Positions 1 to 64,000 of a DNA stretch of 64,000 nucleotides are shown here, piece by piece; within the stretch, counting starts at the first letter, position 1; every line of letters begins with the position of its first letter. Below the pieces are notes generated by a model that had not been told where the DNA came from, ran no database searches, and worked only from the letters and a program-made list of their open reading frames with translations. Made by a program: the position numbers and the translations under genes. The DNA is taken from contig JAFQWY010000044.1 of assembly GCA_017407225.1 (NCBI GenBank), positions 25 to 64,024 of the forward strand, given 5' to 3'. This DNA comes from Clostridia bacterium (GTDB lineage: Bacteria > Bacillota > Clostridia > Oscillospirales > CAG-272).

Positions 1-782
1 ATTTTGTAGAATCTGTAGTCCGGGAGGGCTTTTCTGTAAACGGAGAGGTATTTTTCGTAGGGATTTGCCCACACCACGGCGTTTTTCTTCACGATGTCGC
101 GGATGTCCTTCCCGTTCCATGCGAATTCCCGGCGGATGATGGTGAAGACCGCGCGCTCGAAATCCCCCAGCATGGCGGCGTGCTTCCGGCACTGTTCCTC
201 GTTCCGTCCCATCATGCAGAAGAAGAAAATCCCGATGTTGTTGGGCTGAATGTCAAGCTCGCAGGGGTAGGACTGTTTGAGAAACGTGATCCGGTCGCTG
301 CGGGTGAACTGCTGGAATTTCCAGTTGACGTAGTTCACATCCGCTTCAAAGCCGTCGAAGCTGTCGAAAATCATGGGATCCACTCCCGTGTAGGTCATGT
401 CGTTCACCGTTGTCAGCAGAAATGCCTGCAGCTCCTGACCGCATCCGATGTCGTAGATGTTGGAAATTTCCAGATCGCGGCACAGCCGGAACAGGCAGGA
501 ATAGCGGTACACGGCGTCCCCCATGACTGCATCCCCGCGCACGGCACGCTTGAAGAGGTGCAGATCCGTTTCGTCCCCGCTGATGCCGTCGGGATGGGCG
601 CCCTCCTTGAAATCGTGGAAGGCCGCATATCCGGCATTGATGCAGGATCCCCGGAACAGCTCCCGGAGCTTCAGAAATTCCTCATCGTTCAGTTTGTCCA
701 CCTCGCGTTCGGGGAGACAGCGGTAAATCTCTTCGTTTTCGTGATTTTTCGGTGAGCGGTCGATGCCGGTGTTCTTCTCCAT
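1..782 (-). CDS. Hypothetical protein; the 3' end runs off the left window edge
   Basis: Hand translation from ATG (complement of 780-782) gives MEKNTGIDRSPKNHENEEIYRCLPEREVDKLNDEEF... with no stop down to position 1. GGAGG (complement of 790-794) lies 7 nt upstream. It is absent from the ORF track because there is no in-window stop. Track ORF 180..755(+) is its antisense shadow. Confidence 0.7.
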   Translation of the reverse strand, partial: MEKNTGIDRSPKNHENEEIYRCLPEREVDKLNDEEFLKLRELFRGSCINAGYAAFHDFKEGAHPDGISGDETDLHLFKRAVRGDAVMGDAVYRYSCLFRLCRDLEISNIYDIGCGQELQAFLLTTVNDMTYTGVDPMIFDSFDGFEADVNYVNWKFQQFTRSDRITFLKQSYPCELDIQPNNIGIFFFCMMGRNEEQCRKHAAMLGDFERAVFTIIRREFAWNGKDIRDIVKKNAVVWANPYEKYLSVYRKALPDYRFYK

Positions 783-883
783 GGCAAGTCCTCCTTCGGG
801 CTTTTTGATTTCAGTATACCATGGGACGGGACGGATGTCAATCAACTGATCGGTGAGTCGGGTTCCGCAGCAGATGAGAAAAC

Positions 884-908
884 AAAAAAAGGAAGACGGA
901 TGCCTTCC
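884..908 (-). terminator. Intrinsic terminator downstream of the RAYT gene
   Basis: Hairpin GGAAG-loop-CTTCC (891-908) lies immediately after the stop at 912-914. A 7-nt A run on + (884-890) gives a U run on the minus transcript. Confidence 0.55.
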
Positions 909-911
909 CTG

Positions 912-1694
912 TTACCGATCTGCCGCAGAATTCCTGTGAAGCCAGCGTGCAGGATTTTCATGGATATATTTTTTCCGGATCAGATAGTCTTCCTTGTCCC
1001 GGATGATATGTTCGATATAGGATCGCTGAAAGAGATCACACCCGATTTCCCGATTGCAGAACCGCTTGAAAGCCCGGATTACTTCCGGCAGCTTTTCGTT
1101 GGCACGGCGATTTCCGGAGCTTTCATCATCGTTTTGGCAAATTCCGCTGCCCTTTACGCAGTCGATTCCACCTTCGGTAGGGGACGGCGCCCCCGACGTC
1201 CCGGAACCAATACATACGGTAGGGGACGGCGCCCCCGACGTCCCGGAACAAATACATACGGTAGGGGACGGCGCCCCCGACGTCCCGGAACAATCCCTTC
1301 CCGATGTTCCGGCAGACCCTGTAAGTATTACAATCACATGGATATGATCCGGCATGATTACATATTGATCGATCAATACACCGGTGATTTTTTCACTGGC
1401 AAGCAGATGCTTTTCAATGATTTTTCCCGTTTCAGTCAGTTGTACCAGCGGTTTGCCGTAATGCGGGACGTCGAGGGCGCCGTGATTCGGGACGTCGGGG
1501 GCGCCGTAATGTGGGACGTCGAGGGCGCCGTCCCCTACCGAAGTTAACGCGATTGAGGGGGAGGAGGGGAGTTTGATTTCGGACAACCGGATGGCATGAT
1601 TTTTGATGCGTATGGTAACAAAATATGCGCCGGCGGAGCTGTAGTTGTAATGCTCCAGACGCAGTTTTTTTCGCTCGGGAAAGTCTTGTTTCAT
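912..1694 (-). CDS. REP-associated tyrosine transposase (RAYT, IS200/Y1 HUH family) with internal REP-derived tandem insertions
   Basis: The layout matches E. coli RayT/YafM-type proteins: N-terminal YSSAGAYFVTIRIKN, HUH motif VIMPDHIHVIVIL, and C-terminal FQRSYIEHIIRDKEDYLIRKKYIHENPARW carrying the catalytic Tyr. The 260-aa ORF is longer than my recollection of typical RAYTs because of the two repeat arrays. Confidence 0.85.
   Translation of the reverse strand: MKQDFPERKKLRLEHYNYSSAGAYFVTIRIKNHAIRLSEIKLPSSPSIALTSVGDGALDVPHYGAPDVPNHGALDVPHYGKPLVQLTETGKIIEKHLLASEKITGVLIDQYVIMPDHIHVIVILTGSAGTSGRDCSGTSGAPSPTVCICSGTSGAPSPTVCIGSGTSGAPSPTEGGIDCVKGSGICQNDDESSGNRRANEKLPEVIRAFKRFCNREIGCDLFQRSYIEHIIRDKEDYLIRKKYIHENPARWLHRNSAADR
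1177..1302 (-). repeat. Three tandem 42-bp units, each containing the REP core GTAGGGGACGGCGCCCCCGACGTCCC (+ strand), in frame inside the RAYT ORF
   Basis: REP cores lie at 1177-1202, 1219-1244 and 1261-1286. The period is exactly 42 nt (14 codons). On the coding strand they translate as 3 x SGTSGAPSPT(VCI). Confidence 0.95.
1465..1538 (-). repeat. Three tandem 24-bp units of the reverse-complement REP (GGGACGTCGRGGGCGCCGT..), in frame inside the RAYT ORF
   Basis: Units start at 1465, 1489 and 1513, a period of 24 nt (8 codons). Only the third carries the full ...CCCCTAC end. They translate as VGDGALDVPHYGAPDVPNHGALDVPHYG. Confidence 0.95.
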
Positions 1695-1711
1695 GTGGGG
1701 TACCTCATCAA

Positions 1712-1762
1712 TTGAAAAGGGGCTGTAGCACTAAGGAGAAAAACTCCGAAATGCAACAGCCC
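1712..1762 (-). terminator. Long imperfect hairpin downstream of the cysK-like gene
   Basis: GGGCTGTAGCA (1720-1730) pairs with TGCAACAGCCC (1752-1762) with one mismatch. An inner GGAG/CTCC helix is also present. The hairpin is followed on the minus strand by CTTTTC. Confidence 0.5.
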
Positions 1763-1770
1763 GCCATTGT

Positions 1771-2697
1771 TTACTCAAACAGCGGAGTGGAGAAATACCG
1801 TTCCGCGGTGTCGGGGAGAACGGTGACCACGGTTTTGCCCCTGCCCAGCTTCTTCGCCAGACGGATGGCCGCCGCTACGTTGGTGCCGCTGGAAATACCG
1901 CACATGATGCCTTCCTTCGACGCCAGTTCCTTGGAAATGCGGATGGCTTCCTCATCGCTGATGATGCAGGTGTCGTCGAAGATGTTCAGATTCAGAATTT
2001 CCGGGATCACGCCGTCGCCGATGCCCATCTGAAGGTGGGTGCCGATGGATCCGCCGGAGAGAATCGCCGCGTGTTCCGGTTCCACTGCCCAGATGGTCAT
2101 ATCGGGATTTGCCGCCTTGAGGGTTTCGCCGATGCCGGTGATGGTGCCGCCGGTGCCGATGCCGGAGCAGAAGCCGTGAATGGGCCCGTTTACGTCGTCC
2201 AGGATTTCACGTGCGGTCTGGTCGCGCTGGATGGCGGGATTCGCCGGATTTTCAAACTGCTGGGGCACGAAGACACGGGGATCCTCTTCCTTCATTTTCA
2301 GCGCCAGTGCAAGGCATTCCTCGATGCACAGACCGATGTTGCCGGCGTCGTGCACCAGAATCACCTCCGCGCCGTAGTGCTCAACCAGCTTGCGGCGTTC
2401 TTCGGACACGGAGTCGGGCATGATGATTTTTACCTTGTAGCCGCGGACAGCGCCCACGAGGGACAGACCGATGCCCTGATTGCCGCTGGTGGGCTCCACG
2501 ATGATGGTGTCTTCGTGGATGAGACCCTTTTCCTCGGCATCGCGGATCATGTTGTACGCGGTACGGGTCTTGATGGAGCCGCCCACGTTGAGACCTTCAA
2601 ATTTCACGAGGATCTGTGCGCCGTCCTCGGGTGCGATATGCTGAAGCCGGATGATGGGGGTGTGCCCCATGGCTTCCAGGATGTTGTTGCAGATCAT
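1771..2697 (-). CDS. cysK: Cysteine synthase / PLP-dependent beta-substituting enzyme (CysK/CysM family)
   Basis: 308 aa with N-terminal ILEAMGHTPIIRL, the lysine-containing GGSIKTRTA motif, TSGNQGIGLS, and the GIGTGGTITG glycine loop typical of PALP-fold cysteine synthases. Confidence 0.8.
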   Translation of the reverse strand: MICNNILEAMGHTPIIRLQHIAPEDGAQILVKFEGLNVGGSIKTRTAYNMIRDAEEKGLIHEDTIIVEPTSGNQGIGLSLVGAVRGYKVKIIMPDSVSEERRKLVEHYGAEVILVHDAGNIGLCIEECLALALKMKEEDPRVFVPQQFENPANPAIQRDQTAREILDDVNGPIHGFCSGIGTGGTITGIGETLKAANPDMTIWAVEPEHAAILSGGSIGTHLQMGIGDGVIPEILNLNIFDDTCIISDEEAIRISKELASKEGIMCGISSGTNVAAAIRLAKKLGRGKTVVTVLPDTAERYFSTPLFE

Positions 2698-2757
2698 AGG
2701 ATGGTTACGCTTTCTGTATAATATGGTGATGATTTACATTTTATGCATGAATGATTC

Positions 2758-2786
2758 ATTATAGCACAGATTCCGCAGAAATGCAA
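2758..2786 (-). promoter_or_regulatory. Sigma-A promoter for the cysK-like gene
   Basis: The minus strand reads TTGCAT-17 nt-TATAAT with TGc immediately upstream of the -10 element. It lies about 60 nt upstream of the start at 2697. Confidence 0.6.
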
Positions 2787-2839
2787 GGGCTTGACGGCAT
2801 TGAATGTGATCCGTCCGGATTTATTTCACGCCAAAAAAG

Positions 2840-2854
2840 ACACAGCGGCGTGCC
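2840..2854 (+). repeat. Left copy of the 15-bp perfect direct repeat ACACAGCGGCGTGCC
   Basis: Identical 15-mer at 4359-4373. The flanking bases differ on both sides. The two copies bracket the visibly AT-rich segment. Confidence 0.9.
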
Positions 2855-2972
2855 CAATGTCATTTATTAAACCCAAATAAGTTTAAATAAACCCAAACAT
2901 GAAAGATTCCTCGGTTATTTCATATTCATAATTAAGAGGGGCTTTTTATTTCGTCCAAAATCATGCTAAAAC

Positions 2973-3001
2973 TTGCGAAATTCTTCAATGTGTGGTATAA
3001 T
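2973..3001 (+). promoter_or_regulatory. Sigma-A promoter of the cassette lipoprotein gene
   Basis: TTGCGA (2973-2978), 17 nt, TATAAT (2996-3001), with a TGg extended -10. Confidence 0.6.
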
Positions 3002-3006
3002 ATTTG

Positions 3007-3133
3007 TGCGACACAATTTCATAGTTTTGATTCTATTGAGGGAAAATACCTCGGTAAAAGGTGTTTTCCCTATTTACCCATCCCTAAATGGAATCGAGAT
3101 TGTGTCGCAACAATGTGGGAACTCACTTTTCCG
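3007..3133 (+). promoter_or_regulatory. Structured 5' leader (candidate riboswitch or attenuator aptamer, class not recognised)
   Basis: An 11-bp closing helix pairs TGCGACACAAT (3007-3017) with ATTGTGTCGCA (3099-3109). A 13-bp inner helix pairs 3039-3051 with 3059-3071 and includes one G-U. A small hairpin CCAT..ATGG is at 3078-3091. Confidence 0.45.
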
Positions 3134-3161
3134 GTGCGTTCTTTCGGGAGCGCACTTTTTT
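3134..3161 (+). terminator. Intrinsic terminator inside the leader, 25 nt upstream of the lipoprotein start
   Basis: GTGCGTTC (3134-3141) pairs with GAGCGCAC (3148-3155) and is followed by TTTTTT (3156-3161). No upstream + strand gene exists for it to terminate, so it is likely an attenuator. Confidence 0.6.
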
Positions 3162-3185
3162 ATAAGTATTATGGGGAGAATAACA

Positions 3186-4064
3186 ATGAAACGAATTATT
3201 TTGAGCTTTAGTATTATTTTGCTTCTTCTCATCTGCCTTTCTGGCTGTTTTGGCGAGAATTATTATGAAAAAACAGGGGATTATACACCGCATAATTCTC
3301 CAGTTAATGTTGTTCGTAAAGGTAGTTTGTCTGATTATGAAGTTGAAGAAATAGCGCAAAATATCCTTGTTTCAAGTAACTATTGCAGTACATTTATTGT
3401 AGGTTCTTTGGGAGACTATAAGATAATCGATATATCTTATGATTGGGATGAATATGAGCGGTATATTGTTACTGTTGATTTGAAAGCAAGTAATGGTGAA
3501 GAATATGAAAATCATTCGGTAAAAATGTATTTCAGATATAACTCTACAATTCAAAACTATTGGTGGAATCAATCAATGGTTTTTGAAGACGAATATTCAA
3601 TAGATGATTTCAAAACAGCTATCAATTGGGGTAAAGAAACAACAAGAGAAGCAGATGAAAATTCGTTTGATGAATTTAAAGATAACCTGGAAAAACAAGA
3701 AGCTTATAAAAACTATATATCTAAGTTAGCTGGAACATGGTGGGATACCGATAGTATGAGATGTTTCATGATAATAGAAAAAATTTCTGATACTACATAT
3801 AATGTCGAGGTTAATTGGTCAAGCAGTGCATGGGAAAATACTCAATGGATAATGCAAATCCATTATGATCCCGATAAAAGTGCTTTTTGCTACACAAACG
3901 GCATACAACAGAATGTTGCATATAGTGAAGATGGTAATGAGACGATTGATATAATTTATAATAACGGAAGCGGCAGATTATTTATTGAAAAAGATCATTT
4001 ATTTTGGGTTGATGATATCGAATCTGTACGGAATGGATGTCCATTTGAAAAATCAGAATATTGA
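3186..4064 (+). CDS. Lipoprotein of unknown function
   Basis: An internal start of track ORF 2973..4064 gives MKRIILSFSIILLLLICLSGCFGE, a lipobox L-S-G-C. GGGGAG RBS lies upstream. Codon usage is AT-rich, unlike the neighbours. Confidence 0.8.
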   Translation: MKRIILSFSIILLLLICLSGCFGENYYEKTGDYTPHNSPVNVVRKGSLSDYEVEEIAQNILVSSNYCSTFIVGSLGDYKIIDISYDWDEYERYIVTVDLKASNGEEYENHSVKMYFRYNSTIQNYWWNQSMVFEDEYSIDDFKTAINWGKETTREADENSFDEFKDNLEKQEAYKNYISKLAGTWWDTDSMRCFMIIEKISDTTYNVEVNWSSSAWENTQWIMQIHYDPDKSAFCYTNGIQQNVAYSEDGNETIDIIYNNGSGRLFIEKDHLFWVDDIESVRNGCPFEKSEY

Positions 4065-4271
4065 GGTCTAAAGATATGCAGGGTAAAAATTAAGTGGATT
4101 TATATTTAGAACATCACGAAAATCTTATGAGCCGATGGATAACGAAGCCTTATGGCGCTGACGGAGTTAAAAAGTTTCGCCAAAGACGGGAATAATTCCG
4201 CTAGAATTATGGTTTTTATTTGAACGCAATCAACATAACCTTGCAAAAATAAAGATTTTATGGAAACAAAC

Positions 4272-4312
4272 AAAACGAGAAAACATCGCTGTAGCGGCGG
4301 TTTTCTCGTTTT
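4272..4312. terminator. Bidirectional intrinsic terminator
   Basis: A 13-bp perfect stem pairs AAAACGAGAAAAC (4272-4284) with GTTTTCTCGTTTT (4300-4312). The loop is 15 nt and both sides are U-rich. Confidence 0.7.
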
Positions 4313-4358
4313 CACTTCTTTATGTTTTGTGTTGTTCCTTGATATGAGGTCGATATAT

Positions 4359-4373
4359 ACACAGCGGCGTGCC
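4359..4373 (+). repeat. Right copy of the 15-bp direct repeat ACACAGCGGCGTGCC
   Basis: Identical to 2840-2854. Confidence 0.9.
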
Positions 4374-4389
4374 GTGCCTTTTTTTCGGT

Positions 4390-4806
4390 TCAATGCAGAT
4401 CGCTGTCCCCGTCGTCGTCTTCGCCCATGTATTCCCGGACGCCGACGTAGCGTTCGCTTCGTTCCTCCTCCACTTTGTCGGACAGGAGTGTGCGTACCTC
4501 GCGGGGATTCTTGATCCGTGCGATGTCAATCTCGGGCGTGGATTTGTCGGCGGTGCACAGGTGAATGGTGCCCAGACCGAAGATGCGTTCCTCAAAAGAC
4601 CGTTTCAGCGTGATGTCAAGGATGCGGTAGAGGCGGATTTCCTCTTCGCTGATATTGAAAATACCTTTTTTGATGATCAGGCGCGTATCGGTGAGGGTGT
4701 AGGTGGTAAAGCTCCACGGCAGACCGAAGAGGGTACGTTTCCGTTCGCGCCACAGGGAGGATTCGGACATGGTTTGATTTACTCCTTGGTAATAGTTTTG
4801 ATTCAT
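4390..4806 (-). CDS. Bacterial PH-domain (bPH_2/DUF304-like) protein
   Basis: SLWRERKRTLFGLPWSFTTYTLTDTRLIIKKGIFNISEEEIRLYRILDITLKRS matches the YdbS/YdbT-type PH-domain pattern. An alternative start at 4770 (MSESS) has an AAGGAG 11 nt upstream. Confidence 0.7.
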   Translation of the reverse strand: MNQNYYQGVNQTMSESSLWRERKRTLFGLPWSFTTYTLTDTRLIIKKGIFNISEEEIRLYRILDITLKRSFEERIFGLGTIHLCTADKSTPEIDIARIKNPREVRTLLSDKVEEERSERYVGVREYMGEDDDGDSDLH

Positions 4807-4928
4807 CCGTCGGACTGTGCGTTATCGATGGCAATATAGGCCAGCAGACCGCCCCAGTGGTAAAATTTGTCGCTGCTGCCCGAGCTGCATCCCGCATTCG
4901 TCCGCAGCTTCAGCTGTTTATAATCCAT
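4803..4928 (-). CDS. Possible 41-aa small ORF (MDYKQLKLRTNAGCSSGSSDKFYHWGGLLAYIAIDNAQSDG)
   Basis: GGGGAG lies 7 nt upstream of the ATG at 4928. Its stop overlaps the 4806 ATG as ATGA. Codon usage is host-like. It is too short for the ORF track and I recognise no homology. Confidence 0.3.
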   Translation of the reverse strand: MDYKQLKLRTNAGCSSGSSDKFYHWGGLLAYIAIDNAQSDG

Positions 4929-4965
4929 AGTTATCTCCCCATAAAATAAGGAAGGATATTTTCGT

Positions 4966-6330
4966 TTATTTCGTCTTGAAGTATTTTGCCCACATCTTTG
5001 CGGACTTTGCGGTGGTGTGCTTCATTTCTTCGGCATCTGCATCGCCGGTGAGGTACTGACGCATGATTTCGCCGTCTACAGCGGTCTGACGGTCGTGAAC
5101 GGGATAGAAGTTTTCCATCAGGAAGCATGCATACTTCTGGAAGCGGTGCTCGCCCACCAGACGGAATTCCGCGGAAATGGAGTCAACGGCAACGCTGTAT
5201 CTGTCCTTGACGGACTGGATGATATCGCCGCGCTCGTTCTTGTGGGCGAATACGATGGTGGAGCAGATATCCGAGTTGCGGTTGTGCTCGGTGGAGCCGT
5301 GGCTGTCCGTGGAGCCTACGATGGGATGAACCCGTCCCTGACGGTATTCGTCGTAGTACAGCGCGGTCTGGAAGCCGTTGTGTTCGTAGTAGTTTTCGCC
5401 GCCCAGAACTTCAAAGGCATCAAAGGGATGCTTTGCCAGCATATACTTGGTGAAGGGTTCGGGAATCTGCCACATATCGGACAGCCAGTAGGGATGTGCA
5501 AACACGCCCAGACCGCCTGCCTGACGGATCTTTTCAAACGCCCATACGCATACCGCGTACCAGCGGCTGTTTACATTGGAAGGGCAATCGGTCAGGTTCT
5601 TTTCGATTTCGTCCACCTCCGCGTTGTACTGCTCCATGGATACGATATCGGGGCAGTCAACGGTTTCGTCGAAGCGGCGCTTGTCGAGCTCCCCGTCGGT
5701 TTCCTTATAGTTCGCAAGATTTTCCAGCAGACCGTTGACGGAGAACAGACCGCCCGCGTTGACGATGTGCACATCGGTCTGGGGCAGGTGAACTTCTTCG
5801 CCGGGGAGGATGTTCAGGGGAATTTCGGTATCGGCGTATGCGTTCATGGCTTCCAGGGAAGGATAATACCGTCCGTGGTCGGTGACAACGATGAAGTCAT
5901 AGCCTCTCTTGCGGTAGTTGGCGCATACCACTGCGGGAGCTTCCCGACCGTCGGAGCGGCAGGTGTGCATATGGAGGTCGCCGCGGAGAGGGATACGGCA
6001 CGCCATATCGTCGGCGAGAGCGTACAGGGAAAGCTGCAGAACGCGGGAGTCGCCCCTGAACACGCGGACGATCAGCTCGGTTTCCGCCTCAGCGGTATAG
6101 GTGAAGCGCAGGCATCCGTCCTCTTCGGGGGAGAGCTCGTAATCGGTGCGGTTCCAGGAGGAGAAATCCTGACGGGGAGAACCGGAATCCACGCGCATCA
6201 CGGACACGCGGTAGCTGCCGGAGAACGCTGCGTGCGCGCCCTGGGGCTTGATGGTGATTTCGGTGGGATCGTTCACGGGGAACACCATGGGGAAGATGTC
6301 GTAATCGTAGAGAACCTGCTTCATTTTCAT
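4966..6330 (-). CDS. PHP-domain metal-dependent phosphoesterase with an N-terminal beta-rich extension
   Basis: GDLHMHTCRSDGREAP...GYDFIVVTDH...VHIVN...GSTDSHG are the His/Asp clusters typical of the PHP (polymerase and histidinol phosphatase) fold. GGAGGT RBS is present. Confidence 0.75.
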   Translation of the reverse strand: MKMKQVLYDYDIFPMVFPVNDPTEITIKPQGAHAAFSGSYRVSVMRVDSGSPRQDFSSWNRTDYELSPEEDGCLRFTYTAEAETELIVRVFRGDSRVLQLSLYALADDMACRIPLRGDLHMHTCRSDGREAPAVVCANYRKRGYDFIVVTDHGRYYPSLEAMNAYADTEIPLNILPGEEVHLPQTDVHIVNAGGLFSVNGLLENLANYKETDGELDKRRFDETVDCPDIVSMEQYNAEVDEIEKNLTDCPSNVNSRWYAVCVWAFEKIRQAGGLGVFAHPYWLSDMWQIPEPFTKYMLAKHPFDAFEVLGGENYYEHNGFQTALYYDEYRQGRVHPIVGSTDSHGSTEHNRNSDICSTIVFAHKNERGDIIQSVKDRYSVAVDSISAEFRLVGEHRFQKYACFLMENFYPVHDRQTAVDGEIMRQYLTGDADAEEMKHTTAKSAKMWAKYFKTK

Positions 6331-6435
6331 GGGAATGTACCTCCGGTGTGGGATTATTTTTATTTTTTCTTTGAGTTTTTTAGTTTGTCTGCTGCTTTTT
6401 TATTCTGGTTTGAGTTATTGTTTTTTACTATAATG

Positions 6436-7012
6436 TTGAAGAAAAGACTGGCGTCTTTTCGATTTTTATTTTCTCTCCTGCGCGGAGGGCGGACAAGAGG
6501 ACTTATCGAAGCCCTCTTGTCAATCACCACGACCCGAGGGTTTTCCACCCTCAGGACTCCCTCCGCCGCGGGCGCGTACCCGTGTAGCTGAAATTTTATA
6601 GCGATCTCCCGTCAGGGATGGGGCTCGAAGATTTCCCCGTTCTGTTCAGTCACTTTCTGCGAAAGTGGGCGGGCTGGCGAGACATAACTACTGCGGGCAC
6701 TGAAAGCCGTGAAGCGCACTTGCGCGGTTTGGAAACTTAAACAAAGCTTAACGGCTGTATGTTTGGCATAAATCCCAGCTGATATCACGCCCCCGGCGTC
6801 GTCAGTTGAAATCCAGCCCCAAAAATACGCACTGTCCGTGCACAATCCTCCAAAACTGCAGCAGCGTACCAAGACGCGGAACCCAATAAGGGAGAAGCCG
6901 AAGAACCGTAGGTTCGCGGGGCCGGGATCGTTAAGGTCGCGGCCTGAGCGATCTTAACCGCCCCACGCGCAGTGGAGAAATAAAATCGAAAAGACGCCAG
7001 TCTTTTCTTCAA
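6436..7012. repeat. 577-bp element made of two inverted copies of a roughly 270-300-nt structured repeat (family copies A-left and A-right)
   Basis: Terminal inverted repeats TTGAAGAAAAGACTGGCGTCTTTTCGATTTT.. lie at 6436-6490 and 6958-7012 (complement). Homologous copies are at 16853-17115 and 24330-24619. I see no credible ORF inside. Confidence 0.85.
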
Positions 7013-7195
7013 TATATTCCCTCAGCTTACCCCAAGCTGACAATACAGCCGTACGCCAGTACATCCATTATACCACGCTCCACCCGTTTTTGCAACCTTT
7101 TATCGAAAAAGGCGATGCCCCGCTGCAGGCTGAATCTTTATTCACAAAAAAACCGTCTGCGTAAGGCAAATACTCAACATTCTGCATCAAAACCG

Positions 7196-7224
7196 TTGAC
7201 ATCCTTCATGGACTGTGCTATAAT
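7196..7224 (+). promoter_or_regulatory. Consensus sigma-A promoter
   Basis: TTGACA (7196-7201), 17 nt, TATAAT (7219-7224), with a TGc extended -10. It lies about 50 nt upstream of the 7278 ORF. Confidence 0.7.
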
Positions 7225-7277
7225 ATTGGCATTAACCCGAGAATCCCCGGTTTTTCTGAAAGTCAGGTTCAATTATT

Positions 7278-8714
7278 ATGCAAAAAGATGAAATGAAATC
7301 ATATACATCCCGCGTGAATAGCGAAACCCGCGAGCATGAAACAAAAGTGGAATATTCCGACTCCACGCACCTTATCGAGCAGTCCGCGTACCGGTACTCC
7401 CTGCAGGAGAGAGCCGATCCCAACCTGTACCGCCTCCTCTTCGACTACGAATCCGTGCCGAAGGTTTCCTTCAACCACCGCTTCGTACCCATCGGCATGC
7501 CGGAGCATATCTGGATCACCGACACCACCTTCCGCGACGGTCAGCAGGCACAGGAACCCTTTACCGTGAAGCAGATCACCGACCTGTACCGCATGATGCA
7601 CCGTCTGGGCGGCCCCAGGGGTCTGATCCGCCAGTGCGAATTCTTCGTCTATACGGAAAAGGACCGTGAGGCACTGCAGGAATGCCAGGCTCTGGGCTAC
7701 GAATTCCCCGAATGCACCACGTGGATCCGTGCGGCAACCAAGGACTTCCAGCTGGTAAAGTCCCTGGGCATCCGGGAAACCGGCGTGCTGGTATCCTGCT
7801 CCGACTACCATATCTACAACAAGATGGGGCTGACCCGCGCATCCGCTCTGGATAAGTACCTGGGCGTCATCAAGGAAGTGCTTGACATGGGTATGTCGCC
7901 CCGCTGCCACTTCGAGGACATCACCCGTGCCGATTTCTACGGCTTTGTGGTTCCCTTCGCGGAAGCTCTGCAGGTTCTCTCCGAGCAGTACGGGATTCCG
8001 GTGAAGATTCGCGCCTGCGACACCATGGGCTACGGAGTTTCCTATCCCGGCGCCGCCCTCCCCAGATCCGTACCGGGCATCATCTACGGTCTGACCCACT
8101 ATGCCGGCGTTCCCTCCGAGATGCTGGAATGGCACGGCCACAACGACTTCTACAAGGCAGTCACCAACAGCGCCACCGCATGGCTTTACGGCTGCTCCTC
8201 CGTCAACTGCACCCTGATGGGCATCGGCGAACGGTGCGGCAACACGCCTCTGGAAGCCATGATCATGGAATACGCCTCCCTCCGCGGCACCACCGACGGC
8301 ATGGACACCACGGTCATCACCGAGATCGGCGAATACTTCCGCAACGAGATGGGCTACGACATTCCCCCGAAGACTCCCTTTGTGGGACGTGACTTCAACG
8401 TGACCAAGGCCGGCATCCACGCGGACGGTCTGATGAAGGACGAGGAGATTTACAACATCTTCAACACGGAAAAGCTCCTGAACCGCCCGGCACAGGTGGC
8501 CATCGACTCCCACAGCGGTCTGGCAGGACTGGCGTACTGGATCAAGAACCGGTGCCCCGACAAGCATTCCCAGACTGTTGACAAGCGTTCCCCCGTTGTG
8601 CAGAACATGAAGGAACTGATCGACTACGAATACGCCAGCGGACGCACCACGACGATGAGCGACAGCGAGCTTCTGATCCTCTACCGCGCCGCCAAGGAAA
8701 TGTGCGAAGAATAA
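7278..8714 (+). CDS. HMGL-like aldolase-type synthase (2-isopropylmalate / homocitrate / Re-citrate synthase family)
   Basis: ITDTTFRDGQQA, CHFEDITRAD, EWHGHNDFYKAVTNS and GIGERCGNTPLE are hallmark motifs of the DRE-TIM HMGL family. The length and N-terminal extension resemble clostridial Re-citrate synthase. The exact start is uncertain. Confidence 0.8.
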   Translation: MQKDEMKSYTSRVNSETREHETKVEYSDSTHLIEQSAYRYSLQERADPNLYRLLFDYESVPKVSFNHRFVPIGMPEHIWITDTTFRDGQQAQEPFTVKQITDLYRMMHRLGGPRGLIRQCEFFVYTEKDREALQECQALGYEFPECTTWIRAATKDFQLVKSLGIRETGVLVSCSDYHIYNKMGLTRASALDKYLGVIKEVLDMGMSPRCHFEDITRADFYGFVVPFAEALQVLSEQYGIPVKIRACDTMGYGVSYPGAALPRSVPGIIYGLTHYAGVPSEMLEWHGHNDFYKAVTNSATAWLYGCSSVNCTLMGIGERCGNTPLEAMIMEYASLRGTTDGMDTTVITEIGEYFRNEMGYDIPPKTPFVGRDFNVTKAGIHADGLMKDEEIYNIFNTEKLLNRPAQVAIDSHSGLAGLAYWIKNRCPDKHSQTVDKRSPVVQNMKELIDYEYASGRTTTMSDSELLILYRAAKEMCEE

Positions 8715-8729
8715 ACAGAACAGACACAA

Positions 8730-8768
8730 AAATCCCGACGGATCCTGAGATTCGCCGGGATTTGTTTT
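8730..8768. terminator. Bidirectional terminator between convergent genes
   Basis: AAATCCCG (8730-8737) pairs with CGGGATTT (8756-8763). It is followed by GTTTTGG on + and preceded by an A run. Confidence 0.55.
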
Positions 8769-8770
8769 GG

Positions 8771-9019
8771 TCAGAACAGCTTCTTCAGAACGCCGCCGAG
8801 AGTATCGCCCAGCTTGCCGTCCAGGGCGTCGTCCAGCTTGTCGAAGCTGAGCTTTGCCTTTACGCCGTCAACGACTGCTTCCAGCTTTTCGTCGGGAAGG
8901 TCGATGCCGATGAGCTTTTCCACAACTTTGATGGGGTTCTTCTTGAAATCGTCCAGCAGATCCTTGTTTTCGGTCAGCTTTTTCACGATCTCCTCAATTT
9001 TATCCTTCAGTTCTTCCAT
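8771..9019 (-). CDS. Small acidic helical protein, unknown function (82 aa)
   Basis: An internal start of track ORF 8771..9088 gives MEELKDKIEEIVKKL..., with GGAGAGG RBS 6 nt upstream. Confidence 0.65.
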   Translation of the reverse strand: MEELKDKIEEIVKKLTENKDLLDDFKKNPIKVVEKLIGIDLPDEKLEAVVDGVKAKLSFDKLDDALDGKLGDTLGGVLKKLF

Positions 9020-9121
9020 GAGTTCCTCTCCTTTTTGTGATTGGTATGGTTCCCGTTTATTATACCATAATTCTGCACTGTTCCGCAAGAGGGGAAATGT
9101 GATCGTTTGCGGAAAATTGAT

Positions 9122-9475
9122 TCAGGGGAGTGGCGGAACTGTCTGCGGGATTTTGTACACGAGTATGGGGATATTTCTTTTTTTGCAGGCTTCAATCACA
9201 AATCCGGTTCCTTTGGATTTCCCGTCCCAGAATGCCAGAACCATATCGGCATATTCTATGATGGACAGATTTCGCTTCAGGGGTGCCCCTCTTCCGTAAC
9301 GGCTGTACTCCGGTCTGAACTCTGTCAGCGGAATTCCGTGTGCAAGCGCGTACTCTTTCGCACAGGTATCCACTCCCTTTGCGCCGCCCGACACAATTTC
9401 GGTTGTATCCTGCGGCAGATAGTCCTGCAGGTTCTCGATTCTGATCTCTCTGGATCCTATTACGGCTACTTTCAT
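9122..9475 (-). CDS. DUF2493 / SLOG-superfamily (DprA/LOG-like) protein
   Basis: The internal start MKVAVIGSR has an AAGGAGG RBS. IVSGGAKGVDTCAKEYA, RYGRGAPLKRN and VLAFWDGKSKGT match the DUF2493 pattern, which is common on phages and plasmids. Confidence 0.7.
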   Translation of the reverse strand: MKVAVIGSREIRIENLQDYLPQDTTEIVSGGAKGVDTCAKEYALAHGIPLTEFRPEYSRYGRGAPLKRNLSIIEYADMVLAFWDGKSKGTGFVIEACKKRNIPILVYKIPQTVPPLP

Positions 9476-9583
9476 GCTGCCCTCCTTAAAAATAAACTGG
9501 ATATACCGTATATCCATATGCAACATTATACCACAAAACGGATATAAAATAAACATACAATATATCTGTTATGGGAGGATGTT

Positions 9584-9787
9584 ATGGCGATCAAGAGTGT
9601 TTCCATCCGGATTGAAGAAGAGATGCTGGAAAAGCTGGGGTTTGTTTCGGATTACGAAGGGCGGTCGGTGAACAGCCACATTCTGGTGCTGATCCGCGAG
9701 AATATACGGAAGTTCGAAGAAGAACACGGAAAAATCGAAGGAAAAATCAGCCCGGACGTGAATGTGAAGCCCGCGCGGAAAAACTGA
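9584..9787 (+). CDS. Ribbon-helix-helix (Arc/CopG-type) DNA-binding protein
   Basis: A 67-aa ORF. MAIKSVSIRIEEEMLEKL.. gives the beta-strand followed by two helices typical of RHH proteins. GGGAGG RBS is present. Confidence 0.7.
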   Translation: MAIKSVSIRIEEEMLEKLGFVSDYEGRSVNSHILVLIRENIRKFEEEHGKIEGKISPDVNVKPARKN

Positions 9788-9796
9788 ATACAGGCT

Positions 9797-9823
9797 GCTG
9801 TACCATTTCGGTACGGCTTTTTT
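9797..9823 (+). terminator. Intrinsic terminator after the RHH gene
   Basis: GCTGTACC (9797-9804) pairs with GGTACGGC (9810-9817) with one G-U, followed by TTTTTT. Confidence 0.7.
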
Positions 9824-9856
9824 CTCCTCTGCCGGCGGCACAATACCGGTTTGTCC

Positions 9857-9885
9857 TTGACTTTTCCGCCTCCATCGTTTACAAT
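9857..9885 (+). promoter_or_regulatory. Sigma-A promoter of the glycyl-radical enzyme gene
   Basis: TTGACT (9857-9862), 17 nt, TACAAT (9880-9885). Confidence 0.6.
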
Positions 9886-9936
9886 AGATTTATCAATCCA
9901 ATGATTTTCCACCCCGGATTCCGGAAAGGAGATGCC

Positions 9937-11907
9937 ATGAATTCTGCTGCCGAATTGTTTTACGAAATCGGTGAACCCTATGCCGCCGGTTTGTTTGAAG
10001 AGCCGGAAAGGGATTATTTCTGCCGCCACGCCATTGCCAATGCGCGGTACCTGGAGTACGTGAAGCCTGCCCTTTACGACGAGGGAGAACTGCTGTACCC
10101 TGCCAAAACCAAGTACGCGCAGTCCGGGTACGCGGTCACGCCCCAGTTTGCCCACACCTACCAGATCGACTGGGGGAAGCTGGAGGCAAAGAGCAAAGAG
10201 GCCGCCGCTCTCATGCGGGAGTTCCATGCACTGAGCCGCAGCCCCGGAGGATGGACCCACGCGGCGCCCAACTACAAACGGATCATCCGTGAGGGGCTGG
10301 ATTCCTATCGTGAGCGGATTCTGGCACAGCCCGAGGGGGACTTCCGGGACGGTCTGCTGGCTCTCGTGGACGGTATGAAGAGCTACATCACCCGGAGCGC
10401 GGAATATCTGAAGTCCGTTGGTGCACCCGGGGAGCTGATCGCGGCTCTCGAAAAGGTGCCCTTCCGCCCGGCTGAGACCTACTACGAAGGGCTTGTGGCG
10501 TGGAACGTGATCTTCTACTTCGACGGCGCGGACAATCTGGGCTCCCTCGACGACGGGCTTGCCCACCTGTACAGAGGCGAGGACTACACCCACATCATCG
10601 GTCAGCTGTTCGACAACATCGATGCGGTTGGCACATGGTCCTGCACGGTGGGACACGTTTACAACGAAATCACCGAACAGGCGCTCCGTGCCATCAAAAA
10701 CCGCCGCAGACCCATGCTGGAGCTGGTGGTGCGGGAGGATATGCCGGAGAAGCTGTGGAAAATCGCCGTGGAAAATATCCGGTGCGGCTCCTGCAATCCG
10801 TCCTTCTACAACGACCGGGGCATCCACGCCATGCTGAAAGACCGGTTTGCCCACATCCCGGACAGCGAACTGGATCTGTTCTGCGGATGCGGATGTACGG
10901 AAACCAATCTGCAGGGACTGACCCGTGCGGGCGGAACCGACGACAACATTCCGCTGGCGCTGATTTTCGAGCGGTATATGCACGCCCACCTGAGAGAAGC
11001 TAAGACGTTTGAAGAATTCTACGAAGGACTGTGCCGCGAGACGGAAAAGGAAATCGACGTCCAGCTGGATGCCATCGTGGAGCGGTACGAGTACATGGCA
11101 AAATACCTGCCCAACCCCATCCGGACCCTGTTCACCGATGACTGCATCGAAAACGGGAAGGACTTCAACGCGGGCGGCGCACGGTACACGTGGACACAGT
11201 CCTCCGACAGCGGGCTGATCAACACCGTTGACTCCCTTCTTGCCATCCGCGAGCTGATCTTTGAGAAAAAGATGTTCACGGCGGATGAATTCCTCGCAAA
11301 GCTGACGGCGGAGGACGAAGCGTTCTACCTTCTCCTGAAGCAGTGCCCCTGCTTCGGTACGGACAACGAGGAGGCCGATGCCCTCGCCGCCGATTATGCC
11401 GGTCGTGTCTACAGCGTGTACCGGAACAAGCCCCCGAAGAGCTTCATTGACGCCTACATCCTCACGGAGCACCAGTTCCTGCGGTACGAAGGTGAGGGCA
11501 GACGGGTTGGCGCAACTCCCGACGGACGGAAGAAAGGCGAGCCCACCTGCGACTCCATTGCCGCCATCCGGGGAAAAGCCGTGGACGGGCCCACCGCGAT
11601 GCTGAAAAGTGCGGCGAGACTGCCCCAGCATCTGGCGGACGGCATCTCCGTGCTGAATCTGACGCTGGCGAAGAATTTTGTGGGAGAAACCCTGTGCTCC
11701 CTGGTGAAATCCTACTTTGCCATGGGCGGCATTCAGGTGCAGGTGACCTGTACTTCCGTTGAGGAGCTGAAGGATGCCATGGTGAACCCCGACAAGCACC
11801 GGGATCTCATCGTCCGGGTGGGCGGATATTCCGATTACTTCGTGAATCTAACCCCGGCGCTCAGACAGACCGTGCTTGAGAGAAATATCCACGAGCTGGG
11901 CGGCTGA
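9937..11907 (+). CDS. Glycyl-radical enzyme (PFL2 / glycerol-dehydratase-like family), short form of about 656 aa
   Basis: The C-terminal glycyl-radical motif LIVRVGGYSDYF, the GATPDGRKKGEP motif and a mid-protein Cys loop FCGCGCTETN (G-C-x-E) are present. The start at 9937 has an AGGAG RBS; the track ORF opens at 9901. Confidence 0.85.
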   Translation: MNSAAELFYEIGEPYAAGLFEEPERDYFCRHAIANARYLEYVKPALYDEGELLYPAKTKYAQSGYAVTPQFAHTYQIDWGKLEAKSKEAAALMREFHALSRSPGGWTHAAPNYKRIIREGLDSYRERILAQPEGDFRDGLLALVDGMKSYITRSAEYLKSVGAPGELIAALEKVPFRPAETYYEGLVAWNVIFYFDGADNLGSLDDGLAHLYRGEDYTHIIGQLFDNIDAVGTWSCTVGHVYNEITEQALRAIKNRRRPMLELVVREDMPEKLWKIAVENIRCGSCNPSFYNDRGIHAMLKDRFAHIPDSELDLFCGCGCTETNLQGLTRAGGTDDNIPLALIFERYMHAHLREAKTFEEFYEGLCRETEKEIDVQLDAIVERYEYMAKYLPNPIRTLFTDDCIENGKDFNAGGARYTWTQSSDSGLINTVDSLLAIRELIFEKKMFTADEFLAKLTAEDEAFYLLLKQCPCFGTDNEEADALAADYAGRVYSVYRNKPPKSFIDAYILTEHQFLRYEGEGRRVGATPDGRKKGEPTCDSIAAIRGKAVDGPTAMLKSAARLPQHLADGISVLNLTLAKNFVGETLCSLVKSYFAMGGIQVQVTCTSVEELKDAMVNPDKHRDLIVRVGGYSDYFVNLTPALRQTVLERNIHELGG

Positions 11908-12013
11908 GCTGCAGTCCGGCAGGAGAAGATCATTCCCTGATTATGAAAGACCTGTTATGAAAATGACGGGTCTTTTTCTTAGAAATTTTTACACAAATCC
12001 TCCAAAATTGTTC

Positions 12014-12042
12014 TTGTACAATCCAATTCTTTGTGATATAAT
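12014..12042 (+). promoter_or_regulatory. Sigma-A promoter
   Basis: TTGTAC (12014-12019), 17 nt, TATAAT (12037-12042), with a TGa extended -10. Confidence 0.55.
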
Positions 12043-12088
12043 GAAAATAACTATTTCATAGAACACAAAACAGACAAGGAGCAAACAT

Positions 12089-13558
12089 ATGAAACAGATT
12101 CTGAAACGTACCACTGCGGTTTTCCTGCTTCTCTCCCTGCTTCTCTCCGCCGCTGCCTGCTCGGAAAATTCCGGCAACGCGGACGATACCCAGGCGGATG
12201 CCGCCGATCCCGCTGTTACCGAAACCGAGTTCCAGCTGATCGAAGAAGACGGCACCACCCACTATGCCGACCTGATCGAAGCCGTTGACTACGAAGGCTG
12301 GACCATGCACATCGCAAACGACGGTCTCAGCTCCGACTACTTCAGCGCGTTTACCGTGGAAGAGCTGACCGGCGACGACTTCAACGATGCCATCTTCAAC
12401 CGCAACGAACGCATCATGGACAAGTTCAATATCGAGATCACGGAAACCTATGACGGCTCCGTCAGCGCCCTCAAGAACGACGTTACCGCAGGCACCGGCG
12501 AAGTGGCCTTCGGTCAGGTTCTGTTCCGCAGCTGCATGGGGCTGATCCTGCAGGACTATATCCGTCCCATGTCCTCCCTCCCCGGAATCGACCTCACCAA
12601 GCCCTACTGGGATAAAGGTTCCGTGGAAACCCTTACCTTCAACGGCAACTACTATTTCGCACACGGCGACCTTGGATGGGACCACTACGAAGGTATGGCG
12701 GTTCTCTTCTACAACGGTGAACTTCTCTCCGACAACAATATCACCGAAACCCCCTACGATCTCTACATGGATGACCGCTGGACTCTCGATAATATGCACG
12801 AGATGATGAATATCGTTTCCCGGGACACCAACGGCGACGGCAAGATGGATATCAAGTATGACGTCTTCGGCTTCACCGGACGTGACTTTGAATTCCTCCC
12901 TTCCCTCCATTCTTCCAATACCCAGCTTGTGACCTATGACAAGGATGCGGAAGATTTTGTGCTGAACTATACCGATGAAACCGTTATGGCGGTGGGAGAC
13001 AAGCTCAACGCCATGCTGAATGACGCAAACATTTCCCATCCCGCATGGGACAGCGAATCCAGAAATGTATTCAAGGAAGGCCGCGTTCTGTTCTACAGCC
13101 GTCTGCTCGGTGACTTCCGCAATCTCCGCGACAAGGAAGACGACTACGGCATCGTAAGCTTCCCCACCCTGAACGAAAACGAACCCGGCAGGGTTTACAT
13201 CCAGAACTGCTTCACCAACCTGGTTCCCGTAAGCTGTGAGGATCCGGCAAGACTGGGCACCCTGATCGAAGCCATGTCCGCGGATACCCACGACAACGTA
13301 CTGAACGTGTACATCAACAAGGCCGTCATCGGCAAGGGCGTCCGCGATGAACAGAGCGCAGAGCTGATGCGGATCATGATGACCAGACGTTCCTATGACC
13401 TTTGCTATGCATTCGGTCTCAACTCCGTTATCTCCAACTTCGGCGCAGCGCTGAAGAAGGGACAGTATTCCTCCGCAGCAAGCCGTCTGAAGAATGTCTT
13501 CAAGAAGGATATGGGCAAGAATATCGAAAAGCTCACCGAAGAATGGGTCTACGATTAA
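12089..13558 (+). CDS. Large extracellular solute-binding-type lipoprotein (orphan, no adjacent permease)
   Basis: Lipobox LSAAACS. The roughly 490-aa size and composition resemble family-1 sugar SBPs. It is a paralogue of 59381..60886, sharing EEL.G...NDAIFNRN. Confidence 0.6.
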   Translation: MKQILKRTTAVFLLLSLLLSAAACSENSGNADDTQADAADPAVTETEFQLIEEDGTTHYADLIEAVDYEGWTMHIANDGLSSDYFSAFTVEELTGDDFNDAIFNRNERIMDKFNIEITETYDGSVSALKNDVTAGTGEVAFGQVLFRSCMGLILQDYIRPMSSLPGIDLTKPYWDKGSVETLTFNGNYYFAHGDLGWDHYEGMAVLFYNGELLSDNNITETPYDLYMDDRWTLDNMHEMMNIVSRDTNGDGKMDIKYDVFGFTGRDFEFLPSLHSSNTQLVTYDKDAEDFVLNYTDETVMAVGDKLNAMLNDANISHPAWDSESRNVFKEGRVLFYSRLLGDFRNLRDKEDDYGIVSFPTLNENEPGRVYIQNCFTNLVPVSCEDPARLGTLIEAMSADTHDNVLNVYINKAVIGKGVRDEQSAELMRIMMTRRSYDLCYAFGLNSVISNFGAALKKGQYSSAASRLKNVFKKDMGKNIEKLTEEWVYD

Positions 13559-13582
13559 TCCCGCACAGCGAAAGGAAAACCC

Positions 13583-15433
13583 ATGAAACACAGCAATCAG
13601 AGAATCACCGCAGGTCTTCTCGCAGCCGCAGCGGCTCTGGGAACTCTCACCTCCTGCGGCAGTGACGGCAATTGGATCGAAACCGACGGAGAACCCGCAT
13701 CCATCGTCCACGAAGGGGAAACCGCATCGGAAACCCGGGAGGCTGATATGGAAAACACTGCTCCTGCCGCGGATTTCCCGTGGGAAGAAAGCAAGCACAG
13801 GCTGCAGTTTGACGAAAACGGCGAATTCAAAATTCTGGTACTCTCCGATATCCACATAAACGGCACCATGTCCTCTCTGGCAGAGCAGAACATGAAGGTC
13901 CTTGTGGAGCGGGAACAGCCGGATCTGGTCATGTTCGACGGCGACAACACCTGGGGACTGACCACGGAAGCGGCCGTGAAGAAGGCGGTGGAATCCATGG
14001 TGGATCTTCTGGAAGAAAAGAAGATTCCGTGGGGACACGTATACGGCAACCACGACTGCGAAGGAAGCAATCTGAAAAAGGAAAAACAGCAGAAAATCTA
14101 CGAATCCTTTGACTACTGCGTTTCCCGGGCAGGTCCCGAAGAGCTGTACGGTCAGGGCAATTACGTTCTGCCGGTTTACGGCTCCGACGGCGATAAGGTT
14201 CTCTTCAACGTGTGGGCACTGGACTCCGGCGAGTACCTGACCTCAGCGGAAAAGGCGGCATACCTCCCCATCGGCGGTACCTTCCAGGGATATACGAACA
14301 GCTCCTACGCCTACATTCAGCCCAGCCAGATCCGGTGGTACATGGATACCTCCGAGAAAATGGAGGCGTACAACGGGGATGTGGTGCCCGGCGTCATGTT
14401 CTTCCACATTCCCCTGCAGGAATTCTACAATGCATGGGTGAACCGGGACGCACTGAACTATACCGGTGAAAGACGGGAAGTGGTATGCGCGTCCGAAGTC
14501 AACTCCGGGCTGTACACCGCGATGGTGGAACGGGGCGACATCAAGGCTGTCACCAGCGGACACGACCACCGCAACGACTACATGGTGGAATACGGCGGCA
14601 TCAAGCTCTGCTACTGCTCCACCATCAGCGAAACCGGCTACTGCGACTACGATATGTTCGGCGGACGGGTATTCGTTGTCAAAGAAAGCGATCCCTCCGA
14701 CGTTCAGACCTATATGAGCTACGTGGATGAAGCAAAAATGGGCATGGAAAAGGCTGTCATTGATGCGGATCCCATTCCCGAAGGCGTGGTTCTGAATTTC
14801 GATTCCTATACGCCCGGGTTTGAGAAGACCGGGTGGCCCAACGATACCTCCGCGGCCGCTCAGGTGGATCAGATCATCGCGGAAATCGCCGAAGACCGCG
14901 GTCTTGACGGTACAAAGGCTCTCGCCGTATCCCGGAAGAATTTCGGCTCCGGCAACAACGCAAACAACACGGAAATCCGGATCACGCTGGAAACTCCCGG
15001 TCTGCTGGGGGACAACAAGTACATCCGCCTGTGGATGGATCTGACGGGCGACAGCACTGCGGTTGACTTCCGGAAAGCGTGCTTCGGGCTGATTGAAAAC
15101 AACAACACCGCTCTGCACTACAGCACCGACGAAAAAGACACACCTACTCCCTTCTGGTACCTCCCGGACGGGGAAACCGAATGGAAGAAGATGAGCCACG
15201 GCGGCGACGGATGCTTCGGCGAACAGCAGGACTCCTCTGTGAAGGGGCTGAAGGGCTGGTTCGCGTTCCCCGTTGAAAATATGCTGAAGTACGGTGCCCT
15301 GACAGAGCTGGATGAAAACTCCTATATCACCCATGTGTATATGTACTACTGCCTTGCATCCGCGAACATGAAGAACAACCGCGTCTACATCGACGATATC
15401 TCGCTGGTGAAGGACTACAAGGTGTTTGACTGA
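13583..15433 (+). CDS. Calcineurin-like metallophosphoesterase lipoprotein with a C-terminal extension
   Basis: Lipobox LTSCGS. The motifs LSDIHING, FDGDN, GNHD, FFHIPL and GHDHRND are the canonical metallophosphoesterase signature. Confidence 0.8.
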   Translation: MKHSNQRITAGLLAAAAALGTLTSCGSDGNWIETDGEPASIVHEGETASETREADMENTAPAADFPWEESKHRLQFDENGEFKILVLSDIHINGTMSSLAEQNMKVLVEREQPDLVMFDGDNTWGLTTEAAVKKAVESMVDLLEEKKIPWGHVYGNHDCEGSNLKKEKQQKIYESFDYCVSRAGPEELYGQGNYVLPVYGSDGDKVLFNVWALDSGEYLTSAEKAAYLPIGGTFQGYTNSSYAYIQPSQIRWYMDTSEKMEAYNGDVVPGVMFFHIPLQEFYNAWVNRDALNYTGERREVVCASEVNSGLYTAMVERGDIKAVTSGHDHRNDYMVEYGGIKLCYCSTISETGYCDYDMFGGRVFVVKESDPSDVQTYMSYVDEAKMGMEKAVIDADPIPEGVVLNFDSYTPGFEKTGWPNDTSAAAQVDQIIAEIAEDRGLDGTKALAVSRKNFGSGNNANNTEIRITLETPGLLGDNKYIRLWMDLTGDSTAVDFRKACFGLIENNNTALHYSTDEKDTPTPFWYLPDGETEWKKMSHGGDGCFGEQQDSSVKGLKGWFAFPVENMLKYGALTELDENSYITHVYMYYCLASANMKNNRVYIDDISLVKDYKVFD

Positions 15434-15460
15434 GCGGAACTGTGTAAATAACAGCAGCAG

Positions 15461-15498
15461 AAAACCTCCTCTGCATGATGAGTGCGGCAGGAGGTTTT
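15461..15498. terminator. Hairpin between convergent genes
   Basis: AAAACCTCCT (15461-15470) pairs with AGGAGGTTTT (15489-15498), with an 18-nt loop. Confidence 0.5.
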
Positions 15499-15520
15499 GT
15501 CGTGTTATGGGGGGGAGGGT

Positions 15521-16768
15521 TCAGTCCGCGGTGTTTCCGTTTGCGTCAACCCACTTCTTATTTGCCGGATCCACGCAGATCAGGAGCTTGTTCATGTCGG
15601 TGTCGAAGACCTGCTGCATATAGGTGGGGTAATAGCTGAGTCGTTCTTTGGTACCGCAGGCGGGCTTGTGAGTCAGATTCCGGGTACGGATTCCCACGCC
15701 GGATCCGTCGTTTTCCCAGAGCTGCGCCGTGGGATCGTTGAGGTGATGCCATGCAGGCTGGAGGGTGAAGTCAATGTTTCCGCGCCATGTGCCGGGATGA
15801 ACCTCACGCATACAGTCGCCGAGCACGCCGCCGGGGGACTGTTCCGCGATCCGCTCCATGTTGAAGCTGATCATGGTGACTTCCTGCATCCCCTGCATTC
15901 TCGTGTTCGTTCCCTTGATGCTGTCGCCGCAGCTGTTGAAGAGGGGGAGGCACACATTGCGCTCGTCCATGCAGTTGATGAGGGTGATTGGGTGATTTGC
16001 ACCGCAGCTGATGCCGTAGTTGCCGAAGGTGTATCCGTAGTAGCACATGACGGCGTTGCAGTTGATGAGAACCACATGCTCGCCGCTGATCTGGATGCCC
16101 TCGTAGAAGCCGCAGGCACCCACGTCTGTGAAGTTGGCGTAGCTGTTGTTGCTTCCGTCGGTGGCGGTGAGACCGATGCATCCTTTGGCGGGGATGGTCG
16201 GCGGTTTGCCGAAGCCTGCGTTCATTTCGCGGATGGCGCTGAGCTTGAAGTTTTTCACCTCGATGCGGTCACAGCGGCGCAGATCCACGCAGCGGATGGG
16301 CTTTTTGTTGTGGGAGAGTGAGATGCGGATGTTTTCCAGCACCAGTGCGGATCCGGCGGAAATGCCCTTCGGGAGCCATGTGGTACGGATCACGTCCGGG
16401 GGATTTTTTGAGGGATCGTTTGCGTTGGCGTCGTATTCCCGGTCTTCGATGGTGTCGAGAGCGGCGCGGCTGACGTAGAACTGAACGCTGTCGGAACCGC
16501 TGTATGCGGAATTCTGCCCCTTGAAGATGTACTCCCGGCGGTTATTGGGGAAGCACAGTGCGGCAAGGGGGCCTCCGTCGCCGAAATCGTGGAATCCGTC
16601 GATGCGGTAGATGCCGTTTGCGAGGAGGATGTTTTTGTTCTCTTTGGCGGCTTTGTCGATGGCCTGCTGGATGGTGATTTCGTCGTGGCTGCCGGTGCAG
16701 ATGAAATCCGCGGCGTATCTGAGTTCGTCCGATGCCGTGGACGGGACTACGAAGATGTCGGTAAGCAT
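15521..16768 (-). CDS. Right-handed beta-helix (pectate-lyase-superfamily-like) protein, no signal peptide
   Basis: The N-terminal DEITIQQAIDKAAKENKNILLANGIYRI resembles the Pectate_lyase_3 entry motif. Repetitive Cys/Asn-rich turns follow. The product call is tentative. Confidence 0.55.
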   Translation of the reverse strand: MLTDIFVVPSTASDELRYAADFICTGSHDEITIQQAIDKAAKENKNILLANGIYRIDGFHDFGDGGPLAALCFPNNRREYIFKGQNSAYSGSDSVQFYVSRAALDTIEDREYDANANDPSKNPPDVIRTTWLPKGISAGSALVLENIRISLSHNKKPIRCVDLRRCDRIEVKNFKLSAIREMNAGFGKPPTIPAKGCIGLTATDGSNNSYANFTDVGACGFYEGIQISGEHVVLINCNAVMCYYGYTFGNYGISCGANHPITLINCMDERNVCLPLFNSCGDSIKGTNTRMQGMQEVTMISFNMERIAEQSPGGVLGDCMREVHPGTWRGNIDFTLQPAWHHLNDPTAQLWENDGSGVGIRTRNLTHKPACGTKERLSYYPTYMQQVFDTDMNKLLICVDPANKKWVDANGNTAD

Positions 16769-16852
16769 GGTGGGCGGTGTCCTTTCTTTTGTTTTTTTGT
16801 CAGCGGGCTGACGGGGAGTTTTTGCTGAACTTCCCGTTCGAGGGATATTGTA

Positions 16853-17115
16853 GAAAATGCATTCGCATTTTCAGATTTTATTACTCCACTGCGCGTGGGG
16901 CGCACAAAGGATCTCCGTTGCCGATCCTTTGTGAATTCCTGCAACTCAAACGAACCTGCGGTTCTTTTGAGAATTTCTCCCTTTGCCTGCGGCGCGTACC
17001 GCTGCGGCTTTGAATTATGCTGAACGCAATACGGTTCGGATAGGCTGTGATTCCTCTTAGGTTTCAGCCTGCGGCGGCGAGACGAAGTCGTTTCGGGCAC
17101 TGACAGCGGGACGTA
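16853..17115 (+). repeat. Copy B of the structured intergenic repeat family
   Basis: It aligns by hand to the reverse complement of 6860-7012 and to 6436-6720. It has hairpins GAAAATGC/GCATTTTC (16853-16872) and CACAAAGGATC/GATCCTTTGTG (16903-16933), and the conserved CTCCACTGCGCGTGGGGCG. Confidence 0.8.
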
Positions 17116-17124
17116 CAGTTCAGA

Positions 17125-17159
17125 TATTATCTATTCTCTATTCTTTCTTATCTCTTATC
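17125..17159 (-). repeat. Purine-rich heptad array (GATAAGA GATAAGA AAGAATA GAGAATA GATAATA on the minus strand)
   Basis: Five contiguous 7-nt units. Near-identical arrays lie at 61843-61877 and 55934-55968, and a degenerate one at 24664-24705. Confidence 0.85.
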
Positions 17160-17178
17160 GCAGGCGAAGCCGCTTCGT

Positions 17179-18228
17179 TTACTCACACTTTTCACGGAAC
17201 GCTGTCCATGCGTCAAGGTGCGCCTGATCCGCTTCTGCGGTGATGTTGCCGATCATTTCCATGCGGTCGGAGGTGAATTCGGTGGGCAGGGTGAGGAAGG
17301 GGCGGTATTCTTCGCTGATATAGGGTTCGGATGCGCTGGCGGTGCAGTAGTAGCCGAGATATTCGTAGCATTTTGCTCCGCGCTGGGGATCCAGGATGAA
17401 TTCGATGAACTTATGGGCCGCATCCGCATTGGGGGCTTTCGAGGGGATGAACATTCCCATGATGCCGAAGCCGATGCCTTCTTCAGGGAACACCACTTCA
17501 AGGGAGGGATCGGTCATCTTCGCCATGGTCACCTGGGAGGTATAGATCACGGCGGCGTCGATTTCTCCGGCAAGGAGGTCGTCCTGGGTATTGTCGTCCT
17601 TGATGAGACGGATATTGGGAGCCAGAGCGGTCAGATGTTCGCCGGCAGCTTTGATGGTGTCCACATCGGTGGTGTTGTAGCTTTCGCCCATGACCTTCAG
17701 TGCCATGCCGTTGATCACACGGTAGTTGGAGATGATGCCAACCTTGTCAGCCAGAGCGGGATTCCACAGGTCTGCGTAGCCGTTAATTTCAATGTCAATC
17801 TTTGCGGGGTTGTACACAATGGTCTGAACGCCCGCGCCGTAGGGGATGGTGTATTCGTCGGTGGGATCGAAGAACTGACCCTGATACAGGGGATTCACGT
17901 TGCCGTGGGAGGGGATTTTCGCCTTGTCCAGCTTCTGTGCCAGACCTTCGGCGATAACGGTTTCGATGATGTAGTCGTCGGCGATGATGAGGTCATAGGT
18001 GCCGCCTTCTTCCGCCTGCAGCTTGGCAAGCATGGTTTCGCCGTAGTCGTAGTTGACGTAATTGATGCGGATGCCGGTTTCGGCTTCAAAATCGGCGAGG
18101 ACTTCGTCGGGGAACATTCCCGCCCATGTGTAGAGGTTGAGTACCTCACCGGATCCGGATGTGCAGGACACCAGTGCGGGCAGGATGAGGATGAGCGCGA
18201 GAACGAGGGTGAAAATACGCTTTTTCAT
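17179..18228 (-). CDS. potD: Spermidine/putrescine ABC transporter substrate-binding lipoprotein
   Basis: Lipobox LVSCTS. LNLYTWAGMFPDEVLADFEAETGIRINY is typical of PotD/PotF. It is the last gene of a potABCD-ordered operon. Confidence 0.85.
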   Translation of the reverse strand: MKKRIFTLVLALILILPALVSCTSGSGEVLNLYTWAGMFPDEVLADFEAETGIRINYVNYDYGETMLAKLQAEEGGTYDLIIADDYIIETVIAEGLAQKLDKAKIPSHGNVNPLYQGQFFDPTDEYTIPYGAGVQTIVYNPAKIDIEINGYADLWNPALADKVGIISNYRVINGMALKVMGESYNTTDVDTIKAAGEHLTALAPNIRLIKDDNTQDDLLAGEIDAAVIYTSQVTMAKMTDPSLEVVFPEEGIGFGIMGMFIPSKAPNADAAHKFIEFILDPQRGAKCYEYLGYYCTASASEPYISEEYRPFLTLPTEFTSDRMEMIGNITAEADQAHLDAWTAFREKCE

Positions 18229-18263
18229 GTGGTTTTGCCTCCTTTGGGATTATGGTGAAGATT

Positions 18264-19034
18264 TTATTTTCTTTTTGAAAGACTCCGCGCCAGTGCGGCG
18301 AGAAGGTAGCACAGGACCGTCACAGCCAGCATCACGGTGCAGAGGGCGTTGATTTCCGGTGTGACCCCGGTTTTCAGTGCGGTGTACACCCGGATGGGGA
18401 GGGTATTGACGGACACGCCGGTGACGAAAATGGAGATGATTACGTCGTCGAAGCTCATGGCGAAGGAGAGGAACATCCCGGACAGAATCGCCGGTGCGAG
18501 GAGGGGGAGGGTCACTGTGAAGAACGCCTGGGGACCGTTTGCTCCCAGATCCCGCGCCGCTTCGGTGAAGCCTTCCTCAAGAACCGCCAGCCGCGCCTTC
18601 ACCTGCATATAAATGTACGGTACGCAGAAGGCGGTGTGGGCGATGACGAGGGTTACCATGCCGAAGGGGAGTCCCAGCAGGGAGAAAAACGACAGAAATA
18701 CCATGCCCAGCACGATCTCCGGGATGATGAGGGGAGCCAGCGCCACTTTTTCGGCGGCATTTTTCAGAGGGAGTGAGGCTTTTTTCATGCCCAGTGCCGC
18801 GGATGTTGCCAGGACTGCCGCGAAAATGGAGGACAGGGCACCGAGAATCAGGGAGTTGACGAGGGCGTTCATGATGTCCCGGTCGCGGGCAAGCTCACGG
18901 TACCATTTCAGGGAGAATCCGCCCCACTGGGAGGACAGCCGGCTTTCGTTGAAGGAGTAAATCACCACCACCGCGATGGGAAGGTAGGTGAGAATCGTCA
19001 TGATAAGAGGATAAACGCGAAATTTCCGTTTCAT
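18264..19034 (-). CDS. potC: Spermidine/putrescine ABC transporter permease
   Basis: A 256-aa multi-pass membrane protein with an EAA-like loop (EAARDLGANGPQAFFTVTLPL) and the expected operon position. Confidence 0.85.
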   Translation of the reverse strand: MKRKFRVYPLIMTILTYLPIAVVVIYSFNESRLSSQWGGFSLKWYRELARDRDIMNALVNSLILGALSSIFAAVLATSAALGMKKASLPLKNAAEKVALAPLIIPEIVLGMVFLSFFSLLGLPFGMVTLVIAHTAFCVPYIYMQVKARLAVLEEGFTEAARDLGANGPQAFFTVTLPLLAPAILSGMFLSFAMSFDDVIISIFVTGVSVNTLPIRVYTALKTGVTPEINALCTVMLAVTVLCYLLAALARSLSKRK

Positions 19035-19074
19035 ATCAGCTCAGTTTATTATGCATAAATTATACATTCCGTAT

Positions 19075-19914
19075 TCATCTTTCGTGCTTCGCTTTCTTCA
19101 TCAGAATCAGGCATACCGCGCCGGTGAGAAGCATCAGAACCACCGACAGAGCCGCCGCCATGGGCTGATTGTGGGCCTTCATCAGCAGCTCTTCGATGAG
19201 GGATCCCACAAGGACGATCTTGCTGCCGCCCAGAATCTGCGCGATGAAGAACAGCCCCATGGACGGGATGAAGGTGAGGATCACGCCGGTTTTCAGACCC
19301 GGTGCGGTCAGGGGAAGGATCACGGTAAAGAAGGCTTTCAGATGGGAAGCACCCAGATCCCGCGCCGCCTCCACGAGGGAGAGATCCAGCTTTTCGGACA
19401 CCTGATAAACAGAGGTGAACATGAAGGGCAGAAGGACATACACCATGCCCACCACCACGGCGGGATAAGTATAGAGGAGCTTCAGCGGCTCTTCCGTGAT
19501 GCCGAGCCCCATGAGAACCTTGTCCAGAAGCCCGTTTGCCCGGAAAATGATGATCCAGCCGTAGAGCCTCAGCAGGGAGTTGACCCAGTAGGGGATCATC
19601 TGGGCGGACACATAGAACCGGCGGAATTTATCGGGGGAAAGTGCCGCCGTCAGCCCGAAGGGGTAGCCCAGCAGGATCACCAGTGCCGTAGACAGACCGG
19701 CAAGTCCCAGGGAGGTTTTGAATACGTTCCAGTACTGCTCCGTGAACAGGGCGGCGTAGTTCTCCCAGGTGAAGGAGAAGGCGTATCCCCATCCGTCCTG
19801 CGTGAGGAAGGATAGAAGGAGCATCATGATAAGGGGGCCGCCCACGAATACCAGCGTGAACAGGTACATGGGCAGGAGTGCGGCGGTGGAGAAAATGCGG
19901 TTTCGTTTCTGCAT
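19075..19914 (-). CDS. potB: Spermidine/putrescine ABC transporter permease
   Basis: A 279-aa protein with the EAA loop EAARDLGASHLKAFFTVILPL and the expected operon position. Confidence 0.85.
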   Translation of the reverse strand: MQKRNRIFSTAALLPMYLFTLVFVGGPLIMMLLLSFLTQDGWGYAFSFTWENYAALFTEQYWNVFKTSLGLAGLSTALVILLGYPFGLTAALSPDKFRRFYVSAQMIPYWVNSLLRLYGWIIIFRANGLLDKVLMGLGITEEPLKLLYTYPAVVVGMVYVLLPFMFTSVYQVSEKLDLSLVEAARDLGASHLKAFFTVILPLTAPGLKTGVILTFIPSMGLFFIAQILGGSKIVLVGSLIEELLMKAHNQPMAAALSVVLMLLTGAVCLILMKKAKHER

Positions 19915-19959
19915 AAACAGCTCCGGTTCCTGTAAGATTATGCGGTAAATGCTGAAAAT

Positions 19960-21009
19960 TTATGCGCGGCAGAGGATCCCGGCCAGTTCGGGAATCACGA
20001 TCGGGACGGTGCCGCCGGTTTTTACCGAGGTGTCCAGACCGTAGCGGAGTGCGGTGAGGGTGGTGCCCTCGTGTTCCGCCGTGATCCGCATGATGCCGCC
20101 GGCGAAGTTCACGTCCGTGATCCGGCAGGGGATGCCTCCCTCCGCAATGGCGAGCTTTTCGCCCCGTACAGCGGCTGTGACACTGTCTCCCGGATTGTAC
20201 TCCGCTTTGCCCGGGCGCATAGTCAGTTCCCGTCCGGCGAAGGAAACCACGGCACCGTCACCCGCATACCGCAGGAAGGTGCAGGGCAGGATGTTGGCGC
20301 CGCCCACGAATTTCGCGGTGTAGACCGATTCCGGTTCGTCGTAGATTTCGGCGGGAGACCCCATCTGCAGGAATTTCCCGTCCTTCATGACAGCCACCCG
20401 GTCGGACATATTCAGGGCTTCCTCCTGATCGTGGGTGATGTACACGAAGGTGATGCCCAGCTGCTGCTGGATCCGCTTCAGCTCCGTCTGCATGGCGCGG
20501 CGCAGATTCAGATCCAGTGCCCCCAGCGGCTCATCCAGAAGAAGCACCTCCGGCTGACCCACCACGGCACGGGCAATGGCGATTCTCTGACGCTGACCGC
20601 CTGAGAGGGCGTGGGGATAGCGGGAGCCGTAGCCTTCCATCTGCACCAGGGAGAGAGCGTCGTCCACACGTTTTTTTACTTCATCTTTCGGAACCCCGGC
20701 AATTTTCAGGGGATAGGCGATATTTGCGGCCGCGTTCATGTGAGGAAAGAGGGCGTAATTCTGGAAAACGGTGTTGACGGAGCGCAGATTGGGCGGCAGA
20801 GCGGTCACATCCTTCCCGTTCAGATGAACAACGCCTTCGTCAGGATCCTCCAGACCGCTGATGATCCGCAGAAGGGTGGTTTTGCCGCATCCGGACGAGC
20901 CGAGAATGGTGAGAAATTCCCCCTTTGCAACGGTGAAGGAAAGGTTCCGGATGACGGAGGTTTCGCCGAATGATTTGGATATATTTTCAAGGTTAAGGAT
21001 ATCTGACAC
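19960..21009 (-). CDS. potA: Spermidine/putrescine ABC transporter ATP-binding protein
   Basis: Walker A GSSGCGKTT, signature LSGGQRQR and Walker B LLLDEP are present, plus a C-terminal TOBE-like domain. The start is GTG. Confidence 0.9.
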   Translation of the reverse strand: MSDILNLENISKSFGETSVIRNLSFTVAKGEFLTILGSSGCGKTTLLRIISGLEDPDEGVVHLNGKDVTALPPNLRSVNTVFQNYALFPHMNAAANIAYPLKIAGVPKDEVKKRVDDALSLVQMEGYGSRYPHALSGGQRQRIAIARAVVGQPEVLLLDEPLGALDLNLRRAMQTELKRIQQQLGITFVYITHDQEEALNMSDRVAVMKDGKFLQMGSPAEIYDEPESVYTAKFVGGANILPCTFLRYAGDGAVVSFAGRELTMRPGKAEYNPGDSVTAAVRGEKLAIAEGGIPCRITDVNFAGGIMRITAEHEGTTLTALRYGLDTSVKTGGTVPIVIPELAGILCRA

Positions 21010-21050
21010 GGTAGACTCCGGGTAATATTAAAATTCTTTCTGATAATTTT

Positions 21051-21079
21051 ATAATATCATAGCGGATATAAGATGTCAA
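21051..21079 (-). promoter_or_regulatory. Sigma-A promoter of the pot operon
   Basis: The minus strand reads TTGACA-17 nt-TATTAT with a TGa extended -10. Confidence 0.6.
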
Positions 21080-21203
21080 GTGGATTTTGTCTGAATTTTC
21101 CTGCCCGGAGAACGGTTTTGTACGGATCGGATCCGCCGCCCGGAAAAACTACGCACCACGAAGAATAAATTAACATTTATCATCCTTTGTTCATAAAATC
21201 CCT

Positions 21204-21232
21204 TTGACTTTTCCGGTGAGATGCGATATGAT
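21204..21232 (+). promoter_or_regulatory. Sigma-A promoter of the activase gene
   Basis: TTGACT (21204-21209), 17 nt, TATGAT (21227-21232). Confidence 0.55.
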
Positions 21233-21297
21233 ATAATGTAGCGCAATATGTTGTATCCGCGCGAATTTTGAATTTTTTCCACGGGAGGTCACGAATT

Positions 21298-24288
21298 TTG
21301 ACTGTCCTTACTGAACATATCAGAAATATTGCCGGGAAAATCGCACTCGGCATTGACGTCGGCTCCACGACCGCGAAAATTGCGGTGGTAAAGAACGGCG
21401 AAATCATCCGCCAGACCTACGAACGCCACTTTTCCCGGATCCGTGAGACTCTGGTGAAGATGCTCCGGGATACTGCGGAGCTGCTGGGAGACTCCCCTTT
21501 TACCGCGGCCATCTCCGGTTCCGCCGGACTTGGGCTGGCTCAGGCAACCGATGTTCCCTTCGTGCAGGAGGTGTGGGCAACCAGTCAGGTGATCCAGACC
21601 ATGGATCCCGATGTGTCCACGGTCATCGAGCTGGGCGGAGAGGATGCGAAGATCATCTTCTTCCAGGGCGGCACCGATGAGAGAATGAACGGTACCTGTG
21701 CAGGCGGCACGGGCGCGTTCATTGACCAGATGGCATCCCTCCTTGACGTAACTCCCGACGAGCTGGACGAGCTGGCACTGCAGCATAAGAAGCTGTACCC
21801 CATTGCATCCCGGTGCGGGGTTTTTGCAAAGACCGACGTGCAGCCCCTTCTCAATCAGGGTGCATCCAAAGCGGACGTTGCCGCATCCATCTATCAGGCC
21901 GTGGTGAACCAGACCATTGCCGGATTGGCGCAGGGACGGAAAATCGAGGGCAGAGTCATGTTCCTCGGCGGCCCTCTCTATTTCTGCAAAGGTCTGAGAG
22001 AGCGGTTCACCGATACCCTGAAGCTGACACCCGAGAACGCGGTGTTCCCGGATTATGCGAGAAACGCCGTATCTCTCGGTGCGGCGCTGTACTCCGAAAC
22101 CGCCTGCGGGAGGACCTACACCATTGACGGGCTGATTTCACTGGTGGAAAACGCAAAGATCCGATCCACCTCCACCAGAATGCCGCCCCTGTTTGAAAGC
22201 CAGTACGAATACGACCGGTTTGCCGAGAGACATTCCCGGGCATCCGTCATCGAGAAGCCCATCGAATCCTACTCCGGGAACGCGTGGCTGGGCATCGACT
22301 GCGGCTCCACCACCACGAAGCTGACCCTGATCGGTGAGGACTGCGAGATTCTCTATACTTACTACGACTCCAACCGGGGCAATCCCGTTGCCATCGTGCG
22401 CCATGAGCTGGAAACCATCTACGATAAATGCGGAAGCCGGATCACGGTCTGCGGCGCGGCTGTCACCGGCTACGGCGAAGACCTGATCAGGAACGCATTC
22501 GGCGTGGATCACGGCATCGTGGAAACCATCGCGCACTATACTGCCGCAAAATACTTCCGCCCCGACGTGGATTTCATCCTCGACATCGGCGGACAGGATA
22601 TCAAGTGCTTCAAGATCCGGAACGGAGCCGTTGACCGCATCATGCTCAACGAGGCCTGCTCCTCCGGATGCGGCTCCTTCATCGAAACCTTCGCCCGCTC
22701 CATGCACCTGACTGCGGAACAGTTTGCCAGAAAGGCGCTGTTTGCAGAGTCCCCGGTGAATCTGGGCAGCCGGTGCACGGTGTTCATGAATTCCCAGGTC
22801 AAGCAGTCCCAGAAGGACGGCGCAACCGTGGAGGATATCTCCGCCGGTCTGTCCGTATCCGTGGTGAAGAACGCGATCTATAAAGTAATCCGCGCACATT
22901 CCCCCGATGAGCTGGGTCAGCATATCGTGGTGCAGGGCGGTACCTTCTACAACGATGCGGTTCTCCGCGCCTTCGAGCGTGAAATCGGCGGCGAGGTCAT
23001 CCGTCCCACCATTGCGGGGCTGATGGGTGCCTACGGTGCCGCGCTCTACTCCAAAGACAAATCCGAAACCGAAAAGAACTATAAATCCTCCATTCTTTCT
23101 CCGGCGGAGCTGAAGAATTTCGTCCACACCTCCCGTACCATGACCTGTAAGGGATGCACCAACAACTGCCTGCTGACCGTCAATCAGTTCTCCGGTCACA
23201 GCAGCGGCAGCGCACGGTTCATCTCCGGCAACAAGTGCGAAAAGGGCGCGGGTCTGGCTCATACCACGGAGGATATGCCCAATCTCCACCAGTTCAAGCG
23301 GGATGCACTCCTTGCCGCCTGCCCCTCCGAAAAACCGGAAACTATCGCAAAGCGCGGCATGATCGGGCTGCCCCTGTGCCTCGGAATGTTCGAGCTTCTT
23401 CCCCTGTGGGCGGGCATCTTCGAGACTCTCGGCTTTACCCCCGTTTCCTCCGGGATGTCTTCCCGTGCCACCTACGAAAAGGGTCAGTTCTCCATTCCCT
23501 CCGATACCGCCTGCTACCCGGCAAAGATCATGCACGGACACATCGAAACTCTCGCCGAGATGGGATGCAGAACCATCTTCTATCCCCGTCTCACATGGAA
23601 CGTGAACGAGCATGAAAGCGACAATCACTACAACTGCCCGGTGGTGGCATACTACAGTGAGCTTCTCCGCGGCAATATGGATACCCTCCGGGGCAAGCGG
23701 TTCCTGTACCCCTATCTGGATGTGAATAACCCGAAGGAGCTGGCAAACGGGCTGTTCAGATCCCTGTCAAAGCACTGGCCGGATATGAAAAAGTCCGAGG
23801 TGAAGAAGGCCGTGGACGAAGGATACCGCCGCCTCAACGGGTACATGAAATCCGTCCGGGATGAGGGCGAGAGAGCCGTACAGTGGGCGAGGGATAACGG
23901 AAAGCCCATCATGATTCTGGCCGGCCGTCCCTATCACGCAGACCCCGAAATCGGCCACGGCATCGATAAGCTGGCGCTGTCCCTGGGGTTCGTCGTGGTC
24001 TCCGAAGACGCCGTGTACCATCTGGCGCATACCCCCAAGGTTCAGGTGCTCAATCAGTGGACGTACCACAGCCGCCTGTACCGTGCCGCCGTCTATGCCA
24101 CCCAGAACAGGGACGTTCAGCTGGTTCAGCTGGTCTCCTTCGGATGCGGCGTGGATGCCATCACCACCGACGAAGTCAAGCGCATTCTGGAGGCCGACGG
24201 CAAATACTACACCCAGATCAAGATCGACGAAATCACCAACCTCGGCGCCGTGAAGATCCGCCTCCGCAGCCTTGCAGCGGTAATCTGA
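21298..24288 (+). CDS. CoA-substrate-specific enzyme activase: two BcrAD/BadFG ATPase domains plus a 2-hydroxyacyl-CoA-dehydratase-like (DUF2229) domain
   Basis: Two ASKHA phosphate-1 motifs are present, GIDVGSTTAKIAVV and GIDCGSTTTKLTLI. Then come a Cys-rich linker and the CYPAKIMHGH dehydratase-like region. The likely start is TTG at 21298, 9 nt after GGGAGG; the track opens at TTG 21268. Confidence 0.8.
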   Translation: MTVLTEHIRNIAGKIALGIDVGSTTAKIAVVKNGEIIRQTYERHFSRIRETLVKMLRDTAELLGDSPFTAAISGSAGLGLAQATDVPFVQEVWATSQVIQTMDPDVSTVIELGGEDAKIIFFQGGTDERMNGTCAGGTGAFIDQMASLLDVTPDELDELALQHKKLYPIASRCGVFAKTDVQPLLNQGASKADVAASIYQAVVNQTIAGLAQGRKIEGRVMFLGGPLYFCKGLRERFTDTLKLTPENAVFPDYARNAVSLGAALYSETACGRTYTIDGLISLVENAKIRSTSTRMPPLFESQYEYDRFAERHSRASVIEKPIESYSGNAWLGIDCGSTTTKLTLIGEDCEILYTYYDSNRGNPVAIVRHELETIYDKCGSRITVCGAAVTGYGEDLIRNAFGVDHGIVETIAHYTAAKYFRPDVDFILDIGGQDIKCFKIRNGAVDRIMLNEACSSGCGSFIETFARSMHLTAEQFARKALFAESPVNLGSRCTVFMNSQVKQSQKDGATVEDISAGLSVSVVKNAIYKVIRAHSPDELGQHIVVQGGTFYNDAVLRAFEREIGGEVIRPTIAGLMGAYGAALYSKDKSETEKNYKSSILSPAELKNFVHTSRTMTCKGCTNNCLLTVNQFSGHSSGSARFISGNKCEKGAGLAHTTEDMPNLHQFKRDALLAACPSEKPETIAKRGMIGLPLCLGMFELLPLWAGIFETLGFTPVSSGMSSRATYEKGQFSIPSDTACYPAKIMHGHIETLAEMGCRTIFYPRLTWNVNEHESDNHYNCPVVAYYSELLRGNMDTLRGKRFLYPYLDVNNPKELANGLFRSLSKHWPDMKKSEVKKAVDEGYRRLNGYMKSVRDEGERAVQWARDNGKPIMILAGRPYHADPEIGHGIDKLALSLGFVVVSEDAVYHLAHTPKVQVLNQWTYHSRLYRAAVYATQNRDVQLVQLVSFGCGVDAITTDEVKRILEADGKYYTQIKIDEITNLGAVKIRLRSLAAVI

Positions 24289-24293
24289 TTTCC

Positions 24294-24319
24294 GGGACGT
24301 CGGGGGCGCCGTCCCCTAC
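24294..24319 (-). repeat. Solo REP (GGGACGTCGGGGGCGCCGTCCCCTAC)
   Basis: On the + strand it reads identically to the 1177-1302 units as read on the RAYT coding strand (i.e. their reverse complement), and it matches the third unit of the 1465-1538 array except at one position. It starts 6 nt after the activase stop. Confidence 0.9.
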
Positions 24320-24329
24320 CGTGATTGAA

Positions 24330-24619
24330 AATTATCCTGCCCTCTGTAAATCTACGGCAACAATTCCCGCCTCGCGCAAAGCGCGTTCCCTTAGGGAAGC
24401 AGTTCAGTGATGCTATACGGTCGAAGATAGAGTAATGCTTTAAGCCAAACGAGCGAACGAGCACTGTTCACCTTCGGTGAAAGTGGAGCGAACTGAAAAG
24501 GGAGAAGCCGAAGAACCGCAGGTTCGCGGGGCCATGGTTCATAGGATCTGCGGCCTGAGCGATCCTATGCGCCCTCCGCGCAGGAGAGAAAAATCCAATC
24601 GAAAATGCGGAGCATTTTC
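24330..24619 (-). repeat. Copy C of the structured intergenic repeat family
   Basis: GGGAGAAGCCGAAGAACCGCAGGTTCGCGGGGCC is nearly identical to 6890-6923. It has hairpins CATAGGATC/GATCCTATG (24540-24569) and GAAAATGC/GCATTTTC (24601-24619). Confidence 0.8.
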
Positions 24620-24663
24620 AACAACATTCCCCAACCGTGAAGTCTGCACGGATTCACTGCTGA

Positions 24664-24705
24664 AAGAATAAAGAAGATAGAACAAATCATAAAGAATAAA
24701 GCAAA
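24664..24705 (+). repeat. Degenerate purine-rich heptad array (AAGAATA AAGAAGA TAGAACA AATCATA AAGAATA AAGCAAA)
   Basis: It has 7-nt periodicity and lies immediately upstream of the 24717 start. Confidence 0.6.
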
Positions 24706-24716
24706 GGAAACCGCCC

Positions 24717-25967
24717 ATGCCTTACGTTCCTTTCACAAAGGAGATGAAGGAAACCCACACCATCCTCATCCCCAATATGCTGCCCATCCACTTCAAGCTG
24801 GTCAGCCGTATTTTGAATAACTTCGGATACAAAACCGAACTTCTCACCACCACCAATGCATCCATCGCGGAAACCGGACTGAAATACGTCCATAACGATA
24901 CCTGCTATCCCGCCATCCTCGTTATCGGACAGATGCTGGAAGCGCTCATGTCCGGGAAATACGATACCAAAAAGTGCGCGCTGATGCTGTTCCAGACCGG
25001 CGGCGGATGCCGTGCTTCCAATTACGTCTCCCTCATGCGGAAGGCTCTGGAAAACGCCGGGATGCCATACGTTCCCGTGCTTCCTCTGGGTCTGGCGGGC
25101 ATCGAAAAGCACCCCGGATTCGAAAACTCCATCCCCATGTACCACCGCATGGTCTATGCCGTTCTCTACGGAGATCTGCTCATGTCCCTTGCCCATCAGG
25201 TGCGCCCCTACGAAATCACAAAGGGAGACGCCGATGCCCTGTGCGACAGGTGGGTGGACCGTCTTGACAGGGAGCTGCAGCATAAGACCATCAATTACGC
25301 GAAAATCAAAAAGAACTACGACGAGATCATCCGGGACTTTGCCGCCGTGCCCAGAGAAAAGCGGGAAGCTGTCAGAGTCGGCATCGTCGGCGAGATTTAT
25401 GTGAAATTCTCCCCCCTCGGCAACAACAATCTGGAAAAATTCCTGGTCAGCGAGGGCGCGGAAGTGGTTCTCCCCGGTCTGGCGGACTTCTTCAACTACT
25501 GCCTGTACAACGGCGTCGTGGACTACCAGCTCTACGGCAAGGGCAAGTTCAGCCATGTGCTGAATCAGATCGGCTTCGACTTCATCTGCGGAAAGCAGAA
25601 GGACCAGATCGCCGCCATCGAAAAGGAAGGTACCTTCCGTGCCATGACTCCCTTCTCCCATACCGTGGAGCTTGCCAAGGGCTATATCGGTTACGGCACC
25701 AAGATGGGCGAAGGATGGCTCCTGACTGCGGAGATGATCGAGCTTGCCGAATCCGGCGTGAAGAACATTGTCTGCACCCAGCCCTTCGGATGCCTGCCCA
25801 ACCACATCTGCGGCAAGGGCATGATGAAGCCCATCAAGGAAAAAATCCCCGGGGTCAACATCGTCGCCATCGACTACGACGCAGGCGCATCTGCGGTCAA
25901 TCAGGAAAACCGCCTGAAGCTGATGCTGGCCGCCGCACGAAGAAACCTGGAACTGTCTGCGGAATAA
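24717..25967 (+). CDS. 2-hydroxyacyl-CoA dehydratase-family / activase-associated (DUF2229-like) protein
   Basis: HNDTCYPAILVIGQMLEAL, FQTGGGCRASNY and QPFGCLPNH are motifs typical of this family. It lies directly after the activase gene. Confidence 0.75.
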   Translation: MPYVPFTKEMKETHTILIPNMLPIHFKLVSRILNNFGYKTELLTTTNASIAETGLKYVHNDTCYPAILVIGQMLEALMSGKYDTKKCALMLFQTGGGCRASNYVSLMRKALENAGMPYVPVLPLGLAGIEKHPGFENSIPMYHRMVYAVLYGDLLMSLAHQVRPYEITKGDADALCDRWVDRLDRELQHKTINYAKIKKNYDEIIRDFAAVPREKREAVRVGIVGEIYVKFSPLGNNNLEKFLVSEGAEVVLPGLADFFNYCLYNGVVDYQLYGKGKFSHVLNQIGFDFICGKQKDQIAAIEKEGTFRAMTPFSHTVELAKGYIGYGTKMGEGWLLTAEMIELAESGVKNIVCTQPFGCLPNHICGKGMMKPIKEKIPGVNIVAIDYDAGASAVNQENRLKLMLAAARRNLELSAE

Positions 25968-25976
25968 GGAGGCATT

Positions 25977-26939
25977 ATGTCCATCGGATCATTGATCTCC
26001 ACCATTGCCACCCTCGCCATGCTCCTCGTCATCGGCTACGGTGCAGGCAAGCTGAAATACGTGGACGAAGTCTCCACCGAGCGGCTGTCCACGCTGATTG
26101 TGAAAATCGGTCAGCCCTTCCTCATCATCAACGGGCTCATCAGTCAGGAGTATTCGAGAGAAAACCTCATGACCGGGCTGAAAATTCTCCTTCTCGGTCT
26201 GTGCATGCACGCCTTCATGGCGCTGATTGCCTGGCTGTGCGCCCGTCCCATCAAGCCCTTCGATGAGAGAAAGCTGTCGGAATACTCCATGTTCCTCGCC
26301 AACTGCGGATTCATCGGATTCCCCATCGTGGAAACCCTGTTCGGGAAGGAGGGGCTGTTCTACGGCGCCTTCTACATCGTCAGCTTCCATCTGTTCGTGT
26401 GGACATGGGGCGTGATGATCCTTGCACGGAAGCGGGAGGACATCAAACTGACTCCGAAGAAGATCATCTTCAATTTCGGCACCATGCCCTGCCTCATCGG
26501 ATTTGTGCTGTATGCTGCCAATATCCCCCTGCCGGATTTCGGCTATCAGCTGGCGTCCTATCTTGCGGCAATCTGCACACCCATCTCCATCATCATCAGC
26601 GGTGCCAATATCGCGCGCCGGAGCCTGAAGACGATGCTCACCAATAAGAACGTGTACGCGGTGAATCTGGTGAAGCTCCTCGTCATGCCCCTGTGCGTGT
26701 CCGTGCTGCTGTGGGCGCTGGGGCTGCCGGATTACATGATCGTGTTTGCGGCGGTAATGGCTGCCATGCCATGCCCTGCGGTTGTCACCATGTTCGGCGA
26801 GCTGTACCGGATCACTCCCGGATACGCCGCGGAGCTTGTGGGATCGTCCACGATTTTCTGCACCTTCACGATCCTGCCCGCGGTCACTTTTGCCCAGTTC
26901 CTCGCCGCACATCCGCTGGCGGTGCTGATAGCACACTGA
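25977..26939 (+). CDS. AEC (auxin efflux carrier) family transporter
   Basis: A 320-aa protein with about 10 hydrophobic segments. The N-terminus LLVIGYGAGKLKYVDEVSTERLSTLIVKIGQPFLI is typical of the Mem_trans family. Confidence 0.75.
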   Translation: MSIGSLISTIATLAMLLVIGYGAGKLKYVDEVSTERLSTLIVKIGQPFLIINGLISQEYSRENLMTGLKILLLGLCMHAFMALIAWLCARPIKPFDERKLSEYSMFLANCGFIGFPIVETLFGKEGLFYGAFYIVSFHLFVWTWGVMILARKREDIKLTPKKIIFNFGTMPCLIGFVLYAANIPLPDFGYQLASYLAAICTPISIIISGANIARRSLKTMLTNKNVYAVNLVKLLVMPLCVSVLLWALGLPDYMIVFAAVMAAMPCPAVVTMFGELYRITPGYAAELVGSSTIFCTFTILPAVTFAQFLAAHPLAVLIAH

Positions 26940-27084
26940 TCGGATAAATACCAGAAACTGTCTCGGTTCATTCGGAATCGGGACAGTTTTTTTGTGCAGA
27001 TTTTTGGATTTCTTTGGATTTCCGTTGCAATTTTCGTGAGAATCCGCTATAATGGAATCACCAAAACAGAACGGAGGACTGCTT

Positions 27085-27822
27085 ATGCAGGGAGAGAGCT
27101 ACATCACCATCGCCGGGGACTGCATCCGGAAGGCGTGGGATTCCCAGCGGGATACTATCGCAGAGGCCGCCGGATGGATCGCGGAAACCATCGGGCAGAA
27201 AAACAACGTGTTCGTGTTCGGATGCTCCCATGCCGGCATCATTGCGGAGGAGGTATTCTACCGCACCGGAGGACTGGCGGTCATCAACCCCATTTTCTTC
27301 CCCGGATTCATGCTCAACACCCGCCCCATCACCATGACCAGTTCGCTGGAGAGAGTGTCCGGGATCGGCAAGACCCTCCTCAGCCAGAATCATGTGAGTG
27401 AGGGCGACCTCCTCATCGTGCATTCGGTATCGGGACGGAATACGGTGCCGGTGGAAATGGCGGAGGAAGCGAAAAAACTGGGGGCGCGGACGGTGTGCAT
27501 CACCAATCTCAACTACTCCCGGGCAGTCAGCTCCCGTCATCCGTCGGGGAAAAGACTGTTCGAGGTGTCGGATCTTGTGATTGACAACTGCGGCGACTTC
27601 GGGGATGCGGCGGTTCAGCTGGACGGACTTCCCGAAAAGATCGGTGCAACCTCTACCGTAGTGGGCGCGGCGCTGATCAACGCCATCGTCATCGACGCGG
27701 TGGAGAAAATGATCGCCGACGGCATTGTTCCGCCGGTGTTCATGAGCGCCAACATCGACGGCGGCGACGAACACAACGCAAAAATTTTTGAAGAATACCG
27801 GGACAATATTTTCTATATGTAA
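27085..27822 (+). CDS. SIS-domain protein (UPF0309-like)
   Basis: The start MQGESY has GGAGG 7 nt upstream. VFVFGCSHAGIIAEEVFYRTGGLAVINPI and LIVHSVSGRNTVPVEMA match the UPF0309/SIS pattern. Confidence 0.75.
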   Translation: MQGESYITIAGDCIRKAWDSQRDTIAEAAGWIAETIGQKNNVFVFGCSHAGIIAEEVFYRTGGLAVINPIFFPGFMLNTRPITMTSSLERVSGIGKTLLSQNHVSEGDLLIVHSVSGRNTVPVEMAEEAKKLGARTVCITNLNYSRAVSSRHPSGKRLFEVSDLVIDNCGDFGDAAVQLDGLPEKIGATSTVVGAALINAIVIDAVEKMIADGIVPPVFMSANIDGGDEHNAKIFEEYRDNIFYM

Positions 27823-27903
27823 TGTGTGAATGATACCGTGCATCGGTCAGGATGTGCGGCTGCATTCACACCCAAAATATATCTGGAAAAGGAGGTACTT
27901 CCA

Positions 27904-28896
27904 ATGGAAAAATACCATCTTGCGTTTGACTCCGGCGGTTCCAAGGTGCTGGGCATCTTATATAATGAAGAGTTTCAGCCAATCCGCGCCGTGAGAACGG
28001 GAAGCCTCAGATCCAACACAACAACGGAAGACAGAATCCGGACGAATATCGCCGATATCATCGATACTCTTGAGCTGCCCGGAATGCACATCGGCAGAGT
28101 CTCCGGCATCGTGGACTGCGGTCTGCTCCATGAGGAAATCCGGAAAGTCTGCACCGTGGACGAGACCGTGGGATGCGGCGAATTTGCGGCAGGAATGTGG
28201 GCGGCGGAGATTTTCGGCGACGGAATCCTTGCCCTGTCCGGGACGGGTGCCACTTTGTTTGCGCGGCACAACGGACGGGGATACGGCACCGGCGGCTACG
28301 GTGCGGCGGTTTCCGATGAAGGAAGCGGCTACTGGGTGGCACGGGAGGCGTTCAATGCGGCGATTCTGGACGATCAGGAACGGGGTGAGCGAACCCTCCT
28401 GACCGATCTGATCGCGGAGCACTTCGGACTGACCCGCCCGGACTTCCACGATGCGGTGTTCCGGGTTTATTATCAGGAGCGGCTGTCCCCGGTGGCGTGC
28501 GTTGCCTCCTGTGCCCCTCTGGTTTCCCGTGCGGCGGAAGCAGGGGACGGAATTGCCATGGACATTCTCGGACGAGCCGGACGGGGGCTTGCCGAGCAGG
28601 TACTGTATCTTGTCCGGAAGAACGATCTGCCGAAGGATCTGCCGGTTGCGATATCCGGGAGCGTGTGGAGATCCCACCGGATTCTGTATGATACCTTCCG
28701 GGGGATCCTCCGGGACGGCGGCATGACCGCGAAGGTGAAAATCCCCCTGTTCGAGCCCATCGTGGGCGTCATCATCGGACACCGGATCGCGGAAAACGGC
28801 ACCTTCGGCGAAAAAGAACGAAAGGAATTCACAGACCGGTTTTCTGAATACCGGTTTGCAATACAACAGGAACAAAAGGAGAGTTTCCCATGTTAA
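27904..28896 (+). CDS. BadF/BadG/BcrA/BcrD-type ATPase (N-acetylglucosamine-kinase-like sugar kinase)
   Basis: The start MEKYHLAFDSGGSKV is an ASKHA phosphate-1 motif, with an AAGGAGG RBS. LSGTGATLFA and SDEGSGYWVAREA are typical of this family. Confidence 0.75.
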   Translation: MEKYHLAFDSGGSKVLGILYNEEFQPIRAVRTGSLRSNTTTEDRIRTNIADIIDTLELPGMHIGRVSGIVDCGLLHEEIRKVCTVDETVGCGEFAAGMWAAEIFGDGILALSGTGATLFARHNGRGYGTGGYGAAVSDEGSGYWVAREAFNAAILDDQERGERTLLTDLIAEHFGLTRPDFHDAVFRVYYQERLSPVACVASCAPLVSRAAEAGDGIAMDILGRAGRGLAEQVLYLVRKNDLPKDLPVAISGSVWRSHRILYDTFRGILRDGGMTAKVKIPLFEPIVGVIIGHRIAENGTFGEKERKEFTDRFSEYRFAIQQEQKESFPC

Positions 28897-29624
28897 TGCA
28901 TCGTTATCAGCAGGCAGTGGACGAGCTGCTGGCAAAAGTGCGCGAAACCCAGACCGAAAACATCATCAAAGCCGGAAAGCTCATCGCGGACACCGTGGCA
29001 TCGAAGCACAAAATCTGGCTGGGCAGCATCTGCCACAGCATCGAGCAGGATCTTCTGACACGCGGCGGCGGACCCCTGTTCTACCGTCCCTTCAGCTACA
29101 ACAGCGCACAGCCCGCAGGAACGGACGCGGATACATCCGCCGACGAATCCGTGGAACCGAATGTGCGCGCGGCGAGAAATGCTCTCATCAACGGCGGCGT
29201 GAAGCCCGGGGATCTTCTGGTGCTCAGCTCCGTGTCCGGCAGAACCCGTCATGTGGTGGATCTTGCGTGGGAAGCCATGGCGCAGGGTGTTACCGTCATC
29301 GCGTTCACAAGCATGAGCTACGCGAAAGAGGTGGATCCCGTCCATCCCTCTGGCAAAAAGCTGTACGAATTCGTCACCATGGCGGTGGACAACTGCGCAC
29401 CTGCAGCGGAAGCCATGCTGGAAGTGGAAGGCATCGAAGCCAGATTCGCGGCGGCATCGGGGATTGCATCCGACTACATCATGTGGAACATCACATCCTG
29501 TGCCGTGGAAGAGCTGCTGGCAAGAGGCATCACCCCCGGCATCTACAAGAGCGCCAACTATCCCGGCGGCGCGGACTACAACAACAATATCCTCACCCCC
29601 AACTACGAAAAGAACGGTTGGTAA
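28890..29624 (+). CDS. Divergent SIS-domain protein (second UPF0309-like paralogue)
   Basis: LVLSSVSGRTRHVVDLA and HPSGKKLYEF parallel the motifs HSVSGRNTVPVEMA and HPSGKRLFEV of 27085..27822. It overlaps the kinase stop by 7 nt. Confidence 0.7.
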   Translation: MLMHRYQQAVDELLAKVRETQTENIIKAGKLIADTVASKHKIWLGSICHSIEQDLLTRGGGPLFYRPFSYNSAQPAGTDADTSADESVEPNVRAARNALINGGVKPGDLLVLSSVSGRTRHVVDLAWEAMAQGVTVIAFTSMSYAKEVDPVHPSGKKLYEFVTMAVDNCAPAAEAMLEVEGIEARFAAASGIASDYIMWNITSCAVEELLARGITPGIYKSANYPGGADYNNNILTPNYEKNGW

Positions 29625-29691
29625 CTGAATCAGAAGGGGCATTGTAAGCAGAAATTTTCTCGGCAAAATGCAAACGAAGATAAACAAAATT

Positions 29692-29788
29692 GTAGGGGAC
29701 GGCGCCCACGACGTCCCGTTGCGTTGAATTAAGATGTGTTATATATCTGTAATTCTTCGTTTCGGGACGTCGGGGCGCCGTCCCCTAC
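29692..29788. repeat. REPIN-like doublet: forward REP (29692-29717), 46-nt spacer, inverted REP (29764-29788)
   Basis: GTAGGGGACGGCGCCCACGACGTCCC ... GGGACGTCGGGGCGCCGTCCCCTAC. This is the same core as inside the RAYT gene. Confidence 0.9.
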
Positions 29789-29944
29789 CCTTATTTTATG
29801 CATTTTCGCCTTAATGCGACACGCCCTTTTTCCGTTTCCATGATTTTTAAGAAAAATTTCTGCGCCCCGGTCAGATCTGTCACAAAAGCCCCGTTTTTTC
29901 CGTCTAAGGGGTGAAGATCTTCAAATCATAAAGGAGCCGAGACC

Positions 29945-30433
29945 ATGTTTGATGCACAAGCCCTGCTGAGCGGTGACGAAAACGCTCTCGCCGGTGCCGT
30001 GGATGCCCTGTCTCCGGAGCTGTACCGGTATGCGGCGGGGATTCTGCTGAACCGCCACGATGCGGAGGATGCGGTGCAGTGCGCGTTCGCTTCCCTGTGG
30101 CAGCACCGGGAATCCGTGAAAAATCCCGATGCCGTCCGGGCGTATCTCTACCGGTGTACCTACCGGGCCGCGGTGGATATCATCCGGAAAAACCGTCTGT
30201 ATATTCCCGTTCTCAGGCAGGAGGAAAAAGCGCCCCTGTCGGAGGAAATGTGCGCCGCGCTCTCGAAGCTGTCCCCGGTTGAGAGGGCAATCGTTTATGA
30301 GCGCGCCGTGACGGAAACACCCTACGGGGAACTGGCGGAGCATCTGGGACTGAGAGAGGACAACGTGCGGAAGAAATACGAGCGTGCAAGGAAGAAACTG
30401 GCCGCGGCTCTGAAAAAAGGAGGCGAAATCTGA
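29945..30433 (+). CDS. ECF-type RNA polymerase sigma-70 family factor
   Basis: A 162-aa protein. Region 2 is HDAEDAVQCAFASLWQH and region 4 is LSPVERAIVYERAVTETPYGELAEHLGLREDNVRKKYERARKKL. Confidence 0.85.
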   Translation: MFDAQALLSGDENALAGAVDALSPELYRYAAGILLNRHDAEDAVQCAFASLWQHRESVKNPDAVRAYLYRCTYRAAVDIIRKNRLYIPVLRQEEKAPLSEEMCAALSKLSPVERAIVYERAVTETPYGELAEHLGLREDNVRKKYERARKKLAAALKKGGEI

Positions 30434-31200
30434 TGGAAAACAGACTGAAGGAAGAGTTTCTGAAGATGGAGATCCCTGATATGAAGGAGGATATCATGAA
30501 AAACGTGAAAAAAGAAAACGCCCCCCGTGAGAGAAGACGGATCCGCCCCGCTGCCGTGATCGTGATGGCGGCGCTGGTTGTGGTGCTTGCCGTGACGGTC
30601 GGCGCCGCGGCAGGAGGAATGCTGAAGCTGAACCGGGGCGGGAAGATTCTTCTGAATGTGAACGGGGTGGTTGTAAATCCCACCGGTTTTCATCTGGAAG
30701 GAGATGTGAATGTTCCCCTGAGCGAAAAAGCACTGGAAAATATCCGTTCCTATGTTTCTTCAGCCAGACCGGGAGAAGTGAGCAGAAATTTTGAGACGGA
30801 CGACCGTTCCGTGATGGAAGATTTTCTCGATATGCCGCTGGTTCTGCCCCGGAGTCTTGCAGATGAAGCGAATCTGTACCGGCTGTGGGCGAGCGGGGAG
30901 AACGGAGAAGCGGTGTCCATCAGCGTACAGATCGGTACGCCGGGCGATGCGGATGTGATGACGGTTTATCTGAGGGACTTCCCCCGCGTGGTCGGAACCG
31001 CGAGTGAGCCGGATATGGAACAGGCATCCCTCCCCGACGGAACACCCGTGAGCATTGCGGTGGCCGAGAGCAGAAAAGGCGGACTGGTTGCCCATGCGCT
31101 TTACCGGAAAAACGAAGCCGTGTATCACCTGACTGTGACCGGAGAGAACAAAAAGGATCTTCTTGCCGATGTCCGTGCGGTGCTGAGTACGGTGGAATAA
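30433..31200 (+). CDS. Putative single-pass anti-sigma factor or membrane protein
   Basis: The start overlaps the sigma stop (TGATG). One TM segment (AAVIVMAALVVVLAVTVGAAA) follows a charged N-terminal region. Confidence 0.6.
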   Translation: MENRLKEEFLKMEIPDMKEDIMKNVKKENAPRERRRIRPAAVIVMAALVVVLAVTVGAAAGGMLKLNRGGKILLNVNGVVVNPTGFHLEGDVNVPLSEKALENIRSYVSSARPGEVSRNFETDDRSVMEDFLDMPLVLPRSLADEANLYRLWASGENGEAVSISVQIGTPGDADVMTVYLRDFPRVVGTASEPDMEQASLPDGTPVSIAVAESRKGGLVAHALYRKNEAVYHLTVTGENKKDLLADVRAVLSTVE

Positions 31201-31258
31201 TCCGCGGAATAACAAAAATCGGACTGTTGCACTAAGGAGAAAAATGCACAGAAAATTG

Positions 31259-31355
31259 GTAGGGGACGGCGCCCCGACGTCCCGAAACAAAGGATTACAG
31301 ACACAAAATACGTCTTAATCCAATGTCTCGGGACGTCGAGGGCGCCGTCCCCTAC
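31259..31355. repeat. REPIN-like doublet: REP (31259-31283), 46-nt spacer, inverted REP (31330-31355)
   Basis: The spacer is the reverse complement of the 29718-29763 spacer at 34 of 46 positions by hand alignment. The whole element is therefore inverted relative to 29692-29788. Confidence 0.9.
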
Positions 31356-31399
31356 CGTTGTTTGGACTTCAGTTGGTTTTCAGGGCAGCCCCGTTTTCT

Positions 31400-33238
31400 C
31401 TATTTCTTCAGTTTCGTCCGGGTGGGGACGGCATCTTCATCCCCGTCAACCATGGCAAAATCATGCTTCCGGTTTCTGGTTTTGTGGGAGCGGTACAGAA
31501 TCACGCCCACGGCGACAAACTGCAGGAGGATGATGGCGATGATGGCCACGGCAACGGGATTGGAGAAAATCCCGGTCAGGGATCGGCGCTCGGGTTCCTT
31601 CGTGATCTCATCCCCGCAGACGGTGCAGACATGATGCTCCAGCCCGTCCTTTACTTCCTTAAATATATAAGTGTGTCCGAGGGCGGGGGTGGTGCTGTTC
31701 TTCGTTTCGCCGCAGACGGAGCATTTTTCTTTCTTATACCCGTCGGTTCCGCAGGTGGCGCCCGTGCTCATCTGGGTGACCCATGTGTGACCGGGAGCTT
31801 TCAGCACCTCCGTCTTTCCATAACCGCACAGGGAGCAGACGGATTCCCGTTTGCCGTCGGTTTCGCAGGTCGCGGGCGTTTCCGTCACCGTAAACTGATG
31901 CTGGCAGCGGTGGATTTCCTCCGTCATCTCTTCCCCGCAGACCGTGCACCGGGATTTGATATATCCGTCCTTGTCGGGGGTGGCGTCAACGGATGCGGTC
32001 ACTTCCCATGTGTGCCCGGGAGCGGCTTCGGTTTCCGTGTAGCTGTCGGAACAGCGGGTGCAGGTGTAGGTCACACCGCCGTCTTCGGTGCAGGTGGCTG
32101 CGGCGGTGGCGGAGATTTCGTATGTATGGGGCTCGCCGGGGCGGATTTCCTCGATTTCGTCCCCGCAGTTCGCACATCTCTGCAGAAAGCGTCCGTCATG
32201 GCCGTGGGATGCCGGAGTATCCTCGATGATCTGGTAATTGTGCCCTTTGGCGGCGAGGGTTTCCGTGTATTTGTGAACGTCGCAGGCGTATCCCTTGTCG
32301 TTCAGGTTGTAGGAAATCTGGCAGATGTACTCAATGAACCCGTCCGTGGTGCAGGTCGCCGCTGCGGATGCGGTCTGACGCCAGAAGTGCCCGTCCGGAT
32401 TTGCGGCCAGTGCGGTGGTTCCCGTCCGGAGTCCGCAGATGGTACACCGGGAGGACTGCCTGCCGGTCAAGGTACAGCTGGAGGGATAGTCCGTGGTGAC
32501 GGCGGCAAAGCTGTGGGTGTGGCCGTAATAATAGCCGATGATTGCCTCAGCTTCCGCCTTTGCCATGGCGCGGAGGTTTTCATCCTTGTCGATGAGGGCG
32601 GCGTCGGAGGGATTGGAAAGATATCCGTGCTCCACGATAATGGAGGGGATTCCGAACTTGGATGCCCATGTGTTGACGGAATAATAGTCGCTCTTTTTGC
32701 CGTATTTCCATGCGCCGGGCATATCCCACTGCCGCTGGCTGTCCCAGTAGTAGATGCCCAGGGAGTCGCCGGTGTCCTCGCGGGTTTCCACCTTGCCCCG
32801 CTTGATTCCCGTGGATGCCGTGATCCCGTCAAGGAGACGGCCTGCCAGATCCCACGCCGCATAGTCCTCGATGACGGTGACATAGGCCATGTTCCCGTTG
32901 GGGGAGGATTCCGGATTGCTGTTGCAGTGCAGGGACAGGAACAGATCCGCGTCGGTGTTCAGCCCGGTCAGCACCCGGGGAAGGTATTTCAGATAGGTGT
33001 CGTCGGTGCGGGTCATGTACACGTCAAACCGCCCGTCCGCACTCAGCTCGTCGTACAGGTACTGCGCCAGGAGAAGATTGTATTCCTTTTCCGTGCGGAT
33101 TCCCTGTGCGGTGCCGCCGTCGTAGCCCCCGTGCCCGGCGTCAATGACGATGACGGGATTCTCGGCGGATACGGACGCGCAGAGGAGAAATGCCGCTATT
33201 ATAATAAGGAAGAAAAAAACTGCTGTCTTACGGGTCAT
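31400..33238 (-). CDS. N-acetylmuramoyl-L-alanine amidase (Amidase_3) with Cys-rich repeat region and C-terminal membrane anchor
   Basis: A signal peptide is followed by VIVIDAGHGGYDGG ... LFLSLHCNS. Then come repeated ATC.TDG.....C..CG....GH.W modules, and a TM segment AVAIIAIILLQFVAVGVILY with a basic tail. Confidence 0.85.
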   Translation of the reverse strand: MTRKTAVFFFLIIIAAFLLCASVSAENPVIVIDAGHGGYDGGTAQGIRTEKEYNLLLAQYLYDELSADGRFDVYMTRTDDTYLKYLPRVLTGLNTDADLFLSLHCNSNPESSPNGNMAYVTVIEDYAAWDLAGRLLDGITASTGIKRGKVETREDTGDSLGIYYWDSQRQWDMPGAWKYGKKSDYYSVNTWASKFGIPSIIVEHGYLSNPSDAALIDKDENLRAMAKAEAEAIIGYYYGHTHSFAAVTTDYPSSCTLTGRQSSRCTICGLRTGTTALAANPDGHFWRQTASAAATCTTDGFIEYICQISYNLNDKGYACDVHKYTETLAAKGHNYQIIEDTPASHGHDGRFLQRCANCGDEIEEIRPGEPHTYEISATAAATCTEDGGVTYTCTRCSDSYTETEAAPGHTWEVTASVDATPDKDGYIKSRCTVCGEEMTEEIHRCQHQFTVTETPATCETDGKRESVCSLCGYGKTEVLKAPGHTWVTQMSTGATCGTDGYKKEKCSVCGETKNSTTPALGHTYIFKEVKDGLEHHVCTVCGDEITKEPERRSLTGIFSNPVAVAIIAIILLQFVAVGVILYRSHKTRNRKHDFAMVDGDEDAVPTRTKLKK

Positions 33239-33300
33239 TTTTCACCTGTGGTACTTTTGAATTTAACAATCACGGATATTATACGCTATTTTTACGGAAA

Positions 33301-33329
33301 TTGCAACACTTTATTTCACGGGTTAATAT
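33301..33329 (+). promoter_or_regulatory. Candidate distal sigma-A promoter of the S-layer gene
   Basis: TTGCAA (33301-33306), 17 nt, TAATAT (33324-33329). Confidence 0.45.
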
Positions 33330-33376
33330 TAAAGAGAGCTTAATATTTCACTTATATTACATGTGATCCGGAAGTA

Positions 33377-33405
33377 TTGCAAAAAAATTCTGGTTATGGT
33401 AAGAT
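33377..33405 (+). promoter_or_regulatory. Candidate proximal sigma-A promoter of the S-layer gene
   Basis: TTGCAA (33377-33382), 17 nt, TAAGAT (33400-33405), with a TGg extended -10. It would give an approximately 85-nt leader. Confidence 0.5.
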
Positions 33406-33492
33406 ATGTGCACAGGGTCGGAGAGGCGAATCGGCGTCTTTCTCTGCCCCGAATAAACATCATCACATATTTTATAAGGAGCTACAGAAAAG

Positions 33493-36400
33493 ATGAAGAA
33501 GACTCTTTCTCTGATTCTGGCCCTTCTGATGTCCGTTTCTACCGCAGTTGTTGCATTTGCAGAAGAACCTGCAATTGACGATACTGTTGAAGAAGTAGTG
33601 ACTGAAGAAGTTGTTGCTGGCCCTTACGATGACGCGATCAAGTATCTTGGTCACTACGGCATCTACAAGGGCGTTTCTGCTGACGACCTTGCTGCTGAAG
33701 ACGATGTAAACCGTTATCAGATGGCTCTGTTCGCAGCACGTCTCTCTACCGGTTGGGTAGAAGATGAAAAGTGGGAAGACGGTCCCCAGAATTCTTCCGA
33801 ATTCACTGACCTCGCTGGCACCCCCGCAGAAAACTACTACGGCGCACTCTCCTACGTAAACCAGATGGGCATCATCGAAGGTTACGGCGACGGTACTTAT
33901 GGTCCTCTCAACGGCATCAAGTATCAGGACGCTCTCACCATCGTTACCCGTACCCTCGGCTACAAGAACCTGGAATACCCCTGGGGTTACATCCAGAAGG
34001 CTGTTGAACTCGGCCTCACCGAAGGTGTTGTTGACGTAGCTTACACTGACGCTCTCACCCGCGGTGAAGTAGCTCAGATCATCTACAACGCACTGTTCGC
34101 AGAAACCAAGAACGGTTCCACCCTCGGCCTCGATTCCTTCGGCATCGAATTCGCATGGGAAAACGTTATCATCACCGCTTCCGATAAGGACGTATTCGGT
34201 GTTAACGACAAGGCTCCCGCTGGCTTCGTTGGCTTCCAGCTGATCGAAGATGGCGAACTTGACGATACCGTTTGGTACGCAAAGGCTTCCGACTTCAACC
34301 TCGAAGGCCACGACGACGAACTCGCAGTTGGCGCATCCTGCAAGGTATTCTTTGAAAAGGACGCTGATTCCGAACTCGTTAAGATCATCGACTACAAGAC
34401 CAACTTCGTTGAAACCATTTGGAACGAAGGCAAGACCGATGACGAAGGCGTTGCTGTAGAAGCTTACGCTATCGACACCGCTCTCTCCACCGAATACTCC
34501 CTCGTTACCAAGTACTCCAAGACCTATCTTGGCGGCGCTTCCAACGCAGTTCGCGATGAAATCATCGTTGTTGACGCTCTCGGCGGTATCGCTGAACTGA
34601 CCTATGTTGGCTCCAACTACGGCGTTGACATGGAAACCGGCGACATCGTTATCTACGAAACCGACGAAGACGGTGTTACCACCGTTAAGGAAATCGTTTG
34701 GTACTACAACGCTCTTCTCGAATCCTACTACAAGATCATTCTTGACAAGGACAACGACGAAATCGGCGTTAAGTACATGGACGAAAAGGCTGAAGCTGAA
34801 CTGCTGAAGGCTATCGAAGATGCAGCTTACGAATACGTTGTAACCTACAACAAGGGCTTTGCTACTGCTGTTGGTTCCGTTGACGCTAAGTCCGCATACG
34901 CTTCCCTCTCTGTTTACAATGTAAACGGCAAGGCATACGGCATCTACGAAGAATACAAGTTCGGTTACTTCGCTAACGGCAAGACCGACAGATGCTCCTG
35001 CGATGGCAACCCCACCAGAGCTACCTACACCATCTCTTCCAGATTCAACTACAACGTTGCTAAGGAAGTAGAAGTTACCACTCCTGCATCCTTCGACCAG
35101 ATCGTTGAAGGCGAATGCAAGCACGGTACTGCTTGGATCAACCCCGACTTCGCTGCTAACCTCCAGGAAGACGGCACCTACGCTAACGGCTACGTAATCT
35201 ACTCTGCTGACGCTCAGACCGGCGAAATCAAGATCGTTAAGTACATCAACGATTGCGAAGACGTTGACACCTACGTTGGCAAGGGCACCATCAAGTCCTT
35301 CTCTGTTAACGACGAATACGTTGTAATCAACGGCGAAAAGCTCACCTTCAACTATGACAACCTCGAAGGCGCTGGCGTTGTTAACGTAAACAAGAACTCC
35401 ACCACCAAGGCTAACTACTCCGATCTCCTCCGTGACTACTTCAACCAGTATGTTGAATACGTTGTTGTAGACGGCGAAATCGTTTACATGACCATTCTCG
35501 GTGGTTCCACCACCAACCTGTTCGTTGTTGAAAAGTACGCTGGTATCTCTTCTGACGGTTACATCGTAGTTGACGGTTACTACACCGCTGCTGCTACCGA
35601 ACTCACCAGAATCCGCGTTGCTTCCTACAACAACAACTACACTGGCGATCCCTTCTACTACATGAACCCCGATAAGGCTGCTGCTGCATTCACCAAGGGT
35701 GCTATCTACGCAGTATCCTCCACTGAAGAAGACGGTTCCGTTAACGTTCAGCTTGCTGGTAAGTTTGGTGACAATGGTGACTACACCATCGTTAACAAGC
35801 AGTACGTAGCTCTCGGCGATGCTATCAAGATCACCACCGAAAACGCTAAGGACGGCTACCTCACCGTTAACTCCAAGGTTGTTCGCGACAAGGCTTACAC
35901 CTACATCCTCATCGGCGCTGAAGACAGAAATGGCTTCGCTCCCATCGCAGTTTACTCCGGTAAGGTTTCCGCTACCGACTGGTGGCTGGAAGGTACCCTT
36001 ATCAACGACGGCAATGACAGCGTATACCTCGTTGTTAACGCTGACTGGGCAGGCTTCGGCCGCGACATGGGCACCACTGGTCTCGTAGCTCTCCTCGGCG
36101 ACTTCTACTGGACTGCTGACTTCGACGGCACCACCGCTGAAGACTGGTACCTCCTCGGCGCAGCTGAATACGAAGTTGAAGTATTCGACTTCTACACTGC
36201 TTCCAACATCCTCGTTTCCGCTACCAACCTCGACCTCGAAGACGGCTACCTGTACAGAACCATCGACAATACTCTTGTATATGACGATGAAATCTCTGCT
36301 ACCAAGCTTTACGACGAACTCGTTGAAGGTTACCTCGACACCGACGCTGGTTCCGCAGACTACCTGTTCGACGAACTCGAACTGACCGCTGCTAACATCG

Positions 36401-37227
36401 GCGCTGTTGAAACCGCTATCTCCAAGTCCGTTTCCAACAAGATCTTCGGTAAGGATTCCTACACCGACCTCGTTGGCGACGTTAAGGCTATCAAGCTCGT
36501 TACCGTTAAGGGCGACAAGATCGTTTCCATCACCAACCTCGACAAGGCTGCTCTTGAAGACATGGCTGAAGACGCTGGTGTTGACACTGTAACTGTAGAA
36601 GGCTTCTACATTTACAACAACAAGACCACTCATGCATATGTATATGCATTTGCTGGTATCGCTGGTTCCACCGGTTCCGCTACCAAGGAAGGCGTAGGCT
36701 CTCTGAACGTTGCTGAAATCGGCACCAACGCTTACATCGGCGCTACCGCTGACGTTAAGGAATCCTATGTTGACGGCAAGCTCACCGCTGCTACCATCAC
36801 CTCCATCTCTCTCGAATACATTGGCAAGGCTGCTACCGAAACTCACGCATCCGTTGAATTCGACGGTCGTTACTTCGGCAACGCTGGCGAATGCGAATTC
36901 GAAGACTGGAACACCACCATCAACGGTGTTGAAGTTTACGGTTCCATCGAAAACGGCATGTACGACAACCACGAAGACGAAGATATCTGCAACCTCATCA
37001 AGAAGGTTACCATCGACGGCATCAACGCTACCGTTAAGGCTGGCGAACCCGCAACCTTCACTGTAACCTTCGTTGCTACCAAGGGTGCTGAAAGAGTTGC
37101 TTACGATATCGACTTCGTAGCTCTCATCCAGGATGGCAAGCTCGTATTCGACTTCGCTGCTGGTTGCGAAGCTGGTATCCCTGCATTCGTTAAGTGGACC
37201 CTCCGCACTGCAGCTGTTCTCAAGTAA
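33493..37227 (+). CDS. S-layer protein with three N-terminal SLH domains
   Basis: A signal peptide ends AFAEEP. Three SLH-like segments follow: AIKYLGHYGIYKG, ALSYVNQMGIIEGYGDGTYGP and IQKAVELGLTEG. The protein has 1244 aa and extreme codon bias typical of very highly expressed genes. Confidence 0.85.
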   Translation: MKKTLSLILALLMSVSTAVVAFAEEPAIDDTVEEVVTEEVVAGPYDDAIKYLGHYGIYKGVSADDLAAEDDVNRYQMALFAARLSTGWVEDEKWEDGPQNSSEFTDLAGTPAENYYGALSYVNQMGIIEGYGDGTYGPLNGIKYQDALTIVTRTLGYKNLEYPWGYIQKAVELGLTEGVVDVAYTDALTRGEVAQIIYNALFAETKNGSTLGLDSFGIEFAWENVIITASDKDVFGVNDKAPAGFVGFQLIEDGELDDTVWYAKASDFNLEGHDDELAVGASCKVFFEKDADSELVKIIDYKTNFVETIWNEGKTDDEGVAVEAYAIDTALSTEYSLVTKYSKTYLGGASNAVRDEIIVVDALGGIAELTYVGSNYGVDMETGDIVIYETDEDGVTTVKEIVWYYNALLESYYKIILDKDNDEIGVKYMDEKAEAELLKAIEDAAYEYVVTYNKGFATAVGSVDAKSAYASLSVYNVNGKAYGIYEEYKFGYFANGKTDRCSCDGNPTRATYTISSRFNYNVAKEVEVTTPASFDQIVEGECKHGTAWINPDFAANLQEDGTYANGYVIYSADAQTGEIKIVKYINDCEDVDTYVGKGTIKSFSVNDEYVVINGEKLTFNYDNLEGAGVVNVNKNSTTKANYSDLLRDYFNQYVEYVVVDGEIVYMTILGGSTTNLFVVEKYAGISSDGYIVVDGYYTAAATELTRIRVASYNNNYTGDPFYYMNPDKAAAAFTKGAIYAVSSTEEDGSVNVQLAGKFGDNGDYTIVNKQYVALGDAIKITTENAKDGYLTVNSKVVRDKAYTYILIGAEDRNGFAPIAVYSGKVSATDWWLEGTLINDGNDSVYLVVNADWAGFGRDMGTTGLVALLGDFYWTADFDGTTAEDWYLLGAAEYEVEVFDFYTASNILVSATNLDLEDGYLYRTIDNTLVYDDEISATKLYDELVEGYLDTDAGSADYLFDELELTAANIGAVETAISKSVSNKIFGKDSYTDLVGDVKAIKLVTVKGDKIVSITNLDKAALEDMAEDAGVDTVTVEGFYIYNNKTTHAYVYAFAGIAGSTGSATKEGVGSLNVAEIGTNAYIGATADVKESYVDGKLTAATITSISLEYIGKAATETHASVEFDGRYFGNAGECEFEDWNTTINGVEVYGSIENGMYDNHEDEDICNLIKKVTIDGINATVKAGEPATFTVTFVATKGAERVAYDIDFVALIQDGKLVFDFAAGCEAGIPAFVKWTLRTAAVLK

Positions 37228-37263
37228 TTCTCCATCTTTCAAGTCCTTATAACTTAAAGATAC

Positions 37264-37302
37264 AAAGACCCATGGGCCGATTACCATGGGTCTTTTCCTT
37301 TT
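37264..37302 (+). terminator. Strong intrinsic terminator after the S-layer gene
   Basis: A 12-bp perfect stem pairs AAAGACCCATGG (37264-37275) with CCATGGGTCTTT (37284-37295), followed by TCCTTTT. Confidence 0.85.
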
Positions 37303-37426
37303 GCCGCAATTGTGTGCCGTATGTCACCGAATTGTGAATAATGTTGAACATGATAAAATTCCGTTGACTTCATTTGGCAGTTATGATATAATAAATACTG
37401 TATAGAATTCTTTTGGAGTTTGCTTC

Positions 37427-39157
37427 ATGACGAATAAATCAAACTTTTTCAAGGATAATCCCGGATGGATGGCGGTTTTCGCCGTCTGCATCGTGATTCT
37501 TATCGTTTACGGCTGCTGGTACGCCGGTCATCCGCGCCTTTCCTTTGATTCCATGGGCGGTCCCGAGGTGGAAACCCAGATTGTTCCCAAGGGTGAGAAG
37601 ACCCTGCCGCCTCTTGCAAGCGAGCTGTCCTATGAGGGGTTTTTCCTGGAAGGCTGGTACACCGACGAAACCTTCACCAACCGCTACGACGGTGAACCTC
37701 TGGAACAGAGCATGACCGTGTACGCAAACTGGGTTCCTTCCCGGCATACCGTCACCTTCCATACACCCCAGGGCAAGCTCACCGGAGATACCGTGTTCAC
37801 GGTAAATTACGGCGAGGCGCTGGACGATCTGCCGGGCATCCGACACGAAACCTATCAGCTTGAAGGCTGGTATCTGGACGAAGCCTGCACGATCGCCTAT
37901 CACCCCGGCGTGACAGAGATCACAAACGACACGGACGTGTACGCCAATATGGTGCTCCCCACTTCCATGGAAGATGACCTGGTCGCTCCCGTGATCTACA
38001 TTGACGCCAAGGGCAAGGGCGTTGACAAGCACGAATACGTGAAGTGCACCGTCAACATTGATTCCGACAACGAAAAATTCGCGAAAACCAATCTGAAGGC
38101 ACAGATCCGCGGACGGGGCAACTCCACGTGGGGTTACTACGAAAAGAAGCCGTACCGCCTGAAGTTCGATGACAAAATCGACCTGTTCGGCATGGGCAAA
38201 GCCCGCGACTGGATCCTGCTGGCCAATACCGTTGACATGGCGATGCTCCGCAACCTGACCGTGTACCGCATGGCGCAGCAGTTTGAAGGATGCCGCTACA
38301 CCACCGACTGCGAATTCGTCCACGTCTATCTGAACGATGAGTACCTCGGCCTGTATCTGGCTGTGGAACAGGTGGAAGAGGGCAAGAACCGCGTGGAAAT
38401 CGGCGACGGTACCGACGGAAACGGCAATGCTGCGGCTCCGGAAGACACCGGATTCCTCCTTGAAGTGGGCGGTGCCGGAAGCTGGGGTGACTGGGGATTC
38501 CAGCCCAAGTCCTACAAGCGGATTTCCGCCCCCTACACCATCATCAAGAGCCCCGAATCCGACGTGATGACCTTCGAGCAGTTCCAGTACATCGAAAATT
38601 ACTTCGATCAGGTGCAGAAGGCCATCTCCAAGGACGATTTCGATACCCTCTGCGAGCTGGTTGACATCCAGTCCTTCGTGGATTCCTTTATCTGCACCCA
38701 GTACATCCTTGCCGGCGACATGGGCTACTGCTACTTCGCCTACAAGGAGCCGGGCGGCAAGCTGTTCCTCGGCCCCCTCTGGGACTATGACCAGGCGGCA
38801 GGATGTTCCGAGCACGGCGGCAGCAACTACGAAGGCTACGCGGCGGCATCTCCCCACTCCTGGTACCAGAAGCTGATCGTCAACGACCAGTTCCGCGCAC
38901 TGGTGGTGGAAAGCTGGATGGAACACTACGACTACATCCACGGTATCCCGGATATGCTCCGTGAAATCGCGGCAACCTATCGGGCGGATATCGACCTGAA
39001 CTACGAGCGCTGGGAAGGCTTCCTCGGCTCCTATCAGTGGAGAAGCATTGAACCCCTGATCGGAATGACCGAATACGACGACCACGTTGACTATCTGATC
39101 ACATGGCTGGACAACCGTGTGGACTGGATGGAACGGAATTTGGGAATCAAAGAATAA
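37427..39157 (+). CDS. CotH-family protein with N-terminal membrane anchor and Listeria-Bacteroides-type repeats
   Basis: The TM segment is WMAVFAVCIVILIVYGCWYA. Two repeats of the form F.GWYTDE....Y......VYANW follow. The CotH core is IRGRGNSTWGYYEKKPYRLKFD ... LGPLWDYDQA. Confidence 0.75.
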   Translation: MTNKSNFFKDNPGWMAVFAVCIVILIVYGCWYAGHPRLSFDSMGGPEVETQIVPKGEKTLPPLASELSYEGFFLEGWYTDETFTNRYDGEPLEQSMTVYANWVPSRHTVTFHTPQGKLTGDTVFTVNYGEALDDLPGIRHETYQLEGWYLDEACTIAYHPGVTEITNDTDVYANMVLPTSMEDDLVAPVIYIDAKGKGVDKHEYVKCTVNIDSDNEKFAKTNLKAQIRGRGNSTWGYYEKKPYRLKFDDKIDLFGMGKARDWILLANTVDMAMLRNLTVYRMAQQFEGCRYTTDCEFVHVYLNDEYLGLYLAVEQVEEGKNRVEIGDGTDGNGNAAAPEDTGFLLEVGGAGSWGDWGFQPKSYKRISAPYTIIKSPESDVMTFEQFQYIENYFDQVQKAISKDDFDTLCELVDIQSFVDSFICTQYILAGDMGYCYFAYKEPGGKLFLGPLWDYDQAAGCSEHGGSNYEGYAAASPHSWYQKLIVNDQFRALVVESWMEHYDYIHGIPDMLREIAATYRADIDLNYERWEGFLGSYQWRSIEPLIGMTEYDDHVDYLITWLDNRVDWMERNLGIKE

Positions 39158-39225
39158 ATGACACGCCGTGGGATCCAGTCATGCACTGCTCACGGCGTTG
39201 ATTTTGTATGAAAAGGAATGAATTT

Positions 39226-41256
39226 ATGAATACAACAGGATTTCTCCCGGTGACCCCCGAAGAACTGAACGGTCAGCCGGATTTTGTGTACGTCAACGGC
39301 GATGCCTATGTGGATCATCCCTCATTCGGCGCCGCCATCATCAGCCGCGTGCTGGAAGATAAGGGATTCACCGTCGCCATGCTCTGCCAGCCCGACTGGA
39401 GAACCACCGACGATTTCAAGAAATTCGGGCGCCCCAGACTGGGATTCCTGGTTTCCGCCGGCAATATCGACTCCATGGTGGCTCACTACACCGCCGCCAA
39501 GAAGCGCAGAAGCGAGGACTACTACAGCCCCGGATGCAAGGCAGGACTGCGCCCCGACCGCGCTGTGATCACCTACTGCAACAAGATCCGGCAGGCGTAC
39601 GGCGACGTGCCGATTCTGGTGGGCGGTCTGGAGGCCAGCCTGAGACGGTTTGCCCACTACGACTACTGGGACGACAAGGTGCGCCGCTCCATTCTGGTGG
39701 ACTGCCGTGCCGATATCCTCATGTACGGCATGGGCGAGCGGACTGTGGCGCGTCTGGCGGAACTGCTGGACAAGGGCGTTCCCGTGAAGAAGATCCGCGA
39801 CGTGCGGGGTACGGCATACCTGGCCAAGCCCGGCGACAGGATCGCATTTGACTGCGCCGACGGTTTTGACGAATACGAACAGCCCAACGGCTACACCTAC
39901 GATGAGCTGAAAGAAGATAAAAACACCTACGCAAAAGCGTTCAAGACCCAGTATTGGAACAATGACGGCATATCCGGCAAGGCGATTGTGGAATACTACG
40001 ATGACCGGATGCTGGTGGTGAATCCGCCCCAGCCGCCGCTGGAACAGGAGGAGCTGGATCACGTCTACGCTCTCCCCTATATGCGCACCTACCATCCCAT
40101 GTATGAGGAGATGGGCGGTGTTCCTGCCATCACGGAAGTGAAATTCTCCATTACCCACAACCGGGGCTGCTTCGGCGGATGCAATTTCTGCGCGCTGGCA
40201 TTCCATCAGGGGCGTGCGGTACGTTCGCGGAGCATCGAATCCTGCGTGAAGGAAGCGGAAATCATCGCGAAAATGCCCGATTTCAAGGGATACATCCACG
40301 ATGTGGGAGGCCCTACCGCCAATTTCCGGAAGCCCGCCTGCGATAAACAGATCGAGAAGGGCGTGTGTCCCGGCAAGCGGTGCCTGTTCCCCAAACCCTG
40401 TCCCAATCTGAAAGCAGATCACAGCGAGTATATCCAGCTGCTGAAGCAGATCGAAGCGGTGCCCAAGGTGAAGAAGGTCTTCATCCGCTCCGGCATCCGG
40501 TTCGACTATATGCTGGCGGACAAGAACGATGCCTTCTTCAAAAAGCTGGTGCAGGATCACGTCAGCGGTCAGCTGAAGGTGGCGCCCGAGCATTGTTCAC
40601 AGGGTGTGCTGTCCCACATGGGTAAGCCCAATATCGAAGTTTACGATAAATTCCGGGAAAAGTACATGAATCTGTCGGCGGCCTGCGGGAAGGAGCAGTA
40701 TCTGGTGACCTATCTCATGTCCAGCCATCCCGGAAGCACCATGGATGACGCGGCGCGTCTGGCACTGTACACCAAGAAAATCGGTCTTGCTCCCGAGCAG
40801 GTGCAGGACTTCTATCCCACTCCCGGCACCGCATCCACGGTCATGTATTATACCGGCATCGATCCGTTCACGGGAAAGAAGGTCTACACTGCCACCGATT
40901 ACCACGAAAAGCAGCTGCAGAGAGCGCTTCTCCAGTGGCGGAAACCGGAAAACCGCCGGAAGATCTACGAAGCCATGAACTACTGCTCCGAGGAAGGTCA
41001 GGCGGATCTGAGAGAGCTTCTGGGAATGCCGAGAAATGCCGCTCCGAAGAAGGAAGAAAAGCTGCCGAAGCCCCAGCTGAACAGCAAAAACAGCGGCGCA
41101 AAGCAGAATCCGGGCAAACCCCATCCCAAAACGGGAGGGTACCCGGCGAAGAATTCCGGTAAACCCTACGGAAAGAACAATCACGGCGGCGGACACAACG
41201 GAGGAAACAAGTCCTTCAGCAGCCGCAAACCCAAGACAAACCGGAATAAAACCTGA
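39226..41256 (+). CDS. ygiQ: YgiQ-family (UPF0313) radical SAM protein
   Basis: GDAYVDHPSFGAAIISRVLE, a radical-SAM Cys cluster CFGGCNFCAL and a Lys/Gly/Asn-rich basic tail are present. The start at 39226 has AAAGGAA 7 nt upstream; the track ORF opens at 39208. Confidence 0.8.
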   Translation: MNTTGFLPVTPEELNGQPDFVYVNGDAYVDHPSFGAAIISRVLEDKGFTVAMLCQPDWRTTDDFKKFGRPRLGFLVSAGNIDSMVAHYTAAKKRRSEDYYSPGCKAGLRPDRAVITYCNKIRQAYGDVPILVGGLEASLRRFAHYDYWDDKVRRSILVDCRADILMYGMGERTVARLAELLDKGVPVKKIRDVRGTAYLAKPGDRIAFDCADGFDEYEQPNGYTYDELKEDKNTYAKAFKTQYWNNDGISGKAIVEYYDDRMLVVNPPQPPLEQEELDHVYALPYMRTYHPMYEEMGGVPAITEVKFSITHNRGCFGGCNFCALAFHQGRAVRSRSIESCVKEAEIIAKMPDFKGYIHDVGGPTANFRKPACDKQIEKGVCPGKRCLFPKPCPNLKADHSEYIQLLKQIEAVPKVKKVFIRSGIRFDYMLADKNDAFFKKLVQDHVSGQLKVAPEHCSQGVLSHMGKPNIEVYDKFREKYMNLSAACGKEQYLVTYLMSSHPGSTMDDAARLALYTKKIGLAPEQVQDFYPTPGTASTVMYYTGIDPFTGKKVYTATDYHEKQLQRALLQWRKPENRRKIYEAMNYCSEEGQADLRELLGMPRNAAPKKEEKLPKPQLNSKNSGAKQNPGKPHPKTGGYPAKNSGKPYGKNNHGGGHNGGNKSFSSRKPKTNRNKT

Positions 41257-41285
41257 GATTTTTGATAAAGAGGAGCCAACCACCC

Positions 41286-43562
41286 ATGAAAATCCTGATG
41301 GTCACCATGTCCATGAACATCGGCGGCGCGGAAACCCACATCCTTGAGCTGTGCCGGGAACTGCGGCAGATGAATCACCATGTCACACTCGCATCCTTCG
41401 GCGGCGTCTACGCGGAGGAAGCGGCACAGTGCGGTGTCGTGAATGTACAGCTGCCCCTCCATACCAAGAAGCCCGGCGCCGTTCTGGAGGCATACCGGGG
41501 ACTGGAAAAGCTGATCCGGGTGGGGAATTTCGATCTGGTTCACGCCCACGCCAGAATCCCCGCGTTCATCACGGGACTTCTGTGGGACCGCATGAAGCTG
41601 GAGGACGGCAGAAAATTCCGGTTCGTCACCACGGCGCACCTGAATTTCTCCGTGAATCCTCTGTGGCGGAAGATCTCCCGATGGGGCGAGCGTGTCATGT
41701 GCGTGTCCGAGGACATCGGCGAGTATCTGGTCAGCGAGTACGGCTTTCCCCGAGACCGGATCCACTATACCATCAACGGCGTGGACTGCGTGAAATTCTC
41801 TCCCGATGTGTCTCCCGCACCGGTGCTGGAGCAGTGGGGGCTGGATCCCTCACGCCGCAGAATCGTGTACATGAGCCGTCTGGATGCCGACCGTGCCGAT
41901 CCTGCCTACCGGCTTCTGGGCATTGCACCTGAACTTGCGGAAAAATATCCAGATACCGATCTCATCATCGTGGGCGGCGGCACCGAGCTGGAAGCAATAC
42001 AGGCCAAAGCCGGCGAAGTGAACAAAAAACTGGGTCGGAATACCGTCATTGTGACGGGAGCGGTGTCCAATACCAACGAATACTGCGCCGCGGCGGATGT
42101 ATTTGTGGGCGTGTCCCGGTCACTGCTGGAAGCCATGGCGGCGGAAAAGCCCGTCATCGCGGCAGGCAATCAGGGCTCCCTCGGCATTTTTGATGAAAGC
42201 AAGATCGCCGACGGCGTGAACACCAATTTCTGCTGCAGAGGCTTCCCTCAGGCCACGGAAGACGACCTGATGCGGGATCTGTCGGCGCTTCTTGACGCCG
42301 ATCCGGAAAAGCTTTGCGAAATGGGACGGTTCAACCGGGCGTTCATTGAAGAAAACTACACGGCGGCGCGGATGGCGAGGGATTACACAGCCATGTACGA
42401 ACAGCTGCTGGCATCTCCGGTGCCGTTCCGCGGTGACCCCGACGTGGTGGTCAGCGGATACTACGGATTCGGCAATCTGGGCGACGAGAGTCTGCTGGAT
42501 GTGATCTCGTCTTCTCTGGCGAAGGAAGTCCCCGGCGTGAAAATAGCAGCGCTGACGAAGAAGCCGAAGGCGGATGCGCCCCGTACCGGTCTGATGTGCG
42601 TGAGCCGGTTCCGCTTTCCGAAAGTATGGCGGATCATCGGCAAGTCAAAGCTGCTGATCTCCGGCGGCGGCAGTCTCCTGCAGGATATCACCAGCAAACG
42701 GAGCCTCACCTATTACGCATGGGTCATCCGGGCTGCGGAACGGCAGAAGACCAGGGTAGCGGTGCTTGCAAACGGCATCGGACCCATCACTTACCCCTCC
42801 AATGAAAAGCTGACCGCGAAGGTGATTTCCGCAGCGGATGAGGTTTCCGTCCGTGACTGCGATTCCGGGACCGAGCTGATCCGCATCGGGGTGGATCCCG
42901 GAAAAATCCGCATCAGTGCCGATCCAGCGTTCCTGATCCGTCCGGCGGATGAGGATGCGGTGGCAAAAACCATGGCGGCTCTGGGTGTAAAAGGCGGATT
43001 CTTTGCGGTTTCCGTCCGTCCCCTCGGCAAACCGGATGAGGACGCGGCGGAGAATCAGCAGGTGATCCGTGAAACTGCCTCTGCCTGCGGTGCTCTTGCG
43101 GAGCGGTACGGCCTGACACCGGTGATTATTCCCATGCAGGAGGTGCAGGACGGCAGAATCTGCGAGAGCCTGTGCGATATGCTGAAGGATCACGGAGCGG
43201 TGATCTATCGTCCCGGAAACGCTTCTCTCCTGATCGGAGTCCTCGCCCATGCACAGATGGTCATGGGGATGCGCCTGCATCTGGTGATTTTCGCGTCGTC
43301 CGCAGGCGTGCCGGTGATCGGTCTGTCCTACGACCCCAAGGTGAATTCCATGCTCCGTCAGCTGGGGCAGGAGCACTGTGTGGATCTGGTGGGCCGGAAG
43401 AAGCGGAAGGATTTTGCCGGACTGGCTGAGGAAATCGTGAACCACGCCGACAGTGTGATGGCTGACCGGGATGCAATCGGGAAACTGCTGGCAGCAAAAG
43501 CGGAAGAGATGCGGACAAGGTGCCGCGAAGACTTTGCCCGGATCCGGGAAATGATCAAATAA
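41286..43562 (+). CDS. csaB: Fusion protein: GT4 glycosyltransferase (N-terminal) plus polysaccharide pyruvyl transferase CsaB (C-terminal)
   Basis: The N-terminus MKILMVTMSMNIGGAETHILEL is GT4-like. From about aa 385, VVVSGYYGFGNLGDESLL ... LLISGGGSLLQDITS ... ANGIGP are CsaB/PS_pyruv_trans motifs. Confidence 0.75.
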   Translation: MKILMVTMSMNIGGAETHILELCRELRQMNHHVTLASFGGVYAEEAAQCGVVNVQLPLHTKKPGAVLEAYRGLEKLIRVGNFDLVHAHARIPAFITGLLWDRMKLEDGRKFRFVTTAHLNFSVNPLWRKISRWGERVMCVSEDIGEYLVSEYGFPRDRIHYTINGVDCVKFSPDVSPAPVLEQWGLDPSRRRIVYMSRLDADRADPAYRLLGIAPELAEKYPDTDLIIVGGGTELEAIQAKAGEVNKKLGRNTVIVTGAVSNTNEYCAAADVFVGVSRSLLEAMAAEKPVIAAGNQGSLGIFDESKIADGVNTNFCCRGFPQATEDDLMRDLSALLDADPEKLCEMGRFNRAFIEENYTAARMARDYTAMYEQLLASPVPFRGDPDVVVSGYYGFGNLGDESLLDVISSSLAKEVPGVKIAALTKKPKADAPRTGLMCVSRFRFPKVWRIIGKSKLLISGGGSLLQDITSKRSLTYYAWVIRAAERQKTRVAVLANGIGPITYPSNEKLTAKVISAADEVSVRDCDSGTELIRIGVDPGKIRISADPAFLIRPADEDAVAKTMAALGVKGGFFAVSVRPLGKPDEDAAENQQVIRETASACGALAERYGLTPVIIPMQEVQDGRICESLCDMLKDHGAVIYRPGNASLLIGVLAHAQMVMGMRLHLVIFASSAGVPVIGLSYDPKVNSMLRQLGQEHCVDLVGRKKRKDFAGLAEEIVNHADSVMADRDAIGKLLAAKAEEMRTRCREDFARIREMIK

Positions 43563-43568
43563 CAGAAA

Positions 43569-43619
43569 AAATCCCCCTCACGGGATCATGGCAGTCATGA
43601 TAACCGAAGAGGGGGATTT
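43569..43619. terminator. Long hairpin between convergent genes
   Basis: AAATCCCCCTC pairs with GAGGGGGATTT, with an inner ATCATG/CATGAT helix. It is followed by GTGTTTG. Confidence 0.5.
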
Positions 43620-43647
43620 GTGTTTGATATCGGAATTGGTACGCGGC

Positions 43648-44640
43648 TTACCGTTCTTCGCGGAAGTACGCCAGACCGAGGGATGCCGGAGGCTGGGATT
43701 CACGCTTGCGGCGGAGGCTGACCGCAACCAGAACGAAGATGGTTACCAGATAGGGAATCATCTGGTACAGGCTGGAGGTACGTTCCACGTTGGTCATGCC
43801 GAGAAGCTTGGGAAGGAAGTTGTACAGCCAGTAGAGGGCACCGAAGAGGTATGCACCCCAGATGGCATTGAGAGGACGCCATGTGGTGAAGATAACCAGT
43901 GCGACCGCCAGCCAGCCCAGCGCTTCCACCTGACCGGAGGTTGCCCAGATGCCGTTGTTGTAGTCCACGACGTAGTACAGACCGCCGATGCCGGAGATGC
44001 CTGCACCGATGGTGGTGGCAAGGTACTTGTACTTGGTTACGTTGATGCCGGCTGCGTCCGCGGTTGCCGGGTTTTCACCGACGGCGCGGAGATTCAGACC
44101 GGATCTGGTCTTGTTCAGGAAGAAGTGGAGAATCACTGCCAGAACGATTGCGAAATACGCCAGGAAGCCGTAGGAGAAGAGTGCCTCGCCCACCACGGGA
44201 ATTGCGGACAGACCGGGGATCTTCGCGGTGAAGGCGGCGTTGGTCACGGGAGCGGCGGTGTAAACCTCACCCTTCAGCATCAGAGCGCCGAAGAAGTTGG
44301 CAACGCCCATACCGAAGGTGGTCAGGGCAAGACCGGTTACGTTCTGGTTGGCGCGGAGGGTAATGGTCAGGAAGCTGTAGATCAGACCGCCCAGAGCCGC
44401 TGCCGCGAATGCTGCGATCATGGCAAGAAGGATGCATACAAAGCCGGAGGGATTTGCAGCCATGTTTTCGTAGGTGTAGGCGGAGGCAAATCCGGCGAAG
44501 CTGCCCAGATACATGATGCCCGGTACGCCCAGATTCAGGTTGCCGGATTTTTCCGTCAGGATTTCACCCATGGAGCCGAACATGATGATGGTGCCGAACT
44601 GAACCGCACGAAGAATCCATGCAATAATACTTGCTGTCAT
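43648..44640 (-). CDS. ABC transporter permease (BMP/nucleoside-type, NupQ/RnsD-like)
   Basis: A 330-aa polytopic protein. GEILTEKSGNLNLGVPGIM is typical of BPD_transp_2 permeases. It is the last gene of the operon. Confidence 0.8.
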   Translation of the reverse strand: MTASIIAWILRAVQFGTIIMFGSMGEILTEKSGNLNLGVPGIMYLGSFAGFASAYTYENMAANPSGFVCILLAMIAAFAAAALGGLIYSFLTITLRANQNVTGLALTTFGMGVANFFGALMLKGEVYTAAPVTNAAFTAKIPGLSAIPVVGEALFSYGFLAYFAIVLAVILHFFLNKTRSGLNLRAVGENPATADAAGINVTKYKYLATTIGAGISGIGGLYYVVDYNNGIWATSGQVEALGWLAVALVIFTTWRPLNAIWGAYLFGALYWLYNFLPKLLGMTNVERTSSLYQMIPYLVTIFVLVAVSLRRKRESQPPASLGLAYFREER

Positions 44641-45770
44641 GCTGCCTTTCCTCCTTCGTTTTCAGTCTTTTTGGATCGGAAAATCATTTTGTAGTTGATG
44701 AAGAATTCACTGCCGAGAATGCAGAAGAGAATGATGCCGGAGATGATATCCGCGATGTATTCGTTCAGACCGTAGGTGGAAGCGATCTGACCCGCGCCCT
44801 TTTCCAGGAATACCAGCAGGAAGGAGATCAGCGCCATGGTGAAGGTGTTGAACTTGGCCAGCCATGCGACGATGATGGCGGTGAAGCCGTTTCCGGCAGC
44901 GGTGTTGGTGGAGATGGTGTGCTGGTTGCCGGCTACGGTGATGAAGCCGCAGAGGCCGCAGATGGCACCGCTGATCAGCATGGTGCGGATGGTCACTTTT
45001 CTGACGTCGATCCCTGCGTAGCGGGCGGTCTTTTCGGATTCGCCCACAACGGAAATTTCGTAGCCGTGCTTGGTGTATTTCAGGTAAACATACATCAGCA
45101 CCGTGAGAATCACGACGATGATGATGTTCAGGGTGAAGTCGTAGCCGAAGATCCGGGGGAACCAGCCGATTCGGGTACCCATGTTGATGGTTCCCAGAGA
45201 GGACTGCTGACCGCGGAGAATGTTGGTGGTGAATGCGACAAGCTGGATGGCAACATAGTTCATCATCAGGGTGAACAGGGTTTCGTTGGTGTTCCAGTTT
45301 GCCTTGAAGAATGCCGGGAAGAAGCTCCACAGCGCACCTGCCAGAATGGAGGTGAGGAGCATTACGGCGAAGAGGAGAACGGTGGGCAGCTTCTGACCCA
45401 GGAACAGCATACACATAGCCGTTGCAAAGCCGCCCATGAGCACCTGACCTTCCGCGCCGATGTTCCAGAAACGCATTTTGAATGCCGGTGCCAGCGCGAT
45501 GCCGATGCACAGCAGGGATACCAGGTCACGGAGCGTCCACATGAAACGCATGGGAGTCAGGAAGGTGGCAAGGAAAATTTCACCGTACACTTCCAGAGGA
45601 TTCAGCCCCGTTACCAGAACGATGAAGAGCGCGTCAATGATGAGAGCCGCCAGAATCGCTCCGGAGTAGACCATGACCTTCTTTTTCAGAGGAACCGCGT
45701 CCCGCTTGGCAAGACGGATCAGAGGTTCCGCGTGGGTTCTTACGTTTTCCGCCTTATTCATGAGCCGCAC
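44637..45770 (-). CDS. ABC transporter permease (NupP/RnsC-like)
   Basis: A 377-aa polytopic protein. FWNIGAEGQ is typical of BPD_transp_2. Its stop overlaps the next start by 4 nt. Confidence 0.8.
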   Translation of the reverse strand: MRLMNKAENVRTHAEPLIRLAKRDAVPLKKKVMVYSGAILAALIIDALFIVLVTGLNPLEVYGEIFLATFLTPMRFMWTLRDLVSLLCIGIALAPAFKMRFWNIGAEGQVLMGGFATAMCMLFLGQKLPTVLLFAVMLLTSILAGALWSFFPAFFKANWNTNETLFTLMMNYVAIQLVAFTTNILRGQQSSLGTINMGTRIGWFPRIFGYDFTLNIIIVVILTVLMYVYLKYTKHGYEISVVGESEKTARYAGIDVRKVTIRTMLISGAICGLCGFITVAGNQHTISTNTAAGNGFTAIIVAWLAKFNTFTMALISFLLVFLEKGAGQIASTYGLNEYIADIISGIILFCILGSEFFINYKMIFRSKKTENEGGKAA

Positions 45771-47292
45771 CTCCGTTGTTTGTTTTGGTCATCAGCAGAC
45801 CGATGCTTTCCTTGGTGGCAGTCCGGCCGTCCACGATGCCGGTGACTTCGCCTGCGCAGAGAACCATGATCCGGTCGCACAGGTCAATGAGAACGTCAAG
45901 GTCTTCGCCGACGTAGATGACGGCAACGCCCTTTGCCTTCTGTTCGTTCAGAAGATGATAGATCTGATAGGATGTACCGATGTCAAGACCGCGTACCGCG
46001 TATGCTGTCATGAGCACTGCGGGAGCCGCTGCAATTTCGCGTCCCACCAGAACCTTCTGCACGTTGCCGCCGGAAAGTCTGCGGACGGGGGTGTTGATGG
46101 AGGGCGTCACAACCGCAAGGTCGTCCTTGATGTTGTCTGCCAGATCCTTGGGGGCTTTCCGTTCCACGAAGAAGGAATTGCCGTCCTCGTAGGACTTGAG
46201 CATCATGTTGTCGGTCATGCCCATGGAAGCGACCAGACCCATGCCCAGACGGTCTTCGGGAACGAAGGACAGGTGAATGCCCAGCTCCTTGATCTGACGG
46301 GGGGTAAGACCGATGAGCTTCTTCGGCTGATTGTTGTCGTCGGGGTCGTAGTATTCGATATCCGCATCGGCACCGGTTATCTGCAGACCGGCGATGGCTT
46401 CCAGAAGTTCCTTCTGACCGCAGCCGGAGATGCCCGCGATGCCGAGGATTTCGCCGCCGTAGAGGTCGAAGGAGACATTCTTCAGCACGGGAACATCTTC
46501 CGCACCGAGAACGGACAGATTGTTGACGCTGAGACGCTTGACGGGGTTGACGGGCAGGGGACGGTCGATGTTGAGGGTGACCTTCTTGCCCACCATCATT
46601 TCGGTGAGGGAAAGCTCGGTGGAGTCCCTGGTTTCCACGGTGCCGATGTATTCGCCCTTGCGGAGGATGGAGACACGGTCGGAAACGTCAAGCACTTCGT
46701 GGAGCTTGTGGGTGATGATGACAACGGCTTTTCCGTCCTTTTTCATTTCCCGCATGACCTGGAACAGCTTCTGGGTTTCCTGCGGGGTGAGAACGGCGGT
46801 GGGCTCGTCCAGGATGAGGATATCCGCGCCGCGGTAGAGAACCTTCACGATTTCCAGAGTCTGCTTCTGGGAGACGGACATCTCGTAGACCTTCTGTTCG
46901 GGGGTGATATCGAAGCCGTAGCGGTCGCAGATTTCCCGGACCTTGTCGGATACGGATTTCATATCCAGCTTGCCCTTGCCGGGGAGACCGAGGATGATGT
47001 TTTCCGCAGCGGTGAACACGTCGACCAGCTTGAAGTGCTGATGGATCATACCGATGCCGAGAGCGAAGGCGTCGCCGGGGGAGGAGATGGTGACTTCTCT
47101 GCCGCCCACGAAGACCTGACCGCCGTCGGGGTAATAGATGCCGGAGAGGATGTTCATCAGGGTGGTTTTGCCGCTGCCGTTTTCGCCCAGCAGGGAGAGA
47201 ATCTCGCCGTAGCGGATGGAGAGATTCACATTTCTATTCGCCACAACCTCGCCGAACGTCTTTGTGATATTCACAAGTTTGATTGCGTCCAT
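45754..47292 (-). CDS. ABC transporter ATP-binding protein with duplicated ATPase domains (NupO/RnsB-like)
   Basis: Walker A GENGSGKTT, LSVSQKQ, Walker B ILILDEPT and a second cassette with LSGGNVQK are present. Confidence 0.85.
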   Translation of the reverse strand: MDAIKLVNITKTFGEVVANRNVNLSIRYGEILSLLGENGSGKTTLMNILSGIYYPDGGQVFVGGREVTISSPGDAFALGIGMIHQHFKLVDVFTAAENIILGLPGKGKLDMKSVSDKVREICDRYGFDITPEQKVYEMSVSQKQTLEIVKVLYRGADILILDEPTAVLTPQETQKLFQVMREMKKDGKAVVIITHKLHEVLDVSDRVSILRKGEYIGTVETRDSTELSLTEMMVGKKVTLNIDRPLPVNPVKRLSVNNLSVLGAEDVPVLKNVSFDLYGGEILGIAGISGCGQKELLEAIAGLQITGADADIEYYDPDDNNQPKKLIGLTPRQIKELGIHLSFVPEDRLGMGLVASMGMTDNMMLKSYEDGNSFFVERKAPKDLADNIKDDLAVVTPSINTPVRRLSGGNVQKVLVGREIAAAPAVLMTAYAVRGLDIGTSYQIYHLLNEQKAKGVAVIYVGEDLDVLIDLCDRIMVLCAGEVTGIVDGRTATKESIGLLMTKTNNGGAAHE

Positions 47293-47380
47293 GGATGATT
47301 TGGTACTCCTTATTGTATATAAAAGACGGAATTGTTTTCGGAATTATAAAAAACGGAAGAAACAGAGGGGGAATAAAATC

Positions 47381-47419
47381 CAAAACAAGGGAAAGCCATA
47401 ATTTATACAGCCTTCCCTT
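47381..47419 (-). terminator. Intra-operon hairpin after the SBP gene (partial terminator)
   Basis: On the minus-strand RNA, AAGGGAAGGC pairs with GCTTTCCCTT; the single non-Watson-Crick pair is G-U only on this strand. GUUUUG follows. Confidence 0.5.
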
Positions 47420-47452
47420 CGTTTTCGGAGTTACGCAGAACGCGCAGCTTTA

Positions 47453-48742
47453 TTACTTTTCAAGAATACCGTCGATTCTGATGGAGAAGTAAGGTGCACT
47501 TCTGAAGGTGGATTCAACAAATGCGCCGTCCTTGATGCATTCAACAACTTCGCCCTGATATACAACGGTACCGGTACCGAAGTCGATGAAGGAGGTGTCA
47601 ACCTTGCAGGAGGTTACGTGGCCTTCAGCGTCGGTTTCAACGGTGCAGAAGCCCTGATCAGCGGATACGGTGAACTTGGAGGTATCGAATACCTTGATGG
47701 AGCCGTCCTTGATGCCTGCGATAACTTCTTCAACCTTTTCAGCGGTGCCGGGAGCGCAGGAAGAACCGAGAGCGGTGATGGAAACACCGTCATCAGCGTA
47801 GCCCATTGCCAGGTCTGCAGGGAAGTCGGTACCGTCCATGACGGACTTGAAGAGCTGAGCGTAGAACTTGGACCAGGTGTTGGTGGGGGAAGTGAGAGCC
47901 GCGGTGGGAGCGGTTGCCAGCATATCGATGTTGTAGCCTACGGAGTAGCAGATTCTGCCGGAATCCAGCAGCTTCTGGGTAGCGGAGGGAGCGCCGGTGG
48001 AGTCTGCATGCTGACCGATGATAACGCAGCCGTTAGCGATGAGAGCTTCAGCGGCAGCAGCTTCCTTGTCGATATCGAACCAGGAGCTGGTGTAGTTGAC
48101 TTCCATTACAACATTGGGAACGATGGAACGAACGCCGAGGAAGAATGCGGTGTAGCCGGAAACAACTTCTGCGTAGTTGAAAGCGCCTACATAACCGATC
48201 TTGACGTTGCCGTCAGCGTCGAAGGAGTCGGGCTGGGTATCCTTGGTGAGGGTGCCGTCGGAGAGGAGCTGCTGGAGCTTCAGACCTGCAACAACGCCGG
48301 ATACGTAACGTGCTTCGTAAACCTTGGTGAAGCCGTTCTTGAAGTTGTCAAGACCGGAAATTGCAGCGAAGTCACCGGTCATGGATACGAAGGTTACGTC
48401 GGGGTGGGATTCTGCAGCCTGTACCATGTAGGACTGGTGGCCGTAGGAGTTGGAGATGATGAGGGAGCAGCCCTGACCGACAAGGTCGGTTGCAGCGTCG
48501 AGACATGCGGAAGTTTCGGAGATGGTGTACTTCCAGATGATCTGGCTGTCAGCGATGCCCATTTCCTTTGCGGCACCGGAAATACCATCCATGTGAGCCT
48601 TGGTGTAGCCTTCGGTTTCGTCACCGACCAGGATAACACCGATCTTCAGATCGCCTGCAGCGGATGTGCAGGAAGTGAAAGCACCCGCAACGGTAACGAG
48701 CATCAGCATAGCCATTACCAGTGCGGCAATTTTCTTGAACAT
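47453..48742 (-). CDS. BMP-family (PnrA/Med-like) ABC transporter substrate-binding lipoprotein
   Basis: Lipobox FTSCTS. KIGVILVGDETEGYTKAHMDGI is typical of the Bmp family. AGGAGG RBS is present. Confidence 0.8.
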   Translation of the reverse strand: MFKKIAALVMAMLMLVTVAGAFTSCTSAAGDLKIGVILVGDETEGYTKAHMDGISGAAKEMGIADSQIIWKYTISETSACLDAATDLVGQGCSLIISNSYGHQSYMVQAAESHPDVTFVSMTGDFAAISGLDNFKNGFTKVYEARYVSGVVAGLKLQQLLSDGTLTKDTQPDSFDADGNVKIGYVGAFNYAEVVSGYTAFFLGVRSIVPNVVMEVNYTSSWFDIDKEAAAAEALIANGCVIIGQHADSTGAPSATQKLLDSGRICYSVGYNIDMLATAPTAALTSPTNTWSKFYAQLFKSVMDGTDFPADLAMGYADDGVSITALGSSCAPGTAEKVEEVIAGIKDGSIKVFDTSKFTVSADQGFCTVETDAEGHVTSCKVDTSFIDFGTGTVVYQGEVVECIKDGAFVESTFRSAPYFSIRIDGILEK

Positions 48743-48839
48743 TTTTCTGTTCCTCCTGAATTTTTTTGTTTTTATCTTGATCCCAGCTGAGTGGGTTCAG
48801 ATCGATTTTTGCGGGGGGATTACGCGGCTATAATGAATC

Positions 48840-48947
48840 GATTTCCGCAAGGAAATCAACCTTAACTGCCGCAGGCAATTTCACTTTCCGCAGGAAAATT
48901 TCACGCTGCGAAGCAGTATTTCACTCACCGCAGGTGAATTTCACTCT
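48840..48947 (-). repeat. Palindrome plus four 20-bp-period direct repeats (minus-strand unit GTGAAATTnnCCTGCGG)
   Basis: ATTTCAC recurs at 48878, 48898, 48918 and 48938, exactly 20 nt apart. CCGCAGG-like cores lie at 48845, 48869, 48888, 48908 and 48928. The palindrome GATTTCC-GCAA-GGAAATC is at 48840-48857. Confidence 0.85.
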
Positions 48948-48959
48948 CTCCTCCGGGGG

Positions 48960-49538
48960 TTACTCTTCTTCTACAAACTTCACGCCGTTCTCGTCCATGG
49001 AGGCGATTCTGGCGAGGGATTCCACGCGGATGCCCTGACCTCTGACGATATCGCCGCCGGACTGGTAGGCCTTCTCGATGACGATGCCGGCACCTGCCAC
49101 TTCCGCACCGGCGTCACGAACCAGCTTCAGAAGAGCGAGGAGCGCGCTGCCCTTGGCGAGGAAGTCGTCGATGATGAGCACCTTGTCATCCGCGGTGAGA
49201 AATTCCTTGGACAGGCGGATGGTGTAGGTGGTTTCGTGGGTATAGCTGTACACCTCGGAGGTATACACGTCGCCGGAGATGTTGTTGGTGGGTGTTTTCT
49301 TGGCAAAAACAACGGGGACGCCGAAATAGGCCGCGGTCAGGCAGGCAATTCCGATGCCGGATGCTTCTATGGTGAGGATTTTTGTGATTCCTTCGTTCTT
49401 GTAGAGGCGGTAGAATTCTTCGCCCAGTCTGGAGATAAAGGGGACATCGATCTGGTGATTGACAAAGCTGTCCACTTTAAGCACATTGCCTGCGCCGATT
49501 TTGCCGTCCCTGAGGATGCGTTCTTCCAGAAGTTTCAT
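48960..49538 (-). CDS. xpt: Xanthine phosphoribosyltransferase
   Basis: A 192-aa protein. MKLLEERILRDGKI..NVLKVDSFVNHQID and the PRPP loop VLIIDDFLAKGSA are characteristic of Xpt. Confidence 0.9.
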   Translation of the reverse strand: MKLLEERILRDGKIGAGNVLKVDSFVNHQIDVPFISRLGEEFYRLYKNEGITKILTIEASGIGIACLTAAYFGVPVVFAKKTPTNNISGDVYTSEVYSYTHETTYTIRLSKEFLTADDKVLIIDDFLAKGSALLALLKLVRDAGAEVAGAGIVIEKAYQSGGDIVRGQGIRVESLARIASMDENGVKFVEEE

Positions 49539-49606
49539 ATGGCATTTCCCCCGATGTTGGATTGTATTTTATGAGAATCCGGGATTGTCAGTTAACAATT
49601 ATATAC

Positions 49607-49635
49607 ATTATACATAATAATTCGTGAATAATCAA
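49607..49635 (-). promoter_or_regulatory. Consensus-like sigma-A promoter of xpt
   Basis: The minus strand reads TTGATT-17 nt-TATAAT. The leader is only about 60 nt. Confidence 0.65.
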
Positions 49636-49841
49636 TTAACGGAGGGTATAAAAATCGTGGAGTGTTAAATGTCCGATTTGGGTATAATAACAAGAGAATC
49701 CGGACGGAAGAAGAATTATTTCACTGTCTTTGAGAATACTGCGGATTTTTGGTATCCCGGACAGAAAATCCCCCTGCGTTTTTGGGCAGAAGAGGCAGCC
49801 GCAGAGGGAAAATCCGTTGCGGGACATACGGAAGACGGTTC

Positions 49842-51086
49842 TCAGAACTGAACGTCGCCTTCGTAAACGCTTTCGTCCACTTCGGAGAGGGAGAAGATGG
49901 ACTTGGGGCCGGGTTCCCGCTTGAGCCACATACCGTCGGTGAAGTCGGGAATGGCAACGGGGGCGGAACCGAGGGAGATGGATTCTTCGGAGAGAATGCC
50001 GACTGCCATCATGGTCGCGGAGTCGTAAACGTCGATGGGAGTCTGGATTCTGCGGCGAACCGCTTCCAGGAAGGCGCGCATAACCAGCCAGTCCATGCCG
50101 CCGTGACCGCCCGTGTATTCTACAGCCTTGGTCTTCTTCCACAGCGGATGCTCGAATTCTTCCCAGTATTCGCTCATGGGCTGCCAGGATTCACCGCTGG
50201 ATCTGCCTTCGATGTGGAGCGCGCGCAGGTCTTCCATCCAGATACCACGGGTTCCCTGTACTCGTCCGCCGCGGGAGTAGGGTCTCGGGGAGCTGGTGTC
50301 ATGGGTCAGAACGATGGTTTCGCCGTTGGAGCAGCGGATGGTCGTGGTAACAATGTCGCCCAGCTTGAAATCCGCATCCGCGAGGGGATGTCCGTCCGGG
50401 AAACGATCCTTCAGGTACTTGTTCAGACCCCGGGACTTGGTTGCCATGGAGTTGAGCGCCATGAGGCGGTTGCCGCGGTTGATGTCCAGATAGGTCATGA
50501 TGGGACCCAGCTCGTGGGTGGGGTAGATTTCCGCATTGCGGTGCAGATAGTGCCATGCACGTTCGTGGTCCCGCGCCATACCGTTGGCAACGGAACGCAG
50601 GTCATGCTGGTAACCGCCCTGGCAGTGGAGAACTTCGCCGAACAGACCCTTCTTGATCATGTTCAGCACGGTCATTTCCTCACGTCCGTAGCAGCAGTTT
50701 TCCAGAAGCATGCAGGGAACGCCGGTTTCTTCGTAGGTGCGCACCAGATCCCAGCACTGCTGAATGGACTGCGCGGGGCCTACTTCAAATGCGGCGTAGC
50801 GTCCCTTCTTCATGGCGGCGATGGCGATCTTCACATGGTCGTTCCAGTAGGTGGCGATCATGACCGCTTCGCTGCCGTCGTCCTGCGCGATGACTTCCTT
50901 CCAGTCGGTGGAGCCGAAGACTTCGCGTCCGTACTTGTCGAAGCACATTTTTCTGCCCCGCTCCATGCGGTCTTCGTGGATGTCGCAGACGGCGGTGATT
51001 TCCACGTCTTCCATTTTCAGAAGCTCGCCGAGCCACCAGGTTCCGCGGCCGCCCAGACCGATGAACTGCATCTTGATGGTTTTCAT
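49842..51086 (-). CDS. Gfo/Idh/MocA-family NAD-dependent oxidoreductase (GH109-like size)
   Basis: The N-terminal Rossmann motif is FIGLGGRGTWW. EKP-like and MLLENCCYGREE segments are also present. The protein has 414 aa. Confidence 0.7.
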   Translation of the reverse strand: MKTIKMQFIGLGGRGTWWLGELLKMEDVEITAVCDIHEDRMERGRKMCFDKYGREVFGSTDWKEVIAQDDGSEAVMIATYWNDHVKIAIAAMKKGRYAAFEVGPAQSIQQCWDLVRTYEETGVPCMLLENCCYGREEMTVLNMIKKGLFGEVLHCQGGYQHDLRSVANGMARDHERAWHYLHRNAEIYPTHELGPIMTYLDINRGNRLMALNSMATKSRGLNKYLKDRFPDGHPLADADFKLGDIVTTTIRCSNGETIVLTHDTSSPRPYSRGGRVQGTRGIWMEDLRALHIEGRSSGESWQPMSEYWEEFEHPLWKKTKAVEYTGGHGGMDWLVMRAFLEAVRRRIQTPIDVYDSATMMAVGILSEESISLGSAPVAIPDFTDGMWLKREPGPKSIFSLSEVDESVYEGDVQF

Positions 51087-51135
51087 GATTTATTCCTCCT
51101 TGGGGGATATATTTTTGATTTTCTGATTGAATGTC

Positions 51136-52431
51136 TTAACCGATGGGGAGATCCTCTTCGGGACGGGATACATCGGGGTGTTTTTCGGTTTTCCACAGGG
51201 TGGCAATGGTGAGGGGGCCGAGACGTCCTGCGTACATGGTGAGGATGAGGATCAGCTTGGAGGGGATGCTGAGGGTGGGAGTAATTCCCGTGCTCAGACC
51301 GGTGGTGGAGAATCCGGACACCATCTCGAACAGGAGGTCGCGGAGGGGAATATCCGGGTCAAACAGCGACAGGAGCGTGGTCTGGATCAGGATCCATGCA
51401 AAGGCGAGGGAGATGATGATGAACGCCCGGTGCATGGTGTCGTCCTTCAGCTTGCGTCCGAAGGAGCGTGCTTCCCGTCCGGTTGCGGTGGAGATCAGGG
51501 ATTTGACAAGGGCATAGAACGTGGTGGTCTTCACGCCGCCGCCGGTGGATCCGGGAGATGCGCCGACGAACATGAAGAGGCACATGACGATGATGCCCGC
51601 ATTGGAAAATCCGCTCAGGGGATAGGTGGCAAATCCTGCGGTTCTGGCGGTCACGGAGGCAAAGAACGCACCCAGCCATGTGATGCCGCTGCCCTCGGTG
51701 AGCTTGATGATTACGGTGCCGCCGAGAAGGAAGCCGATGGTGAGCATGAGGACGACCTTGGTGTGGAGGGTGAACCGCTCGCCGCGCTTATGCTGCAGAA
51801 GCTCGCGCATGACGAAGAAGCCCAGACCGCCCAGGATGATGAGGGCGCAGGTGACCAGATTGAAGTACACGTTATGGGTATACACGCCCACGCTGTCGCC
51901 CCGCCCCAGCACATCGAATCCGCCGTTGTTGAATGCGGCGATGGAGTGGAACACGGAGAACCACAGTGCCTTCGGGAAGGGATAGTCCCGGATGAAGACG
52001 AAGAAGGACAGCAGGGCTCCGATGGCTTCAATGGTGAAGTCCAGCAGAACCACGGCGCGGATCAGGGGCTTGACCCCGTCCCATGTGGGGTAATTGAGAG
52101 CTTCCCTGACCAGGTTGTTTTCCCGCTGGTTGAGCCGTCCGCCCATGAGTGCGATGAGCCCGGCGCCGAGGGTGGTGATCCCCAGCCCGCCGATCTGGAG
52201 AAGAACTGCGATGACAATCTGCCCGAACAGGGAGTAGGCGGCTCCCGTGTCCACGGTGATCAGCCCGGTGACGCAGACGGCGCTGGTTGCGGAGAACAGG
52301 GCGTCAAGAGGCGTGACCGTGACATTTCCGCTGTGGGCGATGGGGAGGGACAGCAGCACGGCTCCGGTGAGAATCACGGAGAGGAAGCCGAGGGCGATAA
52401 CCCTGCCGGGTGAAAAGCGTTTCTGTTTCAT
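51136..52431 (-). CDS. ktrB: TrkH/KtrB-family potassium uptake membrane protein
   Basis: FSATSAVCVTGL, AAFNNGGF, ARTAGF and TTGLSTGIT are the four selectivity-filter-like repeats of Trk/Ktr/HKT proteins. Confidence 0.8.
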   Translation of the reverse strand: MKQKRFSPGRVIALGFLSVILTGAVLLSLPIAHSGNVTVTPLDALFSATSAVCVTGLITVDTGAAYSLFGQIVIAVLLQIGGLGITTLGAGLIALMGGRLNQRENNLVREALNYPTWDGVKPLIRAVVLLDFTIEAIGALLSFFVFIRDYPFPKALWFSVFHSIAAFNNGGFDVLGRGDSVGVYTHNVYFNLVTCALIILGGLGFFVMRELLQHKRGERFTLHTKVVLMLTIGFLLGGTVIIKLTEGSGITWLGAFFASVTARTAGFATYPLSGFSNAGIIVMCLFMFVGASPGSTGGGVKTTTFYALVKSLISTATGREARSFGRKLKDDTMHRAFIIISLAFAWILIQTTLLSLFDPDIPLRDLLFEMVSGFSTTGLSTGITPTLSIPSKLILILTMYAGRLGPLTIATLWKTEKHPDVSRPEEDLPIG

Positions 52432-52493
52432 ATAATACTTTCAGGCAATACGGTTTCGTTTGTTTTCGGGCGGATCCGATGTTCGGTGATACC

Positions 52494-52521
52494 AAAAAAC
52501 GGCATGACAAAAATCATGCCG
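52494..52521 (-). terminator. Intrinsic terminator after the OadG-like gene
   Basis: On the minus strand, CGGCATGA-TTTTG-TCATGCCG is followed by TTTTTTGG. Confidence 0.75.
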
Positions 52522-52532
52522 CTTCTGTTGTA

Positions 52533-52781
52533 TTATTCCGCGTCTTCGGATTTCTTTGCGGAGGTCAGCTTCTCGAGAGCCATGACAACCCCGATGATGA
52601 CCGCGATTACGATGAAAATGCAGAGCATTCCCAGTCCCATGTACTTGAGGTTTTCGATGAACATACCGGGATGGAACGCAAATCCGCCTGCAGCCGCTTC
52701 AGCAGCCGCGGATTCCACAGCGGTTTCAGCGGATTCGACGATTTCGGCAGCGTCAGCCGTAAGAAAAGATTTCAGCAGCAT
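52533..52781 (-). CDS. Small membrane protein, OadG-like (sodium-pump decarboxylase gamma subunit)
   Basis: An 82-aa protein with one TM segment (GLGMLCIFIVIAVIIGVVMAL). It lies directly downstream of the beta subunit. The assignment rests mainly on context. Confidence 0.45.
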   Translation of the reverse strand: MLLKSFLTADAAEIVESAETAVESAAAEAAAGGFAFHPGMFIENLKYMGLGMLCIFIVIAVIIGVVMALEKLTSAKKSEDAE

Positions 52782-52799
52782 TGTTTGCTCCTCCTTAAA

Positions 52800-53963
52800 T
52801 TACATAAAGAAGCTCAGAATCAGACCGCCGGCGATAACGGACGCGATCTGACCGGATACGTTTACGCCGATGGAGTGCATCAGCAGGAAGTTCTGGGGGT
52901 CTTCCTTCAGACCCATCTTGTGGACGATACGTCCGGACATGGGGAATGCGGAGATACCTGCCGCACCGATCATGGGGTTGATCTTCTTCTTCAGGAACAG
53001 GTTCAGGAGCTTTGCGAACAGTACGCCGCCCGCGGTGTCGAAGATGAATGCGAACAGACCCAGACCCATGATGAGGAGGGTTTCAAACTTCAGGAACTGT
53101 TCCGCGTGCATCTGGGAGGCGATGGTGATGCCGAGGAAGATGGTGATGAGATTTGCGAGAACCTTCTGCGCGGTTTCGGAGAGGGAGTTGAGCACGCCGC
53201 ATTCACGCATCAGGTTGCCGAACATGAGGAAGCCGACCAGGGCAACGGATGCGGGAGCAACAAGACCTGCAACCACGGTGATGATGATGGGGAAGAGGAT
53301 CTTGGTGGTCTGGGAGACCTGCTTGCCGGTGGAGTTGTCCATACGGATGAGACGTTCCTTCTTGGTGGTCAGGAGCTTGATAACCGGGGGCTGGATGATG
53401 GGAACCAGCGCCATGTAGGAGTATGCGGCCACCATGATGGGTGCCAGATAGGTGGACTTGAGCTTGTTTGCAACGACGATGGCGGTGGGACCGTCTGCGG
53501 CGCCGATGATGGCAATGGATGCCGCGTCGTTCTGTTCAAAGAAGATGGATGCCAGGCACAGGGTGAAGAAGATACCGAACTGAGCCGCCGCACCGAAGAT
53601 CATCAGCTTGGGGTTGGAGAGCAGAGGACCGAAGTCGATCATGGCGCCGATGCCGATGAAGAGGATGAGGGGGAAGAGTTCGTTGGAGATGCCGGCATTG
53701 AACAGCGTGGTCAGGGGACCTGCTTCGATTTCGCCGCTTTCAAGCATCTGGTTGATTGCGCCGGAGTGGGGGAGGTTGACGAGAATGGCGCCGAAGCCCA
53801 TGGGGAGAAGAAGGGTGGGCTCCATGTCCTTCTTGATTGCGAGGTAGATGAGAATCCCGCCGATGATCCACATGATGACGTATCCGAGGTTCATGTCCAG
53901 GATGTTTTCGTAAAGAATTTCCACGTCTGAGGTTCCTTTCGCGTGAATTTTTGAATTGCACAT
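52800..53963 (-). CDS. Sodium ion-translocating decarboxylase beta subunit (OadB/GcdB/MmdB family)
   Basis: LIYLAIKKDMEPTLLLPMGFGAILVNLP, GAADGPTAI and AAGISAFPMSGR are typical OAD_beta motifs. The true start may be the GTG (VEILYEN) downstream of GAAAGGAA. Confidence 0.8.
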   Translation of the reverse strand: MCNSKIHAKGTSDVEILYENILDMNLGYVIMWIIGGILIYLAIKKDMEPTLLLPMGFGAILVNLPHSGAINQMLESGEIEAGPLTTLFNAGISNELFPLILFIGIGAMIDFGPLLSNPKLMIFGAAAQFGIFFTLCLASIFFEQNDAASIAIIGAADGPTAIVVANKLKSTYLAPIMVAAYSYMALVPIIQPPVIKLLTTKKERLIRMDNSTGKQVSQTTKILFPIIITVVAGLVAPASVALVGFLMFGNLMRECGVLNSLSETAQKVLANLITIFLGITIASQMHAEQFLKFETLLIMGLGLFAFIFDTAGGVLFAKLLNLFLKKKINPMIGAAGISAFPMSGRIVHKMGLKEDPQNFLLMHSIGVNVSGQIASVIAGGLILSFFM

Positions 53964-54222
53964 AAGTGCATGATTAAGAATATTTTACTGCATTTCGGGA
54001 AAAAAGTCAACGGATAAGCCGTCTTTCCCCTGCTTTTGGGTGATTTGCACAAAGAATCCGGCGGTATGAACGACTACAGAAATAAATATTTCGGATTCTG
54101 TTTCATATTTCCCTGACATGAGAGGCAAGATGCACAAACATGAAAGCGGAAGAGCCGGAAATGCCGGCAGCGGAGGCGGATTGGCACAGCCACTTTCTTT
54201 CGTGAATTTTCCCAAAATTCCG

Positions 54223-54251
54223 TTGATTTTCCCGGTGTTATGGTATATAAT
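54223..54251 (+). promoter_or_regulatory. Sigma-A promoter of the activase gene
   Basis: TTGATT (54223-54228), 17 nt, TATAAT (54246-54251). Confidence 0.6.
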
Positions 54252-54290
54252 ATATCTGTATAAATTTCCCTGAAAAGGAATCATTGATCC

Positions 54291-54854
54291 ATGGCTTTAC
54301 ATCGTCCTGCGCGCCGGTTCGGTGCACCGCAGATTTCCGTGAAAAAAATACCCGTCCGCCTGTTCGGAACCGTATCCGAATCCATCGTGGACGGACCCGG
54401 CATCCGTTTTGTGATTTTTGTACAGGGATGTCCCCATCACTGTCCCGGATGCCACAATCCCGGCTCCCACGATCCCGAAGGCGGCACACTGACCGATACG
54501 TCCGCACTCTGGGACACCATACTGAAGTATCCCCACATAGACGGGATCACATTCTCCGGCGGCGAACCCTTCACCCATGCCGCAGCTCTGGCGGAACTTG
54601 GGAAAGCTGCCCGGGAAAAGGGTCTGAACGTGATGACCTACTCCGGGTACACCTACGGGCGGCTTCTTGAGATGGCAGAGACCGATTCTGCCGTGCATGA
54701 GCTGCTGACGGTGACCAATTATCTCGTGGACGGGCCCTTTATTCTCGCCGAGCGGGATCTGACCCTGAAATACCGGGGCAGCCGGAATCAGCGGATTCTG
54801 GATGTGACCTGCTATCCCAATTCCGCAGATGCCGCAGAGGCGGATTTTGCGTGA
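54291..54854 (+). CDS. nrdG: Small glycyl-radical-enzyme activating radical SAM protein (NrdG-type)
   Basis: SIVDGPGIRFVIFVQGCPHHCPGCHNP contains the CxxxCxxC cluster. GITFSGGEP is present. The 187-aa size is typical of anaerobic RNR activases. No nrdD is adjacent. Confidence 0.75.
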   Translation: MALHRPARRFGAPQISVKKIPVRLFGTVSESIVDGPGIRFVIFVQGCPHHCPGCHNPGSHDPEGGTLTDTSALWDTILKYPHIDGITFSGGEPFTHAAALAELGKAAREKGLNVMTYSGYTYGRLLEMAETDSAVHELLTVTNYLVDGPFILAERDLTLKYRGSRNQRILDVTCYPNSADAAEADFA

Positions 54855-54927
54855 GAGAAGGGCTGCGCGGCGAATAAATATATTGATAAAAAACAACCAC
54901 CATACTATATTCGGAGGTATCACATAC

Positions 54928-55920
54928 ATGAGCAAGCAGAGAATCCTTGTTATATCCAGTGCGAATATTGATTTTGTTCAGCGGATGCGGCGGATGCCCT
55001 ATTCCGGCGAGACCGTGATCGAGAATGAGCTGATGTATTCGTACATCCCCGGCGGCAAGGGAGCGAACAGTGCCATTGCCTTTGCGCGGTTCGGTGCGGA
55101 CACGGTATTTGCCTGCAAGCTGGGGCATGATGCGAACGGCAAGCGGCTCAGAGCCATCTACGACCGGGAAGGCATCGACACCCGGTACATCTACGAGGAC
55201 GAAGAGACCCCCACGGGGCTGGCTTCCATTCTGGTGGAGGACAACGGCAAGAACCGGATCATTGTGTACCCCGGTGCCAACATGACGCTCAGTGCGGACG
55301 ATATCGAGGACAGCTTCACGTGCTACCCCGATGCGGTGTATATGCAGCTGGAAATTCCCGATGAGGCCGTTATCGAAGCCGCACGCCGCGCCAACGAAGC
55401 CGGAATTCCTCTCTTTATCGATGCAGGGCCGGCGAGACTGGATTTCCCCCTGGATAAGCTGGGAAAGATCGAGATTTTCTCTCCCAACGAAAGCGAATGC
55501 CGCATTTTCACCGGAGTTACTCCCAACACCGAAGAAAACTGCCTCCGCGCCGCCATCCGTCTTTCCTCCCTCGTGGAAGCGAAATACATTGTCATCAAGC
55601 TGGGTGACAAGGGCGCGTTCATTTACGACGTGGGCAAGCGGGAATACTTCACCGTTCCCAGTGAAAAGGTCGAGGCCGTGGATACCACTGCTGCCGGAGA
55701 CATCTTCACCGCTGTCATGACCTACGTTTATCTGCAGAACAAGGACATCGTGTCCGCGGTCAAGTACGCCACCTGCGCGGCTGCGACCTCCGTCACCAGA
55801 GAGGGTGCATCCACGTCCATTCCCACCCGTGCGGAAGTCATCGCATACGCGAAGGCGAAGGTTGCGGCGGACAACGACAAGGACAACGCCGATGCGGTTG
55901 TTGCCGAAGGAGATGAATAA
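54928..55920 (+). CDS. rbsK: Ribokinase (PfkB family)
   Basis: The start MSKQRILVISSANIDF has GGAGGT upstream. GGKGANSAIA, the NESE motif SPNESE and DTTAAGD are canonical ribokinase motifs. Confidence 0.8.
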   Translation: MSKQRILVISSANIDFVQRMRRMPYSGETVIENELMYSYIPGGKGANSAIAFARFGADTVFACKLGHDANGKRLRAIYDREGIDTRYIYEDEETPTGLASILVEDNGKNRIIVYPGANMTLSADDIEDSFTCYPDAVYMQLEIPDEAVIEAARRANEAGIPLFIDAGPARLDFPLDKLGKIEIFSPNESECRIFTGVTPNTEENCLRAAIRLSSLVEAKYIVIKLGDKGAFIYDVGKREYFTVPSEKVEAVDTTAAGDIFTAVMTYVYLQNKDIVSAVKYATCAAATSVTREGASTSIPTRAEVIAYAKAKVAADNDKDNADAVVAEGDE

Positions 55921-55933
55921 GCGCCTCCGGCTA

Positions 55934-55968
55934 AGATAAGAGAGAATATTGAATAGATAATAGATAAG
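55934..55968 (+). repeat. Purine-rich heptad array (AGATAAG AGAGAAT ATTGAAT AGATAAT AGATAAG)
   Basis: Five 7-nt units lie between rbsK and ruvX. Confidence 0.8.
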
Positions 55969-56014
55969 AATCCGCCCGTACTTTTGCGGAAGCGGATGAG
56001 TCGGAGTACAGTTT

Positions 56015-56440
56015 ATGATTATTGTAGGACTTGATTTCGGCGATGCCAGAACCGGGGTTGCCGTGTGCGATAAATATGAAATGATGGCCACCGACGCGGG
56101 ATGCGTGGCTGCGGACAGCTATAAGAAGGCTCTCGCCGCCGTTGCGGAACGGGTGAAGGAGCTGAAGGCGGAGCTGATCGTGGTGGGAAACCCCATCAAC
56201 ATGGACGGCTCCCAGGGATTCCGCAGTGAAAAGTGCAAAGCTTTCGCAAGGGAGCTGTCGGAGCTGACCGGAATTCCCGCGGAAATGTACGACGAGCGGC
56301 TGACCACGGTTTCCGCTCACAAGATTCTGAATGACAACAACGTACGGGGCAAGAAGCGCAAGGCGACGGTGGATACCCTGTCCGCGCGTCTGATTCTGGA
56401 GGACTACCTGACCGTACGGAAGAACAGAGGTACGGTATGA
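56015..56440 (+). CDS. ruvX: Holliday junction resolvase-like nuclease RuvX/YqgF
   Basis: MIIVGLDFGDARTGVAV... ELIVVGNPINMDGS ... DERLTTV are canonical YqgF motifs. Confidence 0.9.
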   Translation: MIIVGLDFGDARTGVAVCDKYEMMATDAGCVAADSYKKALAAVAERVKELKAELIVVGNPINMDGSQGFRSEKCKAFARELSELTGIPAEMYDERLTTVSAHKILNDNNVRGKKRKATVDTLSARLILEDYLTVRKNRGTV

Positions 56441-57978
56441 CACTGACCGAAAAAATGTCCCGCACCCTCGTGGACGGATTCCTGACGGCGAAAGACGGAC
56501 GGATGTTCAACGGGCGTGGGGAAGAGATTCTCCTCTGCGGCATGGGACTGGGAAACTGGCTTCTGCCGGAGGGCTATATGTGGCGTTTTTCCGGCAGATA
56601 CGACCGCCCGAGAACCATCGAAGCCCTTGTCCGGGAGCTGTGCGGCAGTGCGTTTGCGGAGTCCTTCTGGAAAAGATTCCGGGAGAACTACATCACCGAA
56701 GCGGATGTGCGCGCCATGGCGGAAAACGGATTCAACTCCGTGCGCCTTCCCGTGAACTGGCGTGTGGTCATGGAGGACGAGCCGGGCATCACATGGAAAG
56801 AGGACGGATTTGCCCTCATTGACAGGTTCCTCGGCTGGTGTGAGAAGTACAGGCTGTATGTCTGTCTGGATCTGCACGGCGCACCCGGCGGACAGACCGG
56901 ACACAACATTGACGACTCCGCTGACGATATTCCGCGCCTGCTGACCGATACACAGTCCGACAGCCGGGAAAAGACCCTGGCGCTGTGGTGCGAATTCGCA
57001 CGGCGGTACCGGAACCGGTGGATTGTGGGAATGTACGATCTTCTCAACGAGCCGGCGCGTTCTCCCAAGCCGGGGACACCGGAGCTGGATCATGCCGCGC
57101 TGCGGGAAAGCCTGAAGCGGTTCTACCGGGACTGCATTCGTGAAATCCGGAAGATTGACCCCGTGCACATGATTTCCGTGGAGAGCGACGTGTGGGCAAG
57201 CCGGGCGGATTTCTTCACCGAGAAGTTTGACGACAATCTGTGCGCCCATTTCCACTGCTACTGGTGTCCGCCCCGCCGGGAGAAGTATCTTGACTTCCTC
57301 GCCGTCCGGGAGAATCTGGATGTGCCCCTGTATCTGGGGGAATCCGGGGAGAACACCATGCTGTGGTTCTGCGCCATGTATCCTCTCGCCCTTGAGCATG
57401 ACGTGGGCATCAACATCTGGCCGTGGAAGAAGATGGACACCGATTCCTCCCCCTGTTCCGTGAAAAAGCCCGCGCTGTGGCATAGGATTCAGGAATACAC
57501 AAAGGGCGGCGACCGTCCGTCCTACAGCGATGCACAGGCGGCCTTTGAAGAATATCTCGACAACATCCGTTATGAAAACTGCGGCTGGGTGGAAAACGTG
57601 ATTCCCTCGATTTTCCGGCGTCCGGGGTCGGCGTTCCGTGCCTGCGATTTCGTCCGATGCGGCGGAGATGTGCGCCGGGTGGATGAAAACGGTATCGAAA
57701 CCGATCAGTGGGAGAAGACTCTCACCGAGTTCACGGCAGGATGCTCTGCGGAATACACCCTTTACTCCGCAGGTGAGCCGGGTGTGATCCGGTTTGCATC
57801 GGAGTTTGAGAATGCCGTGATTGAAGTATCCGCGGACGGCGAAACCCTGCTCCGCACCACGGCATCGGGAAAACGGGAGATTGCAGTTCCCGTGCCCGGC
57901 GGACATGACTGCGTGCTGAAAATCGCCTGCATGAAAGGCAGATTCACGCTGGATGTGATTGAGTGGCGGAAGGCGTAA
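56437..57978 (+). CDS. Glycoside hydrolase family 5 (cellulase-like), apparently cytoplasmic
   Basis: GFNSVRLPV, LDLHGAPGGQ and the catalytic-acid motif LLNEP are present. There is no signal peptide. The start overlaps the ruvX stop (ATGA). Confidence 0.75.
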   Translation: MTLTEKMSRTLVDGFLTAKDGRMFNGRGEEILLCGMGLGNWLLPEGYMWRFSGRYDRPRTIEALVRELCGSAFAESFWKRFRENYITEADVRAMAENGFNSVRLPVNWRVVMEDEPGITWKEDGFALIDRFLGWCEKYRLYVCLDLHGAPGGQTGHNIDDSADDIPRLLTDTQSDSREKTLALWCEFARRYRNRWIVGMYDLLNEPARSPKPGTPELDHAALRESLKRFYRDCIREIRKIDPVHMISVESDVWASRADFFTEKFDDNLCAHFHCYWCPPRREKYLDFLAVRENLDVPLYLGESGENTMLWFCAMYPLALEHDVGINIWPWKKMDTDSSPCSVKKPALWHRIQEYTKGGDRPSYSDAQAAFEEYLDNIRYENCGWVENVIPSIFRRPGSAFRACDFVRCGGDVRRVDENGIETDQWEKTLTEFTAGCSAEYTLYSAGEPGVIRFASEFENAVIEVSADGETLLRTTASGKREIAVPVPGGHDCVLKIACMKGRFTLDVIEWRKA

Positions 57979-58024
57979 ATTCACATAAAACAGACCACAT
58001 TTTTCCAAGGAAAGGAATACCGAT

Positions 58025-59359
58025 ATGAAAAACCCCATTACCCCCGCAGATCTCGCGAAATACACGGCTTATCATGAAGCGGACGCCGTTCGTCAGGCTA
58101 TGACCTCCGTTTTCGCGAAAACCAACATGAACGACATGGCATTCGTCACCAAGAAGGCGAAGACCATGCAGTTCTTCTTCAATCATGACATCAAGACCAT
58201 GGGCGCCACCAACCAGCAGGGAAGCGGCCGCTGCTGGCTCTTTGCCGCTACCAATGTGCTCCGCGAAATCATCGCGAAGAAGCTGAACGTGGAAAACTTC
58301 GAGCTGTCCCAGTCCTATCTCGCGTTCTGGGATAAGTTCGAGAGAGTCAACTACTACATAGAATCCATTATTGACACCGCAGGAGAAGCGTACAACTCCC
58401 GTCTGGTTGACAATATCGTTGCCACCGGTGTACACGACGGCGGTCAGTGGGATATGTTCGTGAATATTGTGAAGAAGTACGGTATTCTCCCGAAGGTATG
58501 CTATCCCGAAACTGCTCAGTCCTCCGGCACCGGCAACCTGAACAAGCACATCAACCTGTACCTGCGGGCAAAGACTCCCCTTCTCCGCAAGTACGCGAAC
58601 GAAGGCGACACCGCAGCTCTGGATGCCCTGCGCACCGAGATGCTGGAAAAGGTTTACTCCTTCCTCTGCGCCTGCTACGATGTTCCCCCCACCGAATTCG
58701 ACTTTGAATACCAGGACAAGGACAAGAAGGTCATCGTGGAAAAGGGTCTGACTCCCCTCTCCTTCTTTGAAAAGTACATCGGCGACTATCTGGACGACTA
58801 TGTTTCCATCATCCACGCTCCCACCGAAGACAAGCCCTTCGGCAGGACCTACACCGTCAAGTTCCTCGGCAACGTGGTGGGCGGCGGCAAGGTTCTGTAC
58901 CTGAATGTACCCATGGACGACTTCAAGAAGATGGTCATCGACCAGATCAAGGACGGCGAAATCGTATGGTTCGGCTCCGACTGCGGCAAGTACAACGACG
59001 GCTCCAAGGCGTGCTGGGACATCGAACAGTACAATGAAGCTGCCGTCACCGGTCTGGATATCGGCATGACCAAGGAAGATATGCTGAACTACCACGTAAG
59101 CCAGATGAACCACGCAATGTGCCTCACCGGCGTGAACATTGACGAGGAAACCGGCAGATCCAACCGCTGGAAGATCGAAAACAGCTGGGGTACCGGCGGT
59201 GCTCACGCGGGCTACCACATGGCATCCGACGCATGGTTCGATTACTATGTATATCAGGCAGTGGTCAACAAGAAGTATCTCGGCGGCTACGCGGCTGCCC
59301 TTGAGGGCGATCCCATCGAGCTGGAACCCTGGGATCCCATGGGAAGTCTTGCGGACTGA
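58025..59359 (+). CDS. pepC: Aminopeptidase C (bleomycin hydrolase-type C1 cysteine peptidase)
   Basis: NQQGSGRCWLFAATN carries the catalytic Cys, and HAMCLTGV carries the His. The 444-aa size and the ENSWG motif also fit. Confidence 0.9.
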   Translation: MKNPITPADLAKYTAYHEADAVRQAMTSVFAKTNMNDMAFVTKKAKTMQFFFNHDIKTMGATNQQGSGRCWLFAATNVLREIIAKKLNVENFELSQSYLAFWDKFERVNYYIESIIDTAGEAYNSRLVDNIVATGVHDGGQWDMFVNIVKKYGILPKVCYPETAQSSGTGNLNKHINLYLRAKTPLLRKYANEGDTAALDALRTEMLEKVYSFLCACYDVPPTEFDFEYQDKDKKVIVEKGLTPLSFFEKYIGDYLDDYVSIIHAPTEDKPFGRTYTVKFLGNVVGGGKVLYLNVPMDDFKKMVIDQIKDGEIVWFGSDCGKYNDGSKACWDIEQYNEAAVTGLDIGMTKEDMLNYHVSQMNHAMCLTGVNIDEETGRSNRWKIENSWGTGGAHAGYHMASDAWFDYYVYQAVVNKKYLGGYAAALEGDPIELEPWDPMGSLAD

Positions 59360-59380
59360 AGATGATAGGGAGAACACACT

Positions 59381-60886
59381 GTGAAAAGAACTTTTACATT
59401 CCTGCTGGCTCTGCTTCTTCTCCTGCAGACAACTGCCTGTGCATCCGAAAATCCTGAAACACCCGAAACAGATGCTCCGGCAGCGGAAACAGGCGTTACC
59501 GCTTCGGATGAAACAGTAACGGAAGAAACCGAAGCAGGACTTGTGAAGGATGATCTTCCGGAGGATCTTGATTTTGATGGCGAGACCGTTACCATTCACA
59601 TCCGCAACGGGGACCAGGGAGATCCGGAAGGAAACTGCATCATGGAAATGACGGTCGAAGAGCTTAACGGCGAGATCCTGAATGATGCAATTTTCAACCG
59701 CAACATTGCGGTCAACGAGCGTCTCGATGTCAGGATCACTCCTTATGTCAGTTATGACTGGACCGGATATCAAGAAGCGCTGAACGAAATCCGGACAAGC
59801 GTCAATGCCGGTGAGGATGCTTACGATATTATCGCAGGATGGTGCAACAGTGATCTGGTTTCCCTTGCGGCGGACGGCTGCTTCCTTGATCTTGCCGGTG
59901 CGCCGTATCTTGACCCGGGAAAGCCCTGGTGGAATCAGTCGCTGGGATCCCAGAACATTTTCGGCGGTCAGAAATACTTTATGACGGGGGAAGCCAATAT
60001 TCTCACTTCTCTCGGCTGCGCCATGGGTGTATTTGTAAATGAAAAGATTGCCTCCGATTATCAGCTCGGAAATTTTGCGGATTATGTCCTCGAAGGAACA
60101 TGGACCATTGACAGGATGAGTGAAATCACGGAGATGGTATTCGAAGATCTCAACGGAAACAATACCAAGGATGCGGCTGACCGTGTCGGCAGTGTTCTCA
60201 CCGACTATCTGGCGGCTGATGCTTTCTACACTTCTTTTGATATGCATCAGATTAAGATTGACAATGACGGCAATGTGGCCTACGAACCCGATATGGAACG
60301 GATCCATGATGCGGTTACAAAGATCAACGATCTTCACTGGAATAATCCCGGCGGTCTCGGCGGGGTGAGCAACACCGCTTTCAGAAAGATTTTTCTCGAG
60401 GGCAGAGCTCTGATGTCAATCGATTTTATTGAAGCTTCCCGCGAGGAGCTCAGATTGATGGAAGATACCTACTACATCATTCCGACTCCCAAATTCGATG
60501 AAAAGCAGGATCGGTACTATACCTATTTCTTCAACGATATGACGGTTCTTTCCGTACCTGTAACCAATCTGCAGGAAGAGGCGGCTTATGCAACCATGGA
60601 AGCCCTTTCTTCGGAGAGTTATTTCCGTGTAACGCCGGTATTCTTCGAAGATTGTATGCAGAGCAAATATGCGCGCACCGAAGTCACACGGCAGATGCTG
60701 GAGCTTATCCGGGAAACCTGCTACGTTGACTATGAGTATGTGTACGGAAGACTGTTCAACACACCCGCATTCATTTTCCGGAATCTGGTAATGGGCGGCA
60801 GCAATGATTCCGCCTCCATGATTGCAAGAAACAGTAAACTGGTTGAGAAGCTGATTCAGAGAGCCTACGACAGTTTCGCGGACTGA
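59381..60886 (+). CDS. Large extracellular solute-binding-type lipoprotein (paralogue of 12089..13558)
   Basis: Lipobox QTTACAS. The shared block is EELNGEILNDAIFNRNIAVNERLDV versus EELTGDDFNDAIFNRNERIMDKFNI. Confidence 0.6.
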   Translation: MKRTFTFLLALLLLLQTTACASENPETPETDAPAAETGVTASDETVTEETEAGLVKDDLPEDLDFDGETVTIHIRNGDQGDPEGNCIMEMTVEELNGEILNDAIFNRNIAVNERLDVRITPYVSYDWTGYQEALNEIRTSVNAGEDAYDIIAGWCNSDLVSLAADGCFLDLAGAPYLDPGKPWWNQSLGSQNIFGGQKYFMTGEANILTSLGCAMGVFVNEKIASDYQLGNFADYVLEGTWTIDRMSEITEMVFEDLNGNNTKDAADRVGSVLTDYLAADAFYTSFDMHQIKIDNDGNVAYEPDMERIHDAVTKINDLHWNNPGGLGGVSNTAFRKIFLEGRALMSIDFIEASREELRLMEDTYYIIPTPKFDEKQDRYYTYFFNDMTVLSVPVTNLQEEAAYATMEALSSESYFRVTPVFFEDCMQSKYARTEVTRQMLELIRETCYVDYEYVYGRLFNTPAFIFRNLVMGGSNDSASMIARNSKLVEKLIQRAYDSFAD

Positions 60887-60918
60887 TGATATTCGACATC
60901 CGATTAAGAGGTGATATT

Positions 60919-61791
60919 ATGAAAGACACAAAGCTTTGCGGCATCATGCCTGCGCTGATGACCGCGTTCAATGATTACGGTGTGGATACCCAGAAGGTGG
61001 CGGCTCACTCCAAGTGGCTGGCTGACAGCGGTGTGCACGGTCTTTATGTGGGCGGATCTTCCGGTGAAATGATCCTCATGACCGAGGACGAACGGAAGTG
61101 CCTGCTGGAAACCGTTGTAGGCGCAGTCGGCGACAGACTGACCATCATCGCGCACGTGGGCACCACATCCACCAGAGGAACTCTGGAGCTGGCACGCCAT
61201 GCTGCAAAATGCGGCGCACACGCTCTCTCCTCCGTGACTCCCCTGTACTACAAGTACAGCTATAAGGAAGTCAAGCACTACTACGAACAGATTGCGGCGG
61301 AAACCGATCTGCCCGTGATCATCTACAACATCCCCGCGCTGACCGGAACCACGCTGAACTACGATCAGCTGTGTGAAATTCTGTCCATCCCCGGTGTGGG
61401 CGGCATGAAGTTCACCTCCTCCGACTTCTTCCAGCTGGAAAGAATCCGCGCGGCGTTCCCGGACAAGGTATTCTACAACGGCTCCGACGAAATGCTCCTC
61501 TCCGGTCTTGCGGCAGGAGCTGACGGCGGCATCGGCACCACCTACAACTATCAGCCCTCCCGGATTCTGGGCGTGTACAACGAATTCCATAAGGGCAACA
61601 TGGCAAAGGCTCTGGAATATCAGGCAAAGGCAAACGAAACCATCGCGAAGATTCTGAAGTACGGTGTGCTTCCTTCCTGCAAGATGATCATGAAGCTCAA
61701 CGGCATGGACTACGGTACCTGCCGCGAACCCTTCATGCCTCTGGACGAAGCGGCCATTGAAGATCTGAAGACCGTGACTCTCGCGGACTGA
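60919..61791 (+). CDS. nanA: N-acetylneuraminate lyase / DHDPS-family aldolase
   Basis: The start MKDTKLCGIMPALMTAF has AAGAGG upstream. GLYVGGSSGE, IIYNIP and the Schiff-base lysine context GGMKFTSSD resemble NanA more than DapA. Confidence 0.7.
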   Translation: MKDTKLCGIMPALMTAFNDYGVDTQKVAAHSKWLADSGVHGLYVGGSSGEMILMTEDERKCLLETVVGAVGDRLTIIAHVGTTSTRGTLELARHAAKCGAHALSSVTPLYYKYSYKEVKHYYEQIAAETDLPVIIYNIPALTGTTLNYDQLCEILSIPGVGGMKFTSSDFFQLERIRAAFPDKVFYNGSDEMLLSGLAAGADGGIGTTYNYQPSRILGVYNEFHKGNMAKALEYQAKANETIAKILKYGVLPSCKMIMKLNGMDYGTCREPFMPLDEAAIEDLKTVTLAD

Positions 61792-61807
61792 CATCAATCA
61801 AGCAAAA

Positions 61808-61837
61808 CGGTATCTCCTTCCCGGGGATGCCGTTTTT
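61808..61837 (+). terminator. Intrinsic terminator after the nanA-like gene
   Basis: CGGTATCTCC (61808-61817) pairs with GGGGATGCCG (61823-61832) with two G-U pairs, followed by TTTTT. Confidence 0.7.
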
Positions 61838-61842
61838 GCTTG

Positions 61843-61877
61843 GATAAGAGATAAGAGAGAATAGATAATAGATAATA
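61843..61877 (+). repeat. Purine-rich heptad array (GATAAGA GATAAGA GAGAATA GATAATA GATAATA)
   Basis: Five perfect-period 7-nt units are followed by AATCTGA. This is the best-preserved copy of the family. Confidence 0.9.
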
Positions 61878-61963
61878 AATCTGATTTGTTCATTCTGCGT
61901 TCATATCGGCGTGGTACAATAAACTTTAATGCATTCATACAAAATACAATATCGGAGGTATTT

Positions 61964-62173
61964 ATGGGACGTATCTGGCCTTATGCGTGGGCGTTTGCCA
62001 TTATGTGCTTCATCTACGCGGGATGCAAAATCGCCGGTCTGGAATGGGCGGCGGAAAGAAGCTGGACGGAAGTGATTTTCTTCGTCTGCGTATCCGTTGT
62101 CATCATTGTCTGCTTCTTCCTGCGGCACAGGATCGCGGCTCTTTACGCAAAAATCAAGGACAAAATGTCATAA
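61964..62173 (+). CDS. Small two-TM membrane protein (69 aa)
   Basis: The internal start MGRIWPYAWAFAIMCFIYAG has GGAGGT 6 nt upstream. A second TM segment is VIFFVCVSVVIIVCFFL. Confidence 0.55.
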   Translation: MGRIWPYAWAFAIMCFIYAGCKIAGLEWAAERSWTEVIFFVCVSVVIIVCFFLRHRIAALYAKIKDKMS

Positions 62174-62197
62174 GCGTACTGCAGAGAGGTTTTTATC

Positions 62198-63079
62198 ATG
62201 TACATTGACAACAGGAACCGGAAATGGTTCAAGGGCAACCTGCACACCCACACCAACCGCTCCGACGGACGGCTTTCTCCCGAGGAATCCGTCGCCCTTT
62301 ACCGGGAGCACGGCTACGACTTCATGGCACTCACCGATCACTGGAAGCTGTCCGGGAATGCCGTTCACGAAAACGGAATGCTTCTGCTGTCCGGGTGCGA
62401 ATACGACTTCGGTCAGAACGTCCGGGACGGCATTTTCCACATCGTCGCCGTCGGATGCGGAACCGAACCTGCGCTGACCCGTCAGAACACCCCCAAAGAA
62501 GCCATTGACGAAATCCACCGCTGCGGCGGCGTGGCGAATCTGGCGCATCCCTGCTGGTCCATGAACACCCTTGACCAGCTGATGCCCCTTGCGGATGATG
62601 TGGATTTCACCGAAATTTTCAATTCCGTATCCGATCTGCCCAGAAACTGCCGTCCCTATTCCGGCGACATCGTGGACAAGCTGGCGGCACGGGGCGTTTA
62701 CTGGGGCATTGCGGCCACTGACGACACCCACTGGTACGGGGATACCGATACCTGCCGCAGCTTCATCTGGGTGAACGCGGAGGAATGCACCAGGGAAGCA
62801 ATTCTCGACGCCATCCGGGCGAAGAATTACTATGCATCCCAGGGTCCCCGCATGGAAGTGACCTTTGACGGGAAGAAGCTGCGCGTGACCTGCCTCCCCG
62901 AGGATCACATCACCTCCGTCATGTACTACACCGACTGGGTATGGGAAAATCACCGGGGCGACGTGGGCACCGACCTCACCGGATCCGAATATGAATTCAC
63001 CCCGAAGGACTCCGTGGCACGGGTGGAAATCACCGACGCCGAGGGCAGACGGGCCTGGTCCCAGGTTTATCATATCTGA
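62198..63079 (+). CDS. PHP-domain metal-dependent phosphoesterase
   Basis: GNLHTHTNRSDGRLSPEE..GYDFMALTDH .. FHIVAVG .. ATDDTH. It is a paralogue of the catalytic part of 4966..6330. Confidence 0.75.
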   Translation: MYIDNRNRKWFKGNLHTHTNRSDGRLSPEESVALYREHGYDFMALTDHWKLSGNAVHENGMLLLSGCEYDFGQNVRDGIFHIVAVGCGTEPALTRQNTPKEAIDEIHRCGGVANLAHPCWSMNTLDQLMPLADDVDFTEIFNSVSDLPRNCRPYSGDIVDKLAARGVYWGIAATDDTHWYGDTDTCRSFIWVNAEECTREAILDAIRAKNYYASQGPRMEVTFDGKKLRVTCLPEDHITSVMYYTDWVWENHRGDVGTDLTGSEYEFTPKDSVARVEITDAEGRRAWSQVYHI

Positions 63080-63193
63080 CTGTTCCGGGCGGATCTGAGT
63101 CACATATTTTGGAACTTATTGCCCGTTGACAAATCACCAAAACCATGGTATACTTGTCTGGATTGATAAGTCAACATCAAGGAAGGTGATCCG

Positions 63194-63661
63194 ATGCCGG
63201 AATTCATGAATGTGAACGACCGTTTCATGCGGTTTTCCATCGCTATGGAAACGATCTCGAAAAATGTGCAGAAATACAAGAATGAGCAGCTTTTTCCCTT
63301 CGGGCTGAAGAGTATGCATCTGATGTTCCTGTACTGTCTGGGACAGGCCGGGGATGGTCTGACCGCAACCGAGCTTTCAAAGAGCTGCGGGGTTGACAAG
63401 GCATTCATTTCCCGGATGGCGACGGATCTCCGCTCCATGGGCTACATCGGCTGCGCGGATCAGGAAGGCGGACACTACAAGAAACGACTGGAACTGACCG
63501 AAAGCGGACGCGAAATCATCAGAGAGATCAGCGAACGGATCGATGCGGCAGTGGAAAAGGTGACAGCGAACATACCCCGGGAGCATCTGGAGGTATTCTA
63601 CTCGGTTCTGGAACAGATGAACGGGAATATCAGCGGACTTCTGGAAAACCAGGCGGAATAA
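63194..63661 (+). CDS. MarR-family transcriptional regulator
   Basis: A 155-aa protein with a winged-helix segment LTATELSKSCGVDKAFISRMATDLRSMGYI. Confidence 0.8.
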   Translation: MPEFMNVNDRFMRFSIAMETISKNVQKYKNEQLFPFGLKSMHLMFLYCLGQAGDGLTATELSKSCGVDKAFISRMATDLRSMGYIGCADQEGGHYKKRLELTESGREIIREISERIDAAVEKVTANIPREHLEVFYSVLEQMNGNISGLLENQAE

Positions 63662-63718
63662 GATCAGCCCGCGGCACTTGCGCAATAACAAAATTTTGAA
63701 TTAACGGTGAGCAGAATT

Positions 63719-64000
63719 ATGAAAGAATTAAAGAAGCAGTACAAGATCCCCAGCAAGAAAAAATTCGACCATCCCTATCACGAAGTTGCGAACGTAGCGG
63801 AACACATCGAGGTGCTGGCGAACCACGGCGACCGCATTTTATACGCATGGCCCGAAAAGGATGAGGTCCGCGAACTCACTTATGCGGACTTCGCTCAGAC
63901 CGTAAAGGATCTGACCATGGGTCTGGCTGAAATCTACGGTCAGGGCGCGGGCAGAAAGATCACCATCATCGGTGAAACCGCGGCGCGCTGGGTTGCGGCT
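63719..64000 (+). CDS. Probable AMP-dependent synthetase/ligase (long-chain acyl-CoA synthetase-like), N-terminal fragment
   Basis: The ATG at 63719 follows GGTGAG and the frame is open to the window edge. ...LTYADFAQTVKDLTMGLAEIYG...ITIIGETAARWVA resembles the N-terminus of FadD-like ligases. The call is weak because only 94 codons are visible. Confidence 0.45.
   Translation, partial: MKELKKQYKIPSKKKFDHPYHEVANVAEHIEVLANHGDRILYAWPEKDEVRELTYADFAQTVKDLTMGLAEIYGQGAGRKITIIGETAARWVAA

Follow-up and report, generated by a model that had tools for sequence, protein, structure and literature searches.

The window analyzed here, a 64 000-nucleotide stretch of contig JAFQWY010000044.1 from an uncultured Clostridia bacterium (GCA_017407225.1), contains an ECF sigma factor gene and its neighbor flanked by two repeat elements in opposite orientation, which we call A and B. 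The segment between their REP doublets (29789–31258, 1470 nt) holds these two genes only, as the original prediction had stated. The first gene (29945–30433, plus strand) encodes a 162-aa ECF-type factor of the sigma-70 family with Pfam Sigma70_r2 and r4_2 domains and a TIGR02937 match (E = 1.8e-22). The second (30433–31200, plus strand) has a 1-nt overlap between its start and the sigma stop and encodes a 255-aa putative membrane anti-sigma factor with a single transmembrane segment. Its matches to anti-sigma profiles are weak (E = 0.0018, below cut-off), and its probable role is suggested by its position and by four relatives (G002, G049, G043, and G044) in which it immediately follows the sigma gene.

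When the five genomes G000, G002, G049, G043, and G044 are aligned, homology upstream of the sigma gene starts at ∼29852, so that element A abuts the module and is not part of it. The conserved upstream region (29852–29944, plus strand) contains an ECF-type promoter-like motif (TGTCACA-N16-CGTCTAA), a palindrome (GAAGATCTTC), and a ribosome-binding site, and on these sequence features it probably functions as the promoter of the module. The GC content of the module does not differ from that of its surroundings, and we rejected a foreign origin on the grounds that it matches its neighbors.

Anatomy of the two inverted elements

Doublet A (29692–29788, plus strand) consists of a 26-nt REP (GTAGGGGACGGCGCCCACGACGTCCC), a partly palindromic 46-nt spacer, and a 25-nt inverted REP, and doublet B (31259–31355, minus strand) is its mirror image and inverted homolog (25 + 46 + 26 nt). 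Both therefore have the REPIN layout of two inverted REPs around a spacer. Aligned without gaps, A matches the reverse complement of B at 84 of 97 positions, compared with 51 of 97 in direct orientation, which bears out the earlier description of two mutually inverted 97-nt doublets at these coordinates. An independent count of the spacers reproduced the predicted reverse complementarity at 34 of 46 positions; their inverted alignment has a score of 19, whereas 2000 shuffles averaged −2.8 and peaked at 11. Differences number 2 in 51 nt in the REP arms and 12 in 46 nt in the spacers, and identity across 130 nt is ∼83%.

A single REP comprises a GTAG head followed by a 6-bp hairpin, and all 11 full REPs start with (G)GTAGGGGAC followed by the 6-bp stem. 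GTAG is thus located 5′ of an imperfect palindromic hairpin, as in REPs of the RAYT class. Each doublet folds as one 97-nt hairpin, spacer included, with DNA folding energies of −42.5 kcal/mol (z = −12) for A and −44.9 kcal/mol (z = −14) for B; the corresponding scores with model R1 are 110.6 bits and, on the minus strand, 111.4 bits.

Homology between the elements continues ∼50 nt inward past the doublets (29789–29838 against the reverse complement of 31207–31258; score 20, shuffle maximum 17), and the inverted repeats are therefore ∼147 nt long rather than 97. The tail of A (29789–29838, plus strand) forms a small, degenerate hairpin that belongs to the GGGCTGTYGCA...TGCRACAGCCC terminator family and ends in CCCTTTTTCC. 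The tail of B (31207–31258, minus strand) forms the small hairpin CTGTTGCA / TGCACAG, followed on the minus strand by GATTTTTGTTATT, which places it downstream of the 3′ end of an amidase gene. Members of this tail family are small terminator-like hairpins made up of an A-run, GGGGCTGTTGCA, a loop, TGCAACAGCCCC, and a T-run, and six free copies of the type are present in the genome, one of them just upstream of the start codon of the RAYT gene described below. The outer edge of B's tail (AACAAAAAT..GACTG) is shared with a plain terminator at the same junction in the relative G046.

Element A additionally has a left arm (29636–29691, plus strand) that completes a ∼200-nt hairpin after the stop of a SIS gene (29624). 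This full hairpin, which is lengthened by pairing between the tail and the left arm, begins 12 nt past the stop codon and ends in TTTTT; as RNA, the arm, doublet, and tail together (29625–29850) fold at −102.5 kcal/mol (z = −11.1). The arm is also present in a copy of the element in another genome (G019:C80). A version of B carrying both arms was rejected, as its outer flank is not significantly similar to A's left arm. We likewise rejected the outer flanks (29636–29691 and 31356–31405) as halves of a split host terminator, an arrangement that would suit a cassette lodged in a terminator loop: they align with a score of 9.0 against a shuffle mean of 8.7, and the left arm is part of the repeat, conserved in G019:C80.

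Stems followed by TTTTT after A and by GATTTTT after B's tail are visible, and a simple terminator scan called neither element because the stems exceed its limits. Searches against Rfam gave sub-threshold matches to generic miRNA-precursor hairpins only, and no known RNA family. From the outer gene inward, both copies show the same order of stop codon, long REPIN hairpin, small hairpin, and T-run. The outer gene of A is the SIS operon on the plus strand and that of B is the amidase gene on the minus strand; since these converge on the sigma module, A and B are necessarily inverted relative to each other.

The REP family and its RAYT gene

The 3.96-Mb, 375-contig assembly contains one RAYT-like gene detectable by tblastn, a Y1 transposase ORF at 912–1694 (minus strand, 260 aa) that matches NF047646 with E = 1.4e-12 and 47.7 bits, below the 80-bit cut-off. 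This ORF carries in-frame arrays of the same REP that makes up A and B, and the REP is thus tied to a RAYT in the same genome. The link between the doublets and the RAYT-internal arrays, proposed originally, accordingly stands. The resemblance then noted between the start of each spacer and the inter-REP spacer inside the RAYT gene holds for a short 3′ extension, G(G)A(A/G)A, with nothing beyond it, and this extension is found in most REP copies.

Outside the RAYT gene, the REPs of the assembly amount to two intact doublets, one degenerate short doublet (C285), and three solo copies, counts from which repeat copies may be missing given the 375 contigs. One solo REP lies in the window at 24293–24319 (minus strand), 5 nt past the stop of the upstream gene. 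The search for further 97-nt doublets that had been suggested thus turned up the degenerate doublet and the solo REPs but no other intact one, and with two intact doublets the assembly does not hold a multi-copy, over-represented REPIN population. Ten of the ∼14 REP copies fall within 31 kb on this contig.

The element and the sigma module in other genomes

The conserved spacer-REP pattern, searched in 185 579 species genomes, matched the G019:C80 copy and four others, from rectum MAGs of sheep, roe deer, and goat and from a Eubacteriales MAG. Each of the five is a solo copy with the tail, and four of them are flanked by convergent ORFs. The G019:C80 copy is 195 nt long, 82% identical to 29643–29837 with left arm and tail included, and situated between unrelated genes. 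Doublet identity is 86% between A and B, 88% between A and the G019 copy, and 88% between B and the sheep MAG copy, so each of the two resembles a copy from another species at least as closely as it resembles its counterpart. Across six distinct copies the hairpin is kept, with 41 pairs of which 7 show compensatory changes. At a further locus, G019:C82, the same arms surround a collapsed perfect palindrome.

A covariance model of the doublet revealed ∼30 loci of a sister family in G009, with 137-nt doublets, a repeated unit of ∼220 nt, and a REP stem co-varied to GTAGGGAGCGGCGCCCCCGTCGCTCC (GGGAGCG/CGCTCC in G009 versus GGGGACG/CGTCCC here). Over 20 kb of one contig, six of these copies occupy successive intergenic spacers, and one inverted pair, 98% identical, brackets a single unrelated 930-aa gene. 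Clustering around unrelated genes implies that bracketing follows from local clustering and is not cargo-specific. Mobility of the element is indicated by the absence of B at the G046 junction described below, the unrelated context of the G019:C80 copy, the 98% identity of copies in G009, and the collapsed palindrome at G019:C82.

Of 53 genomes of the genus, 6 encode the putative anti-sigma protein, and the sigma module occurs in five genomes other than this one, in at least three other contexts. G002 and G049 have a common context with a nucleosidase gene upstream, and G043 and G044 have others. Around the modules of these four genomes we found no REP and no inverted repeat, only ordinary local terminators; with G046, described next, that makes five modules lacking REPs and flanking inverted repeats. 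G046 preserves the gene order seen here: anti-sigma homolog, amidase (81% aa identity), large S-layer-like gene, and the gene after it. The edges of the G046 spacer between anti-sigma and amidase genes are homologous to those in our window, and its interior is a plain bidirectional terminator with no REPIN; the right-hand junction therefore exists without element B. The same REP family occurs elsewhere in the G046 genome.

On the left side, the conserved SIS operon is followed by a different gene in each relative examined, which makes a changing context the background state in this genus. Among the 53 genomes there is no empty site joining the SIS operon to the amidase gene, and no relative shows a SIS-to-sigma junction without element A.

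Within the species, we used exact-protein look-ups to obtain nine metagenome contigs that are 99.3–100% identical to the window. One spans A, the module, and B, two span B, and three span A. All nine are colinear and share one orientation; neither inversion nor excision is seen at the locus, and the sole variation is a 10-nt deletion in the left REP of A in one contig. Several of the contigs break inside the hairpins. Scans of metagenome contigs with A's left flank and with half a doublet each returned 0 matches.

Origin and significance of the arrangement

The bracketing of the module had been interpreted as a composite mobilisable unit or, at least, a recombination-prone cassette. As a mobile cassette, the ∼147-nt inverted ends (REPIN plus tail) would be the termini on which a RAYT-type enzyme moves the sigma/anti-sigma cargo. 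The inverted repeats do sit immediately outside a self-contained promoter-to-stop module with a patchy distribution in the genus and at least four contexts, and the only two intact doublets of the assembly are the ones that flank it. Yet the synteny comparison that was to test for a sigma pair bounded by REPINs gave REP-free modules in four relatives and a REPIN-free right junction in G046, and the five copies elsewhere are all solo. The ends, 86% alike, are not near-identical, and each is as close to a copy in another species as to its counterpart; no such pair of terminal repeats with cargo was found at a second location or in another genome; and the same-species contigs are invariant, without polymorphism in presence or orientation. 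Unremarkable GC content and the ever-changing neighbor downstream of the SIS operon also speak against a cassette, and the clustering in G009 offers bracketing without one. The two outcomes named in advance as counting against the idea, an invariable locus and no association of REPINs with cassette boundaries, are essentially what we observed. A and B as the ends of a movable gene cassette are thus not supported, and we regard this origin as very unlikely. We give equally little credence to a broader scheme in which the arm-REPIN-tail unit (∼150–220 nt) is a portable terminator spread by the RAYT, inverted pairs of which occasionally capture and move the genes they enclose; the sigma module would then have arrived as REPIN-bounded cargo, and the REPIN-free copies would be older residents.

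Very unlikely as well is that the repeats flip the 1.4-kb module and thereby alter read-through from the neighboring genes. Inverted repeats of ∼147 nt with 84–86% identity, 1.37 kb apart, have the geometry of an invertible segment, but the nine independent metagenome contigs (99.3–100% identical) show one orientation, a divergence of 14% makes a poor substrate for homologous recombination, no recombinase gene adjoins the module, and with a conserved promoter-like region of its own the module would be little changed by flipping. A single ancient local duplication, in which one element hopped or was copied in inverted orientation into the next suitable spacer and the two copies then diverged, is unlikely too, if less so, and would differ from our preferred explanation in history only. 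It would explain why A and B are very close in a genome almost without other copies, and G009 provides a case of recent local proliferation in both orientations with 98%-identical copies. Against it, A has in common with the G019 copy a 49-nt left arm and 88% identity, and B is marginally nearer to the sheep and Eubacteriales copies, by a margin of ∼2 nt in 95 that is not decisive.

We consider it likely that A and B represent two old REPIN-plus-terminator units, placed independently and maintained separately, each at the 3′ end of an outer gene. The element, a REP doublet with a terminator-like tail, belongs to the REP family of the single RAYT gene 28 kb upstream, and would be spread by RAYT-mediated single-strand cleavage and joining, as work on published REPINs and E. 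coli REPs and the anatomy of A and B suggest. On the same basis, the hairpins may act as terminators or 3′-end stabilizers that shield a self-promoted ECF operon against read-through. What stays odd, above all, is the closeness of A and B: two intact doublets and no others, 1.47 kb apart, would be very unlikely at random, and they may have a shared local origin or a link to the locus. Local spread, with elements piling up in neighboring intergenic spacers near each other and near the RAYT, would account for this closeness qualitatively.

REP/RAYT systems have mostly been described in Proteobacteria. The closest comparison is with the REPINs of Pseudomonas fluorescens SBW25 and their RAYTs (Bertels & Rainey 2011, PMC3337134), which likewise have two inverted REPs around a hairpin-forming spacer, a REP specific to a single-copy RAYT gene, and REP arms that are much more conserved than the spacers. 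That study interpreted REP doublets with flanking A/T runs as co-opted terminators, and the A/T runs flanking A and B suggest a similar use; the collapsed long palindrome at G019:C82 also resembles the excision footprints reported there. The host here, by contrast, is an uncultured Oscillospiraceae-type gut Clostridia bacterium with 2 intact doublets in its assembly rather than hundreds, REPs also occur in frame inside the RAYT gene, and the conserved unit has an asymmetric ∼50-nt tail and sometimes a second arm, for a total of ∼150–220 nt.

Similarities to the E. coli REP/BIME system with TnpA_REP include GTAG 5′ of an imperfect palindrome and elements located in 3′ UTRs and between convergent genes. 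A preprint (bioRxiv 10.64898/2026.03.23.713779) presents E. coli REPs as 3′UTR terminators and stabilizers, and the terminator or mRNA-stabilizer role proposed there would apply to A and B by analogy. The REP sequence is unrelated, however, there is no mosaic BIME organization, and the putative RAYT here matches NF047646 below its cut-off.

With composite transposons and mobile insertion cassettes the locus shares inverted terminal repeats that bracket a short self-contained gene module. It differs from them in its diverged ends (86%), the lack of a second location with the same ends, a cargo that is found elsewhere without ends, the lack of detected presence/absence polymorphism, and the lack of visible direct repeats at the outer edges of A and B. 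Correia elements of Neisseria, which are of MITE type, are 100–200-nt hairpin-forming intergenic repeats that are able to supply terminator function. Unlike them, A and B end in REP hairpins of the HUH/Y1 type rather than in terminal inverted repeats of DDE transposons, and have no target-site duplications.

A gene module bracketed by mobile repeats is commonly read as a mobile cassette; in this case the bracketing is probably a by-product of repeats settling in neighboring terminator regions. The locus can therefore serve as a worked negative example, for which G009 supplies a usable base rate of bracketing. A further, modest gain is a REPIN-type element from Oscillospiraceae-like gut Clostridia with a terminator-like tail as part of its conserved unit, and the co-varying stem differences between sister families could help to pair RAYTs with their targets.

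Terminator-like hairpins related to the element tails

Small terminator-like hairpins of ~45 nt make up a family with six free copies in the assembly, one of them in the window. Each is built, in order, of an A-run, GGGGCTGTTGCA, CTAAGGAGAAAAATCCGAAA, TGCAACAGCCCC and a T-run. The copies are located at window 1720–1762 and, on other contigs of the assembly, at C197:~1506–1550, C258:~12015–12062, C326:~11551–11592, C327:~621–665 and C335:~56039–56088. One copy lies just upstream of the start of the RAYT-like gene, and the family is related to the tail that each of elements A and B, the two REPIN-type units flanking the sigma/anti-sigma module, carries.

REPIN populations and variants in the genus

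The related genome G009 carries a sister REPIN population at ~30 loci, in which the REP stem has co-varied (GGGAGCG/CGCTCC) and the unit spans ~220 nt. Six copies are packed into 20 kb of one contig (G009:C89:12300–32950; loci L094 and L095), three of them 97–98% identical, and the 30 kb examined on this contig revealed no RAYT gene. The same region also holds a second repeat family of ~340–380 nt, whose copies (10733–11127, 25172–25582, 34453–34873 and 37577–37942 of G009:C89) share 72–86% identity and occur in both orientations.

At G046:C221:2852–2982 (L042), the REP of elements A and B forms a doublet around an unrelated spacer of ~80 nt, and REPIN spacers are therefore diverse in this genus. 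In a short, degenerate REP doublet of the window's own genome (C285:4674–4745), the spacer measures ~19 nt and the second REP has decayed. At ~1430–1575 of L014 (G019:C82), outer arms the same as those of element A enclose a collapsed perfect palindrome, TAGGGGACGTCGCGGCGACGTCCCCTA, which looks like the footprint of REPIN excision or of hairpin deletion. Within the species, one metagenome contig (L065; ENA ERZ28654157) lacks 10 nt (CCCACGACGT) of the left REP of doublet A, equivalent to window 29705–29714; the deletion may reflect genuine microvariation, or the palindrome may have been misassembled.

The anti-sigma homologue and the sigma-gene upstream region

In G046, no sigma gene was found upstream of the amidase-adjacent anti-sigma homologue in the 130 nt to the contig start (L035, G046:C376, 1–900), and comparison with the homologous stop region suggests a frameshift at the 3' end of the homologue. 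This could reflect real decoupling or an artefact of the metagenome-assembled genome.

Upstream of the sigma gene, window 29868–29930 contains a TGTCACA-N16-CGTCTAA motif and, between this motif and the gene's ribosome-binding site, a perfectly conserved palindrome, GTGAAGATCTTCAAA. Five genomes of the genus show conservation of both. The motif and palindrome may constitute an ECF promoter under autoregulation, together with an operator or a leader element.

Follow-up and report, generated by a model that had tools for sequence, protein, structure and literature searches.

The window analysed here is a stretch of 64,000 nucleotides of contig C169 of a Clostridia genome (hereafter G000; an assembly of 3.96 Mb in 375 contigs, with 52.7% G+C and 92% completeness). 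It carries four arrays of tandem, purine-rich 7-nt units, which lie beside genes that Pfam assigns to DHDPS, to a PfkB kinase and RuvX, to a solute-binding protein and to a DUF2229 protein (Table 1). As the initial annotation had stated, each of the four sites lies between co-directional genes, and the arrays at 61843 and 17125 are followed by the sequence (A)TCTGA. All four arrays are also present where they had been placed, but the register of the third was off by one, its five heptads occupying 55935-55969 and not 55934-55968. The arrays are clearly non-random: a search for three GAKAAKA units with at most three mismatches gives 10 overlapping matches in the window, against a mean of 0.01 in 100 dinucleotide-preserving shuffles of the same DNA. 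Since RAKAAKA reads almost the same backwards, a reversed-pattern control is uninformative for it.

Table 1. Heptad arrays, modules and neighbouring features in the window
Feature	Coordinates	Strand	Sequence or structure	Context
Solo module	17125-17173	-	Mini-hairpin GCGGCTTCGCC (17173-17163); TGC where TAA is expected; five heptads (17159-17125)
Array of this module	17125-17159	-	GATAAGA GATAAGA AAGAATA GAGAATA GATAATA
Solute-binding-protein gene	17179-18228	-		Pfam
Degenerate type-B array	about 24663-24705	+	AAAGAAT AAAGAAG ATAGAAC AAATCAT AAAGAAT AAAG; TRF period 7
DUF2229 protein gene	24717-25967			Pfam
PfkB kinase gene	54829-55920			Pfam; stop codon 55918-55920
Complete solo module	55921-55969	+	Mini-hairpin GCGCCTCCGGC (55921-55931); TAA (55932-55934); five heptads (55935-55969)	Starts directly after the PfkB-kinase stop codon
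Array of this module	55935-55969	+	GATAAGA GAGAATA TTGAATA GATAATA GATAAGA
Single-copy rest of the 94-nt spacer	55970-56014	+	Hairpin ATCCGC...GCGGAT, then GGAG Shine-Dalgarno	Before ruvX ATG 56015
RuvX gene	56015-56440			Pfam
DHDPS gene	60886-61791			Pfam; stop codon 61789-61791
Intrinsic terminator of the DHDPS gene	61804-61837	+	12-bp stem, then TTTTT	Directly 5' of the 61843 array
Type-A array, five heptads	61843-61877	+	GATAAGA GATAAGA GAGAATA GATAATA GATAATA; no mini-hairpin	After the intrinsic terminator, before the leader of the following small ORF (ATG 61964)

The terminator that precedes the 61843 array was read directly from the sequence, having been missed by a simple consensus scan, and is kept in G046, the closest relative found (88% protein identity). 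The module at 17125 begins 5 nt past the stop codon (17181-17179) of the solute-binding-protein gene, and the degenerate array at 24663 lies 15 nt 5' of the ATG at 24717. The initial annotation had placed two of the copies next to a structured repeat, which is about 300 nt long. This adjacency is real at 17125 and 24664 but is no rule, as an array is found within 90 nt upstream in only 4 of the 24 copies of the repeat; for the same reason we rejected the idea that the array is the integral 5' end of that repeat.

Scanning the whole G000 assembly for (RAKAAKA)x3 with at most two mismatches uncovered 74 such arrays, spread over at least 40 contigs. Five units make up 47 of the 74, and 65 have four to six units within a total range of two to six; TRF assigns them a period of 7 (or 14 or 21). 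Their composition is 62% A, 20% G, 17% T and 0.6% C. There are two flavours that grade into one another, type A, with the units and unit order of the 61843 array, and type B, with AAAGAAT-like units. In every unit four A positions are invariant, and the remaining positions are only R or K and hardly ever C. According to a home-made codon-usage gene caller, which is crude, 66 of the 74 arrays are intergenic and the other 8 fall inside doubtful ORFs.

The orientation and position seen at the four window sites hold throughout the genome. Between co-directional neighbours the purine-rich strand is the sense strand in 43 cases and the antisense strand in 8 (binomial p = 7e-7), and the upstream gene lies on the purine strand in 51 cases and on the opposite strand in 14. 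Of these 51 same-strand arrays, 33 lie within 35 nt of the upstream stop codon, and a TAA or TGA stands directly before the array in 41 of the 74. The arrays are themselves rich in stops on one strand: 43 of 65 have a stop codon in all three sense frames, whereas 62 of 65 have none on the antisense strand. We also considered whether orientation follows the direction of replication, as in an IS200/IS605-like element. This was ruled out, since the array at 17 kb is on the minus strand and those at 24, 55 and 62 kb are on the plus strand of a single contig, their strand tracking the local genes.

No Rfam family matches at the arrays, either at the gathering threshold or at E <= 1. Sub-threshold matches to miRNA precursors on one array palindrome reflect only its hairpin shape. 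Independently, two copies of Gut-1 RNA (Rfam RF01706) are present in G000, one in the window at 48873-48946 (-) and one at C221:6565-6640, scoring 75.6 and 70.9 bits against a gathering threshold of 50; about 85 nt downstream of the copy on C221 there is an array module.

The array does not travel alone. A short GC-rich mini-hairpin, GCGSCTKCGSC, followed by TAA occurs in 29 copies in G000, and an array follows in 24 of them; hairpin, TAA and array are one jointly copied module of about 49 nt. Variants of the hairpin stem are compensatory (GCC/GGC, GGC/GCC, GGCG/CGCC and GCCC/GGGC), and they co-vary with the subfamily of the array, GCGCCTTCGGC being paired with arrays that hold the odd unit TTGAATA. 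This TTGAATA subfamily has at least nine copies that are 89-96% identical over 47 nt. Unit order is likewise position-specific, with G at position 6 of units 1-2 and T at the same position in units 3-5. Together, the covariation of hairpin and array, the shared TTGAATA copies and the position-specific order indicate copying from master sequences rather than independent slippage.

Larger combinations of the same parts also occur. An 81-83-nt unit made of mini-hairpin, TAA, five heptads and a CTCCACGGCGCGCGTGAG hairpin is repeated four times in tandem at C356:11380-11664 (-) and twice at C34:25148-25330 (+). After each of these tandem amplifications comes a conserved module of about 150 nt (GGATAAG.AAC.ATTT..GTTACTATATC...), which is present at no fewer than eight loci and has no Rfam match. 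A place for the array within a REP/RAYT system was rejected: the REP of G000, which does have a RAYT gene, is GGGACGTCGGGGCGCCGTCCCC and differs from the mini-hairpin GCGSCTKCGSC, and no array lies within 90 nt of a REP pattern match in G000.

At the junction of the PfkB kinase gene and ruvX the module can be compared with an empty site. In G046 and in most of the 19 congeners examined these genes overlap by ATGA, whereas in G000 the kinase, unchanged in length, ends in TAA and is followed by the 94-nt spacer. The contrast identifies the module as a block insertion exactly at the stop codon, with one clean empty site. Translational coupling through ATGA is ancestral in the genus and was broken in G000 by this insertion. 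Only the first 47-49 nt of the spacer recur in G000, at no more than 96% identity, and the remainder has no other copy. In G000 a Shine-Dalgarno sequence of its own precedes the ruvX ATG by 8 nt (region 55918-56017), and G051 has a similar short spacer with the same Shine-Dalgarno sequence. The empty site shows no target-site duplication, no transposase or other function for mobilisation is associated with the module, and we know of no transposase activity for the IVP protein described below. Inverted arms of the kind that characterise MITEs are present in the paired form of the module.

Comparison of G000 with G046 reveals how the arrays change. At 15 usable orthologous gene ends the array is present in both genomes in seven cases and in G000 only in eight; at the solute-binding-protein gene (the 17125 site), for example, G046 has the terminator only. 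All seven shared sites differ in unit order, number or family. At the ortholog of 61843, G046 has a mini-hairpin and a diverged five-unit array in the same place, in which 10 of 15 variable positions have changed while all 20 of 20 A positions are kept, and the C98 array has six units in one species and five in the other. Adjacent to one tRNA gene both species have a palindrome, whose arms are of type B in G000 but of type A in G046. The arrays, in other words, turn over by whole units. The suggestion in the initial annotation that this is a slippage-prone module, which we extend to gene conversion, is borne out to the extent that orthologous arrays differ in the number and order of units and keep the invariant A.

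Other heptads can also occupy such positions. At two G046 loci, L212 and L216 (orthologs of C1:20161 and C197:34133), five units of different heptads (TAATGCA-like and AAGAGTG) follow the stop codon directly, so that the five-unit length and the post-stop position persist while the unit sequence is replaced. RAKAAKA arrays are patchily distributed in the genus: G000, G011, G044 and G046 have many of them and G049, G007 and G002 fewer, while 37 of 53 genomes have none. Other species of the genus use other heptads, such as TAGTGGT in G057.

The four window sites are solo arms without a partner. The common form in Clostridia is larger and consists of a purine array, a hairpin and a pyrimidine array. 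In G000 itself six inverted pairs fold into long hairpins, for instance with -75 kcal/mol for 170 nt at C343. A search for (GAKAAKA)x4 found the motif in at least 120 records from many phyla, a taxonomic spread that is a lower bound. Among the matches listed, the upstream gene is on the purine strand in 70 cases against 24 (p = 2e-6), and a reverse-complement partner lies downstream in 12 cases and upstream in 2. One of these records, L111 (8 kb), contains seven heptad arrays, several of them paired around hairpins, immediately beside consensus TTGACA-17-TATAAT promoters, and resembles a mobile or phage-like region in which the modules serve as terminator-promoter junctions.

Some of the paired arrays are associated with genes for S23p/IVP proteins (PF05635). 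G000 has two such genes. The first, at C190:17423-17067 (118 aa, Pfam E = 2.5e-23), begins 14 nt past a palindrome of type-B arrays; the second, at C113:6440-6730, has a palindrome upstream at C113:6760-7000 (-). The latter palindrome is built of 20-21-nt units, each GTGAAAT plus a GC mini-hairpin of 3-4 bp, with about four units per side. Similar palindromes of a 7-mer plus mini-hairpin, with other 7-mers (ATGATG, GTGATG, ATATCGC), precede PF05635 genes in at least nine genomes or loci of the genus.

A PF05635 gene is present in 16 of 53 genus genomes. In five of the genus genomes (G049, G022, G068, G067 and G057) inverted heptad arrays, of about five units where counted, enclose the IVP ORF, which is placed directly between a stop codon and the following Shine-Dalgarno sequence. 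When a profile of the genus IVP proteins was run against the cross-phyla records, IVP ORFs appeared in seven to eight loci among the matches listed, four of them directly abutting an array; four of about 120 listed arrays is, by a rough estimate, some 40 times the chance expectation. In L061 and L055 a module of mini-hairpin, TAA, five purine heptads, hairpin and five pyrimidine heptads is followed by the IVP gene and then recurs. The order in L102 is stop, purine arm, hairpin, IVP, hairpin, pyrimidine arm, Shine-Dalgarno sequence and start, and that in L114 is pyrimidine arm, IVP and purine arm. Complementary termini that make a long stem are present at L061, L055, L102, G049, G022, G067 and G068, and besides C190 at least nine loci have a PF05635 ORF within the arms or immediately next to them. 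The purine arm of L061 is identical at 33 of 34 positions to a TTGAATA-subfamily copy of G000. The initial annotation had named, as an outcome that would speak against it, that the motif is just the terminal part of a larger known repeat. This proves to be partly so: the array is the terminal arm of a larger palindromic module, which is found flanking S23p/IVP genes elsewhere and at one locus of G000. No PF05635 ORF lies near any of the four window copies, there is no simple correlation in the genus between the abundance of arrays and the presence of IVP, and no IVP gene was found in the array-rich genomes G044 (92% complete) and G046 (61% complete).

The arrays fall within a known class, the intergenic heptanucleotide repeats of bacteria. 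We consider it probable that they are, specifically, the stop-proximal arm of a modular, palindromic, IVS-like selfish cassette that in other genomes carries an S23p/IVP gene. In full, the module runs from a GC mini-hairpin through TAA and five purine heptads (RAKAAKA) to a hairpin at its centre and then five pyrimidine heptads complementary to the first five. It flanks or brackets, in several Clostridia, the gene for a homopentameric four-helix-bundle S23p protein (PF05635), the whole being inserted between the stop codon of one host gene and the start codon of the next. Most G000 copies, including all four in the window, lack this gene and are reduced to the left arm of mini-hairpin, TAA and array. 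That the window copies originated from such a cassette is suggested by homology of the module rather than by local evidence. Where both arms are present, the transcript could form a stem of about 35 bp, and this stem might act as a terminator arm, in a genus that has no Rho, or, by analogy with the IVSs of rRNA, as a substrate of RNase III. A solo purine arm would be unable to pair and would ride passively in the mRNA as an unstructured, C-poor and stop-rich spacer. Solo arms are regarded here as, most likely, inert spacers.

This selfish-cassette origin could account for the sense-strand rule in two ways. The palindrome would always present its purine arm first, so that the arm beside any upstream stop codon would be purine-rich on the sense strand of that gene. 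In addition, the U-rich partner arm may be lost or selected against where transcription must enter a co-directional downstream gene; before such a gene it would be terminator-like or would sequester the Shine-Dalgarno sequence, which would explain its loss there. Two observations fit less well. Solo modules that are 89-96% identical appear to have multiplied independently, which a model of decayed remnants does not account for. Purine arrays also occur just 5' of start codons (24663; C57:16421; C81:3498), a position for which the model predicts a pyrimidine arm.

An unlikely role would be that of a multivalent platform on mRNA or single-stranded DNA, in which five 7-nt registers of the form (K-A-R)-A-K-A-A are bound by a putative ring protein. 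Binding would regulate the stability, processing or translation of the flanking genes, or the spread of the module. The best candidate for the ring would be the homopentameric S23p/IVP toroid, with one heptad per subunit. The modal length of exactly five units is what such a ring would call for, as is the retention of five units at orthologous G046 sites despite a new family of units (AAGAGTG x5, TAATGCA x5), and the invariance of the four A positions, with only R or K and almost never C elsewhere, would suit a bound sequence. IVP genes physically abut such arrays, and the G000 IVP protein matches PDB 2RLD (E = 1.4e-34), a single entry with five chains; the S23p protein of Xanthomonas is a homopentamer, and Avd, which is related to S23p, is a pentameric, positively charged barrel. 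Against this, G044 is the richest genome of the genus in arrays and yielded no IVP gene, and the modal number of units in Xanthomonas is four and not five. An array is found, moreover, at only about 1.6% of gene ends, and the genes concerned are functionally unrelated.

Other proteins that might bind such a platform were sought without success. Hfq, considered as a binder of (AN)n sites, was not found in G000, nor was a match to HutP (PF09021), considered for NAG-N4 sites; the array can be read as (KAG-N4)x5, the spacing of HutP sites. Cold-shock domain proteins, which have 7-nt footprints, were not found in this 92% complete genome either. Rho (PF07497) is present in 0 of 53 genus genomes by a search that gave matches in 9 of 14 named control genomes, and loading of Rho on the G-free antisense strand was rejected on account of this absence. 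A Clostridial lineage that has neither Rho nor cold-shock domain proteins may merit a separate look.

Extending the toroid to other heptamers yields a broader proposal that we hold to be decidedly unlikely. Here the five-heptad array would be the putative register of the S23p/IVP toroid, one 7-nt unit per subunit, and the STRR, GGGAATC, TAACTGA and RAKAAKA repeats would all be cis sites of one widespread protein-nucleic-acid system, related to Avd of the diversity-generating retroelements, that would write, move or process modules at gene boundaries.

It is improbable, in our judgement, that the arrays are primarily orientation-specific transcription elements, in which the T-rich strand, as the non-template strand, would give a U-tract or TTNTTT NusG-pause motifs beside hairpins. 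In a genus that lacks Rho, such an element would halt read-through or antisense transcription and let sense transcription pass. With Rho missing from all 53 genus genomes, termination must be intrinsic, and the paired modules, with their long A/U arms, do resemble bidirectional terminators. Several arrays (C1, C151, C190:8874, C49:20573) have a stop codon on one side and a canonical terminator on the other, and the strand bias of the upstream gene extends across phyla among the matches listed. However, a GC hairpin follows within 8 nt downstream in 23 of 74 arrays (31%), against 24% of random intergenic positions, the hairpin at 61843 is on the wrong side for antisense termination, and type-A units read TTATCT or TTCTCT rather than TTNTTT.

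We give equally little credence to the proposal that the arrays are simple sequence repeats made by slippage, arising site by site from A-rich post-stop sequence and homogenised by gene conversion, the link to cassettes being incidental. Heptamer repeats are over-represented in many prokaryotes and have been ascribed to polymerase slippage (Mrazek 2007), and unit number and order do differ between G000 and G046, as at C98 and 61843; slippage would not, however, carry along a non-repetitive mini-hairpin and TAA that co-vary with the subfamily, nor produce a position-specific order of units, an arm that is nearly identical in another genome or a clean block insertion at an ATGA overlap. H-DNA formed through the mirror symmetry of a purine tract was dropped as a candidate because T interruptions break the tract.

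To our knowledge, bacterial heptamer repeats have been known since 1990, are over-represented, and have no accepted function or origin. What is already known is the class of intergenic heptamer repeats; what is added here is the junction with the stop codon, the mini-hairpin, the five-unit mode and the polarity. The statement in the initial annotation that no such element had been described stands for the exact sequence, the heptads not having been found in the literature as a bacterial repeat, but not for the class, which includes the cyanobacterial STRR and the TAACTGA and GGGAATC repeats. A limited, untargeted literature search did not find a link between heptad arrays and PF05635 cassettes.

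To the anatomy of these repeats the present analysis adds a fixed length of five units, a mini-hairpin and stop codon copied with the array, insertion at the stop codon (at one site) and strict polarity. Tying the purine-rich heptamers of Clostridia to the gene for a pentameric four-helix-bundle protein would join two orphan observations into one testable system. The modules also reshape operon junctions, as at PfkB/ruvX, where a translationally coupled pair has been uncoupled, and they should be masked or annotated in genomes assembled from gut metagenomes.

The closest known relatives are other intergenic heptanucleotide repeats, namely the STRR of heterocystous cyanobacteria (Mazel 1990) and the heptamer "long SSRs" (Mrazek 2007), and the GGGAATC repeats of Xanthomonas (Rehm 2015, PMC4692102). 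The syntax of GGGAATC comprises about four units, convergent pairs, proximity to the upstream ORF, and orthologous sites with sequence turnover (PMC4692102). The G000 arrays share with these three families tandem 7-nt units, mostly four to five in each array, a dispersal over tens to hundreds of intergenic loci, a position near the end of the upstream ORF, and frequent convergent inverted pairs. As in these families, orthologous sites are kept between sister species while length and sequence vary. Unlike in these families, the RAKAAKA unit is purine-rich, nearly free of C and unable to form a G-quadruplex, and the array is welded to a non-repetitive GC mini-hairpin and TAA that are copied with it. 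The strand bias relative to genes is strong in G000, unlike that of GGGAATC in Xanthomonas (30% vs 35%).

The TAACTGA direct repeats of marine Beggiatoaceae, cyanobacteria and Bacteroidetes (MacGregor 2015, PMC4679880) are also heptamer arrays (two to six units) in intergenic mRNA space. They have one preferred orientation, which places stops in every frame; no self-structure is predicted for them, and the flanking genes show no functional pattern. They lie directly 5' of start codons and overlap the ribosome-binding site, whereas the G000 arrays mostly follow stop codons, and no cassette or hairpin partner has been reported for them, in which the G000 arrays differ. The BIME/REP elements of enterobacteria and the BOX elements of Streptococcus pneumoniae resemble the G000 modules as modular, transcribed intergenic mosaics of hairpins and linkers that tend to follow gene ends and can amplify in tandem; REP and BOX have no heptad arrays, however, and the REP of G000 itself is not part of the module.

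The cassette form is best compared with the intervening sequences of 23S rRNA that carry an S23p ORF in Coxiella burnetii and Leptospira, which are regarded as selfish elements and whose stem is cut by RNase III (PMC4990558). In both systems a small gene for a four-helix-bundle S23p protein (PF05635) is enclosed by complementary termini, which pair into a stem of about 28-35 bp, and G000 has PF05635 genes next to array palindromes as well as a gene for RNase III. Unlike the rRNA elements, all copies examined here lie between protein-coding genes or beside tRNA genes rather than in 23S rRNA helices, their arms are tandem heptads, and most copies consist of a single arm with no gene.
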